Shown here: one piece after another, positions 1 to 55,486 of the stretch | Numbering within the stretch: position 1 is the first letter of the stretch | Layout: the number at the start of each line of letters is the position of its first letter | Source of the DNA: an uncultured Desulfurococcales archaeon | Lineage (GTDB): Archaea > Thermoproteota > Thermoprotei_A > Sulfolobales > CAZCAU01 | Assembly: GCA_964496855.1 (NCBI GenBank) | Contig: CAZCAU010000003.1 | Coordinates: 1-55,486 of the forward strand | DNA: 55,486 bases | Direction: 5' to 3' | Program-made: the position numbers and the translations under genes | The notes under the pieces: model-generated | What the model saw: the letters and a program-made list of their open reading frames with translations, nothing else | Database searches by the model: none | What the model was told of the DNA's origin: nothing

Positions 1-2
1 CG

Positions 3-443
3 CTTATAATACTCCTAGGACTTGATGTTCTGGGTAAAGAGGTGTATACATTCGCTAAGTACAAGGATCTTATAGTAGGGGGTTTTGGCCATAAGCTCAC
101 CAGGAATGCTAGGATATTAGGGCTTAACACGATGATTGCTAATGAGTCTTCTAGTGGTAAGTTATTAGTATTGCAGAGTAATCAAGGCGTAGTGATTGCT
201 AAACCGTATGAGCACATACTCTGCGAGTACGAGATAAGCAATATTGAAAAAGAAGCTATAAATGCTTTGAGAGAATACATGATAGAGTTTGGCGCCCTGG
301 GGGCAACGGATATCATAAATGTACTTACAGCAAGACTAGGTGTGACACGCAATGAAGCTAGAGAGATTATCATGAGCCTTCTTGATAAGAAGCTTTTAAG
401 AAAAATAGGAAATAAGTTTCTACTCGAGATACCATTAGAGTAG
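3..443 (+). CDS. hypothetical protein, 5' partial, with a probable C-terminal winged-helix domain
   Basis: The frame is open from the window edge (LIILLGLDVLGKEV... precedes the GTG at 42). The C-terminus GATDIINVL..LGVTRNEAREIIMSLLDKKLLRKIG looks like a wHTH. Confidence 0.5.
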   Translation, partial: LIILLGLDVLGKEVYTFAKYKDLIVGGFGHKLTRNARILGLNTMIANESSSGKLLVLQSNQGVVIAKPYEHILCEYEISNIEKEAINALREYMIEFGALGATDIINVLTARLGVTRNEAREIIMSLLDKKLLRKIGNKFLLEIPLE

Positions 444-469
444 TCTTATCAGCTCTTAATTCCCCTTAG

Positions 470-3400
470 CTAATCTATGTGGATGATGGGTTTAAATGGA
501 AGCGGCTCTTCTTTCTTGACAGGTTTTTCAATGCCTGGTGCTCCATACTCGTATACTTTGATAGTTTTTGCTCCTAGCAGTCTTTTGAGAAACTCTATGT
601 TTTCCTCAATGATACTTCTCTCATCGAGAGCGCCTACACTAGTTATGAGTTTACGTGTTTTTGACGATAGTCTTACAGCTAGTTCAAACACTCTTTTTGC
701 AAGCTTCATTCGTTGTTGTCCATACTTTTCTGCTACTGTTCGCATGTATTCAGAGAGACGCTTTGATTCCTCTATGTGGTCAATAGCCTCTGTTAGTAAT
801 GAATATAGTTCGCGTGGTGCAGTATAGATACTAATGGTATTAGGAGTCTTCCTTGTAACTCTTAGAATACTCTTAATGTCTTCAAGGAGATTAACTATGT
901 AGTCATTCGATAACTCTAGGTAGTCATCAATGTACTTCTCATCGGCTGTTGGCCAAGCATGCTCTTCTATAAATCCTTGCTTTCCTAGCCTAGTCCAGAG
1001 TTCCTGAGCTGTGAAAGGTGCTAGTGGGCTCATGATCCTTGCCAGCATCGAGAATAAGTATTTGAATAAGACACCATTAGAGTTATCAGTAAGTGCATCT
1101 TCTATACTGCTGTAGCCTTCTCGCTGTAAATACCATTTTATATCCTCCTCTATTTCGTAGAATATTATTGTAGCTGCTTCTCTGAACCTAAAGTTCTCCA
1201 TTGCATTTTCTATTTGTTTAAGTCTTCTATGGAACCTGTTTATAAGCCATAGCTGATTCTTATTCCAGTTTCTTGTTTCCATATCATCACTGTATCCGGA
1301 GAGCTTATTCGCAAGATCAAGTAGTCGGACTAGTAGCTCAGCAAAGGATTTAGCAACAGAGTCTTTGAAGTCAGCGTCTTGTCCGAGCTCTGCCCCACTT
1401 ATGAGTGCTAATCTCACAGGGTCGGGTCCGTATTTCGTGATAGCGTGTTTGAGAGGAACAATATTTCTTAGGCTTTTACTCATCTTGCTTCCTTCATAGA
1501 GGACGAAGCCGTTAACTACAATTTGTTTGGGCCATTTCTCCTCGGGAAATATTGCTGCGTGGTTGAATATGAAGAATGTGAGATGATTCTGTACTAGATC
1601 CTTACCACTATGTCTGCTATCGAGTGGATACCAGTAGTCAAATTCTGAGCGGAGTTCTTCCAGAATCTCCTTTTTAATACCAATGGTTCTAGCAAGTTTT
1701 TCTGGACTACCTTTTCCAAGCATTACATAGTCCCAGAACTCTATAGTTAGTTTATCTGCTGGTATCTTATACTTCCTGATTTTATGTACTATCGTGTAGA
1801 AGGCCATATATATTGTAGAATCGCTAAGGCTCTCAATAACCCATTCTGGGTTCCAAGGTAGACGTGTTCCCAGACCTCTAGTTCTCGCACAAGCACGCCT
1901 TCGGAGCCATTCAACTGTGTATTCGAAGTCTTTCCTTAATTCTTTCGGGATTATCTTCATTCTCGACAGAAGAGTTCTAGCAAGGCTTTTCCAGCCTGGA
2001 TCGCCATAGTTAATAAACCACTGGTCCTCCAGGATCTTAACCACTATTTCGTTGCCACACCTACAATAAACAGGTTTGTTTGCGATCTCGTACATAGGCT
2101 TAGCTAGGCGGCTTCCGTAAAGCCACTTCTTTATATTCTCACGAGCTTCTGATACCTGTTTGTTTACAATCCACTCGGTGAGAAAGCCCTGGATTAGTCT
2201 TTTAACATAGCTGTTGGAGAAAACTACTTGTGATACTATGTCTTTACGCATAACGCCGCTCCTATACTCGACAGAGTATACCTGTTTTGTGGCTTCCTCT
2301 AGTTTCTCCCTCTCTCCCTGGGATTTAATACCCATACGTGAGACTACATCACGGGCTGGAATATCACTATAGCCCTCCACCTTTATCAGTGGTATGGGTA
2401 CGAGTTCCTCCTCTTTTACCCCTAATTTATTTAGAAGCGCTTTGCCCTCGTTGTTTCCTATTAACTCGTTGAGAGCAACATAATCGAAGGGGGCATGTGC
2501 TGGGACGCTCATTACTACTCCGCTACCTGTGTCTGGGTCGACGAATGAGGCTGGGAGTACCGGTACTTCCCTACCTGTTATTGGGTTAAGTGCTCGTAGT
2601 CCTATGAGTTCTATCCCCTTTATCTTTACTCCTGTATCTCTTAGATTCTTATATTGAAATGAAAGCTTCCAGAAAGCCCGCTTACTAAGAACCAGTTTGA
2701 CACCGTCGAGTTCCGCTACTATATATTCCGTCTCAGGGTTTACCCAGATATTTGTTACACCAAATACCGTTTCCGGTCTAAGCGTAGCTGTCGGAAGCAC
2801 TATTTTATCGTTGTTAAAAGAGGTTTCAAAGAATATCAAGGTAAACTCCGTAATCTCGGGCTCCACGTCTCCTTTAGTATCATGCATACCCACAGGCATG
2901 TTGTGCGCAGGACACCAACCTACAGGATGTGTTCCTTGCTCAATATAACCCTTCTTACGTAGTGTCTCAAATTGCCAACGGATAAAGCTGCTGAATTCTG
3001 GGTCGATACTTACAAACTCACGGCGCCAATCAATACTTATACCTAGCATTGTTAAGGCTTCTTTGAATTCTTTATGAAAATATCTTGCCATACCGAGAGG
3101 AGTCTTAAGCTTCTCTATATCCTCTCTGGGGACGCCATAAACGTTTATGAAAAGATCTATTAATTCCTCATCGTTATTTGCTACAGCCTCAGCCATTGTT
3201 AGTATGGGTGTCCCCGTATAGTGGAAACCTAGTGGAAATAGTACATTATAGCCTCTTAAACGCATGTATCTCGCATAGATGTCTGCAACAGTATATGTCC
3301 TCCCATGGCCTATATGAGGCGGGCTATTAGGGTAAGGGAAAGCTGCTGTGATAAAGAATTTTGGTCTCCCAGGTTCTGGATCTGCCTCGTATAATCTTGC

Positions 3401-3472
3401 CTCGCTCCACTTAGAAATCCATTTTTCCGATATAGTTATTAGAGACTTCTCCTCCGCAACAATAAGCATCAC
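470..3472 (-). CDS. leuS: leucine--tRNA ligase (archaeal/eukaryal type)
   Basis: FPYPNSPPHIGH (HIGH) and KMSKS motifs, ATLRPET and GSGVVMSVPAHAPFD editing-domain motifs, about 1000 aa. Confidence 0.97.
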   Translation of the reverse strand: MMLIVAEEKSLITISEKWISKWSEARLYEADPEPGRPKFFITAAFPYPNSPPHIGHGRTYTVADIYARYMRLRGYNVLFPLGFHYTGTPILTMAEAVANNDEELIDLFINVYGVPREDIEKLKTPLGMARYFHKEFKEALTMLGISIDWRREFVSIDPEFSSFIRWQFETLRKKGYIEQGTHPVGWCPAHNMPVGMHDTKGDVEPEITEFTLIFFETSFNNDKIVLPTATLRPETVFGVTNIWVNPETEYIVAELDGVKLVLSKRAFWKLSFQYKNLRDTGVKIKGIELIGLRALNPITGREVPVLPASFVDPDTGSGVVMSVPAHAPFDYVALNELIGNNEGKALLNKLGVKEEELVPIPLIKVEGYSDIPARDVVSRMGIKSQGEREKLEEATKQVYSVEYRSGVMRKDIVSQVVFSNSYVKRLIQGFLTEWIVNKQVSEARENIKKWLYGSRLAKPMYEIANKPVYCRCGNEIVVKILEDQWFINYGDPGWKSLARTLLSRMKIIPKELRKDFEYTVEWLRRRACARTRGLGTRLPWNPEWVIESLSDSTIYMAFYTIVHKIRKYKIPADKLTIEFWDYVMLGKGSPEKLARTIGIKKEILEELRSEFDYWYPLDSRHSGKDLVQNHLTFFIFNHAAIFPEEKWPKQIVVNGFVLYEGSKMSKSLRNIVPLKHAITKYGPDPVRLALISGAELGQDADFKDSVAKSFAELLVRLLDLANKLSGYSDDMETRNWNKNQLWLINRFHRRLKQIENAMENFRFREAATIIFYEIEEDIKWYLQREGYSSIEDALTDNSNGVLFKYLFSMLARIMSPLAPFTAQELWTRLGKQGFIEEHAWPTADEKYIDDYLELSNDYIVNLLEDIKSILRVTRKTPNTISIYTAPRELYSLLTEAIDHIEESKRLSEYMRTVAEKYGQQRMKLAKRVFELAVRLSSKTRKLITSVGALDERSIIEENIEFLKRLLGAKTIKVYEYGAPGIEKPVKKEEPLPFKPIIHID

Positions 3473-3551
3473 ACAGCTTCACATTATTATAGTGTGGGGT
3501 TCAAAAATTTTTCCTACACGTCTTAATTAGGTTACAAGTACATTAAAAATA

Positions 3552-4433
3552 ATGAGGAGGGAGAGGCACTTGAATCACGTTGTTGCTGATGCACATTGTC
3601 ATACAAACCCGGTGAGAGGCACAGGGGCTAGAGTTATAGCTGAGAAGTTTAAGAAGTCTGGTGGCTGGTTCATAGCTATAGTTAGTCTGCCACCATGGAG
3701 TTATGGGTTGGGAGGGAGTCTTCTGGATGATTATAAGAAGGTCGTCGAGATACTATTACACGAATGCGAGAATGCCAAAGAAGCTGGTCTTGAGGTTTCA
3801 TGTATAGGGGGGTTTCATCCAGCAATCATAGATAGGCTTGCTGACCAAGGAATGGAGTTAGAAAAAGTGAGAGAGCTTGGACTTAAAGTCATAGATTATG
3901 TAGCAACACTTTGTAGACAAGGTGTTCTTGATGGTATTGGAGAAGTAGGCAGACAACATTATAAGACAATGCCTGAACGAGTAGTTCTAGCTGAGGAGCT
4001 TTTGGAATACACACTGGAAGTAGCTAGGGATAACAACTGTATAGTCCACTTACACCTGGAAAACGCTGGTACATATACTGTTAGCAGTGTTTCCAGAACA
4101 ATGAGAAAGATTGGTCTACGCAACCCTACTAGGATAATATTTCACCATGTTACTACACGTATGTTAGCATATATTGTGGACAACAACCTGAGTAGCACAG
4201 TGCCAGGATTAGAGGGAGTTTTACTCAAGATTGCTGAGCAAAAAATAGAGCCTAGGTATATGATTGAATCTGATTACATTGATGACCCGAAAAGACCTGG
4301 CGTAGTAACTTATCCATGGAACCTATCCATGGTCCAGAAAAGACTGTTCGAAAAAGGGCTTTTTGATGAAGACTACTTGTTCAAAATTAACGTAGACATG
4401 ATAGAAAAGGTCTATGATAAAAGATATAAGTGA
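3552..4433 (+). CDS. TatD-family metal-dependent hydrolase
   Basis: DAHCH, GFHP, GIGEVGRQHY, LHLE, FHH and ESDYIDDP motifs of archaeal TatD-like proteins. Confidence 0.85.
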   Translation: MRRERHLNHVVADAHCHTNPVRGTGARVIAEKFKKSGGWFIAIVSLPPWSYGLGGSLLDDYKKVVEILLHECENAKEAGLEVSCIGGFHPAIIDRLADQGMELEKVRELGLKVIDYVATLCRQGVLDGIGEVGRQHYKTMPERVVLAEELLEYTLEVARDNNCIVHLHLENAGTYTVSSVSRTMRKIGLRNPTRIIFHHVTTRMLAYIVDNNLSSTVPGLEGVLLKIAEQKIEPRYMIESDYIDDPKRPGVVTYPWNLSMVQKRLFEKGLFDEDYLFKINVDMIEKVYDKRYK

Positions 4434-4445
4434 TCTTCTATTGGC

Positions 4446-5843
4446 TTAGCGGCCTTTTCTTATCTTGAAATAGTACTTTACAAGCTGGGAATACGCATAT
4501 ACTGCACGTTCAGGTATACTAAAGGTTGGTATATGGTTCTTCTCGAGCATCATCATAGCATCCATAGCTTCTTTTCCACCGATCATTGATACAAGTACTG
4601 GCTTGCTGAAGCCCTTCTCCTTGGCATCTTTTACGACTTTTAGTATGGCTTCAGCTAGCTTTTTAAAGTCGAGTACAGCTGTTTGGCATACTAAGATTAT
4701 TACTCCACCTACTCTGTCATCTTGTAAAGCCTCCATTAGACTACCGCTGTACTCTACATCTGTTGCCTGGCCAGTTATGTCTACAGGGTTATGTGGTGAT
4801 CCGAACCATGGCATGTGTTTACGGAATCGTTCTTTAAGATCCTCTGGTACCTCTAATAGCTCTACACCATACTTCTCTGTTGCATCTGTGGCCATAACGC
4901 CTGCTCCGCCACCGTTTGTTATGATCAGTAGTTTATCGTTGAGAGGTGGTGGAGAATATGCTAGAGCTCTGGCTACGTCGAATAGCTCCTCGATAGTGTC
5001 AACACGTATAACTCCTGCTCTGCGGAACGCTGCATCATATACTACATCAGCGCCTGCAAGGGATCCTGTATGTGAGGCAATTGCTCTTTGCCCTCTCCTA
5101 GACCTACCCGCCTTTATTATCACAACAGGTTTCTTCTTAGTTATCATGCTCATTTTTTCGAGGAATTCTTTGCCACGACCCTCTTTTAAGCCCTCTAGGT
5201 ATATGGTTATAACCGCCGTATTAGGATCCTCTGCTAGGAATTCTGAAATCTCTATAGCGTCTAGATCCGACATGTTACCTATACTAACTATCGTTGACAA
5301 GCCTATGCCCATAGTGACGGTCCAGCCCATTAATGCTATGCCTAGAGCACCACTCTGTGTTATGAAGCCTATCTTACCTGGCAATAACTCTGGTGGACCA
5401 AATGTTGCATTAAGATTCGCGGGTGCGTATGCTATACCGAAGATGTTGGGACCCAGTATCCTCATACCATACTTGCGTGCCGTCTCCACTAGCTTTTTCT
5501 CAAGTTCTACATTACCGACTTCAGAGAAACCTGAGGTTATCACGACTAAGAATTTCGCGCCTTTTTCACCAGCCTCTTCTGCAACACTTATAGTTTTGTC
5601 TGCTGGAACAGCCACAATTACTACATTAGGCGCTTCTGGTAATTCTTTTAGTGAAGGATAACACCTCACACCTAGAATCTCTTCAGCATGTGGGTTTACT
5701 GGGTATATCCGACCCTTATAACCACTCTCTAGTAGGTTCTGTAAGATTACATAGCCTATCTTGCCCGGCTTTCTCGAAGCCCCCACTATCGCTATGCTCT
5801 CAGGCATAAATAATTTAACCATTTTATCATACGCAGATGTCAA
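4446..5843 (-). CDS. acdA: ADP-forming acetate/acyl--CoA ligase subunit alpha
   Basis: AIVGAS..GKIG CoA-binding fold, LGPN, TQSGALG, ASHTGSLAG (phospho-His), TNGGGAG and NPVD motifs. Start moved to the TTG at 5843, which follows a GAGGT RBS. Confidence 0.92.
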   Translation of the reverse strand: MTSAYDKMVKLFMPESIAIVGASRKPGKIGYVILQNLLESGYKGRIYPVNPHAEEILGVRCYPSLKELPEAPNVVIVAVPADKTISVAEEAGEKGAKFLVVITSGFSEVGNVELEKKLVETARKYGMRILGPNIFGIAYAPANLNATFGPPELLPGKIGFITQSGALGIALMGWTVTMGIGLSTIVSIGNMSDLDAIEISEFLAEDPNTAVITIYLEGLKEGRGKEFLEKMSMITKKKPVVIIKAGRSRRGQRAIASHTGSLAGADVVYDAAFRRAGVIRVDTIEELFDVARALAYSPPPLNDKLLIITNGGGAGVMATDATEKYGVELLEVPEDLKERFRKHMPWFGSPHNPVDITGQATDVEYSGSLMEALQDDRVGGVIILVCQTAVLDFKKLAEAILKVVKDAKEKGFSKPVLVSMIGGKEAMDAMMMLEKNHIPTFSIPERAVYAYSQLVKYYFKIRKGR

Positions 5844-5960
5844 ATCTCGAATACCTCGACAAGATGTTTTCAAAAAGAGGTCTCCGCTTTTACTGTAGTT
5901 TACAATAGTTATAAAAGTATTGCTTGAAAATAATAATTTCATAAGCATAGTAAATTATTT

Positions 5961-7283
5961 TTACCACTGTATAACTTTAATCGCTTCTTTCTCATCAAGG
6001 TTTACTACTCTAAAATAAGTATCAGAGATCCTCTTTAAGTCAGGATTAGAGCCCTGAACCATTACTGTGTGAAGCTTTGCTTTACTACTAAGCAAAGATC
6101 TTCTCGTAGCTTCTATTGCTATACGGTCTTCGCCATCAGTTATCAATATTATATCACTAACGCCTTTCACTAATCTTCTCTTAATATCCTCTGAGGCTAT
6201 GATGATTGCTCTAGTTATATCTGTCCCACCGACAGCTGATGTCTTTGCGATGTAGTTCAAGAGTTTAATCACGTCCTTATGCTTTACGCGTCTACTAATG
6301 CTAACCGGTGGATACGGTATGCTATCAAAAAATCTCGCTATAAATAATCTATGCTCTTTGACCGCCTTCTTAGCAAGAGCCAGTGCTACAGCTTTGGCCC
6401 ACAATATCTTCTTCCCAACCATGCTACCGCTCTTGTCTAAGAGTACGTAAAGCGAGCCTGGCTCTTCGAATATTCTCTTATCATACAAGAGAAGACTGCC
6501 TTCCACATATTGTATCATAAATAGTAGCTTAGGTAGCGAGTACTGGTAGGGTACTACCTCCTCTATATCTCTTCCTACGGTATATCCGTGTATTTCTCCC
6601 CTGGAGACAGGGTAGGACTTTTTCTTCATGGGGAATTTAAATCCTTCTATTCTCGACAAATACTCTAGTATAGCTTGCACATTAGTGTTCTCAGCCAATT
6701 TTAACACATGAAAAGCTGTATCCTCACTAGCATACACAGATGACGTACCTGCGGATAAGCCCGATACAAAATATTCTATCTCCTTAGTTCTCTCAGTAGT
6801 GTTTAATGTTTCTCTAAGAGCCTCCTCTATAAGCTGCTTATTTATTACGCGCTTCGTCTCTTGTGTTACTTCATGCAAGAAGTTTCTTGTCTGATTCTGT
6901 TCGTTCTCTCTTCCTCCAGGTTTCCGTTTTTGAATGCTTGCATAGAGTTTGTAAAGAAATGTTGCAGATGCAACACTGCTGGTAGTTATATCTACTATAG
7001 TGTGTTTCCTTATAGAATCAAGTGTGCTTGAAGACATTAAGTTACTTATAAACATGTATCTTTCTTTCTCGCTCTCGGTTTTCATCTCTTCATGGTTTCT
7101 TAGAACAGGGTATGGCAAATAGAATGCGTAGAATATATCAATGATGGTTAACAAGTCAAAACTATTTACAGCATTTTTATCTATACGCTCGAGGAGACTT
7201 AGTGTTCTCTCGCCCCGGTATCTTATATGTGGTTTGCTTACATCAATATTCTTAAAAGAGCTTTTCTCGCTAGGTGTCTTCAT
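5961..7283 (-). CDS. VWA (von Willebrand A) domain protein, ViaA-like MoxR partner
   Basis: MIDAS motif LDKSGSM ... GGTDI ... ITDGED. Lies 3 bp downstream of the MoxR ATPase gene. Confidence 0.88.
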   Translation of the reverse strand: MKTPSEKSSFKNIDVSKPHIRYRGERTLSLLERIDKNAVNSFDLLTIIDIFYAFYLPYPVLRNHEEMKTESEKERYMFISNLMSSSTLDSIRKHTIVDITTSSVASATFLYKLYASIQKRKPGGRENEQNQTRNFLHEVTQETKRVINKQLIEEALRETLNTTERTKEIEYFVSGLSAGTSSVYASEDTAFHVLKLAENTNVQAILEYLSRIEGFKFPMKKKSYPVSRGEIHGYTVGRDIEEVVPYQYSLPKLLFMIQYVEGSLLLYDKRIFEEPGSLYVLLDKSGSMVGKKILWAKAVALALAKKAVKEHRLFIARFFDSIPYPPVSISRRVKHKDVIKLLNYIAKTSAVGGTDITRAIIIASEDIKRRLVKGVSDIILITDGEDRIAIEATRRSLLSSKAKLHTVMVQGSNPDLKRISDTYFRVVNLDEKEAIKVIQW

Positions 7284-7286
7284 TGC

Positions 7287-8429
7287 CTACATACCTAGCT
7301 TACTGCTTATACGCGCGAGTAGCTTGTCTATTTGCACAAGTATGTCATTTATGAGAATCATGATATTCTCGTTTTCAACATCTCTTTGCATACCGAGTAC
7401 TCTGTTTCGTGTTATTTTGAGACTACGGTATATCTCTATAAGTCTTGGATCATAGTTCTTCATATCTTCAATAAGGCTAGCAACGTCTCTGAGATTGTTC
7501 TCGATCTCGTTTAACTCTCTTATTATCCTCTCAGTAGTCTTTAGCTCTTCTGAGAGAATTATGTTAACACGTTCAAAATCATCAGGATCGCTTGGCGCAA
7601 CGTATTTGAGAGCCATTAGATCTTCTTCTATTGCTTCAAGCCTTCCGTTTAAGAGCGCGTGCGCGGCTATTATCTTTAAGGCTTTTCCTTTTCTTCTATC
7701 ACTTAAATGAAGCCCTTTGTCTTCTAACACTGCTAGTATTTTAAATAATTTGTTTTTAATGTTCTCAATGTTTACTTTGAATAACATGTGATGAATTCTC
7801 TCTATATCTTTAAGTGTCGTAATTGCAGGTACATTCATGTAGTCGATGATTTCAAGCTTCCAAGATGCTTCTAAAAGCTTATCCCATTTGTTCTCTGGGA
7901 CCGGGGAAACTTTATGCCTTAGTGTAAATCTATCATATAGAGCATCTAATTCTGGGTCATCTGGCACCCTATTCGTTGCTGCAAATAAGCACCAGAGGGG
8001 AACTCTTAGCTCGGTGTACCCATCGTATATTATACGCTCTTGTAACAGTGTGAGTAATGTATTGAGTATGGCGGAGTTTGCATTAAAGATCTCATCTAAG
8101 AATGCTATTTCGGCCTCGGGTAGTTTATTTGCTGTTATCCTCTTGTATTCTCCCTGCTGTAGAGCAACAATATCGAGTGGACCAAATAACTCGCTTGGCT
8201 CGGTATATCTCGTTAAAAGGTACTTGAAGAAACGTGCTTTTATTAAAGAAGAAGCTCTTCTAACAAGTGCACTTTTAGCTGTACCAGGTTCCCCGATTAG
8301 GAGAAGATGTTCTCGGCTCAACAGGGCTAGTACTATGGTTTTAGCTTCTTCTTCTCTACCTACGAAGGGATCTGAAATACTTTTCAATAGGTCTCCAGGC
8401 AAGCTCAGTAATTTGGAGTTCTCGGTCAT
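7287..8429 (-). CDS. MoxR-family AAA+ ATPase (RavA-like)
   Basis: Walker A GEPGTAKS, TEPSELFGP, Walker B FLDEIF, ALYDRF and LSDRR motifs. Confidence 0.92.
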   Translation of the reverse strand: MTENSKLLSLPGDLLKSISDPFVGREEEAKTIVLALLSREHLLLIGEPGTAKSALVRRASSLIKARFFKYLLTRYTEPSELFGPLDIVALQQGEYKRITANKLPEAEIAFLDEIFNANSAILNTLLTLLQERIIYDGYTELRVPLWCLFAATNRVPDDPELDALYDRFTLRHKVSPVPENKWDKLLEASWKLEIIDYMNVPAITTLKDIERIHHMLFKVNIENIKNKLFKILAVLEDKGLHLSDRRKGKALKIIAAHALLNGRLEAIEEDLMALKYVAPSDPDDFERVNIILSEELKTTERIIRELNEIENNLRDVASLIEDMKNYDPRLIEIYRSLKITRNRVLGMQRDVENENIMILINDILVQIDKLLARISSKLGM

Positions 8430-8544
8430 TGTCTCCAGCTCGGTAAAATTATATTTGCACTAACTAAACCTTATAATGAATGAAGAAGTAAGCCTCTAAA
8501 TATTGTTTGCTCTCTTCATAAAGCAGTAATCTATCATATGAGCT

Positions 8545-8606
8545 ATGAAGAACCCCGGTTTTTAGCCGAGAAGGAGAACGTCGATGACGACGAGTTACTC
8601 TGCTGA
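8545..8606 (+). ncRNA. candidate box C/D guide sRNA
   Basis: C box ATGAAGA (8545), guide ACCCCGGTTTTTAG, D' CCGA (8566), C' ATGACGA (8584), guide CGAGTTACTCTG, D box CTGA (8603). The 62-nt length and box spacing are canonical. Confidence 0.65.
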
Positions 8607-9159
8607 GCATCCCCGCCTTGGAACGATTGTTATCGGGAACTGTGTACCTTTAAGAAAATGCAAGGGACTATACTTGTTAATACTAGATGTTCCACGAGAC
8701 ATCATACTACTTACTAAGCGTAGAAAGTTCATTATTAAGAGAGGAAAATACGTTTATGTAGGATCAGCATTCCAGCAAGGTGGTTTACCTGCGAGAATAA
8801 ATAGGCATTTACATGATAAGAAGAAGCTTTTTTGGCACATCGATTTCTTGCTTCAATATTCTATCATCAATACAGTGATCTTGATAACCTCTTTTTCTCG
8901 TAAAAGAGATCTAGAAGCCAAGATATCGTATTGTATATGGAAGAAAAAGTTCTTCGAGCCGATAAGAGGGTTTGGAGCAAGCGATTTAAAGTCAGTCTTA
9001 ACAAACCTTTACCGGTATAAAAGAAGTAATAATGACATTACGGAATTAGAAAATTATTTACTAGAGATTCTTCTCACCACAAATCTTGGCAAAGAGCTGA
9101 ACCAAGCGTTCATTATCCTTGCAAGAATCTTTAAAAGAAGAGATAAACGTAAAACATAG
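8584..9159 (+). CDS. GIY-YIG / Uri superfamily endonuclease (DUF123)
   Basis: KGLYLLIL..GKYVYVGSA..RINRH..WHIDFLL..GFGASD motifs. Start codon is uncertain because it coincides with the sRNA C' box. Confidence 0.8.
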   Translation: MTTSYSAEHPRLGTIVIGNCVPLRKCKGLYLLILDVPRDIILLTKRRKFIIKRGKYVYVGSAFQQGGLPARINRHLHDKKKLFWHIDFLLQYSIINTVILITSFSRKRDLEAKISYCIWKKKFFEPIRGFGASDLKSVLTNLYRYKRSNNDITELENYLLEILLTTNLGKELNQAFIILARIFKRRDKRKT

Positions 9160-9224
9160 ACAAAACCTTAATATAGCTCGGTGTCTCATACCACTCCAGT
9201 TAAGTCGTGTGAGTTCGTGTTAAA

Positions 9225-9662
9225 ATGTCTAGTTCTAGAGAAAGAAAAATAATAAGTTTAAGAGAAGACGAGAGTAACATAAGTGTAAAAGGCCTCGTGA
9301 TAGAGAGTGGGGAACCCCGTGTAGTTGAGACCCGAAAGGGACCACGTACCCTGAGCGAAGCCATAATAGGCGATGAGACAGGCCGTATAAAGGTCACATT
9401 ATGGGGTAAGCACGCTGGTACACTAAAAGAAGGACAAGCCGTAAGAATAGAGGGAGGATGGACTACTAGTTTTAAAGGGAAAGTACAATTAAATGTAGGT
9501 TCTCGGAGTAACATAGAAGTCTTAGAAGACTCGGATGTACCTTCTAAAGAAGAGATACCGGAGGATATGCCACAGGCTACACGCGCACCAAGAGCAAGTG
9601 GTCGATGGCAAGGTAGTGGTCGTGGCCAGAGGTCTCCGGGTAGAAGAAGATCTTGGTACTAA
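9225..9662 (+). CDS. ssb: crenarchaeal single-stranded DNA-binding protein (one OB fold plus Gly/Arg-rich tail)
   Basis: IGDETGRIKVTLWG and GWTTSFKGKVQLNVG motifs, followed by a flexible R/G tail. Confidence 0.92.
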   Translation: MSSSRERKIISLREDESNISVKGLVIESGEPRVVETRKGPRTLSEAIIGDETGRIKVTLWGKHAGTLKEGQAVRIEGGWTTSFKGKVQLNVGSRSNIEVLEDSDVPSKEEIPEDMPQATRAPRASGRWQGSGRGQRSPGRRRSWY

Positions 9663-9828
9663 TAAGAGAATTATCAATAAAGACTTGACAATAGCGTAAG
9701 CGTATTCGAAGTAGTAGTGAAAGTAGATCTTAGCCCAACTTCCTTTATCTAATCTTTAATTATTTTACCTTCAGAGAAGTTTCATCTTAATAACTGTGTA
9801 TAGTGAATAATAGCCTAGGTTTGAGGAA

Positions 9829-11073
9829 ATGATCAAAGAACTTCAAAGACCCTCAGATGTAGTTAAAAAATTATTAAAGTATACTAGGCTCAAAATAGCG
9901 GAGGAAAACATTGACATCACGCTTGCTCTCAACAGAATCTCTAGTAAGGACGTTCTCGCTGAGAGAGATATACCAGAAAGCAACAAGAGCGTTTTAGACG
10001 GGTACGCGACATATTATAAGAGTATCATAGGAGCAACATCTTCCTCTCCTGTAAAGCTAAGGGTTACTGGCAAAGCCAGAGTTGATGAGAAAGTAAAAGT
10101 GCTCATAAATCCCGGGGAGGCAATAGAAGTCGCCACTGGCACCATGCTTCCAGAGCAACTAGATGTTGTTGTGCCCTTAGAGTACACTATGAGGGAAGGA
10201 GACATAATTTACGTTATGAGATCCCTGCCTAAATACTATGGTATATCTATTAAGGGAGAGGATATTAAGAAAGGGGAAAAGATCCTTGAGAAAGGGGAAA
10301 TAATAAGACCCTGGCACGTAGGATTGTTAGCCGCCCAAGGCTTTAGAGAAGTAAAGGTTTATAAAAGACTAAGAGCCGCGATCTTTGATACTGGCAATGA
10401 GCTAGTAGAGCCTGGGCAAAGTCTTCCCGAAGGGAAAATATATGATTCTACACGTTACATTGTTAGGTCCTATCTCGAAGACCTAGGTCTAGAAGTGATC
10501 GATTACGGTATTGTAGGAGACGACGAGTATAAGATAAAATCAATGTTTGAGAAAGCACTAGCAGAAGCAGACATAGTATTCAGTATTGGGGGCACATCTG
10601 TAGGCAAAAGAGATTACACGGTAAGAGTGCTTAGCGGGCTACAGGGACTAGAGTACTTTGTGCACGGATTATCACTGACTCCGGGGCGGCCAGCAGCTGT
10701 GGCTGTTGTGAGCGGGAAACCCGTATTTGCTTTAAGTGGCATGCCTGTTGCCGCATTAAGTGAGTTACATATACTGTTTAGAGATTTTCTCGTAAAGATG
10801 CTAGGCATAAAGGGTATTGTTGTACCGAAGGTAAAAGCGCAGTTAACGCGTCGTGTAGTCTCAGAGCCTGGCATGTTGAGCGTCTTTAGAGTAAAGGTGT
10901 GCCGAGACAGGAATGGTGCATACTATGCTGAACCTTTAAGACTGACTGGGAGCGGTTTATTGTCGACACTAATTAGAGGGAATGGTTTACTAATTGTAGG
11001 AGAAGATGTCACAGGTATCGAAGAAGGAGAACTCATTGAAGTCGAAATAATAGGTGAAATAAAAGAGTGTTAG
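9829..11073 (+). CDS. moeA: molybdopterin molybdotransferase MoeA
   Basis: SVLDGYA, VATGTMLP, TGNEL, GGTSVGKRDY and PGRP motifs. Confidence 0.92.
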   Translation: MIKELQRPSDVVKKLLKYTRLKIAEENIDITLALNRISSKDVLAERDIPESNKSVLDGYATYYKSIIGATSSSPVKLRVTGKARVDEKVKVLINPGEAIEVATGTMLPEQLDVVVPLEYTMREGDIIYVMRSLPKYYGISIKGEDIKKGEKILEKGEIIRPWHVGLLAAQGFREVKVYKRLRAAIFDTGNELVEPGQSLPEGKIYDSTRYIVRSYLEDLGLEVIDYGIVGDDEYKIKSMFEKALAEADIVFSIGGTSVGKRDYTVRVLSGLQGLEYFVHGLSLTPGRPAAVAVVSGKPVFALSGMPVAALSELHILFRDFLVKMLGIKGIVVPKVKAQLTRRVVSEPGMLSVFRVKVCRDRNGAYYAEPLRLTGSGLLSTLIRGNGLLIVGEDVTGIEEGELIEVEIIGEIKEC

Positions 11074-11876
11074 CTGAGTGCACAATAGGGGGTATTAAGG
11101 ACTTTTTTATGTCTAGCAGATTCCCGTCGCTTCATTATTTCTCTAACTTTTTCAACAGGGATATTTGTTAGACGGGATATCGTGTTTGGATCTTCAATCT
11201 TTCTCTCAACAATGTAGTAGAGTATTTTATCGATATCGTAATAATCCATTCCTAACTCGTCTACCGCTCTGTGTCCAGGCCATAGCCCTGGCGTGCTAGG
11301 CTTTAAGGCTATGTCCTCCGGTAAGCCTAGATGTAGTGCTAGCATCCTAACCTGTGTTTTAAATAACCCAAGAATAGGTTGTAGATCAGCTGCTGCATCA
11401 CCCCACTTAGTGAAATAGCCGAGTTCATATTCGCTCTTATCGCTTGCCCCGATTACGAGCAGAGAGTATTTGTTAGCATGATAGTAGAGGTTAATCATCC
11501 TAATTCTAGCTTTTACGTTACCCTTAACAATCTTATCCTCCTCTTCATAACTAGAGCCATTATCCTTAAGCACTTGCTCTACCTGGCTAGTTATGTCAAT
11601 TAGTGTTTTCCTCACATTGAACATTGACGCTATCCTCATAGCATCTTCTAGATCCCTCTGGCTAGTCTCTTTATCAGGCATTAGCAATACCCTTACACGA
11701 TCACTACCTAGAGCTTTCACACATAGTGCAAGCACTGTTGAGGAATCGACACCACCACTTAGACCCAGAACTACCCCCTTCGCACCCGTCGAGTCTACAT
11801 ATTCTTTTATACATCTTACAATTTTCTCTTCTACTAACTCTGTATTTATTTTCAAGAAAGATGGTACTGATAGCAC
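11070..11876 (-). CDS. nadE: NH3-dependent NAD+ synthetase
   Basis: LGLSGGVDS, GNVKARIRM and GYFTKWGD motifs. Confidence 0.95.
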   Translation of the reverse strand: MLSVPSFLKINTELVEEKIVRCIKEYVDSTGAKGVVLGLSGGVDSSTVLALCVKALGSDRVRVLLMPDKETSQRDLEDAMRIASMFNVRKTLIDITSQVEQVLKDNGSSYEEEDKIVKGNVKARIRMINLYYHANKYSLLVIGASDKSEYELGYFTKWGDAAADLQPILGLFKTQVRMLALHLGLPEDIALKPSTPGLWPGHRAVDELGMDYYDIDKILYYIVERKIEDPNTISRLTNIPVEKVREIMKRRESARHKKVLNTPYCALS

Positions 11877-11992
11877 GAAGCGTAGCGCCCAGTATTTCTT
11901 GAATATATGTACTTAGTTATTTTTCTTTTCTACAGTATAAGGGAAGTATTATTTTTTCCTAGAAGCCGTTTTAGAATACGGAAGGGAGAGTA

Positions 11993-13774
11993 ATGCCGCG
12001 CAAAGTATTCAAGACGCTTATAGCGCCTCAGAATGCGATACGCGATCTCTCAAGAAGAGTGCAGGTACCAGATAAATTGGAAGCGGTAAGAATGTCCCTA
12101 GTAGATGCACTGGGGTTCTACTCCGCCTCTGAATACCGTAGCGGAATACCTGTACCGCTTTTCCCGAGATCACTGGTAGACGGTTTTGCTGTGCGTAATG
12201 TAGATATTAGTGAGGCTAGCGAGGAGAAGCCTGTTAGGCTGAGAATAAAGGGTAGGATAAAGGTGGGCGAGAACGCACTAAACTATAGCGAAATCGGGGA
12301 GGATGAAGCATACGAGGTCGATACAGGTGCGATGATTCCACCAGGAGCTGATACAGTAGTGCCTGTAGAGTATACTAAAGAGGAGCAAGATCATGTGCTA
12401 GTGTATAAAGGAGTAAGTCTAGGAGCAAACATCGCTTTACCTGGAAGCGATGTAGATGACCGCACATTAATTTTGAGAAAAGGAGAATACATTAGATCAC
12501 AACACATAGCATCACTCGCAGCAGTAGGCATAGATACTATACTTGTATACAAAAAACTAAGAGTAGGTATTATAAGCACAGGCTCGGAACTGGTTAAGCC
12601 TGGAGAAGCTCTTCCTATGGGAAAAGTCTATGATGTAAATACTTACATGTTAATATCGCTACTTAAGGAACACGGGTTGCAGCCTTGTAAGTGGAGTGTA
12701 GTTCCAGACGAATATAATCTACTGAGAGAAGTTATTGACGAGTATATAAAAGAATGCGATATTGTCGTAACATCTGGTGGTAGTAGTGCAGGGCCTGAGG
12801 ATCTAATATACAGGGTTGCTGAAGACCTGGGCGAAATAATTGCTCATGGTTTACAGTTAAAACCTGGAAAACCAACAATGCTTGCTGTTATCAGAGGCAA
12901 AGCCCTCTTCGGGTTTCCCGGTAACCCTCAATCATCACTTAACGTCTTTCGAAACGTGTTTCTCCCATACCTAGAATTAAAGTATGGTATATTCCCTCCT
13001 AGGATAATCATTGATTCCGAAGCACATATCCTCCTAGGGGTTGGAGGAGAGCGGGGAAGACCTTCGTTTGTACCAGTCCACATATTTAAGGTGGCGGGAA
13101 AGAACCAGCTTTATGCCGTGCCTATAGCGACTGAAAGCTATAAAATCGTTAGCTTTCTTAAAAGCAACGGATTCATCATAATACCTAGTAATAGGAGAAT
13201 CCCTTATAACCCGGGAGAAAAGATACCCGTAAAAATAACAAGCACTGTGAACTCCTACAAGTACATTATAGGTGTATCGAAGACACTGAATAAAAGGATA
13301 ATCACGGATCTGAACGACACTTACATATTAAAAGCGAGCTCCCACGCTCTTATAACTCTGTTCAAGAAAGGCTTTGTAGACGCGACAATAGTGCCAGAAA
13401 GAGCAGGAGCTAGTAGCACAGGAGTTGGAGAAAAAATCGTTATAAAACAAGAAGAACTCTGGCTTTTCGCTCCTTATGCAGACTGCTTATCATCACTAAC
13501 TTGTAAAATAGCTATACCCCTAGATTATATTGATATACTACGCGAGAGCATCCCTCAATTTCTAGGCAATGCAGAGATATTCCCTACAGATACCGAGGAA
13601 GTCGTAGAACTTCTAGTTAAACATAAGATAGTTAATGGAGGAGTAATCAGCGGATTCTCTAAAAAACTATTAGCAAAAACAGGGGCTCACATTAAAAAGC
13701 TGGTTGACATACAGCTTGTTGGCTATGTAAGAAAGCAAGAAACCAAGCATATTATACAAAGGTTACTACGCTAA
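11993..13774 (+). CDS. moeA: molybdopterin molybdotransferase MoeA with C-terminal extension
   Basis: RSLVDGFA, VDTGAMIP, STGSEL, SGGSSAG, KPGKP and GFPGNP motifs, plus about 180 extra C-terminal residues. Confidence 0.88.
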   Translation: MPRKVFKTLIAPQNAIRDLSRRVQVPDKLEAVRMSLVDALGFYSASEYRSGIPVPLFPRSLVDGFAVRNVDISEASEEKPVRLRIKGRIKVGENALNYSEIGEDEAYEVDTGAMIPPGADTVVPVEYTKEEQDHVLVYKGVSLGANIALPGSDVDDRTLILRKGEYIRSQHIASLAAVGIDTILVYKKLRVGIISTGSELVKPGEALPMGKVYDVNTYMLISLLKEHGLQPCKWSVVPDEYNLLREVIDEYIKECDIVVTSGGSSAGPEDLIYRVAEDLGEIIAHGLQLKPGKPTMLAVIRGKALFGFPGNPQSSLNVFRNVFLPYLELKYGIFPPRIIIDSEAHILLGVGGERGRPSFVPVHIFKVAGKNQLYAVPIATESYKIVSFLKSNGFIIIPSNRRIPYNPGEKIPVKITSTVNSYKYIIGVSKTLNKRIITDLNDTYILKASSHALITLFKKGFVDATIVPERAGASSTGVGEKIVIKQEELWLFAPYADCLSSLTCKIAIPLDYIDILRESIPQFLGNAEIFPTDTEEVVELLVKHKIVNGGVISGFSKKLLAKTGAHIKKLVDIQLVGYVRKQETKHIIQRLLR

Positions 13775-13779
13775 TTCGG

Positions 13780-13835
13780 TCAGCTCCGGTGGAGGACTCT
13801 CATCCTAAAAGTCAAAGACGTGCAATCTTCATCAT
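13780..13835 (-). ncRNA. box C/D guide sRNA, likely targeting 23S rRNA
   Basis: Minus strand reads ATGATGA (C) - AGATTGCACGTCT - TTGA (D') - GATGAGA (C') - GTCCTCCACCGGAG - CTGA (D). Both guides are complementary to adjacent conserved LSU rRNA sequences as I recall them. Confidence 0.85.
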
Positions 13836-13942
13836 CTGATGAATCAAATAGTTTACAGGGGTTAATGATCTTTGCTACAGGATTAGATGAGTTAAGATTT
13901 TATGAATAAGGGTCGTTTTCAAAAAAATAATGATATTCGACT

Positions 13943-14128
13943 TTATGGTGCAGGATAGTCATCTGGCACCTTTGCTCTGAAGTACTTGCCTGTGTCAGGG
14001 CTCTTGAAGAGACCTATTTTTACTCCCTTTCTTCCTCGAGGGGCTAGAACCCATACTTTAACAGGTGTTAGCTCTACTTCTTTACCAGTGGTGGGGTCTT
14101 TGACTTTAACGGGCTTTAGGCCTGCCAT
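13943..14128 (-). CDS. creN7: chromatin protein Cren7
   Basis: [45 protein letters not shown] signature. ATG at 14128 follows a GGGGTG RBS. Confidence 0.97.
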
Positions 14129-14387
14129 GGTATAACGCACCCCTAGCTCTTCATGATAATAGTAATGATTATGCGTGATTATAAAGTCTTTTGTTAATCC
14201 TTTAGATGCTTTGTCATCAAAAGACGATGTAATATTAAAGGTATTATTAAAGGACTCTAAAAGAATTTATAGAAGTTCTTCAAATAACCCACTGTAAACT
14301 CACAATACAATAAATAACCTGAGATCTTAGTGCAATAATCAATGTTTAAGAGCACGTATTTAAGATACAACTATTTAGGAGATTTAA

Positions 14388-15332
14388 ATGCGCAAATACG
14401 TGACTATAGTTGGTGCCGGCGCTATAGGCACAATAATAGCTTCTCATATAGCTAGTGTTAGGCCTGTAACTATACTTTGTAGAACAAGTACTTGTGTATC
14501 AGAAATAAAAGAAAGAGGCCTAGTTACAAGGATTCTTGATAAAGATGTAATAGAAGTAAAACCTGTAGATGTGATTACAAGTAACGAATGCTATTCTAGA
14601 TGCATAGATGATTGTGGCTTTGTCATAATAGCTACGAAAGCATACTCTCTCGGTAGTGCGCTTAGAGCCATAAATAACTGTTGTAGAAGAATGACAATGA
14701 TACTATCTACACAGAACGGTCTAGGTTCTCTCGAGACAATAGAATACTTATACGGAGCTGAGAATTCTGCTGCGATGATTATTTCGTATGGTGCCATTAG
14801 AGAAGGTTATGGAAAAGCTGTACTAACAGGTCAGGGCGAGATAATATTAGGACAACGTGAAGGATTAAAGAATCCAAGCCTAGGAGAGTTTTATGATTTA
14901 CTGAAAGATAGCGGCTTAGAAGCTAAGCTCATTGATAGCGACATTGAACCGTACAGATGGCTAAAATTGGCTATAAATGCAGCCATAAACCCCCTCACGA
15001 CAATACTAAACGCGCCTAACAGAATAATAATAGACGATATAGATGCTAGAAACATAGCGTTTAAGATTGTTAAGGAAGTAGAACTGGTTGCTAGGGAGAA
15101 GAACATAGTATTCCCGCAAGATCCTGCCACCAAACTTGTAGAGGTAGCACGCGCAACAGGGGAAAACTTGTCTTCGATGTTGCAAGATGTTATTAATAAG
15201 AGAAAAACAGAAATTGATTTTATTAATGGCGCTGTTGTTGTTCTGGGTAAAAAATATCATATTGAGACTCCGTACAATAAATTGTTATGGAAATTAGTAA
15301 AGGTGCTCGAGAAGTGGTGGCTGAGGATATGA
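14388..15332 (+). CDS. panE: 2-dehydropantoate 2-reductase
   Basis: GAGAIG, ATKAY, QNGLG, WLKLAINAAINP, SSMLQD and TEIDFING motifs. Confidence 0.93.
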   Translation: MRKYVTIVGAGAIGTIIASHIASVRPVTILCRTSTCVSEIKERGLVTRILDKDVIEVKPVDVITSNECYSRCIDDCGFVIIATKAYSLGSALRAINNCCRRMTMILSTQNGLGSLETIEYLYGAENSAAMIISYGAIREGYGKAVLTGQGEIILGQREGLKNPSLGEFYDLLKDSGLEAKLIDSDIEPYRWLKLAINAAINPLTTILNAPNRIIIDDIDARNIAFKIVKEVELVAREKNIVFPQDPATKLVEVARATGENLSSMLQDVINKRKTEIDFINGAVVVLGKKYHIETPYNKLLWKLVKVLEKWWLRI

Positions 15333-16174
15333 AGCTTACTGTACGGGATATTATGAAATTAAAGAGTAGGAGAAAAATCACCATGATAGCTGTCTATGAC
15401 TACTTTATAGCTAGTATAGCGGATAATGCAGGCATCGATATACTTTTAGTTGGAGACTCTGTAGCAATGAACCTTTACGGTATGGAAAATACTCTTAATG
15501 TACCCGTCTCTATAATAGAGAATCATGTACAAGCAGTAGCTAAAGCCGCTAAACGTTCCCTCGTTGTAGGTGATATGCCTTTTATGAGTTACGAAACCGG
15601 TGTTGAAGATGCTCTGAGAAATGCTGCTAGACTAGTGAGGGCGGGAGCTGATGCTGTAAAAATAGAGGGTGTATCAGCATTTGAAAAACAAATAAGGAAA
15701 CTCATAGATAGTGGAATCCCAGTTATGACACATGTAGGGTTAACACCACAACGTTATAGGCTTCTTGGAGGCTACAGACCCCAGGGCAAGAAAGCTGAAG
15801 ACGCAGCAAAAATAATAAGAGAAGCAGAACTAGCAGATTCCCTAGGTTCTTTTTCCATAGTTATAGAATTCACGGCTGCAGAGGTAGCAGCGGAGATAAC
15901 GGATAGGATAAGTATACCAACTATATGTATAGGAAGCGGTCCTTACTGTGATGGACAAGTACTGGTAATAACTGATCTTCTCGGGATAACACCCCAGCCA
16001 CCGTTTTTCGCAAAGAACTATGCTAATCTATCATCAATAATCGAGAAGGCCCTTAATGAATATAAAAACGATGTAATAGAGGGTAAGTTTCCCGCCGAAC
16101 AACATTATTTCAAGATGAAAGAGAATGAATATGATAAATTGAAGATACTACTGCAGAAGGAGAGACAAGACTAG
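15329..16174 (+). CDS. panB: 3-methyl-2-oxobutanoate hydroxymethyltransferase
   Basis: LLVGDSV, GDMPFMSY, VKIEG, HVGLTPQ and IGSGPYCDGQVLV motifs. ATGA overlap with the panE stop. Confidence 0.95.
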   Translation: MKLTVRDIMKLKSRRKITMIAVYDYFIASIADNAGIDILLVGDSVAMNLYGMENTLNVPVSIIENHVQAVAKAAKRSLVVGDMPFMSYETGVEDALRNAARLVRAGADAVKIEGVSAFEKQIRKLIDSGIPVMTHVGLTPQRYRLLGGYRPQGKKAEDAAKIIREAELADSLGSFSIVIEFTAAEVAAEITDRISIPTICIGSGPYCDGQVLVITDLLGITPQPPFFAKNYANLSSIIEKALNEYKNDVIEGKFPAEQHYFKMKENEYDKLKILLQKERQD

Positions 16175-16208
16175 TTTATTGACTACTAAGATTTTAGAGA
16201 AAAGGACG

Positions 16209-16287
16209 TGGTGCGGCGGCCGGGATTTGAACCCGGGATCACCGGCTTGGAAGGCCGGCGTCCTAGTCCAGGCTAGACGACCGCCGC
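16209..16287 (-). tRNA. tRNA-Gly(TCC), intronless, CCA encoded
   Basis: Acceptor stem GCGGCGG/CCGCCGC, anticodon arm CCGGC-CTTCCAA-GCCGG, T arm CCGGG-TTCAAAT-CCCGG, ACCA end. Confidence 0.97.
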
Positions 16288-16318
16288 AACCAATAATACT
16301 GAAACTCTACGTGCTATT

Positions 16319-16963
16319 TTAATTTTTAACTACTACCCTTGACTTAGATATCTCTCTAAGGTATCTTTCATAATCTTTTTTCTTTATTCTTACTATTTTT
16401 CCGCAATTACTGCACCTGTATATGACACGATTATCATCCTCGCCAGTTTTATCTTCTTCTCGTAGAGGTCGCCCGCAGTAGCATACAAACCCCTTTAATC
16501 TAGCAGGGTTACCGTATACCAAGCCGAAATCTGGTACATCTTTAGTAACTACTGCTCCTGCGCCTATCATTGCATAGCTACCTATGGTGACGCCGCATAC
16601 AATAGTGGCATTTGCACCTATGCTTGCACCTCTTTTCACTAGTGTAGGCACTATTTTCCAGTCTTTAACAAAAGACCTAGGGAAGAGGTCGTTGGTGAAT
16701 GTTGCGTGGGGGCCTACGAATACATCGTCTTCTAAAGTTACCCCCCTATATACTGATACAAAGTTTTGTATCTTCACATTATTACCTATGACAACATTGC
16801 TATCTATGTAGACTCCCTTCCCAATATTGCAATTTCTTCCTATTCGAGCACCTTTCCTGATGTGTACAAAGTGCCAGATACGTGTACCTTCGCCTATTAC
16901 GACATCATCTTCTACCACTGCTGTTGGGTGTATGAATTTTTTGCTCTTGTTCATCCTCATCAC
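16319..16963 (-). CDS. hexapeptide-repeat sugar N-acyltransferase (WbpD/WxcM-like) with C-terminal Zn ribbon
   Basis: [28 protein letters not shown] and VYGNPAR motifs; C-terminal CYCG...CSNCG. Confidence 0.85.
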
Positions 16964-16996
16964 GCGGGGTTAGACTTCTTTTATCATTCTTTATCT

Positions 16997-18109
16997 CTAT
17001 TGTGTCGTATTAGGGTATATTACTCCTAAGACGTCGGCTGAGCTAGTTCTTTTCATGAGAGAAAGCCAGGGGTTACGAGAGAATCTTATACGTGTTGTGC
17101 CATCATTTATAAGTGCTAAGCCTATGTCTTCTAATGTCTCTTCCTGTATTTCACCTATCTTTAATATTGAATATGGTTTTGTAAATACAGAAACTGCTAG
17201 ATCACGATAGTTGATTCTTGTTTTCCTTAACCGTGTCAAATAGACAAGGTCTTGAATAGCTGCCCACAGGTCGAGACCCTGCAAGCCAGCGTTATCAGTA
17301 CCTATACCTAGAACAATGTTGCTCTCTAACATGTACTTTATATCCGGTATTCTTAATCCAAACCATAGAGTATTTCTTGGACAGATTACTATGTTTATAC
17401 TGTTCTTGGCTAAAAGATCAATATCTGATCTGCTAAGATAGTTTCCGTGTACAACAAAGTCTGGTTTCAGGTACTTTACTGCTATCTCTAAATCCCCGTT
17501 AATCCTAGCTGTTAAAGTTTCTGCTACGTGTGTGACAATTATTTTGCCCCCTGGTTTCTTCTCCCTCATGTATCTCAGTAACTCTATAGAATAGGCTAAT
17601 GGTGTAGGCAAGCCAAGGCCGTCATAGAACTCATATACATTGTTAATACTCTCTTTATCGTATCCTCTGCCAAGAATTATGTGAACATAGGGTTTTCTAC
17701 AACGTGCTTTTATAAGATCTTTAGATAGTCTTTCTCTAAATTCCACAAGACCTCCATACCTATAGTGCCTCATAGAGTTACAGGCGACGCTTACTACTGA
17801 ATCAAGAATCTCTGAGTACTTACTCAAAAGCCTGTGTTTCTCGCTATCAGGCCCTCCTACCGCTTTGTCCACGTCTGCATTTATACTGTACTCTGGTATG
17901 ATATTATCAAGTACATGAACATGCATGTTCAATGGTAGAGGAACCGCAATACATTCACAATCTATAAAGTCTCCCATACACCTAGAAGCATCTTGTATAA
18001 ATATCGTATCATCAATAGTCTCTATGCACAAATCTTTTCCAATAAACTCCATGTCCCTGCCTACAAATGCCCCTCTAACCCTTATTCTATAGTGTTTCTT
18101 CATGCCCAA
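16997..18109 (-). CDS. amidohydrolase superfamily protein (deaminase-like)
   Basis: NMHVH, THVAET, VHGN, ICPRN and GIGTDN motifs. Confidence 0.8.
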   Translation of the reverse strand: MGMKKHYRIRVRGAFVGRDMEFIGKDLCIETIDDTIFIQDASRCMGDFIDCECIAVPLPLNMHVHVLDNIIPEYSINADVDKAVGGPDSEKHRLLSKYSEILDSVVSVACNSMRHYRYGGLVEFRERLSKDLIKARCRKPYVHIILGRGYDKESINNVYEFYDGLGLPTPLAYSIELLRYMREKKPGGKIIVTHVAETLTARINGDLEIAVKYLKPDFVVHGNYLSRSDIDLLAKNSINIVICPRNTLWFGLRIPDIKYMLESNIVLGIGTDNAGLQGLDLWAAIQDLVYLTRLRKTRINYRDLAVSVFTKPYSILKIGEIQEETLEDIGLALINDGTTRIRFSRNPWLSLMKRTSSADVLGVIYPNTTQ

Positions 18110-18175
18110 ACCTTATAACCAACAAACACTGATAGATGTTATCCTGATAAAATAGTATCGGAGAGGAGTGCTTAT

Positions 18176-18925
18176 ATGTCTATGCAATACCAAATGGGAT
18201 GGAAGCAAATATTACTTAGCCAAGCAATGATAATAGTCTTTGCCGTAGTAGCTGGGTTATATAGGCAATACTATATTTACGTCATACTGGCATATTTTGC
18301 TATTCTACCTATACTTATATCTAGACAAGGTAGGAAGAGAATAGGGGATACTAAGGTATCTCTAGAAGACCTAGAGGATGCTAGAAAACTTTGGGAAGAA
18401 AAAAATGCTATGGATCTCGTAGCTAAGGATACCGAGTACATGGAGGAGATTAGTAAGCAGATGAAATCCACGACATATACTATGATGTCTTTCCCAGTGA
18501 TCATCGCGTATTTCTATATATATAGATACGCTCTTTCCAGCTATGTCCGCGGTCTTGTAGAAAACCCTAGTGCTGGTGCTTTCCTGGATTTCCTGATAAT
18601 GTTTGAGGGGTCTTTCCTTATATCACAAGCATTTATGCTATACTTTAGGAGAAAAGCCGCGAAGATAACACCGGAGTTCATAATGGTTCCCAAAAGCTAT
18701 ACAGTTACAACGAAAGGTATATTCTCGAGAAGTTTTGGATCATCCTTTGCATTCACGTTTCCTCTAAAGAATATAGAAATGAACTTGAATGAAAGAAGAG
18801 GCTTTGTGGAGCTTGTGTTTAGTCAAGAAAGTAAGCCACAAGCCACAAAGACAAAAATAAGGCTTTATAGCAGGAACCCAAGGCGATTATATGAGATATT
18901 AAAGCGAAGAATGATGGAAAAATAG
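18176..18925 (+). CDS. conserved crenarchaeal membrane protein (DUF2208-like)
   Basis: Several TM segments, with a C-terminal NERRGFVEL...IRLYSRNPRRLYEIL pattern. Confidence 0.6.
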   Translation: MSMQYQMGWKQILLSQAMIIVFAVVAGLYRQYYIYVILAYFAILPILISRQGRKRIGDTKVSLEDLEDARKLWEEKNAMDLVAKDTEYMEEISKQMKSTTYTMMSFPVIIAYFYIYRYALSSYVRGLVENPSAGAFLDFLIMFEGSFLISQAFMLYFRRKAAKITPEFIMVPKSYTVTTKGIFSRSFGSSFAFTFPLKNIEMNLNERRGFVELVFSQESKPQATKTKIRLYSRNPRRLYEILKRRMMEK

Positions 18926-18928
18926 GGT

Positions 18929-20185
18929 CTATCGAGAATTCTTGCCATCTTTTAACATTGTTACAACATAATCAAGTATTCCGCGTGCTATGTACTCCTT
19001 TCTAGAATACTCTAGCTTGACTCTTCTTCCATTCCTGAAGAGCAGATGTACTTCATTAAAATCACTAGCAAATCCTATATCACTTCTTGATACATTGTTT
19101 GCAATCATAAGATCTACCTTGTATTTATTCAGCTTTGCTAGGGCTAATGATACAAGTTCTTCGTCACTACTAGGTGTTTCTGCTGTGAAACCCACTAATA
19201 CCCCCTTGAATACCTCTCTAACATCTTTTAGTATCTTTGGCGTCGATACTAGTTCTAATCGAAGATCGCGTACCTCGTGGGAATCTATTTTGCCCTTAAT
19301 CGCAGCCTTAGGCTTATAATCTATAGGCGCTGCTGCCATTATTACTGCGTCATAAGAGTTGTTACGGAGTTCTTCTAAAACAGCGTCTCTCATCTCCTCG
19401 GTAGTGGTTACGCTAATTTTTTTCCGTAGAACGTATGGTGGCTTGCTAGATAAGGGTCCATGGACTAGCATTACCTCAGCGCCTCTAAGCGCTGCTTCTA
19501 CTGCTAATGCAATACCCATCTTTCCAGTAGATGGATTCGAGATAAACCTCACGCTATCAATATACTCTCTCGTGGGCCCCGCTGTCACTAATATCTTCAT
19601 GCCTCGGAGATCCTCGCCTGAGTGAAGGACAGCTTCTGTTTTCCAAGCTATTATATCTACTGGCGGGAACTTTGCTTTACCCTCTTCTACTAGGGGGTCA
19701 AGTACAAATACGTTCTCGTACTCTTGTAATATTTTCATGCTCCTAGCCATACTAGGCGAGTTTAGGAGAGAAGCATGCATTGAGGGTACTATTAGAACTG
19801 GTTTGCTAGCACCCATAAAGGACTGAGCTAATAGTGCCACGCTTGTATCTGCTATCCCGTGGGCTATCTTAGAAATAGTGTTTCCTGTTGCCGGTGCTAT
19901 TATGAATATATCTAGCATCTCCATGTAACTGATGTGGGTGTGCAAACCTGAGAAATCAGATATTAAGGGGCTTCCGATAGCCCACTCTAGTAGATCGCGT
20001 CCTACATATCTAAGTGCTTCTGTACTAGCAATAGCGTATACTTCTGCACCACGTCTTATGAGGGCTCGTGCTAGATCTACGGCTTTATAAGCTGATACAC
20101 TACCAGTTATACCCAAACCTATCTTCTTGCCCTCAAGTACCCTGCTATATGTACTCTTGATTCCACGAACTTCGCTTGGATCCAT
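18929..20185 (-). CDS. coaBC: bifunctional phosphopantothenoylcysteine decarboxylase / phosphopantothenate--cysteine ligase
   Basis: GITGSVSAYK, APATGNTISK, VTAGPTREYIDSVRFISNPSTGKMG and ANNV motifs. Confidence 0.95.
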   Translation of the reverse strand: MDPSEVRGIKSTYSRVLEGKKIGLGITGSVSAYKAVDLARALIRRGAEVYAIASTEALRYVGRDLLEWAIGSPLISDFSGLHTHISYMEMLDIFIIAPATGNTISKIAHGIADTSVALLAQSFMGASKPVLIVPSMHASLLNSPSMARSMKILQEYENVFVLDPLVEEGKAKFPPVDIIAWKTEAVLHSGEDLRGMKILVTAGPTREYIDSVRFISNPSTGKMGIALAVEAALRGAEVMLVHGPLSSKPPYVLRKKISVTTTEEMRDAVLEELRNNSYDAVIMAAAPIDYKPKAAIKGKIDSHEVRDLRLELVSTPKILKDVREVFKGVLVGFTAETPSSDEELVSLALAKLNKYKVDLMIANNVSRSDIGFASDFNEVHLLFRNGRRVKLEYSRKEYIARGILDYVVTMLKDGKNSR

Positions 20186-20304
20186 TACGTAGGACCTCTC
20201 CGTCTATTACTTTTAAGGATTTCAAAATAATAAATAAGTAGCTTACACAAAATTAAGGTCCGGAAAATTGAAGATAAAACAGAGCTATTGAGGGGCAACT
20301 ACTA

Positions 20305-20802
20305 TTGTATAAATACGAGTCCAAAAAAGGAGGATACTTTATCATAAGAGAAGCCGAGATAAGGGATCTGGAACACATTATATTTATAAATAGGGTGTCT
20401 TTGCCTGAAAACTACACACCTGAGTTCTTCAAAGAACATCTAGTCAAATGGAAACACTCCTTTCTAGTAGGTATGTATGAGGACAAGATAGTGGGATATG
20501 TAATGTGTAGAGTAGAATGGGGATGGAGCAATTTTTCTCCAAAATTTACTAGAAAGGGGCATGTGATATCTCTTGCTGTGCTACCAGAGTATCGAAGACT
20601 AGGTATTGGAGAGAAGCTCATGGTGCATGCCTTGGATGCTCTTAAGACTAGGTATAGTGCTAATGAGGTCTACTTAGAAGTGCGTGTCTCTAATATGCCT
20701 GCAATAAAGTTATATGAAAAACTAGGCTTCAAGATAATTCGTGTAGTACCAATGTATTATTCCGATGGCGAAGACGCTTATATAATGGCGAGAAAGTTAT
20801 GA
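20305..20802 (+). CDS. ard1: protein N-terminal acetyltransferase (Ard1/RimI family)
   Basis: LPENY, GHVISLAVLPEYRRLGIG, LEVRVSN and YYSDGEDAY motifs. Confidence 0.92.
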   Translation: MYKYESKKGGYFIIREAEIRDLEHIIFINRVSLPENYTPEFFKEHLVKWKHSFLVGMYEDKIVGYVMCRVEWGWSNFSPKFTRKGHVISLAVLPEYRRLGIGEKLMVHALDALKTRYSANEVYLEVRVSNMPAIKLYEKLGFKIIRVVPMYYSDGEDAYIMARKL

Positions 20803-20880
20803 AGTGAGTTAAACAAACAACATCAGTTTTATACTAAAATGTAGAGAAAATAATGTCTAGGGTATAAAGAGGCTGAATTA

Positions 20881-21597
20881 ATGCATGAAATAATAGTGGT
20901 TCGCGTAGAGACAGGGGCTAAAAACGGTATTCTAGGAGAATATTATGGATGGAGAGGAGAGAACCCGCCAGAACCCCAATTTGTAAAACCTGTATTCACG
21001 CGTATAGATGGTCAAATAAATTTTGTATGGTATGAAAACCCCTTAGGTCCTGATAGTAAGGACAACTTCATGATAGTATGGAGAGGTTTCTTGAGAGTAG
21101 ACGATCCTGGTACCTACATTTTCTACTTGGAAACCGATGATGGAGCAATATTAGAGATAAATAATAATGTTCTTATAAACGCATGGCACGATCAACCGCC
21201 TACTGTTTATCATAGCCGGCCCGTAAAGATAGAGCAAGGATATCATCGTATAAAGGTTGTGTACTATAACAAGGGCCCCTTTGGATTAATAAGGCTTGGG
21301 TGGATAACCCCGAGAGGAGGCTCAGGGATAATACCTGAGGACAAGTATGTGTGTGTAAGAAGTAATAACATAATACTGCGCGGGCTTCCAGAAAACTATA
21401 GAGTAGAGCTATGGAGCGGTAAGAAGATAAGTGAGGCAAGAGTGGAAAAAGGGAGAGCTGTACTAGTATTAGGATACGAGCTCATGCCTCTAGCAGGATA
21501 TTTTAGAATATATGACGAGAAAGAGAGCATGATTGGAGAGACTGTTGTAATAAGAGATATCTGGGGTGGCGACGAATACGAGATAACATTAAAGTAA
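20881..21597 (+). CDS. PA14-domain protein
   Basis: RIDGQINFVW..DNFMIVWRGFL..GTYIFYLETDDGAILEIN..W.DQ..GYHRIKVVYY..LGW matches the PA14 pattern. No signal peptide is evident. Confidence 0.75.
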   Translation: MHEIIVVRVETGAKNGILGEYYGWRGENPPEPQFVKPVFTRIDGQINFVWYENPLGPDSKDNFMIVWRGFLRVDDPGTYIFYLETDDGAILEINNNVLINAWHDQPPTVYHSRPVKIEQGYHRIKVVYYNKGPFGLIRLGWITPRGGSGIIPEDKYVCVRSNNIILRGLPENYRVELWSGKKISEARVEKGRAVLVLGYELMPLAGYFRIYDEKESMIGETVVIRDIWGGDEYEITLK

Positions 21598-21725
21598 AGC
21601 CGTCTAGTCGTGTGTTAGACAACAAGAATGCCAAACATTAACACTGTTCTATCGAAAATCCTAGCTGGAAGACAGATTTATATAATAGAAACAAGCTTGT
21701 AGAAACCGGCGAACATCATGCGCCA

Positions 21726-23091
21726 ATGGACTTTCTAAATGCGTTGAGAGCCCCCAAGATAAGTCTATCCTACCCGACTTCTGGTACAACATAGCACCAG
21801 ATCTGCCAGAAGACCTGCCTCCGATGTTAAAAACCTAATGGAGAGCCAGTAAAGCCAGAGGACCTAAGACCTTTATTCCCAGAATCATTGATCAGACAAG
21901 AGAATTCAAGGGAAAGATACATAGAGATGCCCGTAGAGCTTAGGAGAATGTTCCTGGAACTCGGGCGTCCAACCCCCCCCCCCTTTTAAGAGCAAGACGG
22001 TTCGAGGAACTACTTGGAACGCCTGCAAGAATATACTATAAGTACGAAGGAGTTTTACCAACAGGCTCTCACAAGATAAACACTGCCCTAGCGCAAGTTT
22101 ACTACAACAAGATAGAGGGGGTAAAGAGACTCACAACAGAAACTGGTGCTGGACAATGGGGTTCAGCGCTTAGCTTAGCCTGTGCATTATTCGGTGTAAA
22201 ATTGAGAGTCTATATGGTAAGAGTAAGCTACGAACAAAAACCTTACAGAAGAATACTCATGCAAGTGTATGGTGCAGAAGTAGTACCAAGTCCTAGTAAC
22301 CTAACTAATGCAGGAAGGAAAATACTAGAAAAAGATCCAGAAAACCCTGGGAGTCTAGGAATAGCTATTAGTGAGGCGGTTGAAGATGCTGTAACACATG
22401 AAGATACGAAATATAGTTTAGGATCTGTCCTCAACCATGTATTGCTTCACCAGACAATGATAGGACTTGAAGCAAAGAAACAGTTAAAAGAGCTCGGCGA
22501 GTACCCCGACTTCGTTGTAGGATGTGTTGGTGGGGGAAGTAATTACGCGGGACTAGCATATCCATTCATACACGACAAGCTTCGAGGATCCAGTGATATA
22601 CTGTTCGTGGCTGCAGAACCCAAAGCTGTTCCAACAATGACGCGGGGAATGAGAAGATACGATCATGGAGACACAGCTGGTTTAACACCATTATTGCTTA
22701 TGCATACTGTCGGCCATCGCTTTGTGCCTCCACCAATACATGCTGGTGGACTCAGATACCATGGCGTTGCTCCTACTCTTAGCTTATTAGTGTCAAAAGG
22801 AATAGTAGAGCCAGTAGCCTATAGCCAAACAGAGATATTCAAAGCCGCTATAGACTTCGCGAGGACAGAAGGTGTAGTACCAGCACCGAATCTGCCCACG
22901 CTATAAGAGCTGTAGTCGACCTAGCTCTAAAAGCTAAGCATGAAGGCAAAGAGGTGGTGATATTGTTCAATCTGAGCGGACATGGACTTCTCGATCTAGA
23001 GGGATACGAAGACTTCCTATCAGGTATACTAACAGACGAGGAACCCAGAGAGACAGATCTATCATATTTAGAGAATATCGAGGTAAGATAA
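21726..23091 (+). pseudogene. trpB2: tryptophan synthase beta-like TrpB2, frameshifted
   Basis: Segments in different frames read [36 protein letters not shown] (PLP Lys), [20 protein letters not shown] and [19 protein letters not shown]. Frame breaks at about 21755 (inferred from the ATG choice), 21833, 21983 (C11) and 22888. Confidence 0.9.
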
Positions 23092-23095
23092 TATT

Positions 23096-23719
23096 GTGGT
23101 CAAAGAAGTTGTATTAATGCCTCTAGATGCACTAGTGCCGCATGAAAAGACCAGTAAGGATAGAGTACAATGGCTAAAGAACAACATACTTGAAGCCTCT
23201 ATCATAAAACGTCCATTAATAGTCGATGAGAACACATATACAGTAATAGACGGTCATCATAGGCTTGAGGCTTTACGCCAACTCGGAGCTCGTTATGCCC
23301 CGGTAGTACTTGCAAATTACAACCAAGACATAAAGAGCATCGAGACATGGGCAATGTTTCTTCGATACAATAATGCCAGGCTTGCAGAGATTATAGACAC
23401 ACATGTAAAACGTGGCCCTTCGACATTAATTATTATAGGAGAAGAGGGCATAGAGAGAATAAAAGTAGACGTTGTGGATGCATACCACGTGCTACATTAT
23501 CTCTTCTCGGAATATCATGATGAATACTATAACAGCAGAGGAGTTGCTAGTTCGAGATATTTACCAAAGGGCGTCAGTATAGTCTTGAGACCACACTTGA
23601 CTTCCTACGATATAACACGTATAGCAGTAAGCAAAGAGCCTCTACCACCCAAATCGACAAAGCACATTACATATTTAAAGAAGCTAATTAGCCCTGTTTC
23701 TCTAAACTCGCTTTTTTAG
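23096..23719 (+). CDS. serK: ParB/Srx-fold protein, probable free serine kinase (SerK family)
   Basis: LVPHE, PLIVD, VIDGHHRLEALRQLG and C-terminal LPPKSTKH, as in SerK-type kinases. Starts 4 bp after trpB2. Confidence 0.65.
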   Translation: MVKEVVLMPLDALVPHEKTSKDRVQWLKNNILEASIIKRPLIVDENTYTVIDGHHRLEALRQLGARYAPVVLANYNQDIKSIETWAMFLRYNNARLAEIIDTHVKRGPSTLIIIGEEGIERIKVDVVDAYHVLHYLFSEYHDEYYNSRGVASSRYLPKGVSIVLRPHLTSYDITRIAVSKEPLPPKSTKHITYLKKLISPVSLNSLF

Positions 23720-24267
23720 CTTCTCCTTGTAACCCTAAAGACTATCGACATGTATACCGGGATAATAAAGGCTATTGTTGCTAGCTCTGGTATAGCTGCG
23801 CCAGGAGGAATATCTCTGGAGAAATGCAGGTACCAAGATAGTATACTTATTATTGCTAGAGGGACAAAATAGTACTTCCGCTCAAGCACACCGTACACCA
23901 GCAATAGGATCACCAGTATTGTGAAGAATACAAGGGAGACATAGAAGTGTAAACTACCGTATACTTCATCAAAAACACCAATAAGTATTAGATCGTACCC
24001 TGCTAGAAACAATAATGCTCTATATAGACGCGAGCAATCAAGCATACAGAAAGCTACGAGAGCTATTAAGAAGCCTCCAGTGACCAAACCTATATTGAAT
24101 ACCGGCGCGACCCTGCTTTTAACACTATGTCCTAAGTCGCTCAGTGCGTTATTTACTATGTCAAACCATGATGATAAGAGTATAGCTAATAAGATAAATA
24201 CCAACGGGATAGCAATAGACAAGACTGCTAGTAGCTGCGTTATTTTCTTAGATCTAATGCACTGCAT
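23716..24267 (-). CDS. DUF998-family membrane protein
   Basis: NALSDLG, FNIGL, LIGVFDEVYGSLHFYVS and GAAIPE motifs; multiple TM helices. Confidence 0.8.
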   Translation of the reverse strand: MQCIRSKKITQLLAVLSIAIPLVFILLAILLSSWFDIVNNALSDLGHSVKSRVAPVFNIGLVTGGFLIALVAFCMLDCSRLYRALLFLAGYDLILIGVFDEVYGSLHFYVSLVFFTILVILLLVYGVLERKYYFVPLAIISILSWYLHFSRDIPPGAAIPELATIAFIIPVYMSIVFRVTRRS

Positions 24268-24311
24268 TGAATACTTCCTCTAATATTATTGATAGATTAG
24301 ATCGTGAAGGG

Positions 24312-24950
24312 TTACCACATTCTAAGTAGCTTAACCTTTTTATTCCTAATGTCTATAAGCACGTAGTTGCCCTCAGCAGCAGGTCCTGCATTAACTATTA
24401 ACGTGTCACCGATGTAGTCTATACCTCTAGACTCATGTATATGACCACACAGGAATAATTTGGGAGCGTATAGCGTTATAAAATCTCTGAGCTCTGGAAG
24501 TCCTGCATGCACATTTCCCCAAGTTATATCGACTTTTGTATCGAATGGCGGGAAATGACTGAGAATTATAAGGTCACTGGCTTGCCTCTGGTATGTTTCT
24601 TTAAGAATTTCCGAGAGCTTTTTTAATGAAGCATAAGGTTCGATACCACTTATGCCTCCAATAATGTAATTATTATTGTATACGACAATACTGCCTTCGA
24701 CAGATAACTGTTTCTCACGTAGGTATCTAGCTACGTATACATCATCCATATTACCTGTTACTGCAAATACTCTCTTGGTCTCACTCCTTAATGCTTCCAT
24801 TATGGGTTCTAGCACTAGTTCTGGGCATTCTATGTCCCCAGTGATAAATACTCCTAGAAGCTTGTCATAGATGCTAGGAATAATCTCGTTCACCAGTCTC
24901 TGCACAGCGCTGTAGCTACAATGTATATCACTTAGATGTAAAATGTACAC
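24312..24950 (-). CDS. calcineurin-like metallophosphoesterase
   Basis: SDIH, GD, GNMD, SHFPP and GHIHE motifs. Confidence 0.9.
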   Translation of the reverse strand: MYILHLSDIHCSYSAVQRLVNEIIPSIYDKLLGVFITGDIECPELVLEPIMEALRSETKRVFAVTGNMDDVYVARYLREKQLSVEGSIVVYNNNYIIGGISGIEPYASLKKLSEILKETYQRQASDLIILSHFPPFDTKVDITWGNVHAGLPELRDFITLYAPKLFLCGHIHESRGIDYIGDTLIVNAGPAAEGNYVLIDIRNKKVKLLRMW

Positions 24951-25014
24951 GTTACATCACCATAATAATGAGATTTAGCAAGCGAGATCATTAAACCCTA
25001 GTTTAAAATACCGA

Positions 25015-26094
25015 CTAGTCCTCTACCTCGTATTCACCAATAGTTTTCTCTTCCTCCGGCCTACCCTTCCATCCCCATGGGCAACCCTTTCCGTGTCTTA
25101 TAGGTTTATCTCTATAACTTAGCAATACTATCCGACTGGGCATGCTCTGGCTCCTTATTGGTACACCCGAGTACTTTGATATTAGTTTGGAGAACTCTAC
25201 GACATCCTCATGCCTGGGCATATTTTCTGGTCTTAGTCTCTTACGAGATGCCCCCACGTACATGTAAGCTTTTACCTCTATATATGTAGGGTCAGCTAGT
25301 TTTATTATTCTCGCAAACTCTTTAGCATCTTCCTCACTCATGTTTATGCCCTTGAGTACTGTTATGCGTAGAACCGTGGGATTCTTGAATGTACTCATAA
25401 GCTCGAGACTTTCAAGAGTAAGTTCCCAGGCTCTTGGTACGAGGGGGTTATTGAACCAATTATACATTCTCTTATTGTGTGCTTCTATGGATATGTAGAG
25501 CTGAGATGGTTCTTCCTCGAGATTGCTAAGTACGTCAGGTCTTACTCCTCGGGTTACGAGAAATGTCGTCATACCTCTCTTATGGTACTCTTTGATTAAA
25601 TCCCCTAGCAAGGGGTAAAGTGTTGGTTCTCCCGTAAGGCTTATGGCTACGTGTTTGGGATTCATGGCTTCTTCGAGTTTTGCTAGATCTACTCGTGGAT
25701 GACCTTTGTAGCCGCTCAGTATGCGTCTCTGCTCTTCGATAGTCTTATCCACTATAAGCTTAGGCTCTTCGTAGAAACTCATACGTGTCTCATCGAGTTC
25801 TATGCCTATATCCTGGGGACGTATCCTCCAGCAGTGTAGACAGGCATTCCAACACCAAAATGCTGTCGGACTCATTTGGATACATCTATGGCTTTCAATA
25901 CCATAAAACTTGCATTTATAACAATACCTATCCTCGACCAGAGCCATGTGTGTCCAATGACACTTCTTAACTACTGTATGTAGTCCCGCGAAGTGGTATC
26001 TTTGTTTCTTGAGTATATTAACTAGCTCTGAGTACCTTGAGGGCACTTCTCCCTTAACATGCCTATCTAGTCTCTCTGACACACTATTTCCCAT
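25015..26094 (-). CDS. taw1: 4-demethylwyosine synthase (radical SAM, Taw1/TYW1)
   Basis: KKCHWT, CYKCKFYGIESHRCIQMSP, CWNACLHCWR, AISLTGEP and IEVKAYM motifs. Confidence 0.95.
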   Translation of the reverse strand: MGNSVSERLDRHVKGEVPSRYSELVNILKKQRYHFAGLHTVVKKCHWTHMALVEDRYCYKCKFYGIESHRCIQMSPTAFWCWNACLHCWRIRPQDIGIELDETRMSFYEEPKLIVDKTIEEQRRILSGYKGHPRVDLAKLEEAMNPKHVAISLTGEPTLYPLLGDLIKEYHKRGMTTFLVTRGVRPDVLSNLEEEPSQLYISIEAHNKRMYNWFNNPLVPRAWELTLESLELMSTFKNPTVLRITVLKGINMSEEDAKEFARIIKLADPTYIEVKAYMYVGASRKRLRPENMPRHEDVVEFSKLISKYSGVPIRSQSMPSRIVLLSYRDKPIRHGKGCPWGWKGRPEEEKTIGEYEVED

Positions 26095-26200
26095 AGGAAC
26101 AGAATATAGTTCTTAGACATTATTTTATTTACTCAGGTAGATTAGCGTTTTTGGATATCTTAGGACTAAACTATATGTACAACGAATTAATGATAAAAAT

Positions 26201-27343
26201 ATGAGTGCCATGATATACGACAGCTACTGGCAGTATATACGACCAGATGCTATTAGTGTGTGGTTTAACACAGAAGTAAGGAGAAGACTGAAATGGTACG
26301 CCTCTGTAATGGAGAATAAAAAGCCAGCAAAGTTTCTTATAGCTAAGAGAATAGGTGTTCATGACAAAAACATAGAAGGACTTGATGAGGAAGCATTATG
26401 GGAGATACACGATAATCTCGAAAAAGAGTTTTTGAGAATCATGAAAGATATTGTCAGCGACAACTATAGTCTAGACGAGTTAGAAAAACCCAGGTATTCT
26501 TTTCTCGATGTAAAGATCCTACTAGCTTACAAGATCCTGGAAAAGTGCCACTTCTGTGAGAGAAAATGCTATGTAGATAGGGCCAGAGGTAAAAGAGGAG
26601 CCTGTTGGATGAACAAAGATGTGATAGCACACTCATGGTTCCTCCACGTAGGCGAAGAAGCCCCCTTAGTTCCAAGCGGTACTATTTTCTATGGTGGATG
26701 TAATTTTAGATGCGTATACTGTCAAAACTATGATATAAGTCAGACAAATCCTAGAGGAGGAATAAAAGTCTCCCCAAAACAACTAGCAGCAATTCAAAAA
26801 GAACTCAGACTCAAAGGTGCTAGAAACATAAACCATGTAGGCGGGGACCCTACACCACACCTGCATGGTATTCTAGAGTCGTTGAGATACTTAGAAATCA
26901 ATGTACCACAGCTCTGGAATAGTAATCTGTATCTCACAGAGGAGGCTCTCAAACTCTTACTACACGTCATAGATATATGGTTGCCTGACTTCAAGTACGG
27001 GAATAATGTCTGTGGTTTTAGACTTTCTACTGTACCGAGGTACTTTGATGTGGTTACACGAAATCTCAAGACTATTGTAGAGCATGGTGACATCATCATA
27101 AGACACTTAGTGTTACCAGGACACCTAGAGTGTTGCACGAAGAAGGCGCTTTATTGGATTGCTAAAAACTTGCCAAAGGAAAAAGTACTTGTAAACATTA
27201 TGGATCAGTACAGGCCAGAGCATCTAGTACTCCGCTATCCAGACAAGTGGCCTGAGATCACCAGAAGACTTTATAGAAAAGAAGTAGAAGAAGCCTACGA
27301 GTATGCGCGGAGCCTAGGAATATTATTTGAGCCTGTGAGCTAA
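26201..27343 (+). CDS. radical SAM protein, PflX family
   Basis: CHFCERKC, HVGEE..LVPSGTIFYGGCNFRCVYCQNYDIS, LPDFKYGN, IRHLVLPG and NIMDQYRP motifs. Confidence 0.88.
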   Translation: MSAMIYDSYWQYIRPDAISVWFNTEVRRRLKWYASVMENKKPAKFLIAKRIGVHDKNIEGLDEEALWEIHDNLEKEFLRIMKDIVSDNYSLDELEKPRYSFLDVKILLAYKILEKCHFCERKCYVDRARGKRGACWMNKDVIAHSWFLHVGEEAPLVPSGTIFYGGCNFRCVYCQNYDISQTNPRGGIKVSPKQLAAIQKELRLKGARNINHVGGDPTPHLHGILESLRYLEINVPQLWNSNLYLTEEALKLLLHVIDIWLPDFKYGNNVCGFRLSTVPRYFDVVTRNLKTIVEHGDIIIRHLVLPGHLECCTKKALYWIAKNLPKEKVLVNIMDQYRPEHLVLRYPDKWPEITRRLYRKEVEEAYEYARSLGILFEPVS

Positions 27344-28276
27344 CCCAATAAGCTCTTCTAAAGTATGTAGCCTGGCGAATTCAAGATACTTGGCTAGTCC
27401 TCTAATTATATCTTCAAATACTTGGAAACCCTTCCATATTATCGCACTCCCGATCTGTACTGCTGAGGCACCTGCAAGAAAGAAGCGTATAGCCGATTCA
27501 TGGTCTACAACACCGCCAACCCCTATAATATCTATTGTCTCGCCGAAGTGTTTGTAGAGATCATATACTACTCTTAACGCTATAGGGTGTATGGCAGGAC
27601 CTGATAAGCCCCCGTAGATGTTGCTTAGCACAGGCTGTTTCGACCATATATCTATGTATAAGGCTTTGATAGTGTTTATAGCAGCAATAGCACAAGCACC
27701 AGCCTTTATCGCTTTCTCTGCCGACTCTAATAGTTTGTCTGCTAGTCCTATTTTTATTATCACAGGCTTTCCCTCCGAAACCTCTGTGACACTCCTTACG
27801 ACCTTGTAGACCTCTGAGGGATCACTACCTATTTCTAATCCATAGCTTTTTGTATGCGGGCAACTCAGGTTCACTTCTACAGCATCGGCGTTATTCTCGA
27901 ATGCCTTACTCGCTAGTTGCTGAAATTCTCTAGGAGACGAACCTGCGATGCTTACAATAACTGGTTTCTTATGCTTCTTTACCTCTTGTACAAAATCTTT
28001 AATACTACTAATTCCAGGATTCGGCAGACCCATGGCGTTTAAAAAGCCAATGTTGTTGATTTCAACGAGAACTGGTGGTTTGTAGCCCTCACGCGGCTCG
28101 ATCGTTATCGATTTCGTAACCACTGCACCTATTTCTCTAACACTCGCAACCCTACCCGCTAATGATGGCGATACTGCTAACACCCCACTAGCTATCATTA
28201 AAGGTGTTGATAAGCGTATCCCACATATACTGGTAGTTATTTTGCTGTATAACTCTTCATTCATACGGGTCGCCAA
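27323..28276 (-). CDS. pyrD: dihydroorotate dehydrogenase (type 1B) catalytic subunit
   Basis: VTKSIT, NAMGLPNPG, EVNLSCPH, INT, GGLSG and GVGGV motifs. Confidence 0.95.
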   Translation of the reverse strand: MATRMNEELYSKITTSICGIRLSTPLMIASGVLAVSPSLAGRVASVREIGAVVTKSITIEPREGYKPPVLVEINNIGFLNAMGLPNPGISSIKDFVQEVKKHKKPVIVSIAGSSPREFQQLASKAFENNADAVEVNLSCPHTKSYGLEIGSDPSEVYKVVRSVTEVSEGKPVIIKIGLADKLLESAEKAIKAGACAIAAINTIKALYIDIWSKQPVLSNIYGGLSGPAIHPIALRVVYDLYKHFGETIDIIGVGGVVDHESAIRFFLAGASAVQIGSAIIWKGFQVFEDIIRGLAKYLEFARLHTLEELIGLAHRLK

Positions 28277-28294
28277 CCATGCTAATTGTTTTGT

Positions 28295-29599
28295 TTATTT
28301 AGATTTGAGCAACGCTATATTTAGGGATACTGGCTTGGAGAATATCTCTCCATCAGCAAATACTATCCTGCCTCCCACGATAGTGTATTTTATTCGGAGA
28401 GGAGTATCTATCCAGTAGAAAAACGTGTTACTAGACTTAGAGAACAATATGCCTGGGTATATCTTGTTTGGACTTATTTCAACAATGGTGAAATTAGCTC
28501 TAGAACCTTCTTTTATATATCCTAGATACTTGTCTACACCGAGTATGTGTGCGGGGTTTCTAGATAGTAAATCTACTAGCATTTCAAGGCCTTTCATGCT
28601 GACTCCCGTAATTTTGGCTGTTAGGGAAACAAGAGTTTCAAGACCTATAATGCCTGGAGGACATATCGGGAAGGGTAGAGATTTTTCCGCAGAGCTATGG
28701 GGAGCATGATCCGAGACTACACTATCGAATACTCTATTTAGGAAAAGACTGACCATGCGCTGCCGCGATACATGGGGTTGCAGAGGCGGATTAATTTTAC
28801 CTATACACGACCTCCTCTCCTCTATAGCGCTATCTGCTAAAAGATAATGTGGAGCCGTATCTATAGTGAATCCGATATCCTTGGCCTTCATAGCAAGACT
28901 GGGAGATTGCACATGAGTTATATGTATTCTTCTTCCATGCAAACTATTCTCTTGCAGCATATCTATGATATCATACATCGCTATTAAACCAGGATCTCTA
29001 AACAACCATCTTCTCCCAGGTTTTGCAAAACTATCTCTAATAGCGTAGGGGTGTTCCGAGTGAAGTATAAATAACTCGTCCGGATTCTTTTTCAATAAGT
29101 CTATAAGCATATCTCGGCGTAGGACAAGGTCTTCTGGGTATATCTTGTATCCTAGAAACAGGTTCCGGTTTTCTGTAAGCTTGGTATAAGCATCTATAGA
29201 ATTAGGTATACCAACGTATATGCTATAATCCACATAGCTATTATCTTTCAATGATTCTAGCTTAGAAGTTAACGACTTTTTATCTCTAATAAACGGATGC
29301 GTATTCGGCATATCTGCTACGACTGTTATCCCTCCAGCAGCTGCAGCTTTGGTTCCGGTGGCTTCGTCTTCTTTATAGCTTAGGGAGAGTCCCCTCAAAT
29401 GAACATGCATGTCAATAAATCCCGGCAGTATTATAGTCTTTGTCTCGCTACTTAGATCTAGTAACTCGTTATGAGAAGCAAATGTGAATGTATAGCCCTT
29501 ATGTATCTCTTTAATAAAACCTGATGATATACATATTGAGGCGTCAACGACATCGTCATTGATAAATGCTTTTCCTTTTAAGATAAACTCGCATGCCAT
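28295..29599 (-). CDS. pyrC: dihydroorotase
   Basis: PGFIDMHVHLRG, KEDEATGT.AAAAGG.T..DMPNT, KINPPL and SDHAPH motifs; pyr operon context. Confidence 0.92.
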   Translation of the reverse strand: MACEFILKGKAFINDDVVDASICISSGFIKEIHKGYTFTFASHNELLDLSSETKTIILPGFIDMHVHLRGLSLSYKEDEATGTKAAAAGGITVVADMPNTHPFIRDKKSLTSKLESLKDNSYVDYSIYVGIPNSIDAYTKLTENRNLFLGYKIYPEDLVLRRDMLIDLLKKNPDELFILHSEHPYAIRDSFAKPGRRWLFRDPGLIAMYDIIDMLQENSLHGRRIHITHVQSPSLAMKAKDIGFTIDTAPHYLLADSAIEERRSCIGKINPPLQPHVSRQRMVSLFLNRVFDSVVSDHAPHSSAEKSLPFPICPPGIIGLETLVSLTAKITGVSMKGLEMLVDLLSRNPAHILGVDKYLGYIKEGSRANFTIVEISPNKIYPGILFSKSSNTFFYWIDTPLRIKYTIVGGRIVFADGEIFSKPVSLNIALLKSK

Positions 29600-29605
29600 T
29601 ACCTC

Positions 29606-30406
29606 TTACCTTAGATATCTTGATACTATTCTATAATCAAACCAGGGGCCATCACGACATACTAGAAGTCCCGAAGAACCTACTTCGCAACTACCGCATA
29701 CACCTACCCCACACTTCATTTTTCTTTCAAGACCTAGTAAGGTATTAAGATCCAGGTCTCTAGAGATCTCTGCAAGCGTCTTAAGCATAGGTTCTGGGCC
29801 GCAGCCTACAACAAGCGTGTCTTTTTCTACTTTCAATGACCTGCTCTTAACCAAGTTGTAGAACAGCTCTGTAGCAGTGCCTTTAAAACCTAGGCTACCA
29901 TCATCTGTTGAAAAATAAATTGAAATATTGTACTTCCTCAACAAGGATGCTAGTATAAGCTCTCCAGCGGTTCTCGCCCCATAGACTAGAGCAATATTTG
30001 AGCTTCTACCATATCGTTGTATAAAGAAATGTATTGGCGCTATGCCAGTACCGCCTGCAATAAACACGTAATTACTATACCCGCCAGGTATGGTGTTTCC
30101 CAGAGGGCCCTTGATACCCAGTACTTCTCCAGGCTCAACATCATAGAGTCTTCTCGTTGCCTCACCAACCTTTTTTACAAGAATATACAAATTATCATGA
30201 TTAAGACCAGCTATGCTCATAGGTATCTCTTTTACTCCTGGAACCCATAACATGACAAACTGTCCCGGACTTGGATTGCTGGGTAGTTGTTTGAGCAGTT
30301 TTAGTCTTATCCATGCATGAACTCTGCTTAGCCTCTCATTACTGACTACTACGCTGGGCACAAACATCGCATGTTGTTTTACCAGGCTACTCTGTGTATT
30401 TAGCAT
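29606..30406 (-). CDS. pyrK: dihydroorotate dehydrogenase electron-transfer subunit
   Basis: PGQFVMLW, GPLGN, GGTGIAP, CGPEPM and MKCGVGVCGSC..CRDGP motifs. Confidence 0.92.
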   Translation of the reverse strand: MLNTQSSLVKQHAMFVPSVVVSNERLSRVHAWIRLKLLKQLPSNPSPGQFVMLWVPGVKEIPMSIAGLNHDNLYILVKKVGEATRRLYDVEPGEVLGIKGPLGNTIPGGYSNYVFIAGGTGIAPIHFFIQRYGRSSNIALVYGARTAGELILASLLRKYNISIYFSTDDGSLGFKGTATELFYNLVKSRSLKVEKDTLVVGCGPEPMLKTLAEISRDLDLNTLLGLERKMKCGVGVCGSCEVGSSGLLVCRDGPWFDYRIVSRYLR

Positions 30407-30416
30407 CGCTTGTGCC

Positions 30417-30896
30417 TCAGCTTCTAAAAGACTCTAATATATCTTCTTCTTTATGATATGTTCCACAATACTCGCAGCGCAGCTTTAATGGTTTCTTAGA
30501 GATAAGTGTGAATACCGTTTGTATAGGTTCTCTAGGCAAGTTAGAGATACAGGTGGGGTTCCTACATTTGATGAGACCTTTAATATACATCGGTATTTCT
30601 ACTCTTCTTTTCTCTTTTACCATGTAATCTTCTATAATGTTTATAGTAGCTGTAGGCGCTATAAGGGATATCAAGTTCACTTCATCCCAGCTTAATATCC
30701 TGTCTTCTATTTTCACAATATCCTTCTTTCCAAGTCTCTTGCTCTCAACATTCATAACCACAGCTACACGTATATTCTCTTTACCAGTAATCCCTAGTAT
30801 TCTGAGAACATCCAGCGAGCGACCTGCTGGTATATGGTCTATAACAGTCCCTCTTTTTATCTTCCTTACAAGCAACTCTGTCCCATAACTCTTCAT
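30417..30896 (-). CDS. pyrI: aspartate carbamoyltransferase regulatory subunit
   Basis: [15 protein letters not shown] and CRNPTCISN...CEYC Zn site. ATG at 30896 follows GGTGA. Confidence 0.96.
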
Positions 30897-30901
30897 ACTT
30901 C

Positions 30902-31837
30902 TCACCACTCTACACCTAGTATGTTAAGTAGTAGAGCCATCCGTACTGGAATACCGAGTTTTGCCTGTATGAAATAAGCTGCATGTACTGTAGAGTCTAT
31001 CTCGGACGGTATTTCATCAACACGAGGCAATGGGTGAAGTATTCTTAAACTCTCTTTAGCGTTTTGCAAAAGTGTCTTGTCTACCCTATAGCTACCCTTC
31101 ACCTTTTCGTACTCGAGAGGGTCAGGGAACCTCTCTTTTTGTACTCGTGTTACGTATAGTACGTCTACTTCCTCTATAACGTCCTTAGGATCTTCAATTT
31201 CTTCTATATTCATGTTGTTATTTATCAGAACATCTTTCACTTCTTCTCTAAGCTTTAGCAAACTAGGAGATGCTAAGTATAGTTTCTTAGGCTTAAATCT
31301 TGTAAGTGCCAACGCGAAGCTTGCGGCTGTTCTAGCATATCTCAGGTCTCCGAGAAGCATGTATGTCAGATTATCTACTCTGCCAAATAGTTTGTTAACC
31401 GTGTAGAGGTCAAGAATAGCCTGTGTTGGGTGGTGTTGTGCGCCATCGCCAGCATTTATTACCGGGTGTTCTGCTATCTCTGCCGCATATTTTGCCGCAC
31501 CTTCGTATCTATGTCTTATTATTATTAAGTCCGAATACGAGTCGAGCATTCTTATAGTGTCTGCTAAACTTTCTCCTTTAGCTATTGATATTGCTTCTTC
31601 ACTAGTAAAACCTATAGTCTTTCCTCCAAGTTTTTTTACAGCTGTCTCAAAGCTTAGTCTTGTACGTGTGGATGGTTCAAAGAATGCTAAGGCAACTATT
31701 CTTCCCTCTAGGGGTTTTCCTAGGGTTTCCCCTCGTTTCGCAGCTTCTAGGATTCTATCAGTGTCCTGAAATATTTTTTCGAAATCTGTGCGAGAAAGAT
31801 CTAGCACGCTAACTACGTCTTTTCCCACTAAACTCAA
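30902..31837 (-). CDS. pyrB: aspartate carbamoyltransferase catalytic subunit
   Basis: [28 protein letters not shown] and HPLPR motifs. Confidence 0.97.
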
Positions 31838-31930
31838 TATTGAGCCCTAAATTATGGTTTGAGGAGATTGTGGTATATAAGATATGATCCACGCGTTTCA
31901 TCAAAGTATTTAATCAGTATTTTGGCAAGG

Positions 31931-32476
31931 CTACTTGGAATACGCTAATTTCAACAATTCGGCCGAAGTAAATAACGAGTATAATCTTACTCCCATCTCC
32001 TCAAGCTTCTCTCTAGCACCCTCTTGTCTATCAATAACAACGAGCGCAGAATCCACTATGCCTCCCTTGCTTCTTAATACCGATATAGCGTATGCTAGTG
32101 TCCCTCCAGTAGTCGCGATATCATCTAGTACTAATACTCTTTTATCCTTCACGCTACCTCCCTCAACCAGCTTGCCTAACCCGTGACCCTTACTCTCTTT
32201 CCTTATGTACACCATTGGTGTCCCTGATACGCATGCAAAGTATGTAGCAAGAGGAATGCCAGCTGTTGCTACACCCGCAACAATGTCGAATTTAATGCCT
32301 TCTTTTACTGCTTTCTCAAATAACAGTTTAGCGACTTTTCTTGCTAGCTCAGGATAGTAGTATAGTTCACGTAGGTTAATGTAGTACCAGCTAGTCTTAC
32401 CTGATGATAACTTAAATTGGCCGAATCTTAGGAATCCTTTCCTCACAAACTCTCTTAGTATATCTTCGTTCTCCAA
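31931..32476 (-). CDS. pyrE: orotate phosphoribosyltransferase
   Basis: FKLSSGKTS, RKESKGHG and PRPP motif VLVLDDIATTGG. Confidence 0.95.
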   Translation of the reverse strand: MENEDILREFVRKGFLRFGQFKLSSGKTSWYYINLRELYYYPELARKVAKLLFEKAVKEGIKFDIVAGVATAGIPLATYFACVSGTPMVYIRKESKGHGLGKLVEGGSVKDKRVLVLDDIATTGGTLAYAISVLRSKGGIVDSALVVIDRQEGAREKLEEMGVRLYSLFTSAELLKLAYSK

Positions 32477-33219
32477 CCCAAGCCCCCTAGTACTTTTTTC
32501 TGTTCTTCAATAATATTTAGGAGTGCTCTTCTCGGATCAGCAGATCTAGTTATTGCTCTGCCTACGATTTCGATGTCTGCTCCATTTAATAGTGCAATAC
32601 CAGGTTGCTGACCCTGTGCGCCAATGCCTGGTGCTATTATTGTTCTCTCGGGAAAGGTCTCTCTTAGTGTTTTTATAAAACGTGGACGGGTTGCAGGAGC
32701 TACTATGCCTGCATTTTTAGCTCTGTTTATTACGTTGATAGTATTATTTAGGCATTTATCTAAGACGTCTGTAGCGCCTGGATTAGATAGTGTTGCCACC
32801 AGAAATACTCCTATGTTCTCTTCCCTGGCTACCCTGTCTATAACCTCCACACCGCCGCTCCAACCCGTAAATGCGTGTGCTATAATAGCGTCAAAACCTG
32901 CTTTACTAGCCATTTTTACAATCATTTCATTAATATGCCACACATCGGCAAGCTTGTAATCAGCAATAATTATTGCTTCTGGATCGTATCTTCTAATCTC
33001 TCTTACTACTTCAGAAAGACTAGAGAAGCCTAGAAGCATTGCTAGTGGTAGACCAAGTTTGTATCCTAAAGGAATATTATCTAATACGCGGACCAGGTTT
33101 ATTATCCAGTCTCTGAGCTGGCTTGTCGAATCTTCTATTAATGGAGGATCAAGTGCTACTACTACTCTCTCCTTGCCTCTAGAAACCTTCCTGTCCACAA
33201 GATCGCGTGAAATAATCAA
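32455..33219 (-). CDS. pyrF: orotidine 5'-phosphate decarboxylase
   Basis: VALD, ADYKLADV, APATRP, PGIGAQG and IVGRAI motifs. Confidence 0.93.
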   Translation of the reverse strand: MIISRDLVDRKVSRGKERVVVALDPPLIEDSTSQLRDWIINLVRVLDNIPLGYKLGLPLAMLLGFSSLSEVVREIRRYDPEAIIIADYKLADVWHINEMIVKMASKAGFDAIIAHAFTGWSGGVEVIDRVAREENIGVFLVATLSNPGATDVLDKCLNNTINVINRAKNAGIVAPATRPRFIKTLRETFPERTIIAPGIGAQGQQPGIALLNGADIEIVGRAITRSADPRRALLNIIEEQKKVLGGLGWRTKIY

Positions 33220-33272
33220 AGCTAGGCACCACTTAGTTTTAATCCGTTTCTGCGATGAATATTGGGTAGGGG

Positions 33273-33938
33273 ATGACTAATAATTATATTGAGGCTACAA
33301 GCACCATGTGCAAACTCGGTGTATTTAGCACAGTTTATAGTAAGAACCAGGATCTGGTTAGAGTCTTGAGGGATATTTACGGTCAAGACCCTGTACATGG
33401 ATGGCCTCATATAATAAGAGTACTTTGTATTGAGTCAGAGATTATAGAAAACGAGTTCGGTAGCAAGGGTGTTGATCTAGATACGTTATTTACTGCAACA
33501 ATCTTCCACGATATAGGTAGAGTCTTCGAAGAGTCTCTCAAGATACATCATGCGAGAATAAGTGCTGAGATAGCCCGTATTTACTTAAGAAAGTCTCATG
33601 GAAGAGAAAAGCTTGAGAAAATAACTCATATAATTCTCGCTCATAGCTACTCACTAGGCGTTAAACCTGAAAGTCTCGAAGCAATTATTTTGAGTGATGC
33701 CGATAAACTAGACGCTCTAGGTGCTATAGGCTTATACAGAGCAATTGTAGACGGCGAACGCAGAAGGCGAGGACTTGATGGCACTATAAGCCATATAAAA
33801 GGGAAATTGTTAAGACTACCAACGATGTTATATACTGAGTACGCGCGAAAAACGGCTACTCACAAAATAAGTATACTTAAAGAATTCATTAGAATGATGG
33901 AAGATGAACACCCCATATTGCAGGATCTAGAGAAATAA
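33273..33938 (+). CDS. HD-domain metal-dependent phosphohydrolase
   Basis: HGWPHIIRV, FHDIGR, HHA, HS and DADKLDALGAIG motifs. Confidence 0.9.
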   Translation: MTNNYIEATSTMCKLGVFSTVYSKNQDLVRVLRDIYGQDPVHGWPHIIRVLCIESEIIENEFGSKGVDLDTLFTATIFHDIGRVFEESLKIHHARISAEIARIYLRKSHGREKLEKITHIILAHSYSLGVKPESLEAIILSDADKLDALGAIGLYRAIVDGERRRRGLDGTISHIKGKLLRLPTMLYTEYARKTATHKISILKEFIRMMEDEHPILQDLEK

Positions 33939-34104
33939 TATAAATCTCAGCTCAATAAGCAATACAGGGATGATCGGGGCCAGGATAGAGGATTAATAAA
34001 GATGACTGCTTCACGGACCGGGAGACCACTTCTCAACAAATAGAAACCGTCTTACCACTCTTCTTATTATCGAGATACTGCAAAGAAGTGGTGGCGGGGC
34101 CCCG

Positions 34105-34280
34105 TGGTAGCGGGGGGTGGACTTTCCCGGGGCAGATTACCGCCCCGTTTTGAACCACCGACCTCGGGTGCGACCCCTACTTAGAGGTGTGTCTCCGAGG
34201 CGGTTAGCCCCTTATGAGCTTCGCGGGGCGGAGTTTTTCTCCGCGCCTCCCGCGGGCTAACCAGGCTACCCTACCCCGCT
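34105..34280 (-). tRNA. initiator tRNA-Met(CAT) interrupted by four introns (34248-34220, 34212-34191, 34188-34169, 34148-34122)
   Basis: Joining exons 34280-34249, 34219-34213, 34190-34189, 34168-34149 and 34121-34105 gives AGCGGGGTAGGGTAGCCTGGTTAGCCCGCGGGGCTCATAACCCCGAGGTCGGTGGTTCAAATCCACCCCCCGCTACCA. This is a complete 78-nt cloverleaf with A1-U72, G11-C24 and three G-C pairs in the anticodon stem. Every junction lies in a BHB-like fold. Confidence 0.9.
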
Positions 34281-34319
34281 ACTTCTCCCCGCCAGTAGAA
34301 AACAATGTAACACTGGGGG

Positions 34320-34332
34320 TAATAAAGTTTTG
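34320..34332 (-). promoter_or_regulatory. BRE/TATA promoter of tRNA-iMet
   Basis: Minus strand CAAAACTTTATTA about 40-50 nt upstream of the mature 5' end, implying a leader of about 15 nt. Confidence 0.55.
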
Positions 34333-34339
34333 ATCAATA

Positions 34340-34501
34340 TTATTTATGTTTGGGATTTCTATTTTTACAATCATAATTTACTGGGTCTAAACCTAGTTTT
34401 TTGAGTTGTTGACACAGATTTTTTAATGGTATAACTGCTTTGCCCCCATACTCGTTTTCCAGTATGACAACATCTCCTTTTACAACAACCTTGACTTTCA
34501 A
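34340..34501 (-). CDS. small hypothetical protein (53 aa), not in the ORF track
   Basis: TTG start after GGGTGA. Translation: MKVKVVVKGDVVILENEYGGKAVIPLKNLCQQLKKLGLDPVNYDCKNRNPKHK. Confidence 0.55.
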   Translation of the reverse strand: MKVKVVVKGDVVILENEYGGKAVIPLKNLCQQLKKLGLDPVNYDCKNRNPKHK

Positions 34502-34626
34502 CGTCGTCACCCATAAGCCTTGTTGCTCTAATATATTGATATTATTAATTAGACTCGTTTAATAGACTTTATAATAAGTATGGAGGTAACAATACTCACG
34601 ACATAGCTGTGAAGGTGTAGTTATTA

Positions 34627-35172
34627 TTGGATGCTGAAAACACTATTGTAGCTATAAAGCAGTTGTCACTTAAGGTGTTATCTCCTAGAATTAGACTTCT
34701 CATAATAGTCTTAGAAAGCCTGTTAAATGAGAAGCAGGACATAAGGGGTATACGTTTAGATTGTATGAGATATGGTTTTTCATGTAGAAATCTCGAGGGA
34801 GTACTAAGAGAGCTTGAAGAAGATGGTATAATTACACGTGAGAGAGATGGAAAATACATTTTAACAGACTATGGTCGTGAACTCTCTGAGGTTATGCAAA
34901 GTATTTGTAACGAGATACAAGATTTTGTGAAAAAGAGTTACAAAGGAGAAGTAAAAGAAAATGATGTCTATTCCCTACTTTTCACACCCATAGCTGGGAT
35001 ATTAGGTCTTGCTGAAGCAGATCTTGAAGAAAGAGATCTTTTTAGAGCACTGGGCTTAACCACGTATCTGACAACACTAGTGAGCACAGCTTTAGGACTT
35101 ATATCCTCATCTAATCCTGTTATAAAGAACCTAGTTAAAGAGATCGAGCATGGATTCATAGGAGTACAGTAA
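34627..35172 (+). CDS. hypothetical protein with N-terminal winged-helix domain
   Basis: LEGVLRELEEDGIITRERDGKYILTDYGREL wing motif. Confidence 0.65.
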   Translation: MDAENTIVAIKQLSLKVLSPRIRLLIIVLESLLNEKQDIRGIRLDCMRYGFSCRNLEGVLRELEEDGIITRERDGKYILTDYGRELSEVMQSICNEIQDFVKKSYKGEVKENDVYSLLFTPIAGILGLAEADLEERDLFRALGLTTYLTTLVSTALGLISSSNPVIKNLVKEIEHGFIGVQ

Positions 35173-35233
35173 TTATAATTTTAGAATTCGTTAAGTCGAC
35201 TTAATTGCTACTTAGCTCGAATACAGAATAGAT

Positions 35234-35584
35234 CTAGTTGCTCTGAGGAAGAGACTTCTTTTTCCTTCTACGAGGACCAAAATACCAATAGAATCTTCTC
35301 TTCCTAGCCGCTATTTCTTCGAGATCCCTGGGTGTAACCATCTCTGGCAACGCATATGTATTTCCAGGCAACTCTATTAGTTCTCCCTTCTCTACTAGGT
35401 TAAATAGGGCTTTCCTTAGACGATCCTCCCCTGCTATCCCACTAAATATTTCTCTAAGCTCTCTCCAGTGTAGAGGCTTTTTCTTCTCTCTAATAGTATC
35501 AATAACCAGTTCTTCCAACTCCTCTTCATGTGGTGCCTTCATTACTATGACTTCGTCGTCCTCGTATAGTACTTTTAATTTCAT
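35234..35584 (-). CDS. small winged-helix DNA-binding protein (paralog of 46937-47239)
   Basis: KVLYEDDEVIVMKAP.EEEL...LHWRELREIFSGIAGEDRLRKALFNLVEKG. ATG follows a GGGGTGA RBS; basic C-terminal tail. Confidence 0.75.
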   Translation of the reverse strand: MKLKVLYEDDEVIVMKAPHEEELEELVIDTIREKKKPLHWRELREIFSGIAGEDRLRKALFNLVEKGELIELPGNTYALPEMVTPRDLEEIAARKRRFYWYFGPRRRKKKSLPQSN

Positions 35585-35802
35585 GTTGTTAATCACCCCT
35601 AAAGTTGTATTTATGTGACTTCATATTTATAAGTATTACCTATAAAGATTACTATCTGATTAGATAGGTTATATGTTTTCACATTAATGTAATTAAGAAA
35701 CAATTACTTAACAATCTCTTAGGAAACTTATTTACCTAGTTTTAAAAACATAATATAAGACCAAGAGGACCAAATAGCGCTTCGTAGCCTGGTGTATGCT
35801 GT

Positions 35803-37722
35803 TTGAGTGATAAAATACTTGGGGGGCCCGGCCTTAGAAGGATACTCTTAGGAAATGAGGCCGTAGCTCGTGGAGCTATAGAGGCTGGTATAGGTCTCGC
35901 AACTGGTTACCCAGGTACTCCAAGCACAGAGATCGTGGAGACATTAATCAAAGTCTCAGAAAAAGTAGGTTTCTATGCTGATTGGAGTGTTAATGAGAAA
36001 GTAGCGTTTGAAACAGCATACGCTGCCGCAATGAGCGGCGTAAGAAGCATAGTAGCGATGAAACATGTTGGATTAAATGTTGCAGCAGATGCTCTATTCA
36101 GCTCAGCATATGCTGGTGCAAAAGCTGGTTTCGTAGTAGTATCAGCTGATGATCCTCAAATGTGGAGTAGCCAAAATGAACAAGATAATAGGTTCTACGG
36201 GCCACACTCGCTAGTACCAGTATTTGAACCATCAGATCCAGGAGAGGCAAAAGAACTCACACGTAAGCTGTTTGATATAAGCGAGAGATTCGGAATACCC
36301 GTTATATTAAGAATGACAACAAGGATTTCACATACTTGGGGCCCAGTATTATTTGGTACTTTGAGGAAGCCTGACCTCTCGGGGTTTTTCGAGAAAAACC
36401 CATCTAGATGGACTCTTGTACCACAAAATGCTAGGAGACGTAGGAAAGACCTCCTACAGCGTATTTCTCGTCTTGAAGACTTTGTAGAGAAGTACGAGTA
36501 TAACACACTTACCGGTGAGGGCCGGGATCTGCTCATCATTGCTTCAGGCACAAGCTACGCATACGCGGTAGACGCTGTAGACTATCTTGACATTTTAGAT
36601 AAAGTAACTATTCTGAAACTTTCTAGTATATATCCTATGCCACGCAAGCTAGTTGCGAGAAGTATGAGTGATTTCAGGAAAGTCCTCGTTGTTGAAGAAT
36701 TAGAGCCTTTCTTAGAGACTCAGGTCAAAGCAATAGCATACGAAGAAGGGCTTGACATAGAAGTTTTTGGAAAGAATGTGCTGCCAAGAATAGGGGAACT
36801 TGATTACGAAAAAGTTGCAGAAGCCATAAGAAGGGTTTGGGGAGAAGAGGCACAGAGTTCTGGAGATAGTTTCTTAACCAATATATACAAGGAGGCTAGA
36901 AACATACTACCTCCACGGCCGCCTGTGTTATGCCCTGGATGCCCATATAGATCAGTGTTTTACGCGTTGAGAAAAGCTGTGAACAAGTTACGGCTAAAAC
37001 CCGTGTATTCTGGGGATATAGGATGCTATAGCCTGGGATTGCTTAAGCCTTTCGAGGTACAAGATATACTACTTGAAATGGGGAGCAGTGTTGGTATAGC
37101 AAATGGGCTGGCGAAGGTCCTGAGCGATAACTTCATAATATCTATCCTTGGCGATTCAACTTTCTTCCATGCAGCTTTACCAGGCATTATAAATATAGCT
37201 TATACTAGTGCACCAGTACTTATACTTATACTAAGTAATCATGTAACAGCAATGACTGGTCATCAACCACATCCTGGAAGCAAGTTCCTTAAAGACAGGA
37301 AGGTTCTAGACATTAAAAAAGTGCTAGAAGGGCTGGGTATAGAAGTAGTTAATGTAGCGGACGCATTTAAACCGAGAGAAGTAGAGAACGTTCTTCTCAA
37401 CACTATGAAGTATATTGAAGAAAATAAAAAGCCCGCAGCAGTTATAGCTGATGGCCCTTGTATGCTACTATTATACTCCTCAGCCGTGAAGAAAGGAGGG
37501 AAACCACCATTATATACTGTTAATGAAGATAAGTGCACCGGTTGTAGCGCGTGTATTAACCTGCTTGCATGCCCTGCTATTAGGGTTATAAACGGAAAGG
37601 CTAGGATAGATCCAGGCTTGTGTACCGGATGCGGAGTATGTACAGATGTGTGTCCCTTTGACGCTATTATACCTGTAAGACAAGGTGATAAGATATGGCA
37701 GGAGGAGCGGAGGAGAATATGA
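35803..37722 (+). CDS. iorA: indolepyruvate:ferredoxin oxidoreductase subunit alpha
   Basis: LGNEAVARG, YPGTPSTE, MKHVGLNVA, SSQNEQD, LCPGCP, GDIGCY and GDSTFFH motifs, plus a C-terminal 2[4Fe-4S] ferredoxin. Confidence 0.96.
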   Translation: MSDKILGGPGLRRILLGNEAVARGAIEAGIGLATGYPGTPSTEIVETLIKVSEKVGFYADWSVNEKVAFETAYAAAMSGVRSIVAMKHVGLNVAADALFSSAYAGAKAGFVVVSADDPQMWSSQNEQDNRFYGPHSLVPVFEPSDPGEAKELTRKLFDISERFGIPVILRMTTRISHTWGPVLFGTLRKPDLSGFFEKNPSRWTLVPQNARRRRKDLLQRISRLEDFVEKYEYNTLTGEGRDLLIIASGTSYAYAVDAVDYLDILDKVTILKLSSIYPMPRKLVARSMSDFRKVLVVEELEPFLETQVKAIAYEEGLDIEVFGKNVLPRIGELDYEKVAEAIRRVWGEEAQSSGDSFLTNIYKEARNILPPRPPVLCPGCPYRSVFYALRKAVNKLRLKPVYSGDIGCYSLGLLKPFEVQDILLEMGSSVGIANGLAKVLSDNFIISILGDSTFFHAALPGIINIAYTSAPVLILILSNHVTAMTGHQPHPGSKFLKDRKVLDIKKVLEGLGIEVVNVADAFKPREVENVLLNTMKYIEENKKPAAVIADGPCMLLLYSSAVKKGGKPPLYTVNEDKCTGCSACINLLACPAIRVINGKARIDPGLCTGCGVCTDVCPFDAIIPVRQGDKIWQEERRRI

Positions 37723-38348
37723 TGAGGAAAGCCTTTAATTTGGTATTAACCGGTGTAGGAGGCCAGGGCATAACCACCTTGGCTAGCGTAATAGCAGATG
37801 CTGCTGATAAGAGACAGGTAAACATACGTGTAGCAGAAGTACGCGGGATGAGCCAGAGAGGCGGTTCTGTAGTAGTACATATACGTATGGGCAACGTGTA
37901 TTCACCTATAATACCAGTAGGGGCTGCTGACGCTATTGTATCACTAGAATTGATAGAAGCGGTAAGAAGCCTATCATACGCTCATGAAAAGACAATAATA
38001 GTCACAGGCACCAAGGTGATCCCACCCCCGCTTCCAGGCATTAAAATCCCTAACGTGGAAGAGTTAAGAAGAATACTCAACAAGACTAGCTTGAGAACAC
38101 TGTACGTAGATGTTGAGAAAATAGCTTATGAAACAACAGGCGAGCTACTAACATCAAATATGGTAATGTTAGGCTTCATATTAGGTTTGGGTATACTTGA
38201 TGATTATATAGGTATAGATGATGTGAAATCTGTTGTCTCAGGAATGAGACAAAGAGAGGCTAACTTAAAAGCGCTAGAGGCAGGTTATAAATATGGCAGA
38301 AAATGTAGAGAGGTAACTCCATCACATGGTGAATGCGCAGAATCGTGA
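37719..38348 (+). CDS. iorB: indolepyruvate:ferredoxin oxidoreductase subunit beta
   Basis: GVGGQG, GMSQRGGSV and NMVMLG motifs; overlaps the iorA stop. Confidence 0.93.
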   Translation: MMRKAFNLVLTGVGGQGITTLASVIADAADKRQVNIRVAEVRGMSQRGGSVVVHIRMGNVYSPIIPVGAADAIVSLELIEAVRSLSYAHEKTIIVTGTKVIPPPLPGIKIPNVEELRRILNKTSLRTLYVDVEKIAYETTGELLTSNMVMLGFILGLGILDDYIGIDDVKSVVSGMRQREANLKALEAGYKYGRKCREVTPSHGECAES

Positions 38349-38658
38349 GAGTGATGAATATTATATCCCGGAGGATGTGTTAAGAGAAGTAGAGGAGGCC
38401 GAGAAGGAATTTTATGAAAAAGGTTCTAGGAAGAAGAAAACCAGGTACCCATCATCCAGAGATATTGTAGAGGCAGTAATTATTGTTGCAAAAACGTTTA
38501 GGGCTAGTAGTCCAGAAGAGTATCCAGATGCTGTTCTCGAGTATTTGCAAGAAAAAGGTTATGATACCAGGCACGTGACTGTAAAAAGAATATGGAGAAC
38601 TTATGAGAAATTAGTGAGAGAGGGAGTAATAAGCGACTATCTAGGCGTAGTAGTGTAG
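38326..38658 (+). CDS. conserved hypothetical protein (possible HTH)
   Basis: Coding-like composition, YPSSRDIVEAV..VTVKRIWRTYEKLVREGVISDYLGVV, co-oriented and overlapping iorB. Confidence 0.65.
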   Translation: MVNAQNRESDEYYIPEDVLREVEEAEKEFYEKGSRKKKTRYPSSRDIVEAVIIVAKTFRASSPEEYPDAVLEYLQEKGYDTRHVTVKRIWRTYEKLVREGVISDYLGVVV

Positions 38659-38683
38659 ACCTAGACTCTCAGAGTTGTTTCAG

Positions 38684-39046
38684 ATGCCAAGATGCGAGAT
38701 CTGCTGGAGCAGAGAAAGTACAACCACTTGTAGGGTATGTGGAAGATACGTGTGTGAAGAAGATTTTGATAAAAACAAGAATATGTGCAGAATATGTGTT
38801 TCAACGCTCTGTCATATTTGTGGAAAGAGACTAGCAATAGCAAGATGTATATCATGCGGAAAACTTGGTTGCAAGAATTGTTTAGTACAAGTCGACCCTG
38901 CTAGATATCTCTGTATAGATTGTTATCGTGAGCTTGGGGAAAACTATACCACACAGTTAAGAAAAGCAGCGCTACAACAAGCTCGTAAGCTTAGAAACTT
39001 GGAGTCTAGGATACTAGGAATAAGCAAAGATAAAACTAAGGTTTAA
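38684..39046 (+). CDS. Cys-rich zinc-finger protein (tandem B-box/HIT-like)
   Basis: Repeated CxxC pairs: CEIC, CRVC, CRIC, CHIC, CISC, CKNC, CIDC. Confidence 0.75.
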   Translation: MPRCEICWSRESTTTCRVCGRYVCEEDFDKNKNMCRICVSTLCHICGKRLAIARCISCGKLGCKNCLVQVDPARYLCIDCYRELGENYTTQLRKAALQQARKLRNLESRILGISKDKTKV

Positions 39047-39068
39047 TAGCCGGCTTCTCTCCTATTAT

Positions 39069-39635
39069 GTGAAGGCTGAGATAATGGAAAGCTGCAAGAA
39101 CACCATAGGTGCCCTAGAATCTCTCAGAGATAGTATAAGGAAACGTGTCGACACTATACGGGGAAGCGGGTTCTGGGTTGAAGCGACAAGGTCTATAGCT
39201 ATACGTGTATACGAGATCATGGATAACATATCATCACTAATTGCAAACACTATATGTCTAGCCGAAAACCTTGGCGGGTGCATAAAAGTTGGTAACGAGA
39301 CAACCTGTAAGCCAGGATGCGGTGCATTAAGAGTTGTAGCAACACCTAATTCGTGCAGTATTTTCCGTCTCAGTAATATGAGAGAAATAAAATACGATGC
39401 CAAGACAGGAAAAGTGATTATAGCAACCCCAACCACATCAATCTCTATAGATAGAAGTACTATAAATGGCAAGTTAAGAACATTCAGTGTAACCATTAAT
39501 TATCTAGATGCCAACGATGTTAAGAGCAAGTATCAAGATGCTTTGACAATACTACGCGAAGCCGAGCACGTAGTAGCATTAATGAATGCAACTGTTGAGA
39601 ACTGTATAAGAGAAAAACGGCTCATGTGCAGTTAA
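39069..39635 (+). CDS. hypothetical protein
   Basis: 188-aa ORF co-oriented in the cluster; no motif recognised. Confidence 0.6.
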   Translation: MKAEIMESCKNTIGALESLRDSIRKRVDTIRGSGFWVEATRSIAIRVYEIMDNISSLIANTICLAENLGGCIKVGNETTCKPGCGALRVVATPNSCSIFRLSNMREIKYDAKTGKVIIATPTTSISIDRSTINGKLRTFSVTINYLDANDVKSKYQDALTILREAEHVVALMNATVENCIREKRLMCS

Positions 39636-39722
39636 ACAATCTAATGCCAGAGAGACTGATTACTAGCTCTACCAGGACTCTTTGCCTACACCTTTGTCTT
39701 CTATTACTATACTCACGTACAA

Positions 39723-39738
39723 TTAACCCCCCGGTTAA
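39723..39738 (+). promoter_or_regulatory. palindromic site TTAAC-CCCCCG-GTTAA upstream of whiP
   Basis: 15/16 identical to the minus-strand site at 41650-41665. Framed by an 11-bp inverted repeat (39661-39671 / 39784-39794). Confidence 0.5.
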
Positions 39739-39840
39739 CTGCCTTTTTCTTTAAAATTCAATCTAAGCTCTAGTAACGAATTATAGAGCTAGTAGTGTCC
39801 TAACCCCGTTTTCTCTAGCAGTAATGAAGAGGTCTGCCCT

Positions 39841-40587
39841 ATGAGAGATAGCATGGACGTTACAGAGCTGCTAAGAAAAATACTAAATGAGACAAAAGTA
39901 GAAGAAAAAGGCAAAAAGCGTGGTGGGCCGCGGAGCAAGCTTGTCGAAGCCATATTGGTTCTCTTACTCTCGAAACCATTACGCTCTGCTGATATAGGAA
40001 GAGCTCTTGGCCTAGAGAGTAAGTATGTAAGTAGTTATCTATCCTACTGGAAGGTAAGAGGACTAGTGTACAATGAACATGGATTATGGTATCTAACACC
40101 TGAAGGAGAAGAATACGCAAGACAAGTGTTAAACAATATAATGAGTACAAAATTTAACGAATACTTAATTATAGCAAAACAAATACTTGCCAGTTCTAAC
40201 ATACCAACAATAAACTACAAAAAACGAGAGAAAGCTGAGAAGAGAAGTCAGGATTTCTTGTCGTTTATTGTCGATTTAAAAGGTAAAACAGACAATAAAC
40301 AAGAAAGAATAGAAAAAGCAAAATGCGTACTCCAAAGTCTCCAAGAACATCTCACATCAGACGAACAAGAAGTGTTAAAGCATATACTAAACCATTATGC
40401 AGAATGGGGCTCTACATACTTATACCTAGATCAACTTCAGGAGCAACTCAATGCTGATACACAGTGGATATTCAAGATAATCCGATCTCTTCAGACGAAA
40501 CAACTACTCTATATCTATACAGATCAGCGTATGGGTATAAGAGTCGGGTTTTCAAAGAAGTTGAAGGAGCTTCTATCTGCTTGCTAG
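39841..40587 (+). CDS. whiP: winged-helix replication initiator protein WhiP
   Basis: GGPRSKLVEAILVLLL..P..S..I...LG...KYVSSYLSYWK.RGLV....G.WYLTPEGEE N-terminal wHTH plus a second C-terminal wHTH, matching crenarchaeal WhiP as I recall it. Confidence 0.8.
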   Translation: MRDSMDVTELLRKILNETKVEEKGKKRGGPRSKLVEAILVLLLSKPLRSADIGRALGLESKYVSSYLSYWKVRGLVYNEHGLWYLTPEGEEYARQVLNNIMSTKFNEYLIIAKQILASSNIPTINYKKREKAEKRSQDFLSFIVDLKGKTDNKQERIEKAKCVLQSLQEHLTSDEQEVLKHILNHYAEWGSTYLYLDQLQEQLNADTQWIFKIIRSLQTKQLLYIYTDQRMGIRVGFSKKLKELLSAC

Positions 40588-40735
40588 CCTAATAATAACT
40601 ATTACTTAATATACAAAGAGTATTATTGCAAGTAATATCTTGCTATACAATGTTCCTTGTTTTTATATGAAATAATAAAATATAGATATATTTGTTTGTA
40701 TAAACTGTAGAGTATTATTGTAGCAAGTAAACGAG
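40581..40735. repeat. AT-rich intergenic region with repeats (candidate replication origin)
   Basis: AGAGTATTATTG at 40617 and 40709, each followed by GCAAGTAA. Inverted TAGCAAG-like copies at 40580-40586 and 40639-40645. Very AT-rich core at 40660-40705. Confidence 0.5.
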
Positions 40736-40835
40736 TAATGATATGAACCTCGGCGTTTCTGAAGACAAAATATCAAAACATGTAGATGTAGAGATAGATG
40801 AAGAAAAAGTATGTGGATGTTCTTTCTAGGACGGA

Positions 40836-41552
40836 TCATCGTATACCTTTCATTTTTTCTTCAATAACCTTCTTTGCATCCTCAGGGTCTAGGCTACTCC
40901 ACGTCTTATGAGCTTTTATGATATCTACAATTTCATTGCTGTTCTCCATTAAGGCTTCAAGCGGCTTGTCTGATGTTATTGTTGCTCTATATGCTTTACC
41001 CTCAGCTGGTACTAGTACAGCGTCTATGAGCACTCCACTTTCTGTTTTTGATAATGCAGCTATGCCTAAGCTTTTTCCATCAGCACTTTTTAGTGCTATT
41101 AATTGTTCTCCTTTCTCAGTCTCTCCTAGCGGGACAACATCACTTAATTCTTGTAAAGAAGGTGCTTCTTCCCGCACTTCTTCCGCTCTAACCTCTTCTT
41201 CTCTTTCGCCAGCTACCTGCTTCATAGCTTTCTCGACGAGTTCCCTCAATTTGCCCTCTTCTATTTCTACTCTTTTGAAGTACTCTATTCTCAGTGAGTC
41301 GAGTTGCCATTTTATCTTGCCGTCCTCTACATTATACTCTACTCTTATTCTTACAACATCACCCTTGTCTATCCCTAAGTTGTCTACTAGGATTATGTAT
41401 AGTAGTCTGTTTAGTTCAGCTGAGGCTCTTGCGACCTCGCTTGACTGTATTTCCCCGCTCTTGATTTTATCTCTCATTTGAGCAAAAAGGGTTCTTCGCA
41501 GCTTATCTGCGTAGGCGCCTGCTAGTACTAGTCCGGTGCTGAGTTCTGCCAT
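40836..41552 (-). CDS. ThermoDBP-related ssDNA-binding protein (DUF2258, RP2-type with C-terminal domain)
   Basis: LSTGLVLAGAYADKLRRTLFAQ...KGDVVRIRVEY..DGKIKW signature. Confidence 0.85.
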   Translation of the reverse strand: MAELSTGLVLAGAYADKLRRTLFAQMRDKIKSGEIQSSEVARASAELNRLLYIILVDNLGIDKGDVVRIRVEYNVEDGKIKWQLDSLRIEYFKRVEIEEGKLRELVEKAMKQVAGEREEEVRAEEVREEAPSLQELSDVVPLGETEKGEQLIALKSADGKSLGIAALSKTESGVLIDAVLVPAEGKAYRATITSDKPLEALMENSNEIVDIIKAHKTWSSLDPEDAKKVIEEKMKGIR

Positions 41553-41649
41553 ATGCGGCACCCTATAGTAGTAATAGCTATTCCTAAGATAAGTTATTTT
41601 TTATCGAGATAACATAATCTATGCTCTCAATAGAGCACTTGCTCTTCAA

Positions 41650-41665
41650 TTAACCGGGGAGTTAA
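41650..41665 (-). promoter_or_regulatory. palindromic site TTAAC-TCCCCG-GTTAA upstream of the ThermoDBP-RP gene
   Basis: Same orientation relative to its gene and similar spacing (about 100 nt to the ATG) as the whiP site. Confidence 0.5.
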
Positions 41666-41682
41666 ATAAGAAGCTAGTAGGA

Positions 41683-42888
41683 CTAGTCCTCCTCCAACAT
41701 GAGCCCTTTTTCGTTCAGAAGTTTTTCTACAACATCTTCTCCAGGCGAGTATAGCTTTAGAATTAGTATATCGTCTCTAGACAATTTCGTTTCTTGACTT
41801 GGTAATGGATACCATTGCGAACCCTTCTTTATCGCTACAACCATTGCACCTAGTCTCTCAAGTCCTAGCTCGCCCAGAGTTTTACCTGAGAGTTTTTCTG
41901 ATATTCTCACATTAGCTACTATCTCTCTGCTTTCTTCCTCAGCTAGTTCTAGTACCTCGTGCACTGGGAGATCCATAGCAACAACAGCCGCCATCTCGGC
42001 AGCCGCATCAGCAATATTCTCAAGGGATTCCACAAGTCTTAGAAACACCATTATCTCCATGGGCTCCTTGATATGTTTTACAAGAAGCTCCTCTATGACT
42101 TTGTCACGCTCGAGATCGGTAAACTCTTCTAATTCTAGCACCTCTAATGCAACGTTTTTATCTCTGTAGACAACAGAGTGAAAACCTAGATCTATGGCTA
42201 TGTCAGCCAGGTTCTTCAGACGGATTATTCTCTGAAACTCTTTACTTGGCTTTTCTCGTAAAACGCTTGATAGTACAGATAAGGCTTCTTGGTCATTAAA
42301 GAGTTCAGCTAGTTCCCTAACCGAGGCTGCCCCGCCTCTTACTACAATTATGTCGTTCTCGAAAATCTTCTCGTCGGAGCTTGGCATGAATTTCCATTCA
42401 TTGTCTCTTCTCAGAAGCAGAACGTCTATCGCAGGAATCATGTCGACAAGCTCGTCAATAGTGATACCTTTCACTTTTGAATCCTTTCCTATTTTGAGAG
42501 CAAATACAACTTCTTTGCTTAGAAGCAAGGCTTTTCTTAATGCTACTGGCACTTTCCGCTCTTGGGCTACAACCAGTGCCAGATCCCCAGCTGCATCACT
42601 TATCTTGTCTAATGCATTCACAACTCTAAATATGCTCAAAACTTCTTCAGCATCCTTTGGGCCACGAGCAGCAAGACTAGTTTGCATCATGAGTAGTGAC
42701 CATAGAGTATCTACATGGTCTTCCAGCTTTAGCACTTCATATGCTATTCTTCTATCATTGTATAGTACAGAGTAGTATGCTAGATCCAACATTATGCTTA
42801 CAATATTTTTTAACTCGATAAGAAGTTCCTTAACAGATACAGGCTTATACCCTATCTTGCGTGGAATCTTTACAGGCAAGCCATGCAC
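41683..42888 (-). CDS. PhoU + TrkA-C (RCK_C) duplicated-domain protein
   Basis: Two repeats of DLAYYSVLY..A.EVL.LE...D and LE.I.DAA, each followed by an RCK_C domain. Confidence 0.82.
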   Translation of the reverse strand: MHGLPVKIPRKIGYKPVSVKELLIELKNIVSIMLDLAYYSVLYNDRRIAYEVLKLEDHVDTLWSLLMMQTSLAARGPKDAEEVLSIFRVVNALDKISDAAGDLALVVAQERKVPVALRKALLLSKEVVFALKIGKDSKVKGITIDELVDMIPAIDVLLLRRDNEWKFMPSSDEKIFENDIIVVRGGAASVRELAELFNDQEALSVLSSVLREKPSKEFQRIIRLKNLADIAIDLGFHSVVYRDKNVALEVLELEEFTDLERDKVIEELLVKHIKEPMEIMVFLRLVESLENIADAAAEMAAVVAMDLPVHEVLELAEEESREIVANVRISEKLSGKTLGELGLERLGAMVVAIKKGSQWYPLPSQETKLSRDDILILKLYSPGEDVVEKLLNEKGLMLEED

Positions 42889-42927
42889 CTGTGAGAGGCT
42901 AATGTGAAGTATACCATTTAGGCAGGC

Positions 42928-44028
42928 TTAGTATATACTGTATCTAAGAATACCCACTATACCGTTAAATGTTTTCTTTATCCAATCAGCTTCAGGAAGA
43001 TTCGAAGCAACAATATACACTTTGCAACCAGTCTTCCTAGCTTTCTCTATGAGAGCATCATACTCCTCTTTATCTTCATGCACAAGCAGAATCTTTAACA
43101 CTCCCATTTCGAGTGCTTGTTTAATCTCTTCTTCACCATATATAGCTAAGCCGTCATCTTTTGCAAGATGAATCTTAAACTCCTCTATGGCTTTTTGTAC
43201 CTCTACATACTCCTGATCCTTAAGAATATCCTTTGCTTTCATAACCATCTCACGTAAACCATACTCGCCCTGGTAAGCCACATCTATGAGCCTGTTAATT
43301 ATTTTTTGCTTTAGCCTGTAGTCAAGATAGTCTCCTTTCACAAAATCGTCTTTAGAATACCCAGGTCCTCCCACTAATATACCCTTAAGCTTCCCCTCTT
43401 CTAGCAAAGGTAGGAAGTACCTATTAGCCCTATCACCAACGCTTTTGTAGAACTCATCAACCATCTGCTCTATTATTCTGTCAAATCTCCTCTGACTTTG
43501 TCCTCCTCTCTGATGTTTGCCTGGTATGTATCCCTCTATCTCATCTAAGACTCTTAGTGTTCCACCCTTAAGTAATCCTAGTGTAGCAGCATCTCTCTCA
43601 ATAATTATTAACCCGTATACGTTGTGTTCTTCAACCATTGGTTCTAAGAATTCAAGGTGGAACCACTTATCGGTTCTGTAGAAGAAGACAGGAACGGGTT
43701 CGGGAGGAGAAAACATAAGGCAAACGAATCCACGCGTCATAGTATCTTCTCCGCAGAAAATCACTAGCCCGTTTTTAGGCACATTCTGTACACTAGTGAG
43801 TCTATCTATTGCAGCGTTTAACGCTCTCTGTACAGCATCTCTAGTTCTTTTAAGCTTAATGTTATCAGTTATGGATAGCTCTTGCCTTAACAAGTTAAGT
43901 ACGTCGCTTATGGGTCTTCTAGGAGGGATATAGAGACTCAAGAGTATCGTAGCAGGTGCACGCCACTTCTTTAATTCCTTAATGATCTTCTTTAGTGTAA
44001 ACTTGTCTATGCTAAGATTTCTAAACAC
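42928..44028 (-). CDS. prf1: peptide chain release factor aRF1
   Basis: LSLYIPP, NIKL (NIKS-like), YRTDKWF and [12 protein letters not shown] motifs. Confidence 0.97.
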
Positions 44029-44075
44029 TCATCCCTATTCCCACCGCTATATCGTATCTTGATACCTACTGAGGC

Positions 44076-45035
44076 TTATAAGCTCTTCTTATCTGTCGCG
44101 TTAAGACAATATCTGTAAAAGCCTTCAATACTATTTTTGAGAGAGTTCTTAAAATATGGAGCTCCAAGCCTCTCATAGTATGTGCTCCACTTTCTTATTA
44201 TAGCATTTTCTGAAATTAGCGACTTGTAGAGCTCGTCTAATGTATAATCACTTCTCTTTCTCAAATACTCGCAGATAAGATTGTATAAGTACTTGTATGT
44301 GTCAATAGTCCTTTTCATCTTCCCTACAGCATTGCCTGAAAACCCGAAGTGTGCAAAACCTATACGTAATGGATTAAAAGCAATGAGTTTGCGAAGGCTC
44401 TCAAGAGCTAGATCATACCTGAAGATGGGAGGTGTCGTAGGCAATATATCATCATATAAATACATTCCGGCTGCATCGCCAGCTATGAGAGTGCTAGTTA
44501 TATCTTCAATAATAAAACTCATGTGGTGAGAGGCGTGCCCTGGTGTAAATACTACCTTTATACATCTTGTGTCGCCGAGTTCTATGTAAGAATGGTCTTC
44601 TGGTATTAGGATAGCGTTTTCTGGCAGGTTTTCAGGTTCTCCGTAAAAGTAGGCTGCATCGCCCAGTACCTGTAATGTTGATTCCCATAGCTTTTGCGGA
44701 TTTACTATGTGTTTCTTGCCACGAGGGTGCACAACTACTCTAACTTTTACATCTCTTCCTAGAGAACGATACTTGTCTACCAGTATCTTATAGAGTCTGG
44801 CGGCACCTCCAGCGTGGTCGAGATGAATATGCGTTAGTAAGATCTTCTCTACAAGACAAGTACCTCTAGTATATTCGAGGATATACTCAGCAAACTCGTC
44901 TATGTTTCTTTGGGGACCCGGATCCACTATAGCACAATGATCCTTTGCGCGTATCAGGTAGGATGAGAGTATACCCTTGTAGCCAAGATGAGATCTGTCT
45001 ATCAGAATCGTTAATGGGAGGACCACCTTAGACAA
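44076..45035 (-). CDS. MBL-fold metallo-hydrolase
   Basis: THIHLDHAGG, TPGHASHH, GDAAG and AHFG motifs. Confidence 0.9.
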   Translation of the reverse strand: MSKVVLPLTILIDRSHLGYKGILSSYLIRAKDHCAIVDPGPQRNIDEFAEYILEYTRGTCLVEKILLTHIHLDHAGGAARLYKILVDKYRSLGRDVKVRVVVHPRGKKHIVNPQKLWESTLQVLGDAAYFYGEPENLPENAILIPEDHSYIELGDTRCIKVVFTPGHASHHMSFIIEDITSTLIAGDAAGMYLYDDILPTTPPIFRYDLALESLRKLIAFNPLRIGFAHFGFSGNAVGKMKRTIDTYKYLYNLICEYLRKRSDYTLDELYKSLISENAIIRKWSTYYERLGAPYFKNSLKNSIEGFYRYCLNATDKKSL

Positions 45036-45417
45036 TCCTCCTGTACGGACAGTCCTCTGAATACTTGCTACATCTCTGGGCTTCAGATTTCGTTAATAAT
45101 CTTTTTAGCTTGTCACAATACGCAACAAAACCACCTGTTATTTCGTATATTTTGAAATATGTACAAGACGAAGTAGGCTTTGTATGAATTAAGTGTATAG
45201 CTGGATAGATACGTGTACCTGAGGGTAGCCCTTCCTTCCTGTTACTATATGATAGGATACCAGTATTCATTGTACTCTCACTTTTTTCTACATAGTATCT
45301 ACAGAGTTTGAAAGCGCTTTCATCCCCTAAGCATCTCTCTAAGGTTACTACATGTTCGCTGGGCTGAGGGAGTTTTGGTGATGTGCAATAACCGTTCATA
45401 TAGTAAGGACACGGCAT
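45028..45417 (-). CDS. Cys-rich hypothetical protein with two 4-Cys repeats
   Basis: CPYY..GYC...C...C and CTYF...YC...C...CPY. Confidence 0.7.
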   Translation of the reverse strand: MPCPYYMNGYCTSPKLPQPSEHVVTLERCLGDESAFKLCRYYVEKSESTMNTGILSYSNRKEGLPSGTRIYPAIHLIHTKPTSSCTYFKIYEITGGFVAYCDKLKRLLTKSEAQRCSKYSEDCPYRRIV

Positions 45418-45572
45418 TCTCGTGCTCCTCTTATCCTTAGGAGATAATATTTTGTTTAAGTGTTATTATCCTTTGAGAAAAGAAGAATATAATTGGTTTT
45501 GCTTTCCGTGAGAAGAGAGATTAAAATATATTTTATTTTAGGTTTGTCGACTACTGATGCCAGTAAGTACTA

Positions 45573-46235
45573 TTATTTGCATCCTAATAACTCCTTTATC
45601 TTACTCAATACGACATCCTTCTTTTCCAGATCCTCTTTGAGCTTCTTAAGCTCGCCTCTGAGAGAAGCATTTTCTTTCTCCAGTTCTGATATAATGTTTT
45701 CTAGCTGCTTAACTTTTGATTCATCAACGCACCTCTCAAGAGCTTTTTGCATTCTCTCTAGCTCTTTTCTTAGTTCCTGTGTTTCTCTCTCTAGCTCTTT
45801 TAATCTCTCATGAGATTCTTTTAGCTTGTTGTACTCTTCTAGGGATAGCTGTATCCCGCCGAATGGTACAGCTAGTTTTAACTCTCCTCGTACAAGTTTC
45901 TCGTAAGTTTCTTTTACTAGTTTCCCAGCCTTGGTCTTACCCTGTAAGTGTGCTCTCACCATTGTCTCGCTTCTTCCAATCTCTTCTGCAATCTGTGACA
46001 CCGTGAGACCCATTTTCTCTCTAGCTAGTGCAGCAGCAGCCACAGCAAGGCTATCAACCCACGTAGCTCTCTCAACAGGGTCTTTTATTAGCTCTATTAC
46101 TTCTGGCCTATACAGTGTACCGATTATGAGAGCAGTCTCTAATTGCTGTAGTTCCCTTCTTGAGGTGGGTTTAACCGGAATAGCGCTCAAATCTATTTCT
46201 ATTTTCTCAACTTTTTCAACATCTTCTTTTGCCAT
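45573..46235 (-). CDS. COG1318-type HTH transcriptional regulator with C-terminal coiled coil
   Basis: ERATWVDSLAVAAAALARE.MG.TVSQIAEEIGRSET.VR.HL.GKTKAGKLV signature. GGAGGTGA RBS before the ATG at 46235. Confidence 0.85.
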   Translation of the reverse strand: MAKEDVEKVEKIEIDLSAIPVKPTSRRELQQLETALIIGTLYRPEVIELIKDPVERATWVDSLAVAAAALAREKMGLTVSQIAEEIGRSETMVRAHLQGKTKAGKLVKETYEKLVRGELKLAVPFGGIQLSLEEYNKLKESHERLKELERETQELRKELERMQKALERCVDESKVKQLENIISELEKENASLRGELKKLKEDLEKKDVVLSKIKELLGCK

Positions 46236-46315
46236 CTCTGTCACCTCCTACATTGACTTTGTAAAAGGAGCCCAGTTATCCTATTAGATAATTATGTGTA
46301 TTCAAAGAATATAAT

Positions 46316-46339
46316 GGTAATCCTTGTATCTTGATTACC
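46316..46339. promoter_or_regulatory. palindrome GGTAATC-N10-GATTACC
   Basis: Perfect 7-bp inverted repeat about 80-100 nt upstream of the COG1318 regulator gene. Confidence 0.35.
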
Positions 46340-46396
46340 GACAAGCTATGTATATAACTAATTGATAATACGAGTTCCAGGTCGACAAGGAGATAC

Positions 46397-46801
46397 TTAG
46401 ACGTAAAATAGCTTACTCTCTAGAAGATCTGATAATATTCCTCTTAATTCATTTATCCGAAACACAAGCTCGTCAGGCAATGATTTTGCGTTGTATATTA
46501 GGGACGTGAGTATCTTTTCCAACTTCTCTAGTTTTTCTAGCGTAGTAGAATTACTTCGTAAGTCTTTTCTTATATCTTCAAGGAGATATGCTATCGTAAT
46601 TAGTGTGTCACGTATGTATATAGCATTTTCGTATTCTCGCTCATATAACCATCTTAGATCAGACGACTTCTTTATTTTTTCGTATGACAACCTCGCTAAC
46701 CTATCATAAGAGTATATGAATCTCACTATATGCTTTCTCATGTCATCTAATTTTCCTTGCAACAACCTCCTTTTAACAGACGACTCAATACCGTTTCTCA
46801 T
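46397..46801 (-). CDS. helical hypothetical protein (possible divergent ESCRT-III/CdvB-like)
   Basis: All-helical pattern with a weak by-eye resemblance to the CdvB core hairpin. Confidence 0.55.
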   Translation of the reverse strand: MRNGIESSVKRRLLQGKLDDMRKHIVRFIYSYDRLARLSYEKIKKSSDLRWLYEREYENAIYIRDTLITIAYLLEDIRKDLRSNSTTLEKLEKLEKILTSLIYNAKSLPDELVFRINELRGILSDLLESKLFYV

Positions 46802-46936
46802 TATTCTCCGTATTATTAATACTTAGCATAGTAACAGTTTTTAAACAGATAGGCCTCCCCAAACCACGCATATGTTCTAGGGGTATGGGTTGCTAGCAAG
46901 CGAAAATCTTATGGGGTTTTACTTTATTGTTGTGTT

Positions 46937-47239
46937 ATGGGAAGGGTTTTGAGTGGCAAGAATGAAAAAAACAATAGTATCAGCGTCAATAAAAAGATCA
47001 ACCTGAGAGTCCTTTACGAGGACCCAGACGTCGTAGTAGTGACAGCCCCGAACGAGGACGAACTTCGCCGTATTCTCATAGAGTTACTAAAAGAATCCCC
47101 GATGTCATTAAAAGAGTTACACTCGGTTCTCTCGGGGCTAGCCAGCGAAGACAAAATACGGAAGGCTCTCTCAGTCCTTATGGAGCAGGGTGTGGTAGGA
47201 GTTCAGAGAGATGGTAAGTACTATATTTTTGGATTGTAA
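46937..47239 (+). CDS. small winged-helix DNA-binding protein (paralog of 35234-35584)
   Basis: RVLYEDPDVVVVTAPNEDEL...PMSLKELHSVLSGLASEDKIRKALSVLMEQG. Confidence 0.78.
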   Translation: MGRVLSGKNEKNNSISVNKKINLRVLYEDPDVVVVTAPNEDELRRILIELLKESPMSLKELHSVLSGLASEDKIRKALSVLMEQGVVGVQRDGKYYIFGL

Positions 47240-47410
47240 AAGTAATTGTGTGCAAAGGTTATTTCATTACATGATTGTCCGAAACTAATTCTTGATTTTA
47301 TGATTGTACCAGTAATCCGAAAATATTATGTTAATTTTGGTAGTTGAACAAAACTATTGTGGTTTCTTTTATAATATTGTAAACTTAATACTTATTATCA
47401 GGTAGTAGTA

Positions 47411-47851
47411 ATGATAGATATTACAATTATAATAACAACAGCTATAGCTATATTAATAAGTGTGCTGCTTCATGAAGTACTTCATTACTTTACAGCCAGG
47501 CTGCTTGGTTATGAGGCTACAATCACTTTTAGCAAAGAATATACTATACCTGCATTTTGTGTTAATATACCTCTTTTCTCTGGTTACAAGACTGTAAGCG
47601 ATATGCCGGGCTTTTTGAAGAGAGATTACATAACTATAGCAATAGTACCTTATATCACCTTAATACCCATTGCTATAATCATGATTTCATCGAACAGTAT
47701 ATACTTGCACATCCTAGGCTTGTTAACCTTATTAATTCAAATAGGATCTTTACCTCTGGAATTTCTACAATACGAGTCTACGAGTAGAGGTGTTCTGAGC
47801 GGTATTGTTATTCAAATATTACTTGTTTTAACACTTGTCTTCTTGCAGTGA
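47411..47851 (+). CDS. membrane protein with HExxH motif (putative zinc metalloprotease)
   Basis: LLHEVLHY within a TM helix; hydrophobic overall. Confidence 0.65.
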   Translation: MIDITIIITTAIAILISVLLHEVLHYFTARLLGYEATITFSKEYTIPAFCVNIPLFSGYKTVSDMPGFLKRDYITIAIVPYITLIPIAIIMISSNSIYLHILGLLTLLIQIGSLPLEFLQYESTSRGVLSGIVIQILLVLTLVFLQ

Positions 47852-48525
47852 GACAAAAGAATAGGAGGTATGTCTCTTAAGTCTTCAACAACGTATATCG
47901 CGCCTTTTGCATAGAGTTTGCTGGGATCTCGACACTTGTTTAAATAACCAATAGTAAGAACTCCCGCCTTTTGCCCACTCACCATGTCCATCCAGTAGTC
48001 TCCTACAAGAAAGGCTTTCTCAGGACTAATCCTGTATTTTGCTAGTACATCCTTTATTAACGCAGATTTATCAAAAAGGCTCTCCTCTCTGTTCTCATCT
48101 TCAAGAGTATAGACCTCGTCAACATATACTAGTAAGCCTAGGCGTCTCAGCTCCTCAGCTACTATGTTTTTACTAATCTCTCGACCTGTCACAATAATTG
48201 TTATAATGTTATGGCTACGCATCCATTTTAATACATCATGTGCTCCATTCATAGGACGTGCATCGAAGCCATGATAGTTTCTGCGAAAGTATCTCCAAAA
48301 AGCGGTCTTGTCGATATCTCGGGGGAGAAGATCGTTAAGCGAGTCCTTACAGTAAGCTTGTAGGAACTCCTCGTACGAGACATCCCTTCCTACGAGATCA
48401 TTTAATGCTTTTTTATAAGCCCTGTAGAAGGCATTTAATGAATCAACAAGGGTTAAGTCAAGATCGAAGAAGCCTATCTTAAAACAAAGACTATGATTTA
48501 CACTGGCTTCTCCAACACGATGCAT
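47812..48525 (-). CDS. HAD-superfamily hydrolase
   Basis: FDLDLTLVDS, VTGR and VGDYWMD motifs. Confidence 0.9.
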   Translation of the reverse strand: MHRVGEASVNHSLCFKIGFFDLDLTLVDSLNAFYRAYKKALNDLVGRDVSYEEFLQAYCKDSLNDLLPRDIDKTAFWRYFRRNYHGFDARPMNGAHDVLKWMRSHNIITIIVTGREISKNIVAEELRRLGLLVYVDEVYTLEDENREESLFDKSALIKDVLAKYRISPEKAFLVGDYWMDMVSGQKAGVLTIGYLNKCRDPSKLYAKGAIYVVEDLRDIPPILLSHCKKTSVKTSNI

Positions 48526-48549
48526 AGCACTACTGTACCTCTTTGGCGC

Positions 48550-48867
48550 TTAGACACCAAGTGTTAGATCTAGGAAATCCATAGGCGGTTGTCTTCCTCT
48601 AGCAATGTACTCTTTGTACTTGTTCTCTAAGAACTCTATAAATACGGGGCAGTTATCGTATCGACCCTCGCGATCACATTTGTTACCTAAGCTGAGAAAG
48701 CATCGTCCTGTACGCTTATCATAATATGGACAGAGTTTATGGTATTGTTTCGCACTTCTAAGCATTCTCTGTACCCATTTTCTTTGAGGATCTTCTCTTT
48801 CTCTCTGCTCAGCGCTTGTGAGTGCTTTCCTTAACTCTTCTTCGGATATCTTGGTTGTACTAGGCAT
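48550..48867 (-). CDS. conserved hypothetical protein with 4-Cys motif
   Basis: CPYYDKRTGRCF....KCDREGRYDNCPVF; GGTGA RBS. Confidence 0.75.
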   Translation of the reverse strand: MPSTTKISEEELRKALTSAEQREREDPQRKWVQRMLRSAKQYHKLCPYYDKRTGRCFLSLGNKCDREGRYDNCPVFIEFLENKYKEYIARGRQPPMDFLDLTLGV

Positions 48868-49025
48868 GCTTTTATCACCTCACGATAATGATATGTAAAG
48901 GCAACATTTTAACTTTTAATACTGTTACATTAGGTTATAATGGTTACTGGTCTTCATGGGGAAATAGGTTTTTAAATAGCTACTTAACCTAAGATAATGC
49001 ATACGGAGATGCCGGTGAAATTGGT

Positions 49026-49316
49026 ATGATCCAAAAAAGTCAAACAAGTAATAACAGAGAGGAGTATATTGGGAGAATTGTAGAAGCCGGTCTTCTCGAG
49101 GATTTTATTAAATGGCTTGCATCCAAGGGCATAGATACTAGTGACCCGTTTCTTCTCGACAATGTTGATGAAGAACTATTAACTGAATATATTAGTAGAA
49201 TGAATCTCGCAGAAGTCGCTCCTAATCCTATAGAAGAGGAAATGGGAACGAAAGACTCTACTACAAGCCTAGAACCACGCAATGTTAAACCAAGAACACC
49301 GCCTAGGAGAAAGTAA
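49026..49316 (+). CDS. hypothetical protein
   Basis: GGTGA RBS and upstream TTTAAA box; acidic helical ORF. Confidence 0.6.
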   Translation: MIQKSQTSNNREEYIGRIVEAGLLEDFIKWLASKGIDTSDPFLLDNVDEELLTEYISRMNLAEVAPNPIEEEMGTKDSTTSLEPRNVKPRTPPRRK

Positions 49317-49343
49317 GTAGGAAAATTGAAATAATATGTATCC

Positions 49344-50468
49344 TTACTCTATCTTCATCATTACATACTCCCCATAGTCAACAAGTACCCTGACGTATCC
49401 CTTAAGCATCTCATCAACTAGCCTATCCCCTGTATCAACTCTTAATTTTTTAAGTCTCCGGATTTTTCTACGTGTAGCCACAAAGATTAATCCGTCACGT
49501 CCAACATACTTTATTACATTTGGAGAAATTTGTTGATTCCCTCTGCCGAAAACAAATCCCTGACCACCTATTGGTGTCACAATGATTTTTACAGGCATAC
49601 CTTTTTCATGTACGATTCGTTCTATAGTAGCTCTATCCGCGTCCTTTGCGATTATTTTTCCCTTGAAATACACGTCAACCCCTAGTAGTGTTTTCTCGAT
49701 TCCTAGCACGTCTCCAAGCACTTTTAAAGTGGTACCTGGGCCAAGTATGTAAACAGTATTGTTATCAATTAAATTCTCTACAATGTACTTAGCTATGCTA
49801 ATCATATTAGAGTACTCATCTTCTACACTGCTAGGTTCTTTTGTAAGCTGAATGAGATCTCTATAAGAAGGTACAAGAAGGTAGCCGTAAAGCCTTATCT
49901 CTAGCCTATTATTCCTAAAAGCTTCTTCATCGACGTCTAGGACTTCGCCAAGTTTCAGCGTGGTTACACCCTCTATGAATAGGCGTATAAGCTGAGAGGC
50001 CTCATAGGGGGTCACGGCAAACACGCCACTATACATCTTTACTCCTGAAGGTACGCCGAGAACAGGTACTTTTCTATCAAGCGCTTCAAGGATATCCCTT
50101 GCTGTACCATCACCACCGACAAACACGAGTAGATCTATGCCTTCTCTTAGCATTTCTCTTGTAATTCTTATAGTATCGTGACGTGCAGTCCTGGATCCAT
50201 GTATTTTACCTACAACTTTGTATCGAAAACCAGTGTTCTTGATGTAGTCTTCGCCCATGATCCCAGGTGCGACAAGAAAATACACACTATCACTGCTTAT
50301 ATGTTTGGAAAGCAATGATAGGAAAATCCTGGCACGTAGTGGTGCTACTGGTTTAGCCCCTCTCCTTAAGGCTTCTTCTAGAACATCATCAGTACCTTTG
50401 AGGCCAACTGGTCCGCCCATCCCGGCAATAGGGTTTACAATAAGCCCTATTCTCAGATTCTCTTCCAT
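49344..50468 (-). CDS. ATP-NAD/AcoX kinase family protein (COG3199)
   Basis: NPIAGMGG..GLKGTD, GGDGTARD, GVKMYSGVF and GGQGFVFGRGNQQ motifs. Confidence 0.88.
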   Translation of the reverse strand: MEENLRIGLIVNPIAGMGGPVGLKGTDDVLEEALRRGAKPVAPLRARIFLSLLSKHISSDSVYFLVAPGIMGEDYIKNTGFRYKVVGKIHGSRTARHDTIRITREMLREGIDLLVFVGGDGTARDILEALDRKVPVLGVPSGVKMYSGVFAVTPYEASQLIRLFIEGVTTLKLGEVLDVDEEAFRNNRLEIRLYGYLLVPSYRDLIQLTKEPSSVEDEYSNMISIAKYIVENLIDNNTVYILGPGTTLKVLGDVLGIEKTLLGVDVYFKGKIIAKDADRATIERIVHEKGMPVKIIVTPIGGQGFVFGRGNQQISPNVIKYVGRDGLIFVATRRKIRRLKKLRVDTGDRLVDEMLKGYVRVLVDYGEYVMMKIE

Positions 50469-50753
50469 CTATCCTGTCCTCAGTATATTGATGTATGTAT
50501 GTATTAGTGCCATTAGTACCAGTATCGTTCCTAAAACTGCTGTCAAATAGTCTTTGTCAAGTATTTTATCAAGTATTATTAAGAGAAGAGCTATGAACGG
50601 TGTTGATGCCAACAGATATATTCCTGCTACGGAGGGAACGGGGGTCTTTATGCTTAGGTAATTTAATATATGTAGGATTATTGTTGTCAGTATTGATACA
50701 AGAACACCAGCTCTTAAAACCATGCTTATATGCCTGGGCTCAGGCTTCATCAC
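50469..50753 (-). CDS. small membrane protein (DUF1634-like)
   Basis: VLRAGVLVS...GIYLLASTP; directly follows the TSUP transporter gene. Confidence 0.6.
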   Translation of the reverse strand: MMKPEPRHISMVLRAGVLVSILTTIILHILNYLSIKTPVPSVAGIYLLASTPFIALLLIILDKILDKDYLTAVLGTILVLMALIHTYINILRTG

Positions 50754-50768
50754 GACTCACTTCCTTTT

Positions 50769-51596
50769 CTAGCTTAACATCATCTTTAAAGCTGATAAGA
50801 TCAGAAGAATAGCGAAAATAAGCCTTATAAACGTAGGATTTAGTCCTACCATTCTCTTTGCAGCGTATAGCGAGCCAATATAAATGCCTAAAACTACAGC
50901 AGCCACTAACATGGGCTCTACGTTACCTAGTTTTAGATGGATTATCGTACCACTAGCGGCCGTAAAGCCTATCATGAAGTTACTAGTTGCCGATGCCACT
51001 TTTATTGGAACACGCATCAAGAGGTTCATTATGGGGACCTTTACAATACCACCGCCTAATCCCAGCATTCCCGATACTATTCCAGCACCAGTATTTAGTA
51101 TAAGCGCTGGTATTTTGTTCAGGGGTCTGTAATAGAAGACCTTCTTATAGTACTCATCATAGTAGTTACCATCAAGAAAACTCTTACCATAATCGTCTTC
51201 AGGTATTAAATTAGCCTCTCTTACTTTTTTACCTTTGATCATTGTTAGCGCAGTATAGAGTAAGGCTATTGCGAACAATAGTTTAAGTAAACGCGGTTCT
51301 AGTACACCGACCAGGGTTGCACCCGTTACTGAGCCTATTATTGCTGTTGGTTCTAAGAAGAATGCAAGGCGTAGATTCGTTATACCTTTTCTAAGATACA
51401 CTGAGCTGCCTATACAAGATGTTGCTATGGTTGCCGCAAGGCTAGTTCCTATCGCGTGTTTTATATCTACCCCTACTACCTGGTTAAGAAGTGGAACTAT
51501 TATTATTCCACCTCCTATACCAGCAATTGCACCAAGACTTCCAGCCGCAAGTGCGCCTAGGAAAGATAGAGTTATCGCGAGAGACAATGGAAGCAC
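50769..51596 (-). CDS. TSUP (TauE/SafE) family transporter
   Basis: GIGGGIIIVP, AIGTSL, GLGGGIVKVP and ASATSNFMIG repeated motifs. Confidence 0.9.
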   Translation of the reverse strand: MLPLSLAITLSFLGALAAGSLGAIAGIGGGIIIVPLLNQVVGVDIKHAIGTSLAATIATSCIGSSVYLRKGITNLRLAFFLEPTAIIGSVTGATLVGVLEPRLLKLLFAIALLYTALTMIKGKKVREANLIPEDDYGKSFLDGNYYDEYYKKVFYYRPLNKIPALILNTGAGIVSGMLGLGGGIVKVPIMNLLMRVPIKVASATSNFMIGFTAASGTIIHLKLGNVEPMLVAAVVLGIYIGSLYAAKRMVGLNPTFIRLIFAILLILSALKMMLS

Positions 51597-51744
51597 TCTT
51601 GTATACCTCGCATAGTTGTACCTTCCAGCTATGTGGAAGAGTATCAGTAAACAGCTTAATTAAACTTATTAGGTTTAAACTAGAAAGCTCTTTTATACGC
51701 TTTTTGCTAGAGAGAAGGATTGGAGGGATATAAAAAGAGTAATA

Positions 51745-52275
51745 GTGATCACTATGAGTTCACGAGCTCTGATATACGGGAGGTTTCAGCCATTTCATTT
51801 AGGCCATCTCCTTTTGACGCGCTGGACTCTAGAGCGCTTTGAGGAATTAGTCTTTCTCATAGGCATGGCTTCAGAGAGCTATACTTTCGAAAACCCCTTC
51901 ACAGCGGGAGAAAGAATAATTATGATCAGGAGAGCGCTCAGCGAGGCTGGCATAGATCTCAGCAGGATAATAACAGCGACCATACCCACACTAGAAGTAG
52001 GAATAGGTAATGTCTCGCAGGTTTTAAGCTACGTACCTGCTATAGATGCCTTGGTTACTAGGAACTTTAGGATAATGAGAATCTTCAGGGATGCTGGTCT
52101 CAAAGTTATTGTTCCACCAGCATTTGATAGAGCTCGGCTTAAAGGTGAAGTTATAAGACGATTAATGGTTGAGGGAGACGAGGACTGGAAAAATAGGGTA
52201 CCCACAGAGGTATACAAATACATAGAAGAAATAGATGGGATAAACAGGCTTAAGGAAATAGTAAGATACGAGTAA
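51745..52275 (+). CDS. nadM: nicotinamide-nucleotide adenylyltransferase
   Basis: GRFQPFHLGH and NPFTAGERI motifs. Confidence 0.93.
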   Translation: MITMSSRALIYGRFQPFHLGHLLLTRWTLERFEELVFLIGMASESYTFENPFTAGERIIMIRRALSEAGIDLSRIITATIPTLEVGIGNVSQVLSYVPAIDALVTRNFRIMRIFRDAGLKVIVPPAFDRARLKGEVIRRLMVEGDEDWKNRVPTEVYKYIEEIDGINRLKEIVRYE

Positions 52276-52291
52276 GGAATATCGATGGTCA

Positions 52292-52951
52292 TTAGGATAT
52301 GAGGTCACAATAGCAAGATGCTAGTATGCCTAGACAGTTTTTTACCGTGGAAAAGGATTTCGCGGAAAATAATGCTAATAATACGTATTTTGCCTTAATA
52401 CCCAGCTTTTCTAGAAGCTTTTCCCTATACAATTTACTTTCATAATACGAAAAATAGGCTGAGCCCCTCTCAAGGCCGGGTATAGAGATAGATATAGGAG
52501 TTTTACTCAGGTCAACTAACATTATCAATGGCTTACTACAGAATCCCTGAATAATGCAGTCTCTCAGCTTTAGTGTCTCTGATAAGCTTATGTGATTCTT
52601 ATGATAAGCTATGCCTACACAGTACTCTTCTTCAGTAAGCCTGCTAAGATTTACTCCTAGACCCTTCTCGCCCAGAACGTCCTCTACATGAGTGCTAAGC
52701 ATGACGCCTGCTATAGGATCTCTTTTTATGATACCGTGTCTCTCGAGTTTTCCAAGAAGGTTCCTGAGACTGCGTTCTCCCAAACCTAGTTTTTTTATTA
52801 GACTTCTTCGTCCAATAGGTCCTTCCCTGTACACAATATCTACTAATAGTAGGATATCTCCTAGAGTATAGTTTGCCTTGGGACTATTCTCAATAATTTT
52901 TGCAACCATATCCACGATCTGACAAACAGTGCTCTTGTCTCTCAAACTCAA
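52292..52951 (-). CDS. hypothetical protein with N-terminal winged HTH (DUF4443-like)
   Basis: GPIGRRSLIKKLGLGERSLRNLLGKLERHGII. Confidence 0.6.
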   Translation of the reverse strand: MSLRDKSTVCQIVDMVAKIIENSPKANYTLGDILLLVDIVYREGPIGRRSLIKKLGLGERSLRNLLGKLERHGIIKRDPIAGVMLSTHVEDVLGEKGLGVNLSRLTEEEYCVGIAYHKNHISLSETLKLRDCIIQGFCSKPLIMLVDLSKTPISISIPGLERGSAYFSYYESKLYREKLLEKLGIKAKYVLLALFSAKSFSTVKNCLGILASCYCDLIS

Positions 52952-53027
52952 TTTTTATCCTCGTTTTTAAATTAAACACTACATATTATTTAAGTAGGAT
53001 CAAAGTAATGCGTAAAGAGGGAGGCTT

Positions 53028-53966
53028 ATGAGGCAAAATAAGCCACGCCACTTCCTATGGCTAGCAGACTATAGTCGTGAAGAGCTTCTCCATATCATAA
53101 ATCTAGCTAGACGTTTCAAGGAGAGATTCTACATTGGTGAGAGGGTAATTCCCGTTCTAAAAGATAGAATACTAGTATTGATATTCCAAAAACCTAGTAC
53201 ACGTACAAGAGTAAGCTTTGAAGTTGCGATGAGACAGCTTGGTGGTCAGTCTCTTTATCTAGGTTGGAACGAATTACAACTAGGTAGGGGCGAGACAATA
53301 GCAGATACGGCACGGGTGCTTAGCAGATATGTAGACTGTATCGTAGCACGCGTGTTTTCTCACTCAGATTTAGAGGAACTAGCTAGATACTCGAGTATAC
53401 CCGTAATAAATGGCTTAAGTGATTTGGTTCACCCCGTGCAGGCTCTAAGTGATATGTTCACTATACTTGAGAAAAAAGGTAGACTAAAAGGCTTGAAACT
53501 AGCTTTTGTTGGCGACGGCAGCGATAATGTTTTGCATAGTTTACTATTAGCAGGCAGTAAGCTTGGGCTTAACATATCAGTAGCTACACCTAAGGACTAT
53601 AGACCTAACAACCGTATACTTAAAATAGCTGAAGAGGAAGCAAGTACGCAGGGCACACAGTTAACCATAACGGAAGACCCCTACGAAGCTGTTAAGGATG
53701 CAGATATAGTTTATACAGATGTCTGGGTCAGCATGGGTCAGGAGAAAGAGCGTGAGGTAAAAATAGAGAAGTTAAGGCCGTATCAGGTTAATAAAGACCT
53801 AATGCTTGCAGCAAAACCCGACGCGATATTTATGCATTGCTTGCCAGCACATCGTGGCGAGGAAGTAACAGATGATGTAATAGATGGTAAATGGAGCGTT
53901 GTATGGGACCAGGCTGAAAACAGGTTACATACGCAAAAAGCTATACTAGTGTTTCTACTTGGTTGA
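53028..53966 (+). CDS. argF: ornithine carbamoyltransferase
   Basis: [34 protein letters not shown] and QAENRLH motifs. Confidence 0.97.
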
Positions 53967-54320
53967 CTAACCCCTAATTCTTTTTAATTTCACACCGCTA
54001 GAAGTAGCGTTCTCTATGAATTCCTTGTCTACTTTTAGGCCACCATATATCGCTATTATGGCTCTAGCGTTTGCCCTTTTTGCATACTCCTGGACACCTT
54101 TAATGGTCTCGGAGGTTAGCTTGTTCTTTCTTGCTACTACCTTAATTACGAATCTATTTTTGTTCCCTACTGCAATAATGTCTACTGGTTGGTTCCTAGG
54201 AATAGAGACTTGATACCCTGCTTTCAGATAGTGAGAGGCTACTTTCCCCTTTAGGCCATACTTTTTCTCTAGTATCTTTGACTTGAAAATTAGTCTTCCC
54301 GTAGTCATTAAGTATATCAC
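53967..54320 (-). CDS. PD-(D/E)XK / Hjc-like fold protein, apparently inactive
   Basis: VASHYLKAGYQV...PVDIIAV...FVIKVV pattern lacking the catalytic E and ExK. Alternative ATG at 54308. Confidence 0.5.
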   Translation of the reverse strand: MIYLMTTGRLIFKSKILEKKYGLKGKVASHYLKAGYQVSIPRNQPVDIIAVGNKNRFVIKVVARKNKLTSETIKGVQEYAKRANARAIIAIYGGLKVDKEFIENATSSGVKLKRIRG

Positions 54321-54481
54321 CTTTCTCCTTTCTCAGCTCTGTCTTTTCAAGTGTCTAGAGGTTCCTTACAGGTATTTTTACAATACTTGAAAAATATATA
54401 TTTAAACCTGCTCTCCTAAAGTCTATCAAGCAAGAGTTTTCTGCAAGTTAGGAAAAGCCTTGTAATGGAGAGGTGTTGTGA

Positions 54482-55486
54482 ATGTGCAAGGGTGCCCGTC
54501 GTAAAGTCATAATTCTTGGAGCTGGTGGTAGGGATTTTCATAATTTCAACGTGGTGTTTAGAGATAATCCATGTTATCAAGTCATAGCATTTACGGCAAC
54601 GCAGATACCAGGTATAGAGGGTCGAAGGTACCCGTACCCGTTATCAGGACCTTACCACTCATCAGGTATACCTATAGTTCCGGAAGACATGCTTGAAGAA
54701 CTTATACGAAGAAACAATGTTGATGAAGTTGTTTTGGCTTATACTGATCTTCTCTACAATGATGTTGGCAAGGTACTAAGCAGGGCGTTGGCTAGCGGAG
54801 CTTCTTTCAGGATTCTAGGGCCACGAGAAACGATGATAGAGTCTACACGACCAGTAATAGCTGTAACAGCAGTACGTACTGGGGCAGGCAAGAGCACGGT
54901 ATCAAGAGCAGTTGCTGAGGAACTTGATAAGAGAGGTTATAAGGTCGTAGTAGTAAGGCATCCAATGGCTTACGGGGATTTAGAAAAAATGGTTGTCCAG
55001 AGATTCGAGAAGCCTGATGACCTTGATAAGTGGTATATAACGCTGGAGGAGAGAGAAGAGTACGAACACTATCTAAGAAAGGGAATAGTCGTATATGCTG
55101 GTGTTGACTATGGTAAGATTCTTAGTGAGGCAGAAAAGGAGGCAGACATAATACTTTGGGACGGCGGCAACAATGATTGGCCTTTTTTCACACCTGATTT
55201 TCAAATAACTGTTGCTGATGCAATGAGACCTGGACATGAAGTAAATAGCTTTCCAGGAGAGGTTAATGTCAGGATGGCAGACGCAGTTATTATAAATAAG
55301 GCAGGCCAGGCTAGTAAAGATGACATGGATACTGTAAAAAATAACATAAGAAAAGTTAACCCGAAGGCCGAGATAATTATTGCTGACAGCGAGGTTTTTG
55401 TAGAGGATCCTTCTATGATAAAAGGAAAAAGAGTAGTCGTAGTTGAGGATTCTCCATCAATAACGCATGGCCACCTACCGTATGGT
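54482..55486 (+). CDS. arcE: COG2403 P-loop protein, probable arginine synthetase; 3' partial
   Basis: Translated by hand: MCKGARRKVIILGAGGRDFHNFNVVFRDNP..AFTATQIPGI..AVRTGAGKSTVS..RHPM..EEREEYE..WDGGNND. Runs off the window end; close to argF. Confidence 0.75.
   Translation, partial: MCKGARRKVIILGAGGRDFHNFNVVFRDNPCYQVIAFTATQIPGIEGRRYPYPLSGPYHSSGIPIVPEDMLEELIRRNNVDEVVLAYTDLLYNDVGKVLSRALASGASFRILGPRETMIESTRPVIAVTAVRTGAGKSTVSRAVAEELDKRGYKVVVVRHPMAYGDLEKMVVQRFEKPDDLDKWYITLEEREEYEHYLRKGIVVYAGVDYGKILSEAEKEADIILWDGGNNDWPFFTPDFQITVADAMRPGHEVNSFPGEVNVRMADAVIINKAGQASKDDMDTVKNNIRKVNPKAEIIIADSEVFVEDPSMIKGKRVVVVEDSPSITHGHLPYG

What the first reader, a model, noticed from the sequence alone, without database searches (positions are those of the whole stretch)
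34105..34280. Initiator tRNA-Met gene split by four introns into five exons
Seen: 176 nt = 78-nt mature tRNA + introns of 29 nt (30/31), 22 nt (37/38), 20 nt (39/40) and 27 nt (59/60), so 56% of the gene is intron. Exons are 32, 7, 2, 20 and 17 nt. Each intron has an internal hairpin and BHB geometry with cuts after the second bulge nucleotide: intron 1 CGCG/CGCG with GG|A and AA|G (relaxed, no outer helix); intron 2 CUCA/GGAG with UA|A and AC|A; intron 3 AGAC/GUCG with AC|A and CA|C; intron 4 UUCA/GGAA with AA|A and AG|U. From recall, described archaeal tRNA genes reach three introns, mainly in Thermoproteales. Four, in the essential initiator tRNA, would go beyond that, and standard scanners may miss or miscall it.
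Basis: partly seen in the sequence, partly recalled or inferred. Interest (0 to 1): 0.93.

Follow-up and report, generated by a model that had tools for sequence, protein, structure and literature searches.

The report
Four-intron initiator tRNA gene
The gene for the start-codon tRNA of an uncultured hot-vent archaeon is broken by four short introns, two of them flanking an exon only two letters long, one more than the three long quoted as the archaeal maximum.

Summary
Confirmed. On the minus strand, window 34280..34105 holds five colinear exons (32, 7, 2, 20, 17 nt) and four introns (29, 22, 20, 27 nt). Joined, they give a perfect 78-nt tRNA-Met(CAT) cloverleaf with initiator hallmarks. ARAGORN and Rfam miss the unspliced gene.

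Comparison is the main evidence. Same-order relatives (Ignisphaera/Acidilobaceae/Desulfurococcaceae-like MAGs) carry every subset, from no intron to four, with conserved boundaries and covarying hairpins. Three other genomes (G049, G056, G217) also have four. The 2-nt exon plus 39/40 intron occurs in 16 of 325 genomes, in five families.

Intron 3's splice motif is partly built from the 3' end of intron 2. The strict motif of the canonical intron 2 needs introns 1 and 3 gone, so I infer that it is spliced last.

Independent assemblies give the identical sequence. A variant strain differs only within introns. EndA alpha, a beta-like subunit and RtcB are encoded. No RNA data exist.

"Maximum three" stood in 2014 and 2021 papers. 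An October 2026 preprint counts up to five interruptions per gene in Asgard archaea. I rate this a new variant of a known kind.

The parts
34249..34280 (-). Exon 1 (32 nt): tRNA positions 1-30, i.e. acceptor 5' strand, D arm, and 5' strand of the anticodon stem up to G30
   Evidence: cut and join; ARAGORN cloverleaf; blastn-short of the joined form hits only here, 32/32; same exon in relatives
34220..34248 (-). Intron 1 (29 nt) at 30/31: central helix CGCG/CGCG (4 of 4), bulges GG|A and AA|G, inner hairpin of 8 pairs with one bulged C, no outer helix
   Evidence: motif table; same position and same ends, AGG... and ...CCCGCGAA, with different hairpins, in G053, G049, G032, G046, G056, G010, G003; absent in G006, G059, G036 and others; the same junction is a gene split in G021 and G043; variant strain lacks one A of the loop at 34234
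34213..34219 (-). Exon 2 (7 nt): G31 and anticodon-loop positions 32-37, including CAT
34191..34212 (-). Intron 2 (22 nt) at the canonical 37/38 position (a boundary one base to the right is equivalent). Central helix CTCA/GGAG (3 of 4 plus A.G), inner hairpin 5 bp. Its outer helix is the anticodon stem, which has 5 bp only after introns 1 and 3 are gone. Its 3' part CCTCGG-AGAC also serves as the 5' strand of intron 3's motif.
   Evidence: outer pairs: 1 in the primary transcript, 1 after removal of intron 3 alone, 5 after removal of introns 1, 3 and 4; G032 and G046 have this intron followed directly by ACCCCGAGG; 13-nt suffix shared with 1.2-1.4 kb introns at the same site in five relatives
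34189..34190 (-). Exon 3 (2 nt, AC): tRNA positions 38 and 39
   Evidence: needed for a fully paired anticodon stem; AC invariant in 16 genomes while the next column varies; 13 of 13 genes rebuilt with this exon are called tRNA-Met by ARAGORN
34169..34188 (-). Intron 3 (20 nt) at 39/40: outer helix CCTCGG (in intron 2) with CCGAGG (exon 4), central helix AGAC/GTCG (3 of 4 plus A.G), bulges AC|A and CA|C, short inner hairpin
   Evidence: motif in 16 of 325 genomes, 0 for the reversed control; 96.8% of cells paired, 5 pairs with changes on both sides, 0 of 500 shuffles reach this; MFE fold of the primary transcript contains this outer helix and hairpin
34149..34168 (-). Exon 4 (20 nt): positions 40-59, i.e. 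3' strand of the anticodon stem, variable loop, T stem 5' strand and most of the T loop
   Evidence: (20/20)
34122..34148 (-). Intron 4 (27 nt) at 59/60 in the T loop: outer helix is the T stem (5 bp), central helix TTCA/GGAA (3 of 4 plus A.G), bulges AA|A and AG|T, inner hairpin 8 bp
   Evidence: same site in G053, G032, G003, G059, G039, G020, G036, with different hairpins; 8-nt prefix and 12-nt suffix shared with the ~730-nt LAGLIDADG-coding intron of G017; strain differences at 34125, 34134-34136 and 34141 all lie here
34105..34121 (-). Exon 5 (17 nt): positions 60-76, i.e. end of the T loop, T stem 3' strand, acceptor 3' strand, A73 and encoded CCA (34107-34105)
   Evidence: 17/17
34320..34326 (-). 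TATA-like TTTATTA, 40-46 nt upstream of the mature 5' end (inferred promoter)
   Evidence: Read. The position fits the 30-49 nt reported for T. pendens tRNA promoters (passage of PMC3218864). Not tested.
34287..34293 (-). Leader GGCGGGG, complementary to the trailer CCCCGCC (inferred leader-trailer helix)
   Evidence: leader conserved in nearly all relatives, with or without introns
34093..34099 (-). Trailer CCCCGCC, followed by T-rich TTCTTT at 34087-34082 (inferred terminator)
   Evidence: same trailer in G032 and G049

Best explanation
This is the working initiator tRNA-Met gene of an uncultured crenarchaeon of the Ignisphaera/Acidilobaceae/Desulfurococcaceae group, found in hydrothermal-vent metagenomes. 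It is transcribed as one precursor of about 200 nt. The heterotetramer-type splicing endonuclease (EndA alpha plus beta) cuts out four introns at bulge-helix-bulge motifs, and RtcB joins the exons. Three motifs can form in the primary transcript. Intron 1 uses a CGCG/CGCG helix. Intron 4 uses the T stem as its outer helix. Intron 3 pairs the 3' end of intron 2 (CCTCGG-AGAC) with exon 4 and with its own 3' end. The canonical intron 2 gets its strict motif, with the anticodon stem as outer helix, only when introns 1 and 3 are gone, so I infer that it is removed last. This order also keeps the 2-nt exon always attached to a larger RNA. Shown: gene anatomy, motifs, comparative presence and absence, covariation, and enzyme genes. 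Inferred: transcription, cleavage, splicing order and function. The introns are probably ORF-less relatives of mobile introns, because relatives carry 0.7-1.4 kb introns with ORFs at the same 59/60 and 37/38 sites. Three of four 59/60 ORFs are LAGLIDADG-type, and none of six 37/38 ORFs clears the Pfam cut-off.
For: (1) The joined exons give a perfect cloverleaf tRNA-Met(CAT) with A1:T72 and three G:C pairs at 29-31/39-41. They match an uninterrupted orthologue at 74 of 75 positions (L016).
(2) Each intron is individually present or absent in relatives at exactly the same site. Among 24 of 30 fetched loci that could be rebuilt, 9 have no intron, 4 have one, 2 have two, 6 have three and 3 have four.
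(3) G032 and G046 show the uninterrupted ...GGAGA(A/C)|ACCCCGAGG where this gene has AC + 20 nt + CCCGAGG.
(4) The micro-exon motif occurs in 16 of 325 genomes of the order (8 of 97 genera, families f1, f3, f7, f8, f10), with 0 hits for the reversed pattern.
(5) 13 of 13 genes rebuilt with this parse are called tRNA-Met by ARAGORN. Four of the 13 have four introns.
(6) Covariation in intron 3's motif: 96.8% of cells paired, 5 pairs with changes on both sides, 0 of 500 shuffles as high, and best at slide 0. This includes C-G to T-A (G138) and T.G (G049) in the central helix, a column the search pattern left free.
(7) Motif geometry was scored at boundaries fixed by exon sequence, with null rates of 0.56% and 0.005%.
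(8) Contigs of run X2 (one 221-nt record over 34085-34305) and X1 (two records) are identical to the window. A variant strain in X3 and X5 (record 20 spans the whole 501 nt with 10 substitutions and 5 one-base gaps) keeps all four introns. All its listed differences inside the gene lie in introns. 34191 changes AGAC to AGAT as in G049, and 34125 turns a T-A pair into T.G.
(9) EndA alpha (TIGR00324, 108.8 bits), a beta-like paralogue (best PDB matches 3p1z_A, 3ajv_A, 2zyz_A) and RtcB (573 bits) are encoded.
(10) No other iMet-like sequence is in the assembly. A separate elongator Met gene exists at C23:19122-19228.
(11) A precedent for 'canonical intron last' is C. merolae tRNA-Ile(UAU), by RT-PCR (passage of PMC3728597).
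Against: There is no RNA evidence of any kind: no listed run is on record as RNA, so transcription, cleavage sites and splicing order are inferred. Three of the four central helices have only 3 of 4 standard pairs (A.G at one end). [quoted passage not shown] Here the case rests on the flanking helices and on covariation. Intron 1 has no outer helix. MFE folding does not predict the weak central helices, and it pairs part of exon 1 with intron 2. The outer helix and part of the central helix in alignment A2 are invariant by construction, since the search pattern fixed them. The genome is a MAG (95% complete, 4.5% contamination, 105 contigs). Many tRNA genes sit at contig ends and about ten isoacceptors were not found, so a second, uninterrupted iMet gene cannot be excluded. 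The relatives are not independent of each other.
Confidence: 0.85

Rival explanations
1. It is a three-intron gene. One 42-44-nt intron lies in the anticodon loop, there is no 2-nt exon, and the mature tRNA has a mismatch at 31:39 or a shortened anticodon stem.
For: A spliced aligner that penalises introns more heavily prefers this parse (blocks q33-40 <42> q41-61 with one mismatch). It avoids the awkward 2-nt exon.
Against: No single deletion gives more than 20 of 21 cloverleaf pairs. The base that would become position 39 is A here, but G or T in other genomes with the same architecture (letters after GTCG in A2). All uninterrupted orthologues have C39. A single long intron would have no motif at its ends, whereas the two-intron parse gives two motifs with flanking helices and covariation. 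G032 and G046 show the AC as exon sequence contiguous with CCCGAGG.
Confidence: 0.03
2. It is a decaying or unprocessed copy. The cell's working initiator tRNA comes from another gene that is missing from this incomplete assembly.
For: The MAG is 95% complete with 105 contigs. tRNA genes often sit at contig ends and about ten isoacceptors are not found. There are no RNA data.
Against: The exons are intact and match orthologues at 74 of 75 positions. Between strains, all differences inside the gene fall in introns and keep the motif pairs. The same architecture is kept in several genera and families, including genomes of 96-99% completeness. No second iMet-like sequence is in the assembly. In the 61 genomes the gene is as a rule single.
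Confidence: 0.07
3. It is an assembly artefact: a chimeric or mis-assembled contig, or a lost C in the CCC run, that only imitates extra introns.
For: It is a metagenome assembly. Exon sequences are shared by many co-occurring archaea, and one search shows many foreign contigs landing on the exons.
Against: One contig record of run X2 and two overlapping records of X1 are identical over the gene. X3 and X5, from other studies, hold a variant strain with the same four introns in one piece. The three-C form ...GTCGNN|CCCGAGG recurs in 16 genomes.
Confidence: 0.01

Closest known systems
Multi-intron tRNA genes of Thermoproteales (Pyrobaculum, Thermofilum, Caldivirga; Sugahara et al. 2007 and 2008, as cited in PMC4033280 and PMC8450103)
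   Same: [quoted passage not shown] The host has alpha/beta-type EndA. Neighbouring introns can require one to be removed before the next motif forms (passage of PMC8450103).
   Different: Those papers give a maximum of three per gene; here there are four. The host is of the Ignisphaera/Acidilobaceae/Desulfurococcaceae group, not Thermoproteales. In this assembly every other tRNA gene found has at most one intron, so the load is specific to one gene, not genome-wide. I could not read Sugahara 2007 (not held), so I cannot say whether an exon as short as 2 nt or a 39/40 intron is listed there.
[quoted passage not shown] 2024, PMC11291895; Goswami et al., bioRxiv 10.64898/2026.10.13.758758, October 2026)
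   Same: There are more than three interruptions per tRNA gene ('up to five in a single gene'). Standard annotators miss many of them, and detection is by comparison with compact relatives.
   Different: It is a different phylum. There the load is genome-wide (2.2 per gene) and the missed insertions are mostly in the D arm. That count is an in-silico census of insertions of at least 10 nt. A term search of that preprint found no mention of initiator tRNA, nested introns or micro-exons. Its supplementary tables were not readable here.
Permuted tRNA-iMet of Thermofilum pendens and split tRNAs of Desulfurococcales and Nanoarchaeum (Chan et al. 2011, PMC3218864)
   Same: The same tRNA and the same break points are involved: 59/60 (permutation junction in T. 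pendens iMet, which also has a 37/38 intron), 30/31 (split tRNA-Lys) and 37/38 (split iMet of N. equitans).
   Different: Here all pieces are colinear on one strand within 176 nt, so they are introns and not a split or a permutation. Relatives G021 and G043 do have the gene split at 30/31.
tRNA-Ile(UAU) of the red alga Cyanidioschyzon merolae (Soma et al. 2013, PMC3728597)
   Same: It has introns in the D region, at 37/38 and in the T loop of one gene. RT-PCR showed that the two outer introns are removed before the canonical one, which is the order inferred here.
   Different: It is a eukaryotic nuclear gene with three introns and no micro-exon.
Archaeal rRNA bulge-helix-bulge introns with LAGLIDADG homing-endonuclease ORFs (named from recall; PMC4496867 seen only as a search listing)
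   Same: In relatives the 59/60 intron of iMet is 0.7-1.0 kb and encodes a LAGLIDADG_3 protein. Short and long forms share their ends.
   Different: The host gene is a tRNA, not an rRNA. The window's own introns carry no ORF.

Membership tests
Archaeal EndA-spliced (bulge-helix-bulge) tRNA intron | An intervening sequence absent from the mature tRNA or from compact orthologues, at a precise site | tested here: met
   All four sites are empty in some relatives and filled in others. G006 and eight others are uninterrupted.
Archaeal EndA-spliced (bulge-helix-bulge) tRNA intron | [quoted passage not shown] | tested here: met
   The geometry is met at all eight sites. The central helix has 4 of 4 pairs for intron 1 and 3 of 4 plus A.G for introns 2, 3 and 4, i.e. 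the relaxed form.
Archaeal EndA-spliced (bulge-helix-bulge) tRNA intron | At least one flanking helix (h or h') | tested here: met
   Intron 1 has an inner helix only. Intron 3 has 7 outer and 3 inner pairs. Intron 4 has 5 outer and 8 inner pairs. Intron 2 has 5 inner pairs, and 5 outer pairs only after introns 1 and 3 are removed. The intron 3 helices covary.
Archaeal EndA-spliced (bulge-helix-bulge) tRNA intron | The host encodes a broad-specificity endonuclease (alpha/beta type) and an RtcB ligase | tested here: met
   EndA alpha scores 108.8 bits to TIGR00324. The beta-like paralogue is below the NCBIfam cut-offs, and its best PDB matches are 3p1z_A, 3ajv_A and 2zyz_A. RtcB scores 573 bits. 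That 3p1z, 3ajv and 2zyz are crenarchaeal beta subunits is recalled.
Archaeal EndA-spliced (bulge-helix-bulge) tRNA intron | Cleavage and ligation observed (spliced RNA, circular introns) | not testable with these tools
   No run on record as RNA holds the stretch.
Archaeal initiator tRNA-Met | CAT anticodon in a standard cloverleaf | tested here: met
   ARAGORN on the joined exons.
Archaeal initiator tRNA-Met | A1:U72 and three consecutive G:C pairs at 29-31/39-41 (hallmarks recalled from general knowledge) | tested here: met
   Both are visible in the ARAGORN drawing.
Archaeal initiator tRNA-Met | Distinct from the elongator tRNA-Met, and orthologous to the iMet of relatives | tested here: met
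   A separate elongator-type Met gene lies at C23:19122-19228. The exons match G006 at 74 of 75 positions.
Split or permuted tRNA gene | Pieces transcribed separately, or the 3' part encoded upstream of the 5' part | tested here: not met
   The five exons are colinear on one strand within 176 nt. By contrast, G021 and G043 have the pieces on opposite strands with their own promoter-like DNA.
Mobile intron with homing endonuclease | An endonuclease ORF inside the intron | tested here: not met
   The window's introns are 20-29 nt long. Only relatives carry LAGLIDADG ORFs at 59/60.

The most novel reading that the evidence does not exclude
The initiator tRNA gene of this archaeal order is a landing pad for mobile bulge-helix-bulge introns. 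LAGLIDADG-coding introns home into its nearly invariant sequence at 59/60 and probably at 37/38. They then lose their ORFs and persist as 20-30-nt relics. A secondary intron (39/40) has colonised the first one: its splice motif is built from the 3' end of intron 2, and a 2-nt exon lies between them. The result is interlocked introns with an obligatory splicing order, and, at 30/31, genes that have gone on to split in two. This would give a concrete route for how archaeal tRNA introns arrive, which the 2026 Asgard study left open. It would also give a living series from uninterrupted gene to four-intron gene to split gene for one essential tRNA.
Probability: 0.45. Interest if true: 0.78.

Novelty: new variant of a known kind. 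Interest (0 to 1): 0.62.

Why it matters
The statement that archaeal tRNA genes hold at most three introns is built into reviews and into the logic of annotators. A gene like this one is missed outright by ARAGORN and Rfam, so the genome would look as if it lacked an initiator tRNA. The case shows that the limit is also exceeded outside the Asgard archaea, in an essential single-copy gene, in a genome whose other tRNA genes have at most one intron.

The anatomy makes two points directly testable. The first is whether EndA and RtcB can handle a 2-nt exon. The second is whether RNA folding alone imposes an order of splicing (non-canonical introns first, canonical last).

The comparative series in one order runs from no intron to four, with short and ORF-bearing forms at the same sites and a split at one of them. 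It is a good system for asking how tRNA introns are gained and how split tRNA genes arise.

Tried and rejected
Standard detection. ARAGORN with intron mode on the window and on the 176-nt stretch found nothing. Rfam found nothing at gathering thresholds, and at E<=10 on 601 nt it gave only four chance matches, none to tRNA.

Synteny. 39 loci around pyrB homologues held no iMet gene (all spliced-alignment scores were 81 or less of 150). They served only to name the relatives.

16S rRNA. None is in the assembly, so there is no rRNA-based placement.

RNA evidence. No RNA holder is listed. Only contigs of DNA runs could be laid. The two 'joints' (X3 skips 34169-34211 with one letter between; X5 skips 34204-34248) come from single contigs with short sides (20 and 22 letters). 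I read them as other organisms' less interrupted iMet genes, not as DNA copies of spliced RNA.

MFE folding. It recovers the acceptor stem, the T stem with the intron 4 hairpin, and the outer helix and hairpin of intron 3. It does not recover the weak 4-bp central helices, and it proposes a pairing of exon 1 with intron 2 that relatives do not conserve. I give it little weight.

Spliced aligner. On its own it cannot place a 1-2-nt exon, and it put a single C at arbitrary places. Placement rests on comparison and motif geometry.

Genome-wide census of multi-intron tRNA genes. I used 41 tRNA loci of G006 as references. It found no other gene with more than one intron. It also failed to find about ten isoacceptors, and several orphan 3' pieces lie at contig ends. 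The census is therefore incomplete.

Six of the 30 loci (L015, L017, L018, L023, L024, L029) could not be rebuilt, because they are split genes or cut loci. Of the 16 motif genomes, G215 and G216 were cut by locus ends, and G115 (same as G029) was left out.

Literature. Five searches turned up no report of a four-intron tRNA gene in Crenarchaeota/Thermoproteota, of a four-intron initiator tRNA, or of a LAGLIDADG ORF in an archaeal tRNA intron. The library lacks most subscription journals. Sugahara 2007 was not held. Supplementary tables of the Asgard papers were closed. GtRNAdb and SPLITSdb could not be consulted.

Full report
WHAT IS THERE. The finding's coordinates hold a gene on the minus strand (5' end 34280, 3' end 34105).
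- exon 1: 34280-34249, 32 nt
- intron 1: 34248-34220, 29 nt
- exon 2: 34219-34213, 7 nt
- intron 2: 34212-34191, 22 nt
- exon 3: 34190-34189, 2 nt
- intron 3: 34188-34169, 20 nt
- exon 4: 34168-34149, 20 nt
- intron 4: 34148-34122, 27 nt
- exon 5: 34121-34105, 17 nt

The joined exons form a 78-nt sequence that ARAGORN draws as a perfect cloverleaf tRNA-Met(CAT). It has A1:T72, G:C pairs at 29-31/39-41 and an encoded CCA. The initiator hallmarks are named from general knowledge. In standard numbering the introns lie at 30/31, 37/38, 39/40 and 59/60. The unspliced gene is not seen by ARAGORN, by Rfam at gathering score, or by Rfam at E<=10 on 601 nt.

THE ORGANISM. The window is contig C3 of a 1.54-Mb MAG with 105 contigs, 95% completeness and 4.5% contamination. 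No 16S gene is assembled. Its PyrB is about 56-63% identical to proteins of MAGs labelled Ignisphaera, Acidilobaceae, Desulfurococcaceae and Desulfurococcales. In the genome collection it stands alone in its family and genus, within an order of 325 genomes. Contigs of two runs labelled hydrothermal vent metagenome carry the identical sequence.

IS THE FOUR-INTRON PARSE RIGHT? Introns 1 and 4 have unique boundaries. Intron 2 can be shifted by one base without changing the product. The critical part is the 44 nt between exons 2 and 4.

No single deletion there gives more than 20 of 21 cloverleaf pairs, because position 39 would be mismatched with G31. With two deletions, 99 solutions give a full cloverleaf. 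Fourteen of them give exactly the orthologous sequence, differing only in which internal C, CC, AC or ACC serves as the tiny exon. Sequence alone therefore cannot place the micro-exon.

Comparison can. G032 and G046 have the canonical intron ending ...CTCGGAGA(A/C), followed directly by ACCCCGAGG. This gene has ...CTCGGAGAC, then AC, then 20 nt, then CCCGAGG. A pattern built on this architecture hits 16 of 325 genomes of the order (8 of 97 genera; families f1, f3, f7, f8, f10), with no hit for the reversed control. In the alignment of the 16 (A2) the AC is invariant. The next base, the hairpin, and the last two intron bases all vary. If there were one long intron, one of those last two bases would be tRNA position 39, and it would be A, G or T in different genomes. 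All uninterrupted orthologues have C there. Rebuilding 13 of the 16 genes with the AC exon gives 13 of 13 ARAGORN tRNA-Met calls. G215 and G216 were cut by locus ends, and G115 equals G029.

SPLICE MOTIFS.
- Intron 1: CGCG/CGCG (4 of 4 pairs), bulges GG|A and AA|G, an inner hairpin, no outer helix.
- Intron 2: CTCA/GGAG (3 of 4 plus A.G), with a 5-bp inner hairpin.
- Intron 3: AGAC/GTCG (3 of 4 plus A.G), with 7 contiguous outer pairs.
- Intron 4: TTCA/GGAA (3 of 4 plus A.G), with 8 inner pairs and the T stem as outer helix.

In 200,000 shuffles with random boundaries, a central helix of at least 3 of 4 pairs with at least 3 inner pairs occurs in 0.56%, and with at least 5 outer pairs in 0.005%.

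For intron 3, the outer helix pairs CCTCGG, which lies inside intron 2, with CCGAGG of exon 4. The 5' strand of the central helix is the last four bases of intron 2. Across the 16 genomes, 96.8% of cells pair, five pairs show changes on both sides, and none of 500 shuffles reaches these values. The central-helix pair left free by the search pattern changes from C-G to T-A in G138 and to T.G in G049. The outer helix and two central pairs were fixed by the pattern, so their invariance says nothing.

A SPLICING ORDER. Intron 2's strict motif needs the anticodon stem as outer helix. That helix has 1 contiguous pair in the primary transcript, 1 after removal of intron 3 alone, and 5 after removal of introns 1, 3 and 4. 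Also, the segment CCTCGG cannot serve intron 2's inner hairpin and intron 3's outer helix at the same time.

I therefore infer that introns 1, 3 and 4 are cut in any order and the canonical intron 2 last. With that order the 2-nt exon is never released as a free dinucleotide. This is inference. Two precedents exist. One is the RT-PCR result for a three-intron tRNA of C. merolae, where the two outer introns precede the canonical one (passage of PMC3728597). The other is the remark in the tRNAscan-SE 2.0 paper that closely spaced introns may need successive removal (passage of PMC8450103). The MFE fold of the primary transcript contains the acceptor stem, the T stem with intron 4's hairpin, and intron 3's outer helix and hairpin, but not the weak central helices.

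COMPARATIVE PICTURE. Of 30 loci fetched from 61 genomes of the order, 24 could be rebuilt. Their intron counts were:
- 9 without an intron
- 4 with one intron (59/60)
- 2 with two
- 6 with three
- 3 with four (this gene, G049, G056)

G217, from the pattern search, is a fourth four-intron gene. G049's fourth intron lies near 64/65 instead of 59/60. Boundaries are conserved. Intron 1 begins (A/T)GG and ends CCCGCGAA. Intron 4 begins ACGG or similar and ends G(A/G)(A/G)A(A/G). The hairpins differ with compensating changes. Every other tRNA gene found in this assembly has at most one intron: 9 of 36 ARAGORN calls carry one, and the spliced alignment with 41 reference loci of G006 found no further multi-intron gene. 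About ten isoacceptors were not found.

IS THE SEQUENCE REAL? One contig record of run X2 covers 34085-34305 without a difference, and two records of X1 cover the gene without a difference. X3 and X5, from other studies, hold a variant strain. One X5 record spans the whole 501 nt with 10 substitutions and 5 one-base gaps, so all four introns are there. Every listed difference inside the gene lies in an intron. These are 34125, 34134-34136 and 34141 in intron 4, 34191 in intron 2, a deletion at 34185 in intron 3, and a deletion at 34234 in the loop of intron 1. The change at 34191 turns AGAC into AGAT as in G049, and 34125 turns a T-A pair into T.G. No second iMet-like sequence is in the assembly.

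MACHINERY. The genome encodes the following:
- EndA alpha (185-aa ORF, TIGR00324 at 108.8 bits).
- A second, weaker EndA paralogue (170 aa). Its best NCBIfam descriptions include 'subunit beta', below cut-off. Its best PDB matches are 3p1z_A, 3ajv_A and 2zyz_A.
- RtcB (573 bits), 1.6 kb from the beta-like gene.

This fits the alpha/beta heterotetramer type, which reviews link to non-canonical and multiple introns (passage of PMC4090602).

WHAT IS KNOWN. A 2014 review states 'a maximum of three introns' (PMC4033280, passage). [quoted passage not shown] Valentin-Alvarado et al. 2024 report 228 introns in three Asgard genomes, with over half of the genes holding several (PMC11291895, passage; supplement closed). 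A bioRxiv preprint of October 2026 (10.64898/2026.10.13.758758; I read the abstract, section 2.1 and passages) counts, by alignment to compact relatives, 'up to five in a single gene' in Asgard families. A term search of it found no mention of initiator tRNA or nested introns.

The count of four is therefore no longer beyond everything described. Three things were not found in five literature searches. These are four introns in a crenarchaeal-type genome, four introns in the initiator tRNA, and a 2-nt exon between interlocked introns. Break points 30/31, 37/38 and 59/60 are the classic ones of split and permuted tRNAs, including the permuted iMet of T. pendens (PMC3218864, passages).

WHERE THE INTRONS MAY COME FROM (side result). 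In relatives the 59/60 intron can be 0.7-1.0 kb long and encode a LAGLIDADG_3 protein on the tRNA strand. G056 scores 47.9 bits, G017 52.5 and G244 52.0. The 135-aa ORF of G046 has no hit, so 3 of 4 tested are positive. The 37/38 intron can be 1.2-1.4 kb with ORFs of 285-395 aa. Of six tested, two reach only sub-threshold LAGLIDADG_3 scores (18.8 and 16.9 bits) and four have no Pfam hit.

The window's 27-nt intron 4 shares an 8-nt prefix and a 12-nt suffix with G017's ~730-nt intron. Its 22-nt intron 2 shares a 13-nt suffix with five of the long 37/38 introns. Part of that suffix is constrained by intron 3's motif. I read the short introns as ORF-less relatives of mobile introns. That is an inference.

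In G021 and G043 the gene is split exactly at 30/31. Each piece has its own AT-rich upstream DNA, the flanks have an 11-nt complementarity, and the ends are the same as those of intron 1.

VERDICT. The observation and the interpretation hold. The gene is very probably functional and spliced (0.85), but nothing has been shown at the RNA level. The novelty is a new variant of a known kind. I set interest at 0.62. The count alone is no longer a record. The micro-exon, the intron whose motif is built from another intron, the implied splicing order and the comparative series make it a good experimental case.

Noticed in passing
L124:818-1453 (-), L014:785-1420 (-), L126:802-1458 (-); also L115:1619-2608 (-), L005:1732-2907 (-), L013:361-1464 (+), L119:346-1458 (+): In relatives, the iMet intron at 59/60 is 0.7-1.0 kb and encodes a LAGLIDADG_3 protein (3 of 4 tested are above the Pfam cut-off). 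The intron at 37/38 is 1.2-1.4 kb with 285-395-aa ORFs that reach at best sub-threshold LAGLIDADG scores (2 of 6; 4 have no hit). I found no report of homing-endonuclease ORFs in archaeal tRNA introns in one literature search (listing only).
   Followed up: partly
L131 (G021:C2:38600-38900, +) with L130 (G021:C2:36100-36500, -); L133 with L132 for G043: The initiator tRNA gene is split at 30/31 into two pieces on opposite strands about 2.4 kb apart. Each piece lies behind AT-rich promoter-like DNA. The flanks share an 11-nt complementary stretch, and the ends are the same as those of the window's intron 1. The 3' piece also has a 21-22-nt canonical intron. G002 looks similar by its coordinates and was not examined.
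   Followed up: partly
window 34293-34287 and 34099-34093 (minus strand): The leader GGCGGGG, 7-13 nt before the tRNA, is the exact complement of the trailer CCCCGCC, 6-12 nt after the CCA. The leader is conserved in nearly all relatives, with or without introns, and the trailer is seen in G032 and G049. It may be a precursor-stabilising or processing helix. Not tested.
   Followed up: no
G000 contigs C41:~70-140, C44:~190-225, C65:~700-745, C87:~1010-1060 (+): Orphan T-arm plus 3'-acceptor pieces lie directly behind AT-rich DNA with no 5' half nearby. They may be 3' halves of split tRNA genes, or genes with very long introns. About ten isoacceptors (among them Asn, Asp, Ile, Phe and Tyr) were not found in the assembly.
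   Followed up: partly
G000 contigs C19, C36, C49, C60, C63, C68, C87, C97 (first 350 nt or less): Many tRNA genes lie within a few hundred bases of contig ends. The assembly seems to break at tRNA genes shared with co-occurring archaea. This limits any statement about tRNA gene content.
   Followed up: no
G000:C37:134-300 (+): The tRNA-Trp(CCA) gene has a 93-nt intron. ARAGORN miscalls it as Gln(ctg) with a 71-nt intron. Whether it holds a C/D-box guide RNA, as in other archaea (recalled), was not checked.
   Followed up: no
G000:C8:27472-30650 (-): RtcB and the EndA beta-like gene lie 1.6 kb apart on the same strand.
   Followed up: no

Follow-up and report, generated by a model that had tools for sequence, protein, structure and literature searches.

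The window analysed in this study is a stretch of 55,486 nucleotides from an uncultured Desulfurococcales archaeon. Its minus strand carries an interrupted initiator tRNA-Met gene (34280-34105), which begins with the bases AGCGGGG and ends with CCCCGCUACCA and whose parts are collected in Table 1. Excision of the four introns (34248-34220, 34212-34191, 34188-34169, and 34148-34122) leaves a 78-nt product, which ARAGORN reads as a perfect tRNA-Met(CAT) cloverleaf and whose exons match intron-less orthologues. The archaeal initiator tRNA-Met is characterized by the anticodon CAU, the A1-U72 pair, and three consecutive G-C pairs at positions 29-31/39-41; the spliced product has A1-U72, G29-31/C39-41, and the anticodon CAU. 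The introns of 29, 22, 20, and 27 nt sit at tRNA positions 30/31, 37/38, 39/40, and 59/60, respectively, and the anticodon arm is divided into the segments 27-30, 31-37, 38-39, and 40-43.

Table 1. Parts of the initiator tRNA-Met gene and strands of the intron 3 BHB, in window coordinates
Feature	Position	Strand	Remark
Initiator tRNA-Met gene, 5 exons and 4 introns, encoded CCA	34105..34280	(-)	Contiguous over 176 nt
Exon 1, tRNA positions 1-30	34249..34280	(-)	97% identity to intron-less orthologue over 1-32
Intron 1 (30/31, 29 nt), HBh' type	34220..34248	(-)	Central CGCG/CGCG 4/4, no outer helix
Exon 2, 7 nt, G31-A37, anticodon CAU = 34216-34214	34213..34219	(-)	
Intron 2 (37/38, 22 nt)	34191..34212	(-)	3' 11 nt (34201-34191) double as 5' strands of the intron 3 BHB
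Intron 2 5' half, GGGCUAACC	34202..34210	(-)	9-bp complementarity to D-arm 34254-34262; role putative
Outer-helix 5' strand of intron 3 BHB, GCCUCGG, within intron 2	34195..34201	(-)	Pairs with 34161-34167
Central-helix 5' strand of intron 3 BHB, AGAC, within intron 2	34191..34194	(-)	Pairs with GUCG 34171-34174
Exon 3, 2-nt micro-exon AC (A38, C39)	34189..34190	(-)	Invariant AC in 35/35 related sequences
Intron 3 (39/40, 20 nt)	34169..34188	(-)	12-31 nt at the same place in relatives
Outer-helix 3' strand CCGAGGU = tRNA 41-47, in exon 4	34161..34167	(-)	
Exon 4, tRNA positions 40-59	34149..34168	(-)	
Intron 4 (59/60, T-loop, 27 nt), hBHBh'	34122..34148	(-)	Central 3/4, outer 5 bp, inner 8 bp
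Exon 5, tRNA positions 60-76 including CCA	34105..34121	(-)	

A search of the assembly with the intron-less orthologue gave this locus as the only strong match, and it is the sole initiator tRNA-Met locus found in this draft of 105 contigs, which is 95% complete. Two further CAT calls made by ARAGORN in the assembly were rejected, one being of the G1-C72 elongator type and the other a dubious AT-rich match. On the window itself both ARAGORN and an Rfam gathering search missed the gene and reported only a tRNA-Gly (16209-16287), and no open reading frame of at least 60 amino acids overlaps 33939-34595. Because the gene escapes standard tRNA finders, an initiator tRNA will seem to be missing from genomes of this group. 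At the flanks of the gene the leader GGCGGGG (34287..34293, minus strand) can pair with the trailer CCCCGCC (34093-34099), which is directly followed by ACCA at 34089-34092; the composition here is G+C-rich, so that a shuffle control of this pairing is uninformative.

For the recognition of splice motifs the BHB was defined as two 3-nt bulges on opposite strands with a 4-bp helix between them and with cleavage after the second base of each bulge, a scheme that agrees with the relaxed class of a preprint on Asgard tRNA genes (bioRxiv 10.64898/2026.10.13.758758). Each of the 16 possible splicing states of the transcript was then tested geometrically for the succession of 3-nt bulge, 4-bp helix, and 3-nt bulge, the outer and inner helices being counted outward. 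The motifs of introns 1 and 4 are unchanged in all 16 states, and homologues of intron 1 (G032, G003, G014, and G010) and of intron 4 (G032, G036, G039, and G020) are present in related genomes.

The motif of intron 3 is built differently: the tRNA itself cannot furnish a BHB at 39/40, since U33 would have to serve as the 5' partner of C41. Its outer helix GCCUCGG/CCGAGGU has 7 bp, its central helix AGAC/GUCG has 3/4 pairs with an A.G mismatch at the outer end, the bulges are AC-A and CA-C (hyphens mark boundaries here and below), and the inner helix has 3 bp; thus two 3-nt bulges surround the 4-bp helix, and flanking helices are present. Both 5' strands are bases of intron 2 (34201-34191), as an earlier note on this DNA had described. 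In a shuffle control of the 64 nt upstream the score of the window BHB, which is 10, was reached in 25 of 5000 cases.

The same note had claimed a 2-nt exon on the ground that A38 and C39 cannot be obtained if 34212-34169 is taken out as a single block, and this is borne out: such a product reads CUCAUA+CCCG without A38 and C39, which are available as AC at 34190-34189. Intron-less orthologues read CTCATAACCCCGAGG in this region, the relative G032 joins AC straight to CCCG, and AC is invariant in the 35 related sequences described below. According to these comparisons the 2-nt exon is required by the sequence of the mature tRNA.

Intron 2 has a fold of its own. Its central helix CUCA/GGAG has 3/4 pairs (A.G mismatch) and its inner helix GGGGC/GCCUC has 5 bp in every splicing state, which makes it an HBh' motif already before intron 3 is removed, and a broad-specificity enzyme could in principle cut intron 2 early through this motif. 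The outer helix, which is the anticodon stem, has 1 bp and reaches 5 bp only once introns 1 and 3 are both gone. The segment 34197-34201 of the intron 3 outer helix is also the 3' strand of the intron 2 inner helix. The folds of introns 2 and 3 exclude each other because 34201-34193 is needed by both, in agreement with what had been proposed before, and this mutual exclusion is unavoidable for two BHB introns located 2 nt apart. With intron 2 present, intron 3 has 3/4 central, 7 outer, and 3 inner pairs; without it, the central helix left to intron 3 is CAUA/GUCG with 1/4 pairs, exactly as the note had predicted, and the outer helix falls to 0. All that the note says about the sequence holds at the positions it gives.

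The competing folds were also compared by their energies. In local folding at 37 C the strict intron 3 BHB conformer has -13.3 kcal/mol versus -8.0 kcal/mol for the intron 2 fold, and the GCCUCGG/CCGAGGU outer helix combined with a 6-bp alternative hairpin has -18.1 kcal/mol, which beats the strict BHB by 4.8 kcal/mol. With introns 1, 3, and 4 removed and the cloverleaf fixed, the intron 2 hBHBh' is favoured over the hairpin at 37 C (-42.5 versus -37.0 kcal/mol) and at 70 C (-16.9 versus -15.3) and is not favoured at 85 C (-5.3 versus -5.7). In the unconstrained RNAfold ensemble the GCCUCGG hairpin has a probability of 0.96-1.00 and the helix between the D-arm and intron 2 a probability of 0.49-0.94 in every state, and these two elements make up the minimum free energy structure of -52.5. 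The intron 3 central helix appears there with a probability of 0.01-0.02 and the strict BHB register is not predicted, while the BHB pairs of intron 2 and the anticodon stem have a probability of 0.00 in every state, including that with introns 1 and 3 removed. RNAfold also fails to give the canonical cloverleaf for the mature tRNA, so that the missing intron 2 BHB is weak evidence.

Thus, of the two conformers whose folding the earlier note had wished to see compared, the outer helix that masks intron 2 came out strongly, while neither the exact BHB registers nor the refolding of intron 2 was predicted. Its related idea, that refolding exposes intron 2 after intron 3 has left, holds geometrically through the growth of the outer helix from 1 to 5 bp, with the amendment that intron 1 must leave too, and is never seen in the RNAfold ensembles. 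The nearest-neighbour model therefore supports the masking helix and does not support the refolding step.

In the 40 genomes of the same order that were compared, some initiator tRNA-Met genes have no interruption, and at the other extreme stand heavily interrupted ones. Overall the best match is G032, in which introns 1, 2, and 4 are present and intron 3 is absent; it reads ...GCUCGGAGAA-ACCCCGAGG. Three other genomes (G036, G028, and G029) read GCCUCGGAGAC-AC-~20 nt-CCCGAGG with the 5' half of the gene lying 1.2-1.4 kb upstream. A break at 39/40, searched as a non-C before CCCGAGGTCGGTGGTTC, is present in 33 of the 325 genomes of the order, and the reversed control pattern is present in none; besides the window's own family the carriers belong to families f3 (15/52), f8 (7/67), f10 (8/63), and f7 (2/8). 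A broader contig scan with the same pattern gave 13 archaeal loci among the 80 matches listed, which according to their NCBI titles are MAGs of Desulfurococcales, Acidilobaceae, Desulfurococcaceae, or Sulfolobales archaeon. The comparative set obtained after removal of duplicates, with L167 (contig end), G240, and G321 left out, consists of 35 distinct sequences.

Each of these 35 sequences was subjected to a BHB scan blind to sequence identity, in which every 5' cut 10-60 nt upstream was scored. The best 5' cut follows AC in 35/35 with a margin over the second best of at least 2, and, again in 35/35, the 5' strands are supplied by intron 2 or, where the 3' half is split off, by its leader. 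The compared sequences are mutually related and the counts are not independent, and with this reservation each of the five innermost outer-helix pairs is retained in 34-35/35, and 112 of the 140 central-helix cells are paired, a value reached by 0/2000 partner shuffles. All four central pairs are present in 12 of the 35 relatives. The inner central pair is C-G (21), U-G (9), or U-A (4), the outer central position is A.G (20), G-C (7), A-U (3), or G-U (2), and the first inner pair is C-G (28), U-A (6), or G-C (1). Conservation within intron 2 is strong for the 11-nt strand, the remaining bases being variable.

In a MAFFT alignment into which the BHB was written explicitly (A1), standard pairs occupy 90.0% of 449 cells versus 85.5% in shuffles (0/500 as high), slid controls giving 23-64%; 96.1% of the outer-helix pairs are kept, and 20 cells with double changes are found versus 6.9 expected (0/500). 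Two other measures in this alignment do not rise above the shuffles, namely, the number of pairs with a double change (5 versus 3.8; 108/500) and that of further pair types (14 versus 12.5; 88/500). RNAalifold recovered six outer and two inner pairs and did not recover the central helix. The helices of the intron 3 BHB covary in relatives, and the retention of the same arrangement in related genes constitutes the strongest support for the observation. The four runs aligned to the region are DNA contigs with no joints, a result that is silent on splicing. A separate small observation is that a related contig (X2 record 11) carries G in place of A at 34192 (RNA strand) with a G.U pair kept, which is a matter of minor consistency only.

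The dependence on intron 2 can be followed through the same family. In 17/35 genes intron 2 is present in cis, exon 2 (GCTCATA) being no more than 90 nt away; in 16/35 there is no exon 2 within 400 nt, the strand lies in the leader of a 3' half, and a TATA-like box is located upstream. Half of the relatives with intron 3 appear either split or interrupted at 37/38 by a very long intron, with a GC-rich joining helix. When intron 2 was removed in silico from the cis genes (the counts exclude L141, a spurious bacterial row), intron 3 was left with an outer helix of 0 and 0-2/4 central pairs in 17/17. In the opposite direction, in 15/15 cis relatives with exon 1 in reach both introns 1 and 3 must be taken out before the outer helix of intron 2 grows from 1 to 5 bp. 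Complementarity of 7-12 bp between the D-arm and intron 2 was found in 11 of the 16 cis genes examined. Nine distinct sequences including the window have four short cis interruptions, the fourth being seen in the relatives as extra T-arm length.

No gene among the 35 has intron 3 without either a 37/38 intron or a split (0/35), which fits the suggestion in the earlier note that intron 3 co-evolved with intron 2. Four of the 325 genomes have the flanks CUCGGRGAN-AC-CCCG without intron 3, representing either a loss or the ancestral state; the first intermediate of splicing should have this very sequence. A metagenome scan with GCTCATAAC N{10,40} CCCGAGGTC revealed no 39/40 intron of the kind studied here among the 120 stretches listed, which were mostly unrelated and included six with an archaeal initiator tRNA-Met context. 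Four of these six are ordinary 37/38 introns starting with AC, and the other two (L303 and L311) are best fitted as 38/39 introns with the anticodon loop forming the central helix.

The genome of the window (G000) also encodes the enzymes needed for such processing: two proteins with the EndA domain (PF01974; 107.6 and 33.9 bits) and RtcB (PF01139; 573 bits). The EndA paralogues are located at C21:14487-14741 and C8:30417-30650 and RtcB at C8:27472-28779, so that on contig C8 about 1.6 kb separates RtcB from the weaker paralogue. Two EndA paralogues are as expected for a broad-specificity heterotetramer.

The reading preferred here, to which a probability of roughly 0.8 is given, is that the locus is an initiator tRNA-Met gene with four BHB introns and a 2-nt exon, in which intron 3 is spliced by means of a strand of intron 2 and before intron 2 itself. 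According to this reading the last 11 nt of intron 2 would serve as a surrogate 5' strand for the intron 3 BHB, where the outer helix would consist of GCCUCGG and tRNA positions 41-47 and the central helix of AGAC and the 3' end of intron 3. First, in the unspliced RNA, the outer helix of 7 bp would form, present intron 3, and sequester the bases that intron 2 needs; EndA would then cut intron 3 and RtcB would ligate C39 to C40. The 2-nt exon would stay on intron 2 at one side and then be joined to exon 4 as well, so that, with one side always covalently bound, it would never be free. Introns 1 and 4, as self-contained motifs, could be removed at any time. With introns 1 and 3 excised, the anticodon stem could form its 5 bp, and intron 2 would fold upon itself (GGGGC/GCCUC and CUC/GAG) into a full hBHBh' and be removed last. 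From the modelled geometry we infer, with good support, that intron 3 leaves before intron 2; the order followed in vivo and the refolding step are likewise what we infer from these models.

Several other explanations of the locus were weighed against this one. The order might be preferred and not obligatory, intron 2 being cut first through its relaxed HBh' motif and intron 3 still being removed, either because the excised intron 2 pairs with 41-47 in trans or because the enzyme accepts the inner helix and the 3' bulge as a half-motif. Such a course has in its favour that intron 2 keeps its 3/4 central pairs and 5-bp inner helix in every state, that the genome has the two-paralogue EndA which is associated with relaxed motifs (review PMC4090602), and that split relatives show BHBs assembled from two RNAs. 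It is nevertheless unlikely, as excision of intron 2 would leave a nick in the strand right at the border of the central helix and the 5' bulge bearing AC, and without intron 2 the motif retains 1/4 central and 0 outer pairs in the window and 0-2/4 central and 0 outer pairs in all 17 cis relatives. The 7-bp helix masking the intron 2 strands, with its probability of 0.96-1.00, and the strong conservation of the 11-nt intronic strand while other bases of intron 2 vary also speak against an optional order.

That there is no micro-exon at all, and that one block of 42-44 nt is removed to leave a mature tRNA with a shortened loop or stem or with a G31.A39 mismatch, is highly improbable. Although ARAGORN assigns tRNA-Met to the products of single-block removal (76 and 78 nt) as well, no BHB exists at any single-block junction across 34213-34169 (central at most 3/4, outer at most 1, inner 0), and A38 and C39 are present in intron-less orthologues and in G032; ARAGORN, which accepts such products, was set aside as too lenient to discriminate between splice models. 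The last two bases of intron 3, which would have to serve as 38 and 39, vary in the relatives (CA, AT, AG, AA, CT, TT, GA, TG, and GG) and are thereby excluded from these positions, while AC is invariant in 35/35. Equally hard to credit is a decaying pseudogene whose motifs are leftovers: the gene is indeed missed by the standard finders, and in a 105-contig draft of 95% completeness another copy could be unassembled, but this is the only initiator tRNA-Met locus found, none of its exons is damaged and together they form a perfect initiator cloverleaf, and the same architecture with compensatory changes occurs in 33/325 genomes of five families.

Beyond the preferred reading of four BHB introns with intron 3 leaving before intron 2, a wider interpretation may be put forward tentatively, with somewhat less than even confidence: intron 2 would be a built-in folding scaffold whose sequence is used twice, in an architecture that is ancient and can be lost only along a permitted path. 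The 5' half of intron 2 would pair with the D-arm (9 bp in the window) and its 3' half with positions 41-47, so that the open precursor would present introns 1 and 3 to the endonuclease and mask the intron 2 motif; after removal of the flanking introns the tRNA would fold and intron 2 would become a canonical substrate. Such an architecture would be ancient in uncultured Desulfurococcales-like archaea and would persist when the gene is split at 37/38. As to the permitted path, there are relatives that resemble the intermediate without intron 3, and none keeps intron 3 without intron 2.

The points that are apparently new are the 2-nt exon, the BHB built on a neighbouring intron, and the presence of four introns in a crenarchaeal tRNA gene. 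The literature search gave no report of a 2-nt tRNA exon (Sugahara 2007/2008 and Tocchini-Valentini 2009 may hold comparable cases), of four introns in a crenarchaeal tRNA, or of a BHB with 5' strands from a neighbouring intron, and for the latter two the original nested-intron papers may likewise hold cases. Four introns exceed the maximum of three usually quoted for Crenarchaeota, which is stated in PMC4390854, PMC4033280, and PMC8450103.

If the model is right, the gene would be a clear example from nature of protein-catalysed tRNA splicing whose order depends on shared nucleotides and not on motif stability. The survival of a two-base exon would be explained by its constant attachment to a larger RNA. 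Use of a neighbouring intron as surrogate strand would allow a BHB where the mature tRNA cannot supply one and would open more positions to intron gain. In addition, the family has cis as well as split versions of the same junction, useful material for studying how introns and split tRNA genes change into one another.

Tocchini-Valentini et al. (PNAS, 2009) reportedly described introns that lie one within another. In the window the introns are not nested inside each other, as intron 3 interrupts exon sequence and is separated by 2 nt from the 3' end of intron 2; one BHB is nevertheless completed only after another intron has been removed, as the outer helix of intron 2 goes from 1 to 5 bp, and the dependence between introns 2 and 3 runs both ways through the shared nucleotides. 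The wording on nested introns is echoed in PMC3978253, and PMC3978253 and PMC8450103 treat the sequential removal of closely spaced archaeal tRNA introns as established and present the multiple-intron pre-tRNAs of Thermoproteales as having nested, sequentially spliced BHB introns. According to these two sources, the window gene resembles the Thermoproteales pre-tRNAs (Sugahara et al. 2007; Tocchini-Valentini et al. 2009) in having several BHB introns, sequential rounds of cutting and ligation, a broad-specificity crenarchaeal endonuclease, and one BHB that forms only after removal of another intron. It differs in that the intron proposed to be removed first interrupts an exon, only 2 nt after the other intron, and in that its BHB is a hybrid with intronic 5' strands and an exonic 3' strand, which gives the 2-nt exon; the original papers may describe comparable hybrids.

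Among Asgard archaea, which belong to a different phylum, tRNA genes with more than three and up to five intervening sequences, many of them unannotated, resemble the window gene in this respect, and the available text of the preprint mentions neither micro-exons nor nesting or order (bioRxiv 10.64898/2026.10.13.758758). The split initiator tRNA of Nanoarchaeum equitans concerns the same tRNA and the same junction 37/38 as the window; it is trans-spliced, while the window carries the gene in one piece with an intron 2 of 22 nt, and the part of the source consulted gives no 39/40 intron or micro-exon for N. equitans (PMC3218864). In a split gene the halves are transcribed separately and the BHB is formed in trans, and in the present material split-like forms occur in the relatives only. 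There is also a likeness in order to the multi-intron nuclear tRNAs of the red alga Cyanidioschyzon merolae, for which the order was shown experimentally and the 37/38 intron is the last to be removed, as is proposed for the window (PMC3728597). In C. merolae each BHB can fold independently and the order is determined by motif stability, whereas in the window it would be set by the nucleotides that introns 2 and 3 share (PMC3728597).

The 5' half of intron 2 in the initiator tRNA-Met (iMet) gene of the window shows perfect complementarity over 9 bp to the D-arm of the same transcript, namely to the D-loop and the 3' side of the D-stem, and this pairing is predicted in both the minimum free energy structure and the ensemble. 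An extra U in the D-loop of the window gene has its counterpart in an additional A in intron 2. Complementarity of 7–12 bp between these elements was found in 11 of 16 cis iMet genes examined; in nine of the 11 no more than 11 of 300 shuffles reached the match, while in the other two this number was exceeded. It was absent in one clade (L090, L106, L174, and L175) and at the loci L087 and L150.

The entire iMet gene is moreover enclosed by an acceptor-like minihelix, which is composed of a leader strand, a trailer strand, and a directly following ACCA. Leader and trailer variants covary among distinct iMet contexts (GGGGGGC/GCCCCCC, GGGAGGC/GCCUCCC, and GGGGCCG/CGGCCCC), and the helix is also present at intron-less iMet genes. 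CCA or ACCA follows the longest leader-trailer helix in 24 of 42 distinct contexts, a count for which the G+C-rich composition made the shuffle control uninformative.

Features of the window and of contig C8 of the same assembly (G000)
Feature	Position	Strand	Remark
Intron 2, 5' half, GGGCUAACC	34202–34210	minus	pairs with D-arm 34254–34262
D-loop and D-stem 3' side, GGUUAGCCC	34254–34262	minus	complement of intron 2 5' half
Leader GGCGGGG	34287–34293	minus	6 nt upstream of iMet +1; pairs with trailer
Trailer CCCCGCC	34093–34099	minus	pairs with leader
ACCA	34089–34092	minus	directly after trailer
tRNA-Gly(TCC)	16209–16287	minus	ordinary, uninterrupted; Rfam 63.3 bits
RtcB ligase gene	C8: 27472–28779		outside the window
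EndA paralogue, weaker-scoring	C8: 30417–30650		outside the window

In 4 of the 325 genomes of the order (loci L191 in G126, L192 in G153, L193 in G032, and L194 in G236) intron 3 is absent and the CUCGGRGAN strand is joined directly to ACCCCGAGG. The sequence at these loci is that of the predicted first splicing intermediate, from which intron 3 has left while intron 2 is still in place, and it could represent either precise intron loss or the state preceding intron gain. A hint that intron 3 may have originated by local duplication comes from L083 (the iMet locus of G158), because its 29-nt intron at 39/40 ends in CUCGGAGAA, which repeats the 3' end that intron 2 normally has; the central helix of this intron itself has just two of four pairs.

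In 16 of the 35 distinct intron-3 carriers (L003 in G036, L008 in G028, L019 in G029, and 13 more) the 400 nt next to the 3' part do not contain the 5' part of iMet; in three of these carriers it lies 1.2–1.4 kb upstream. The separated 5' part ends in CTCATA and a GC-rich tail whose complement lies in the leader of the 3' part, which is itself preceded by a TATA-like box. By their arrangement these loci look like split, trans-spliced genes or genes with very long introns at 37/38. At L052 and L177 iMet seems to be split at 30/31.

In the whole G000 genome ARAGORN in intron mode returned just 35 tRNA calls; nine contain an intron, and at least one call is dubious. Several anticodons are missing from the calls, so this genome probably holds further tRNA genes with multiple interruptions or in split form. 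The EndA paralogue on contig C8 lies about 1.6 kb from the RtcB gene on the same strand.

In another lineage, represented by the metagenome contigs with loci L303 and L311, each iMet gene carries a single intron with the best fit at 38/39, where the outer helix is absent and the central helix, UCAU with GUGG or GUGC, is built from the anticodon loop.
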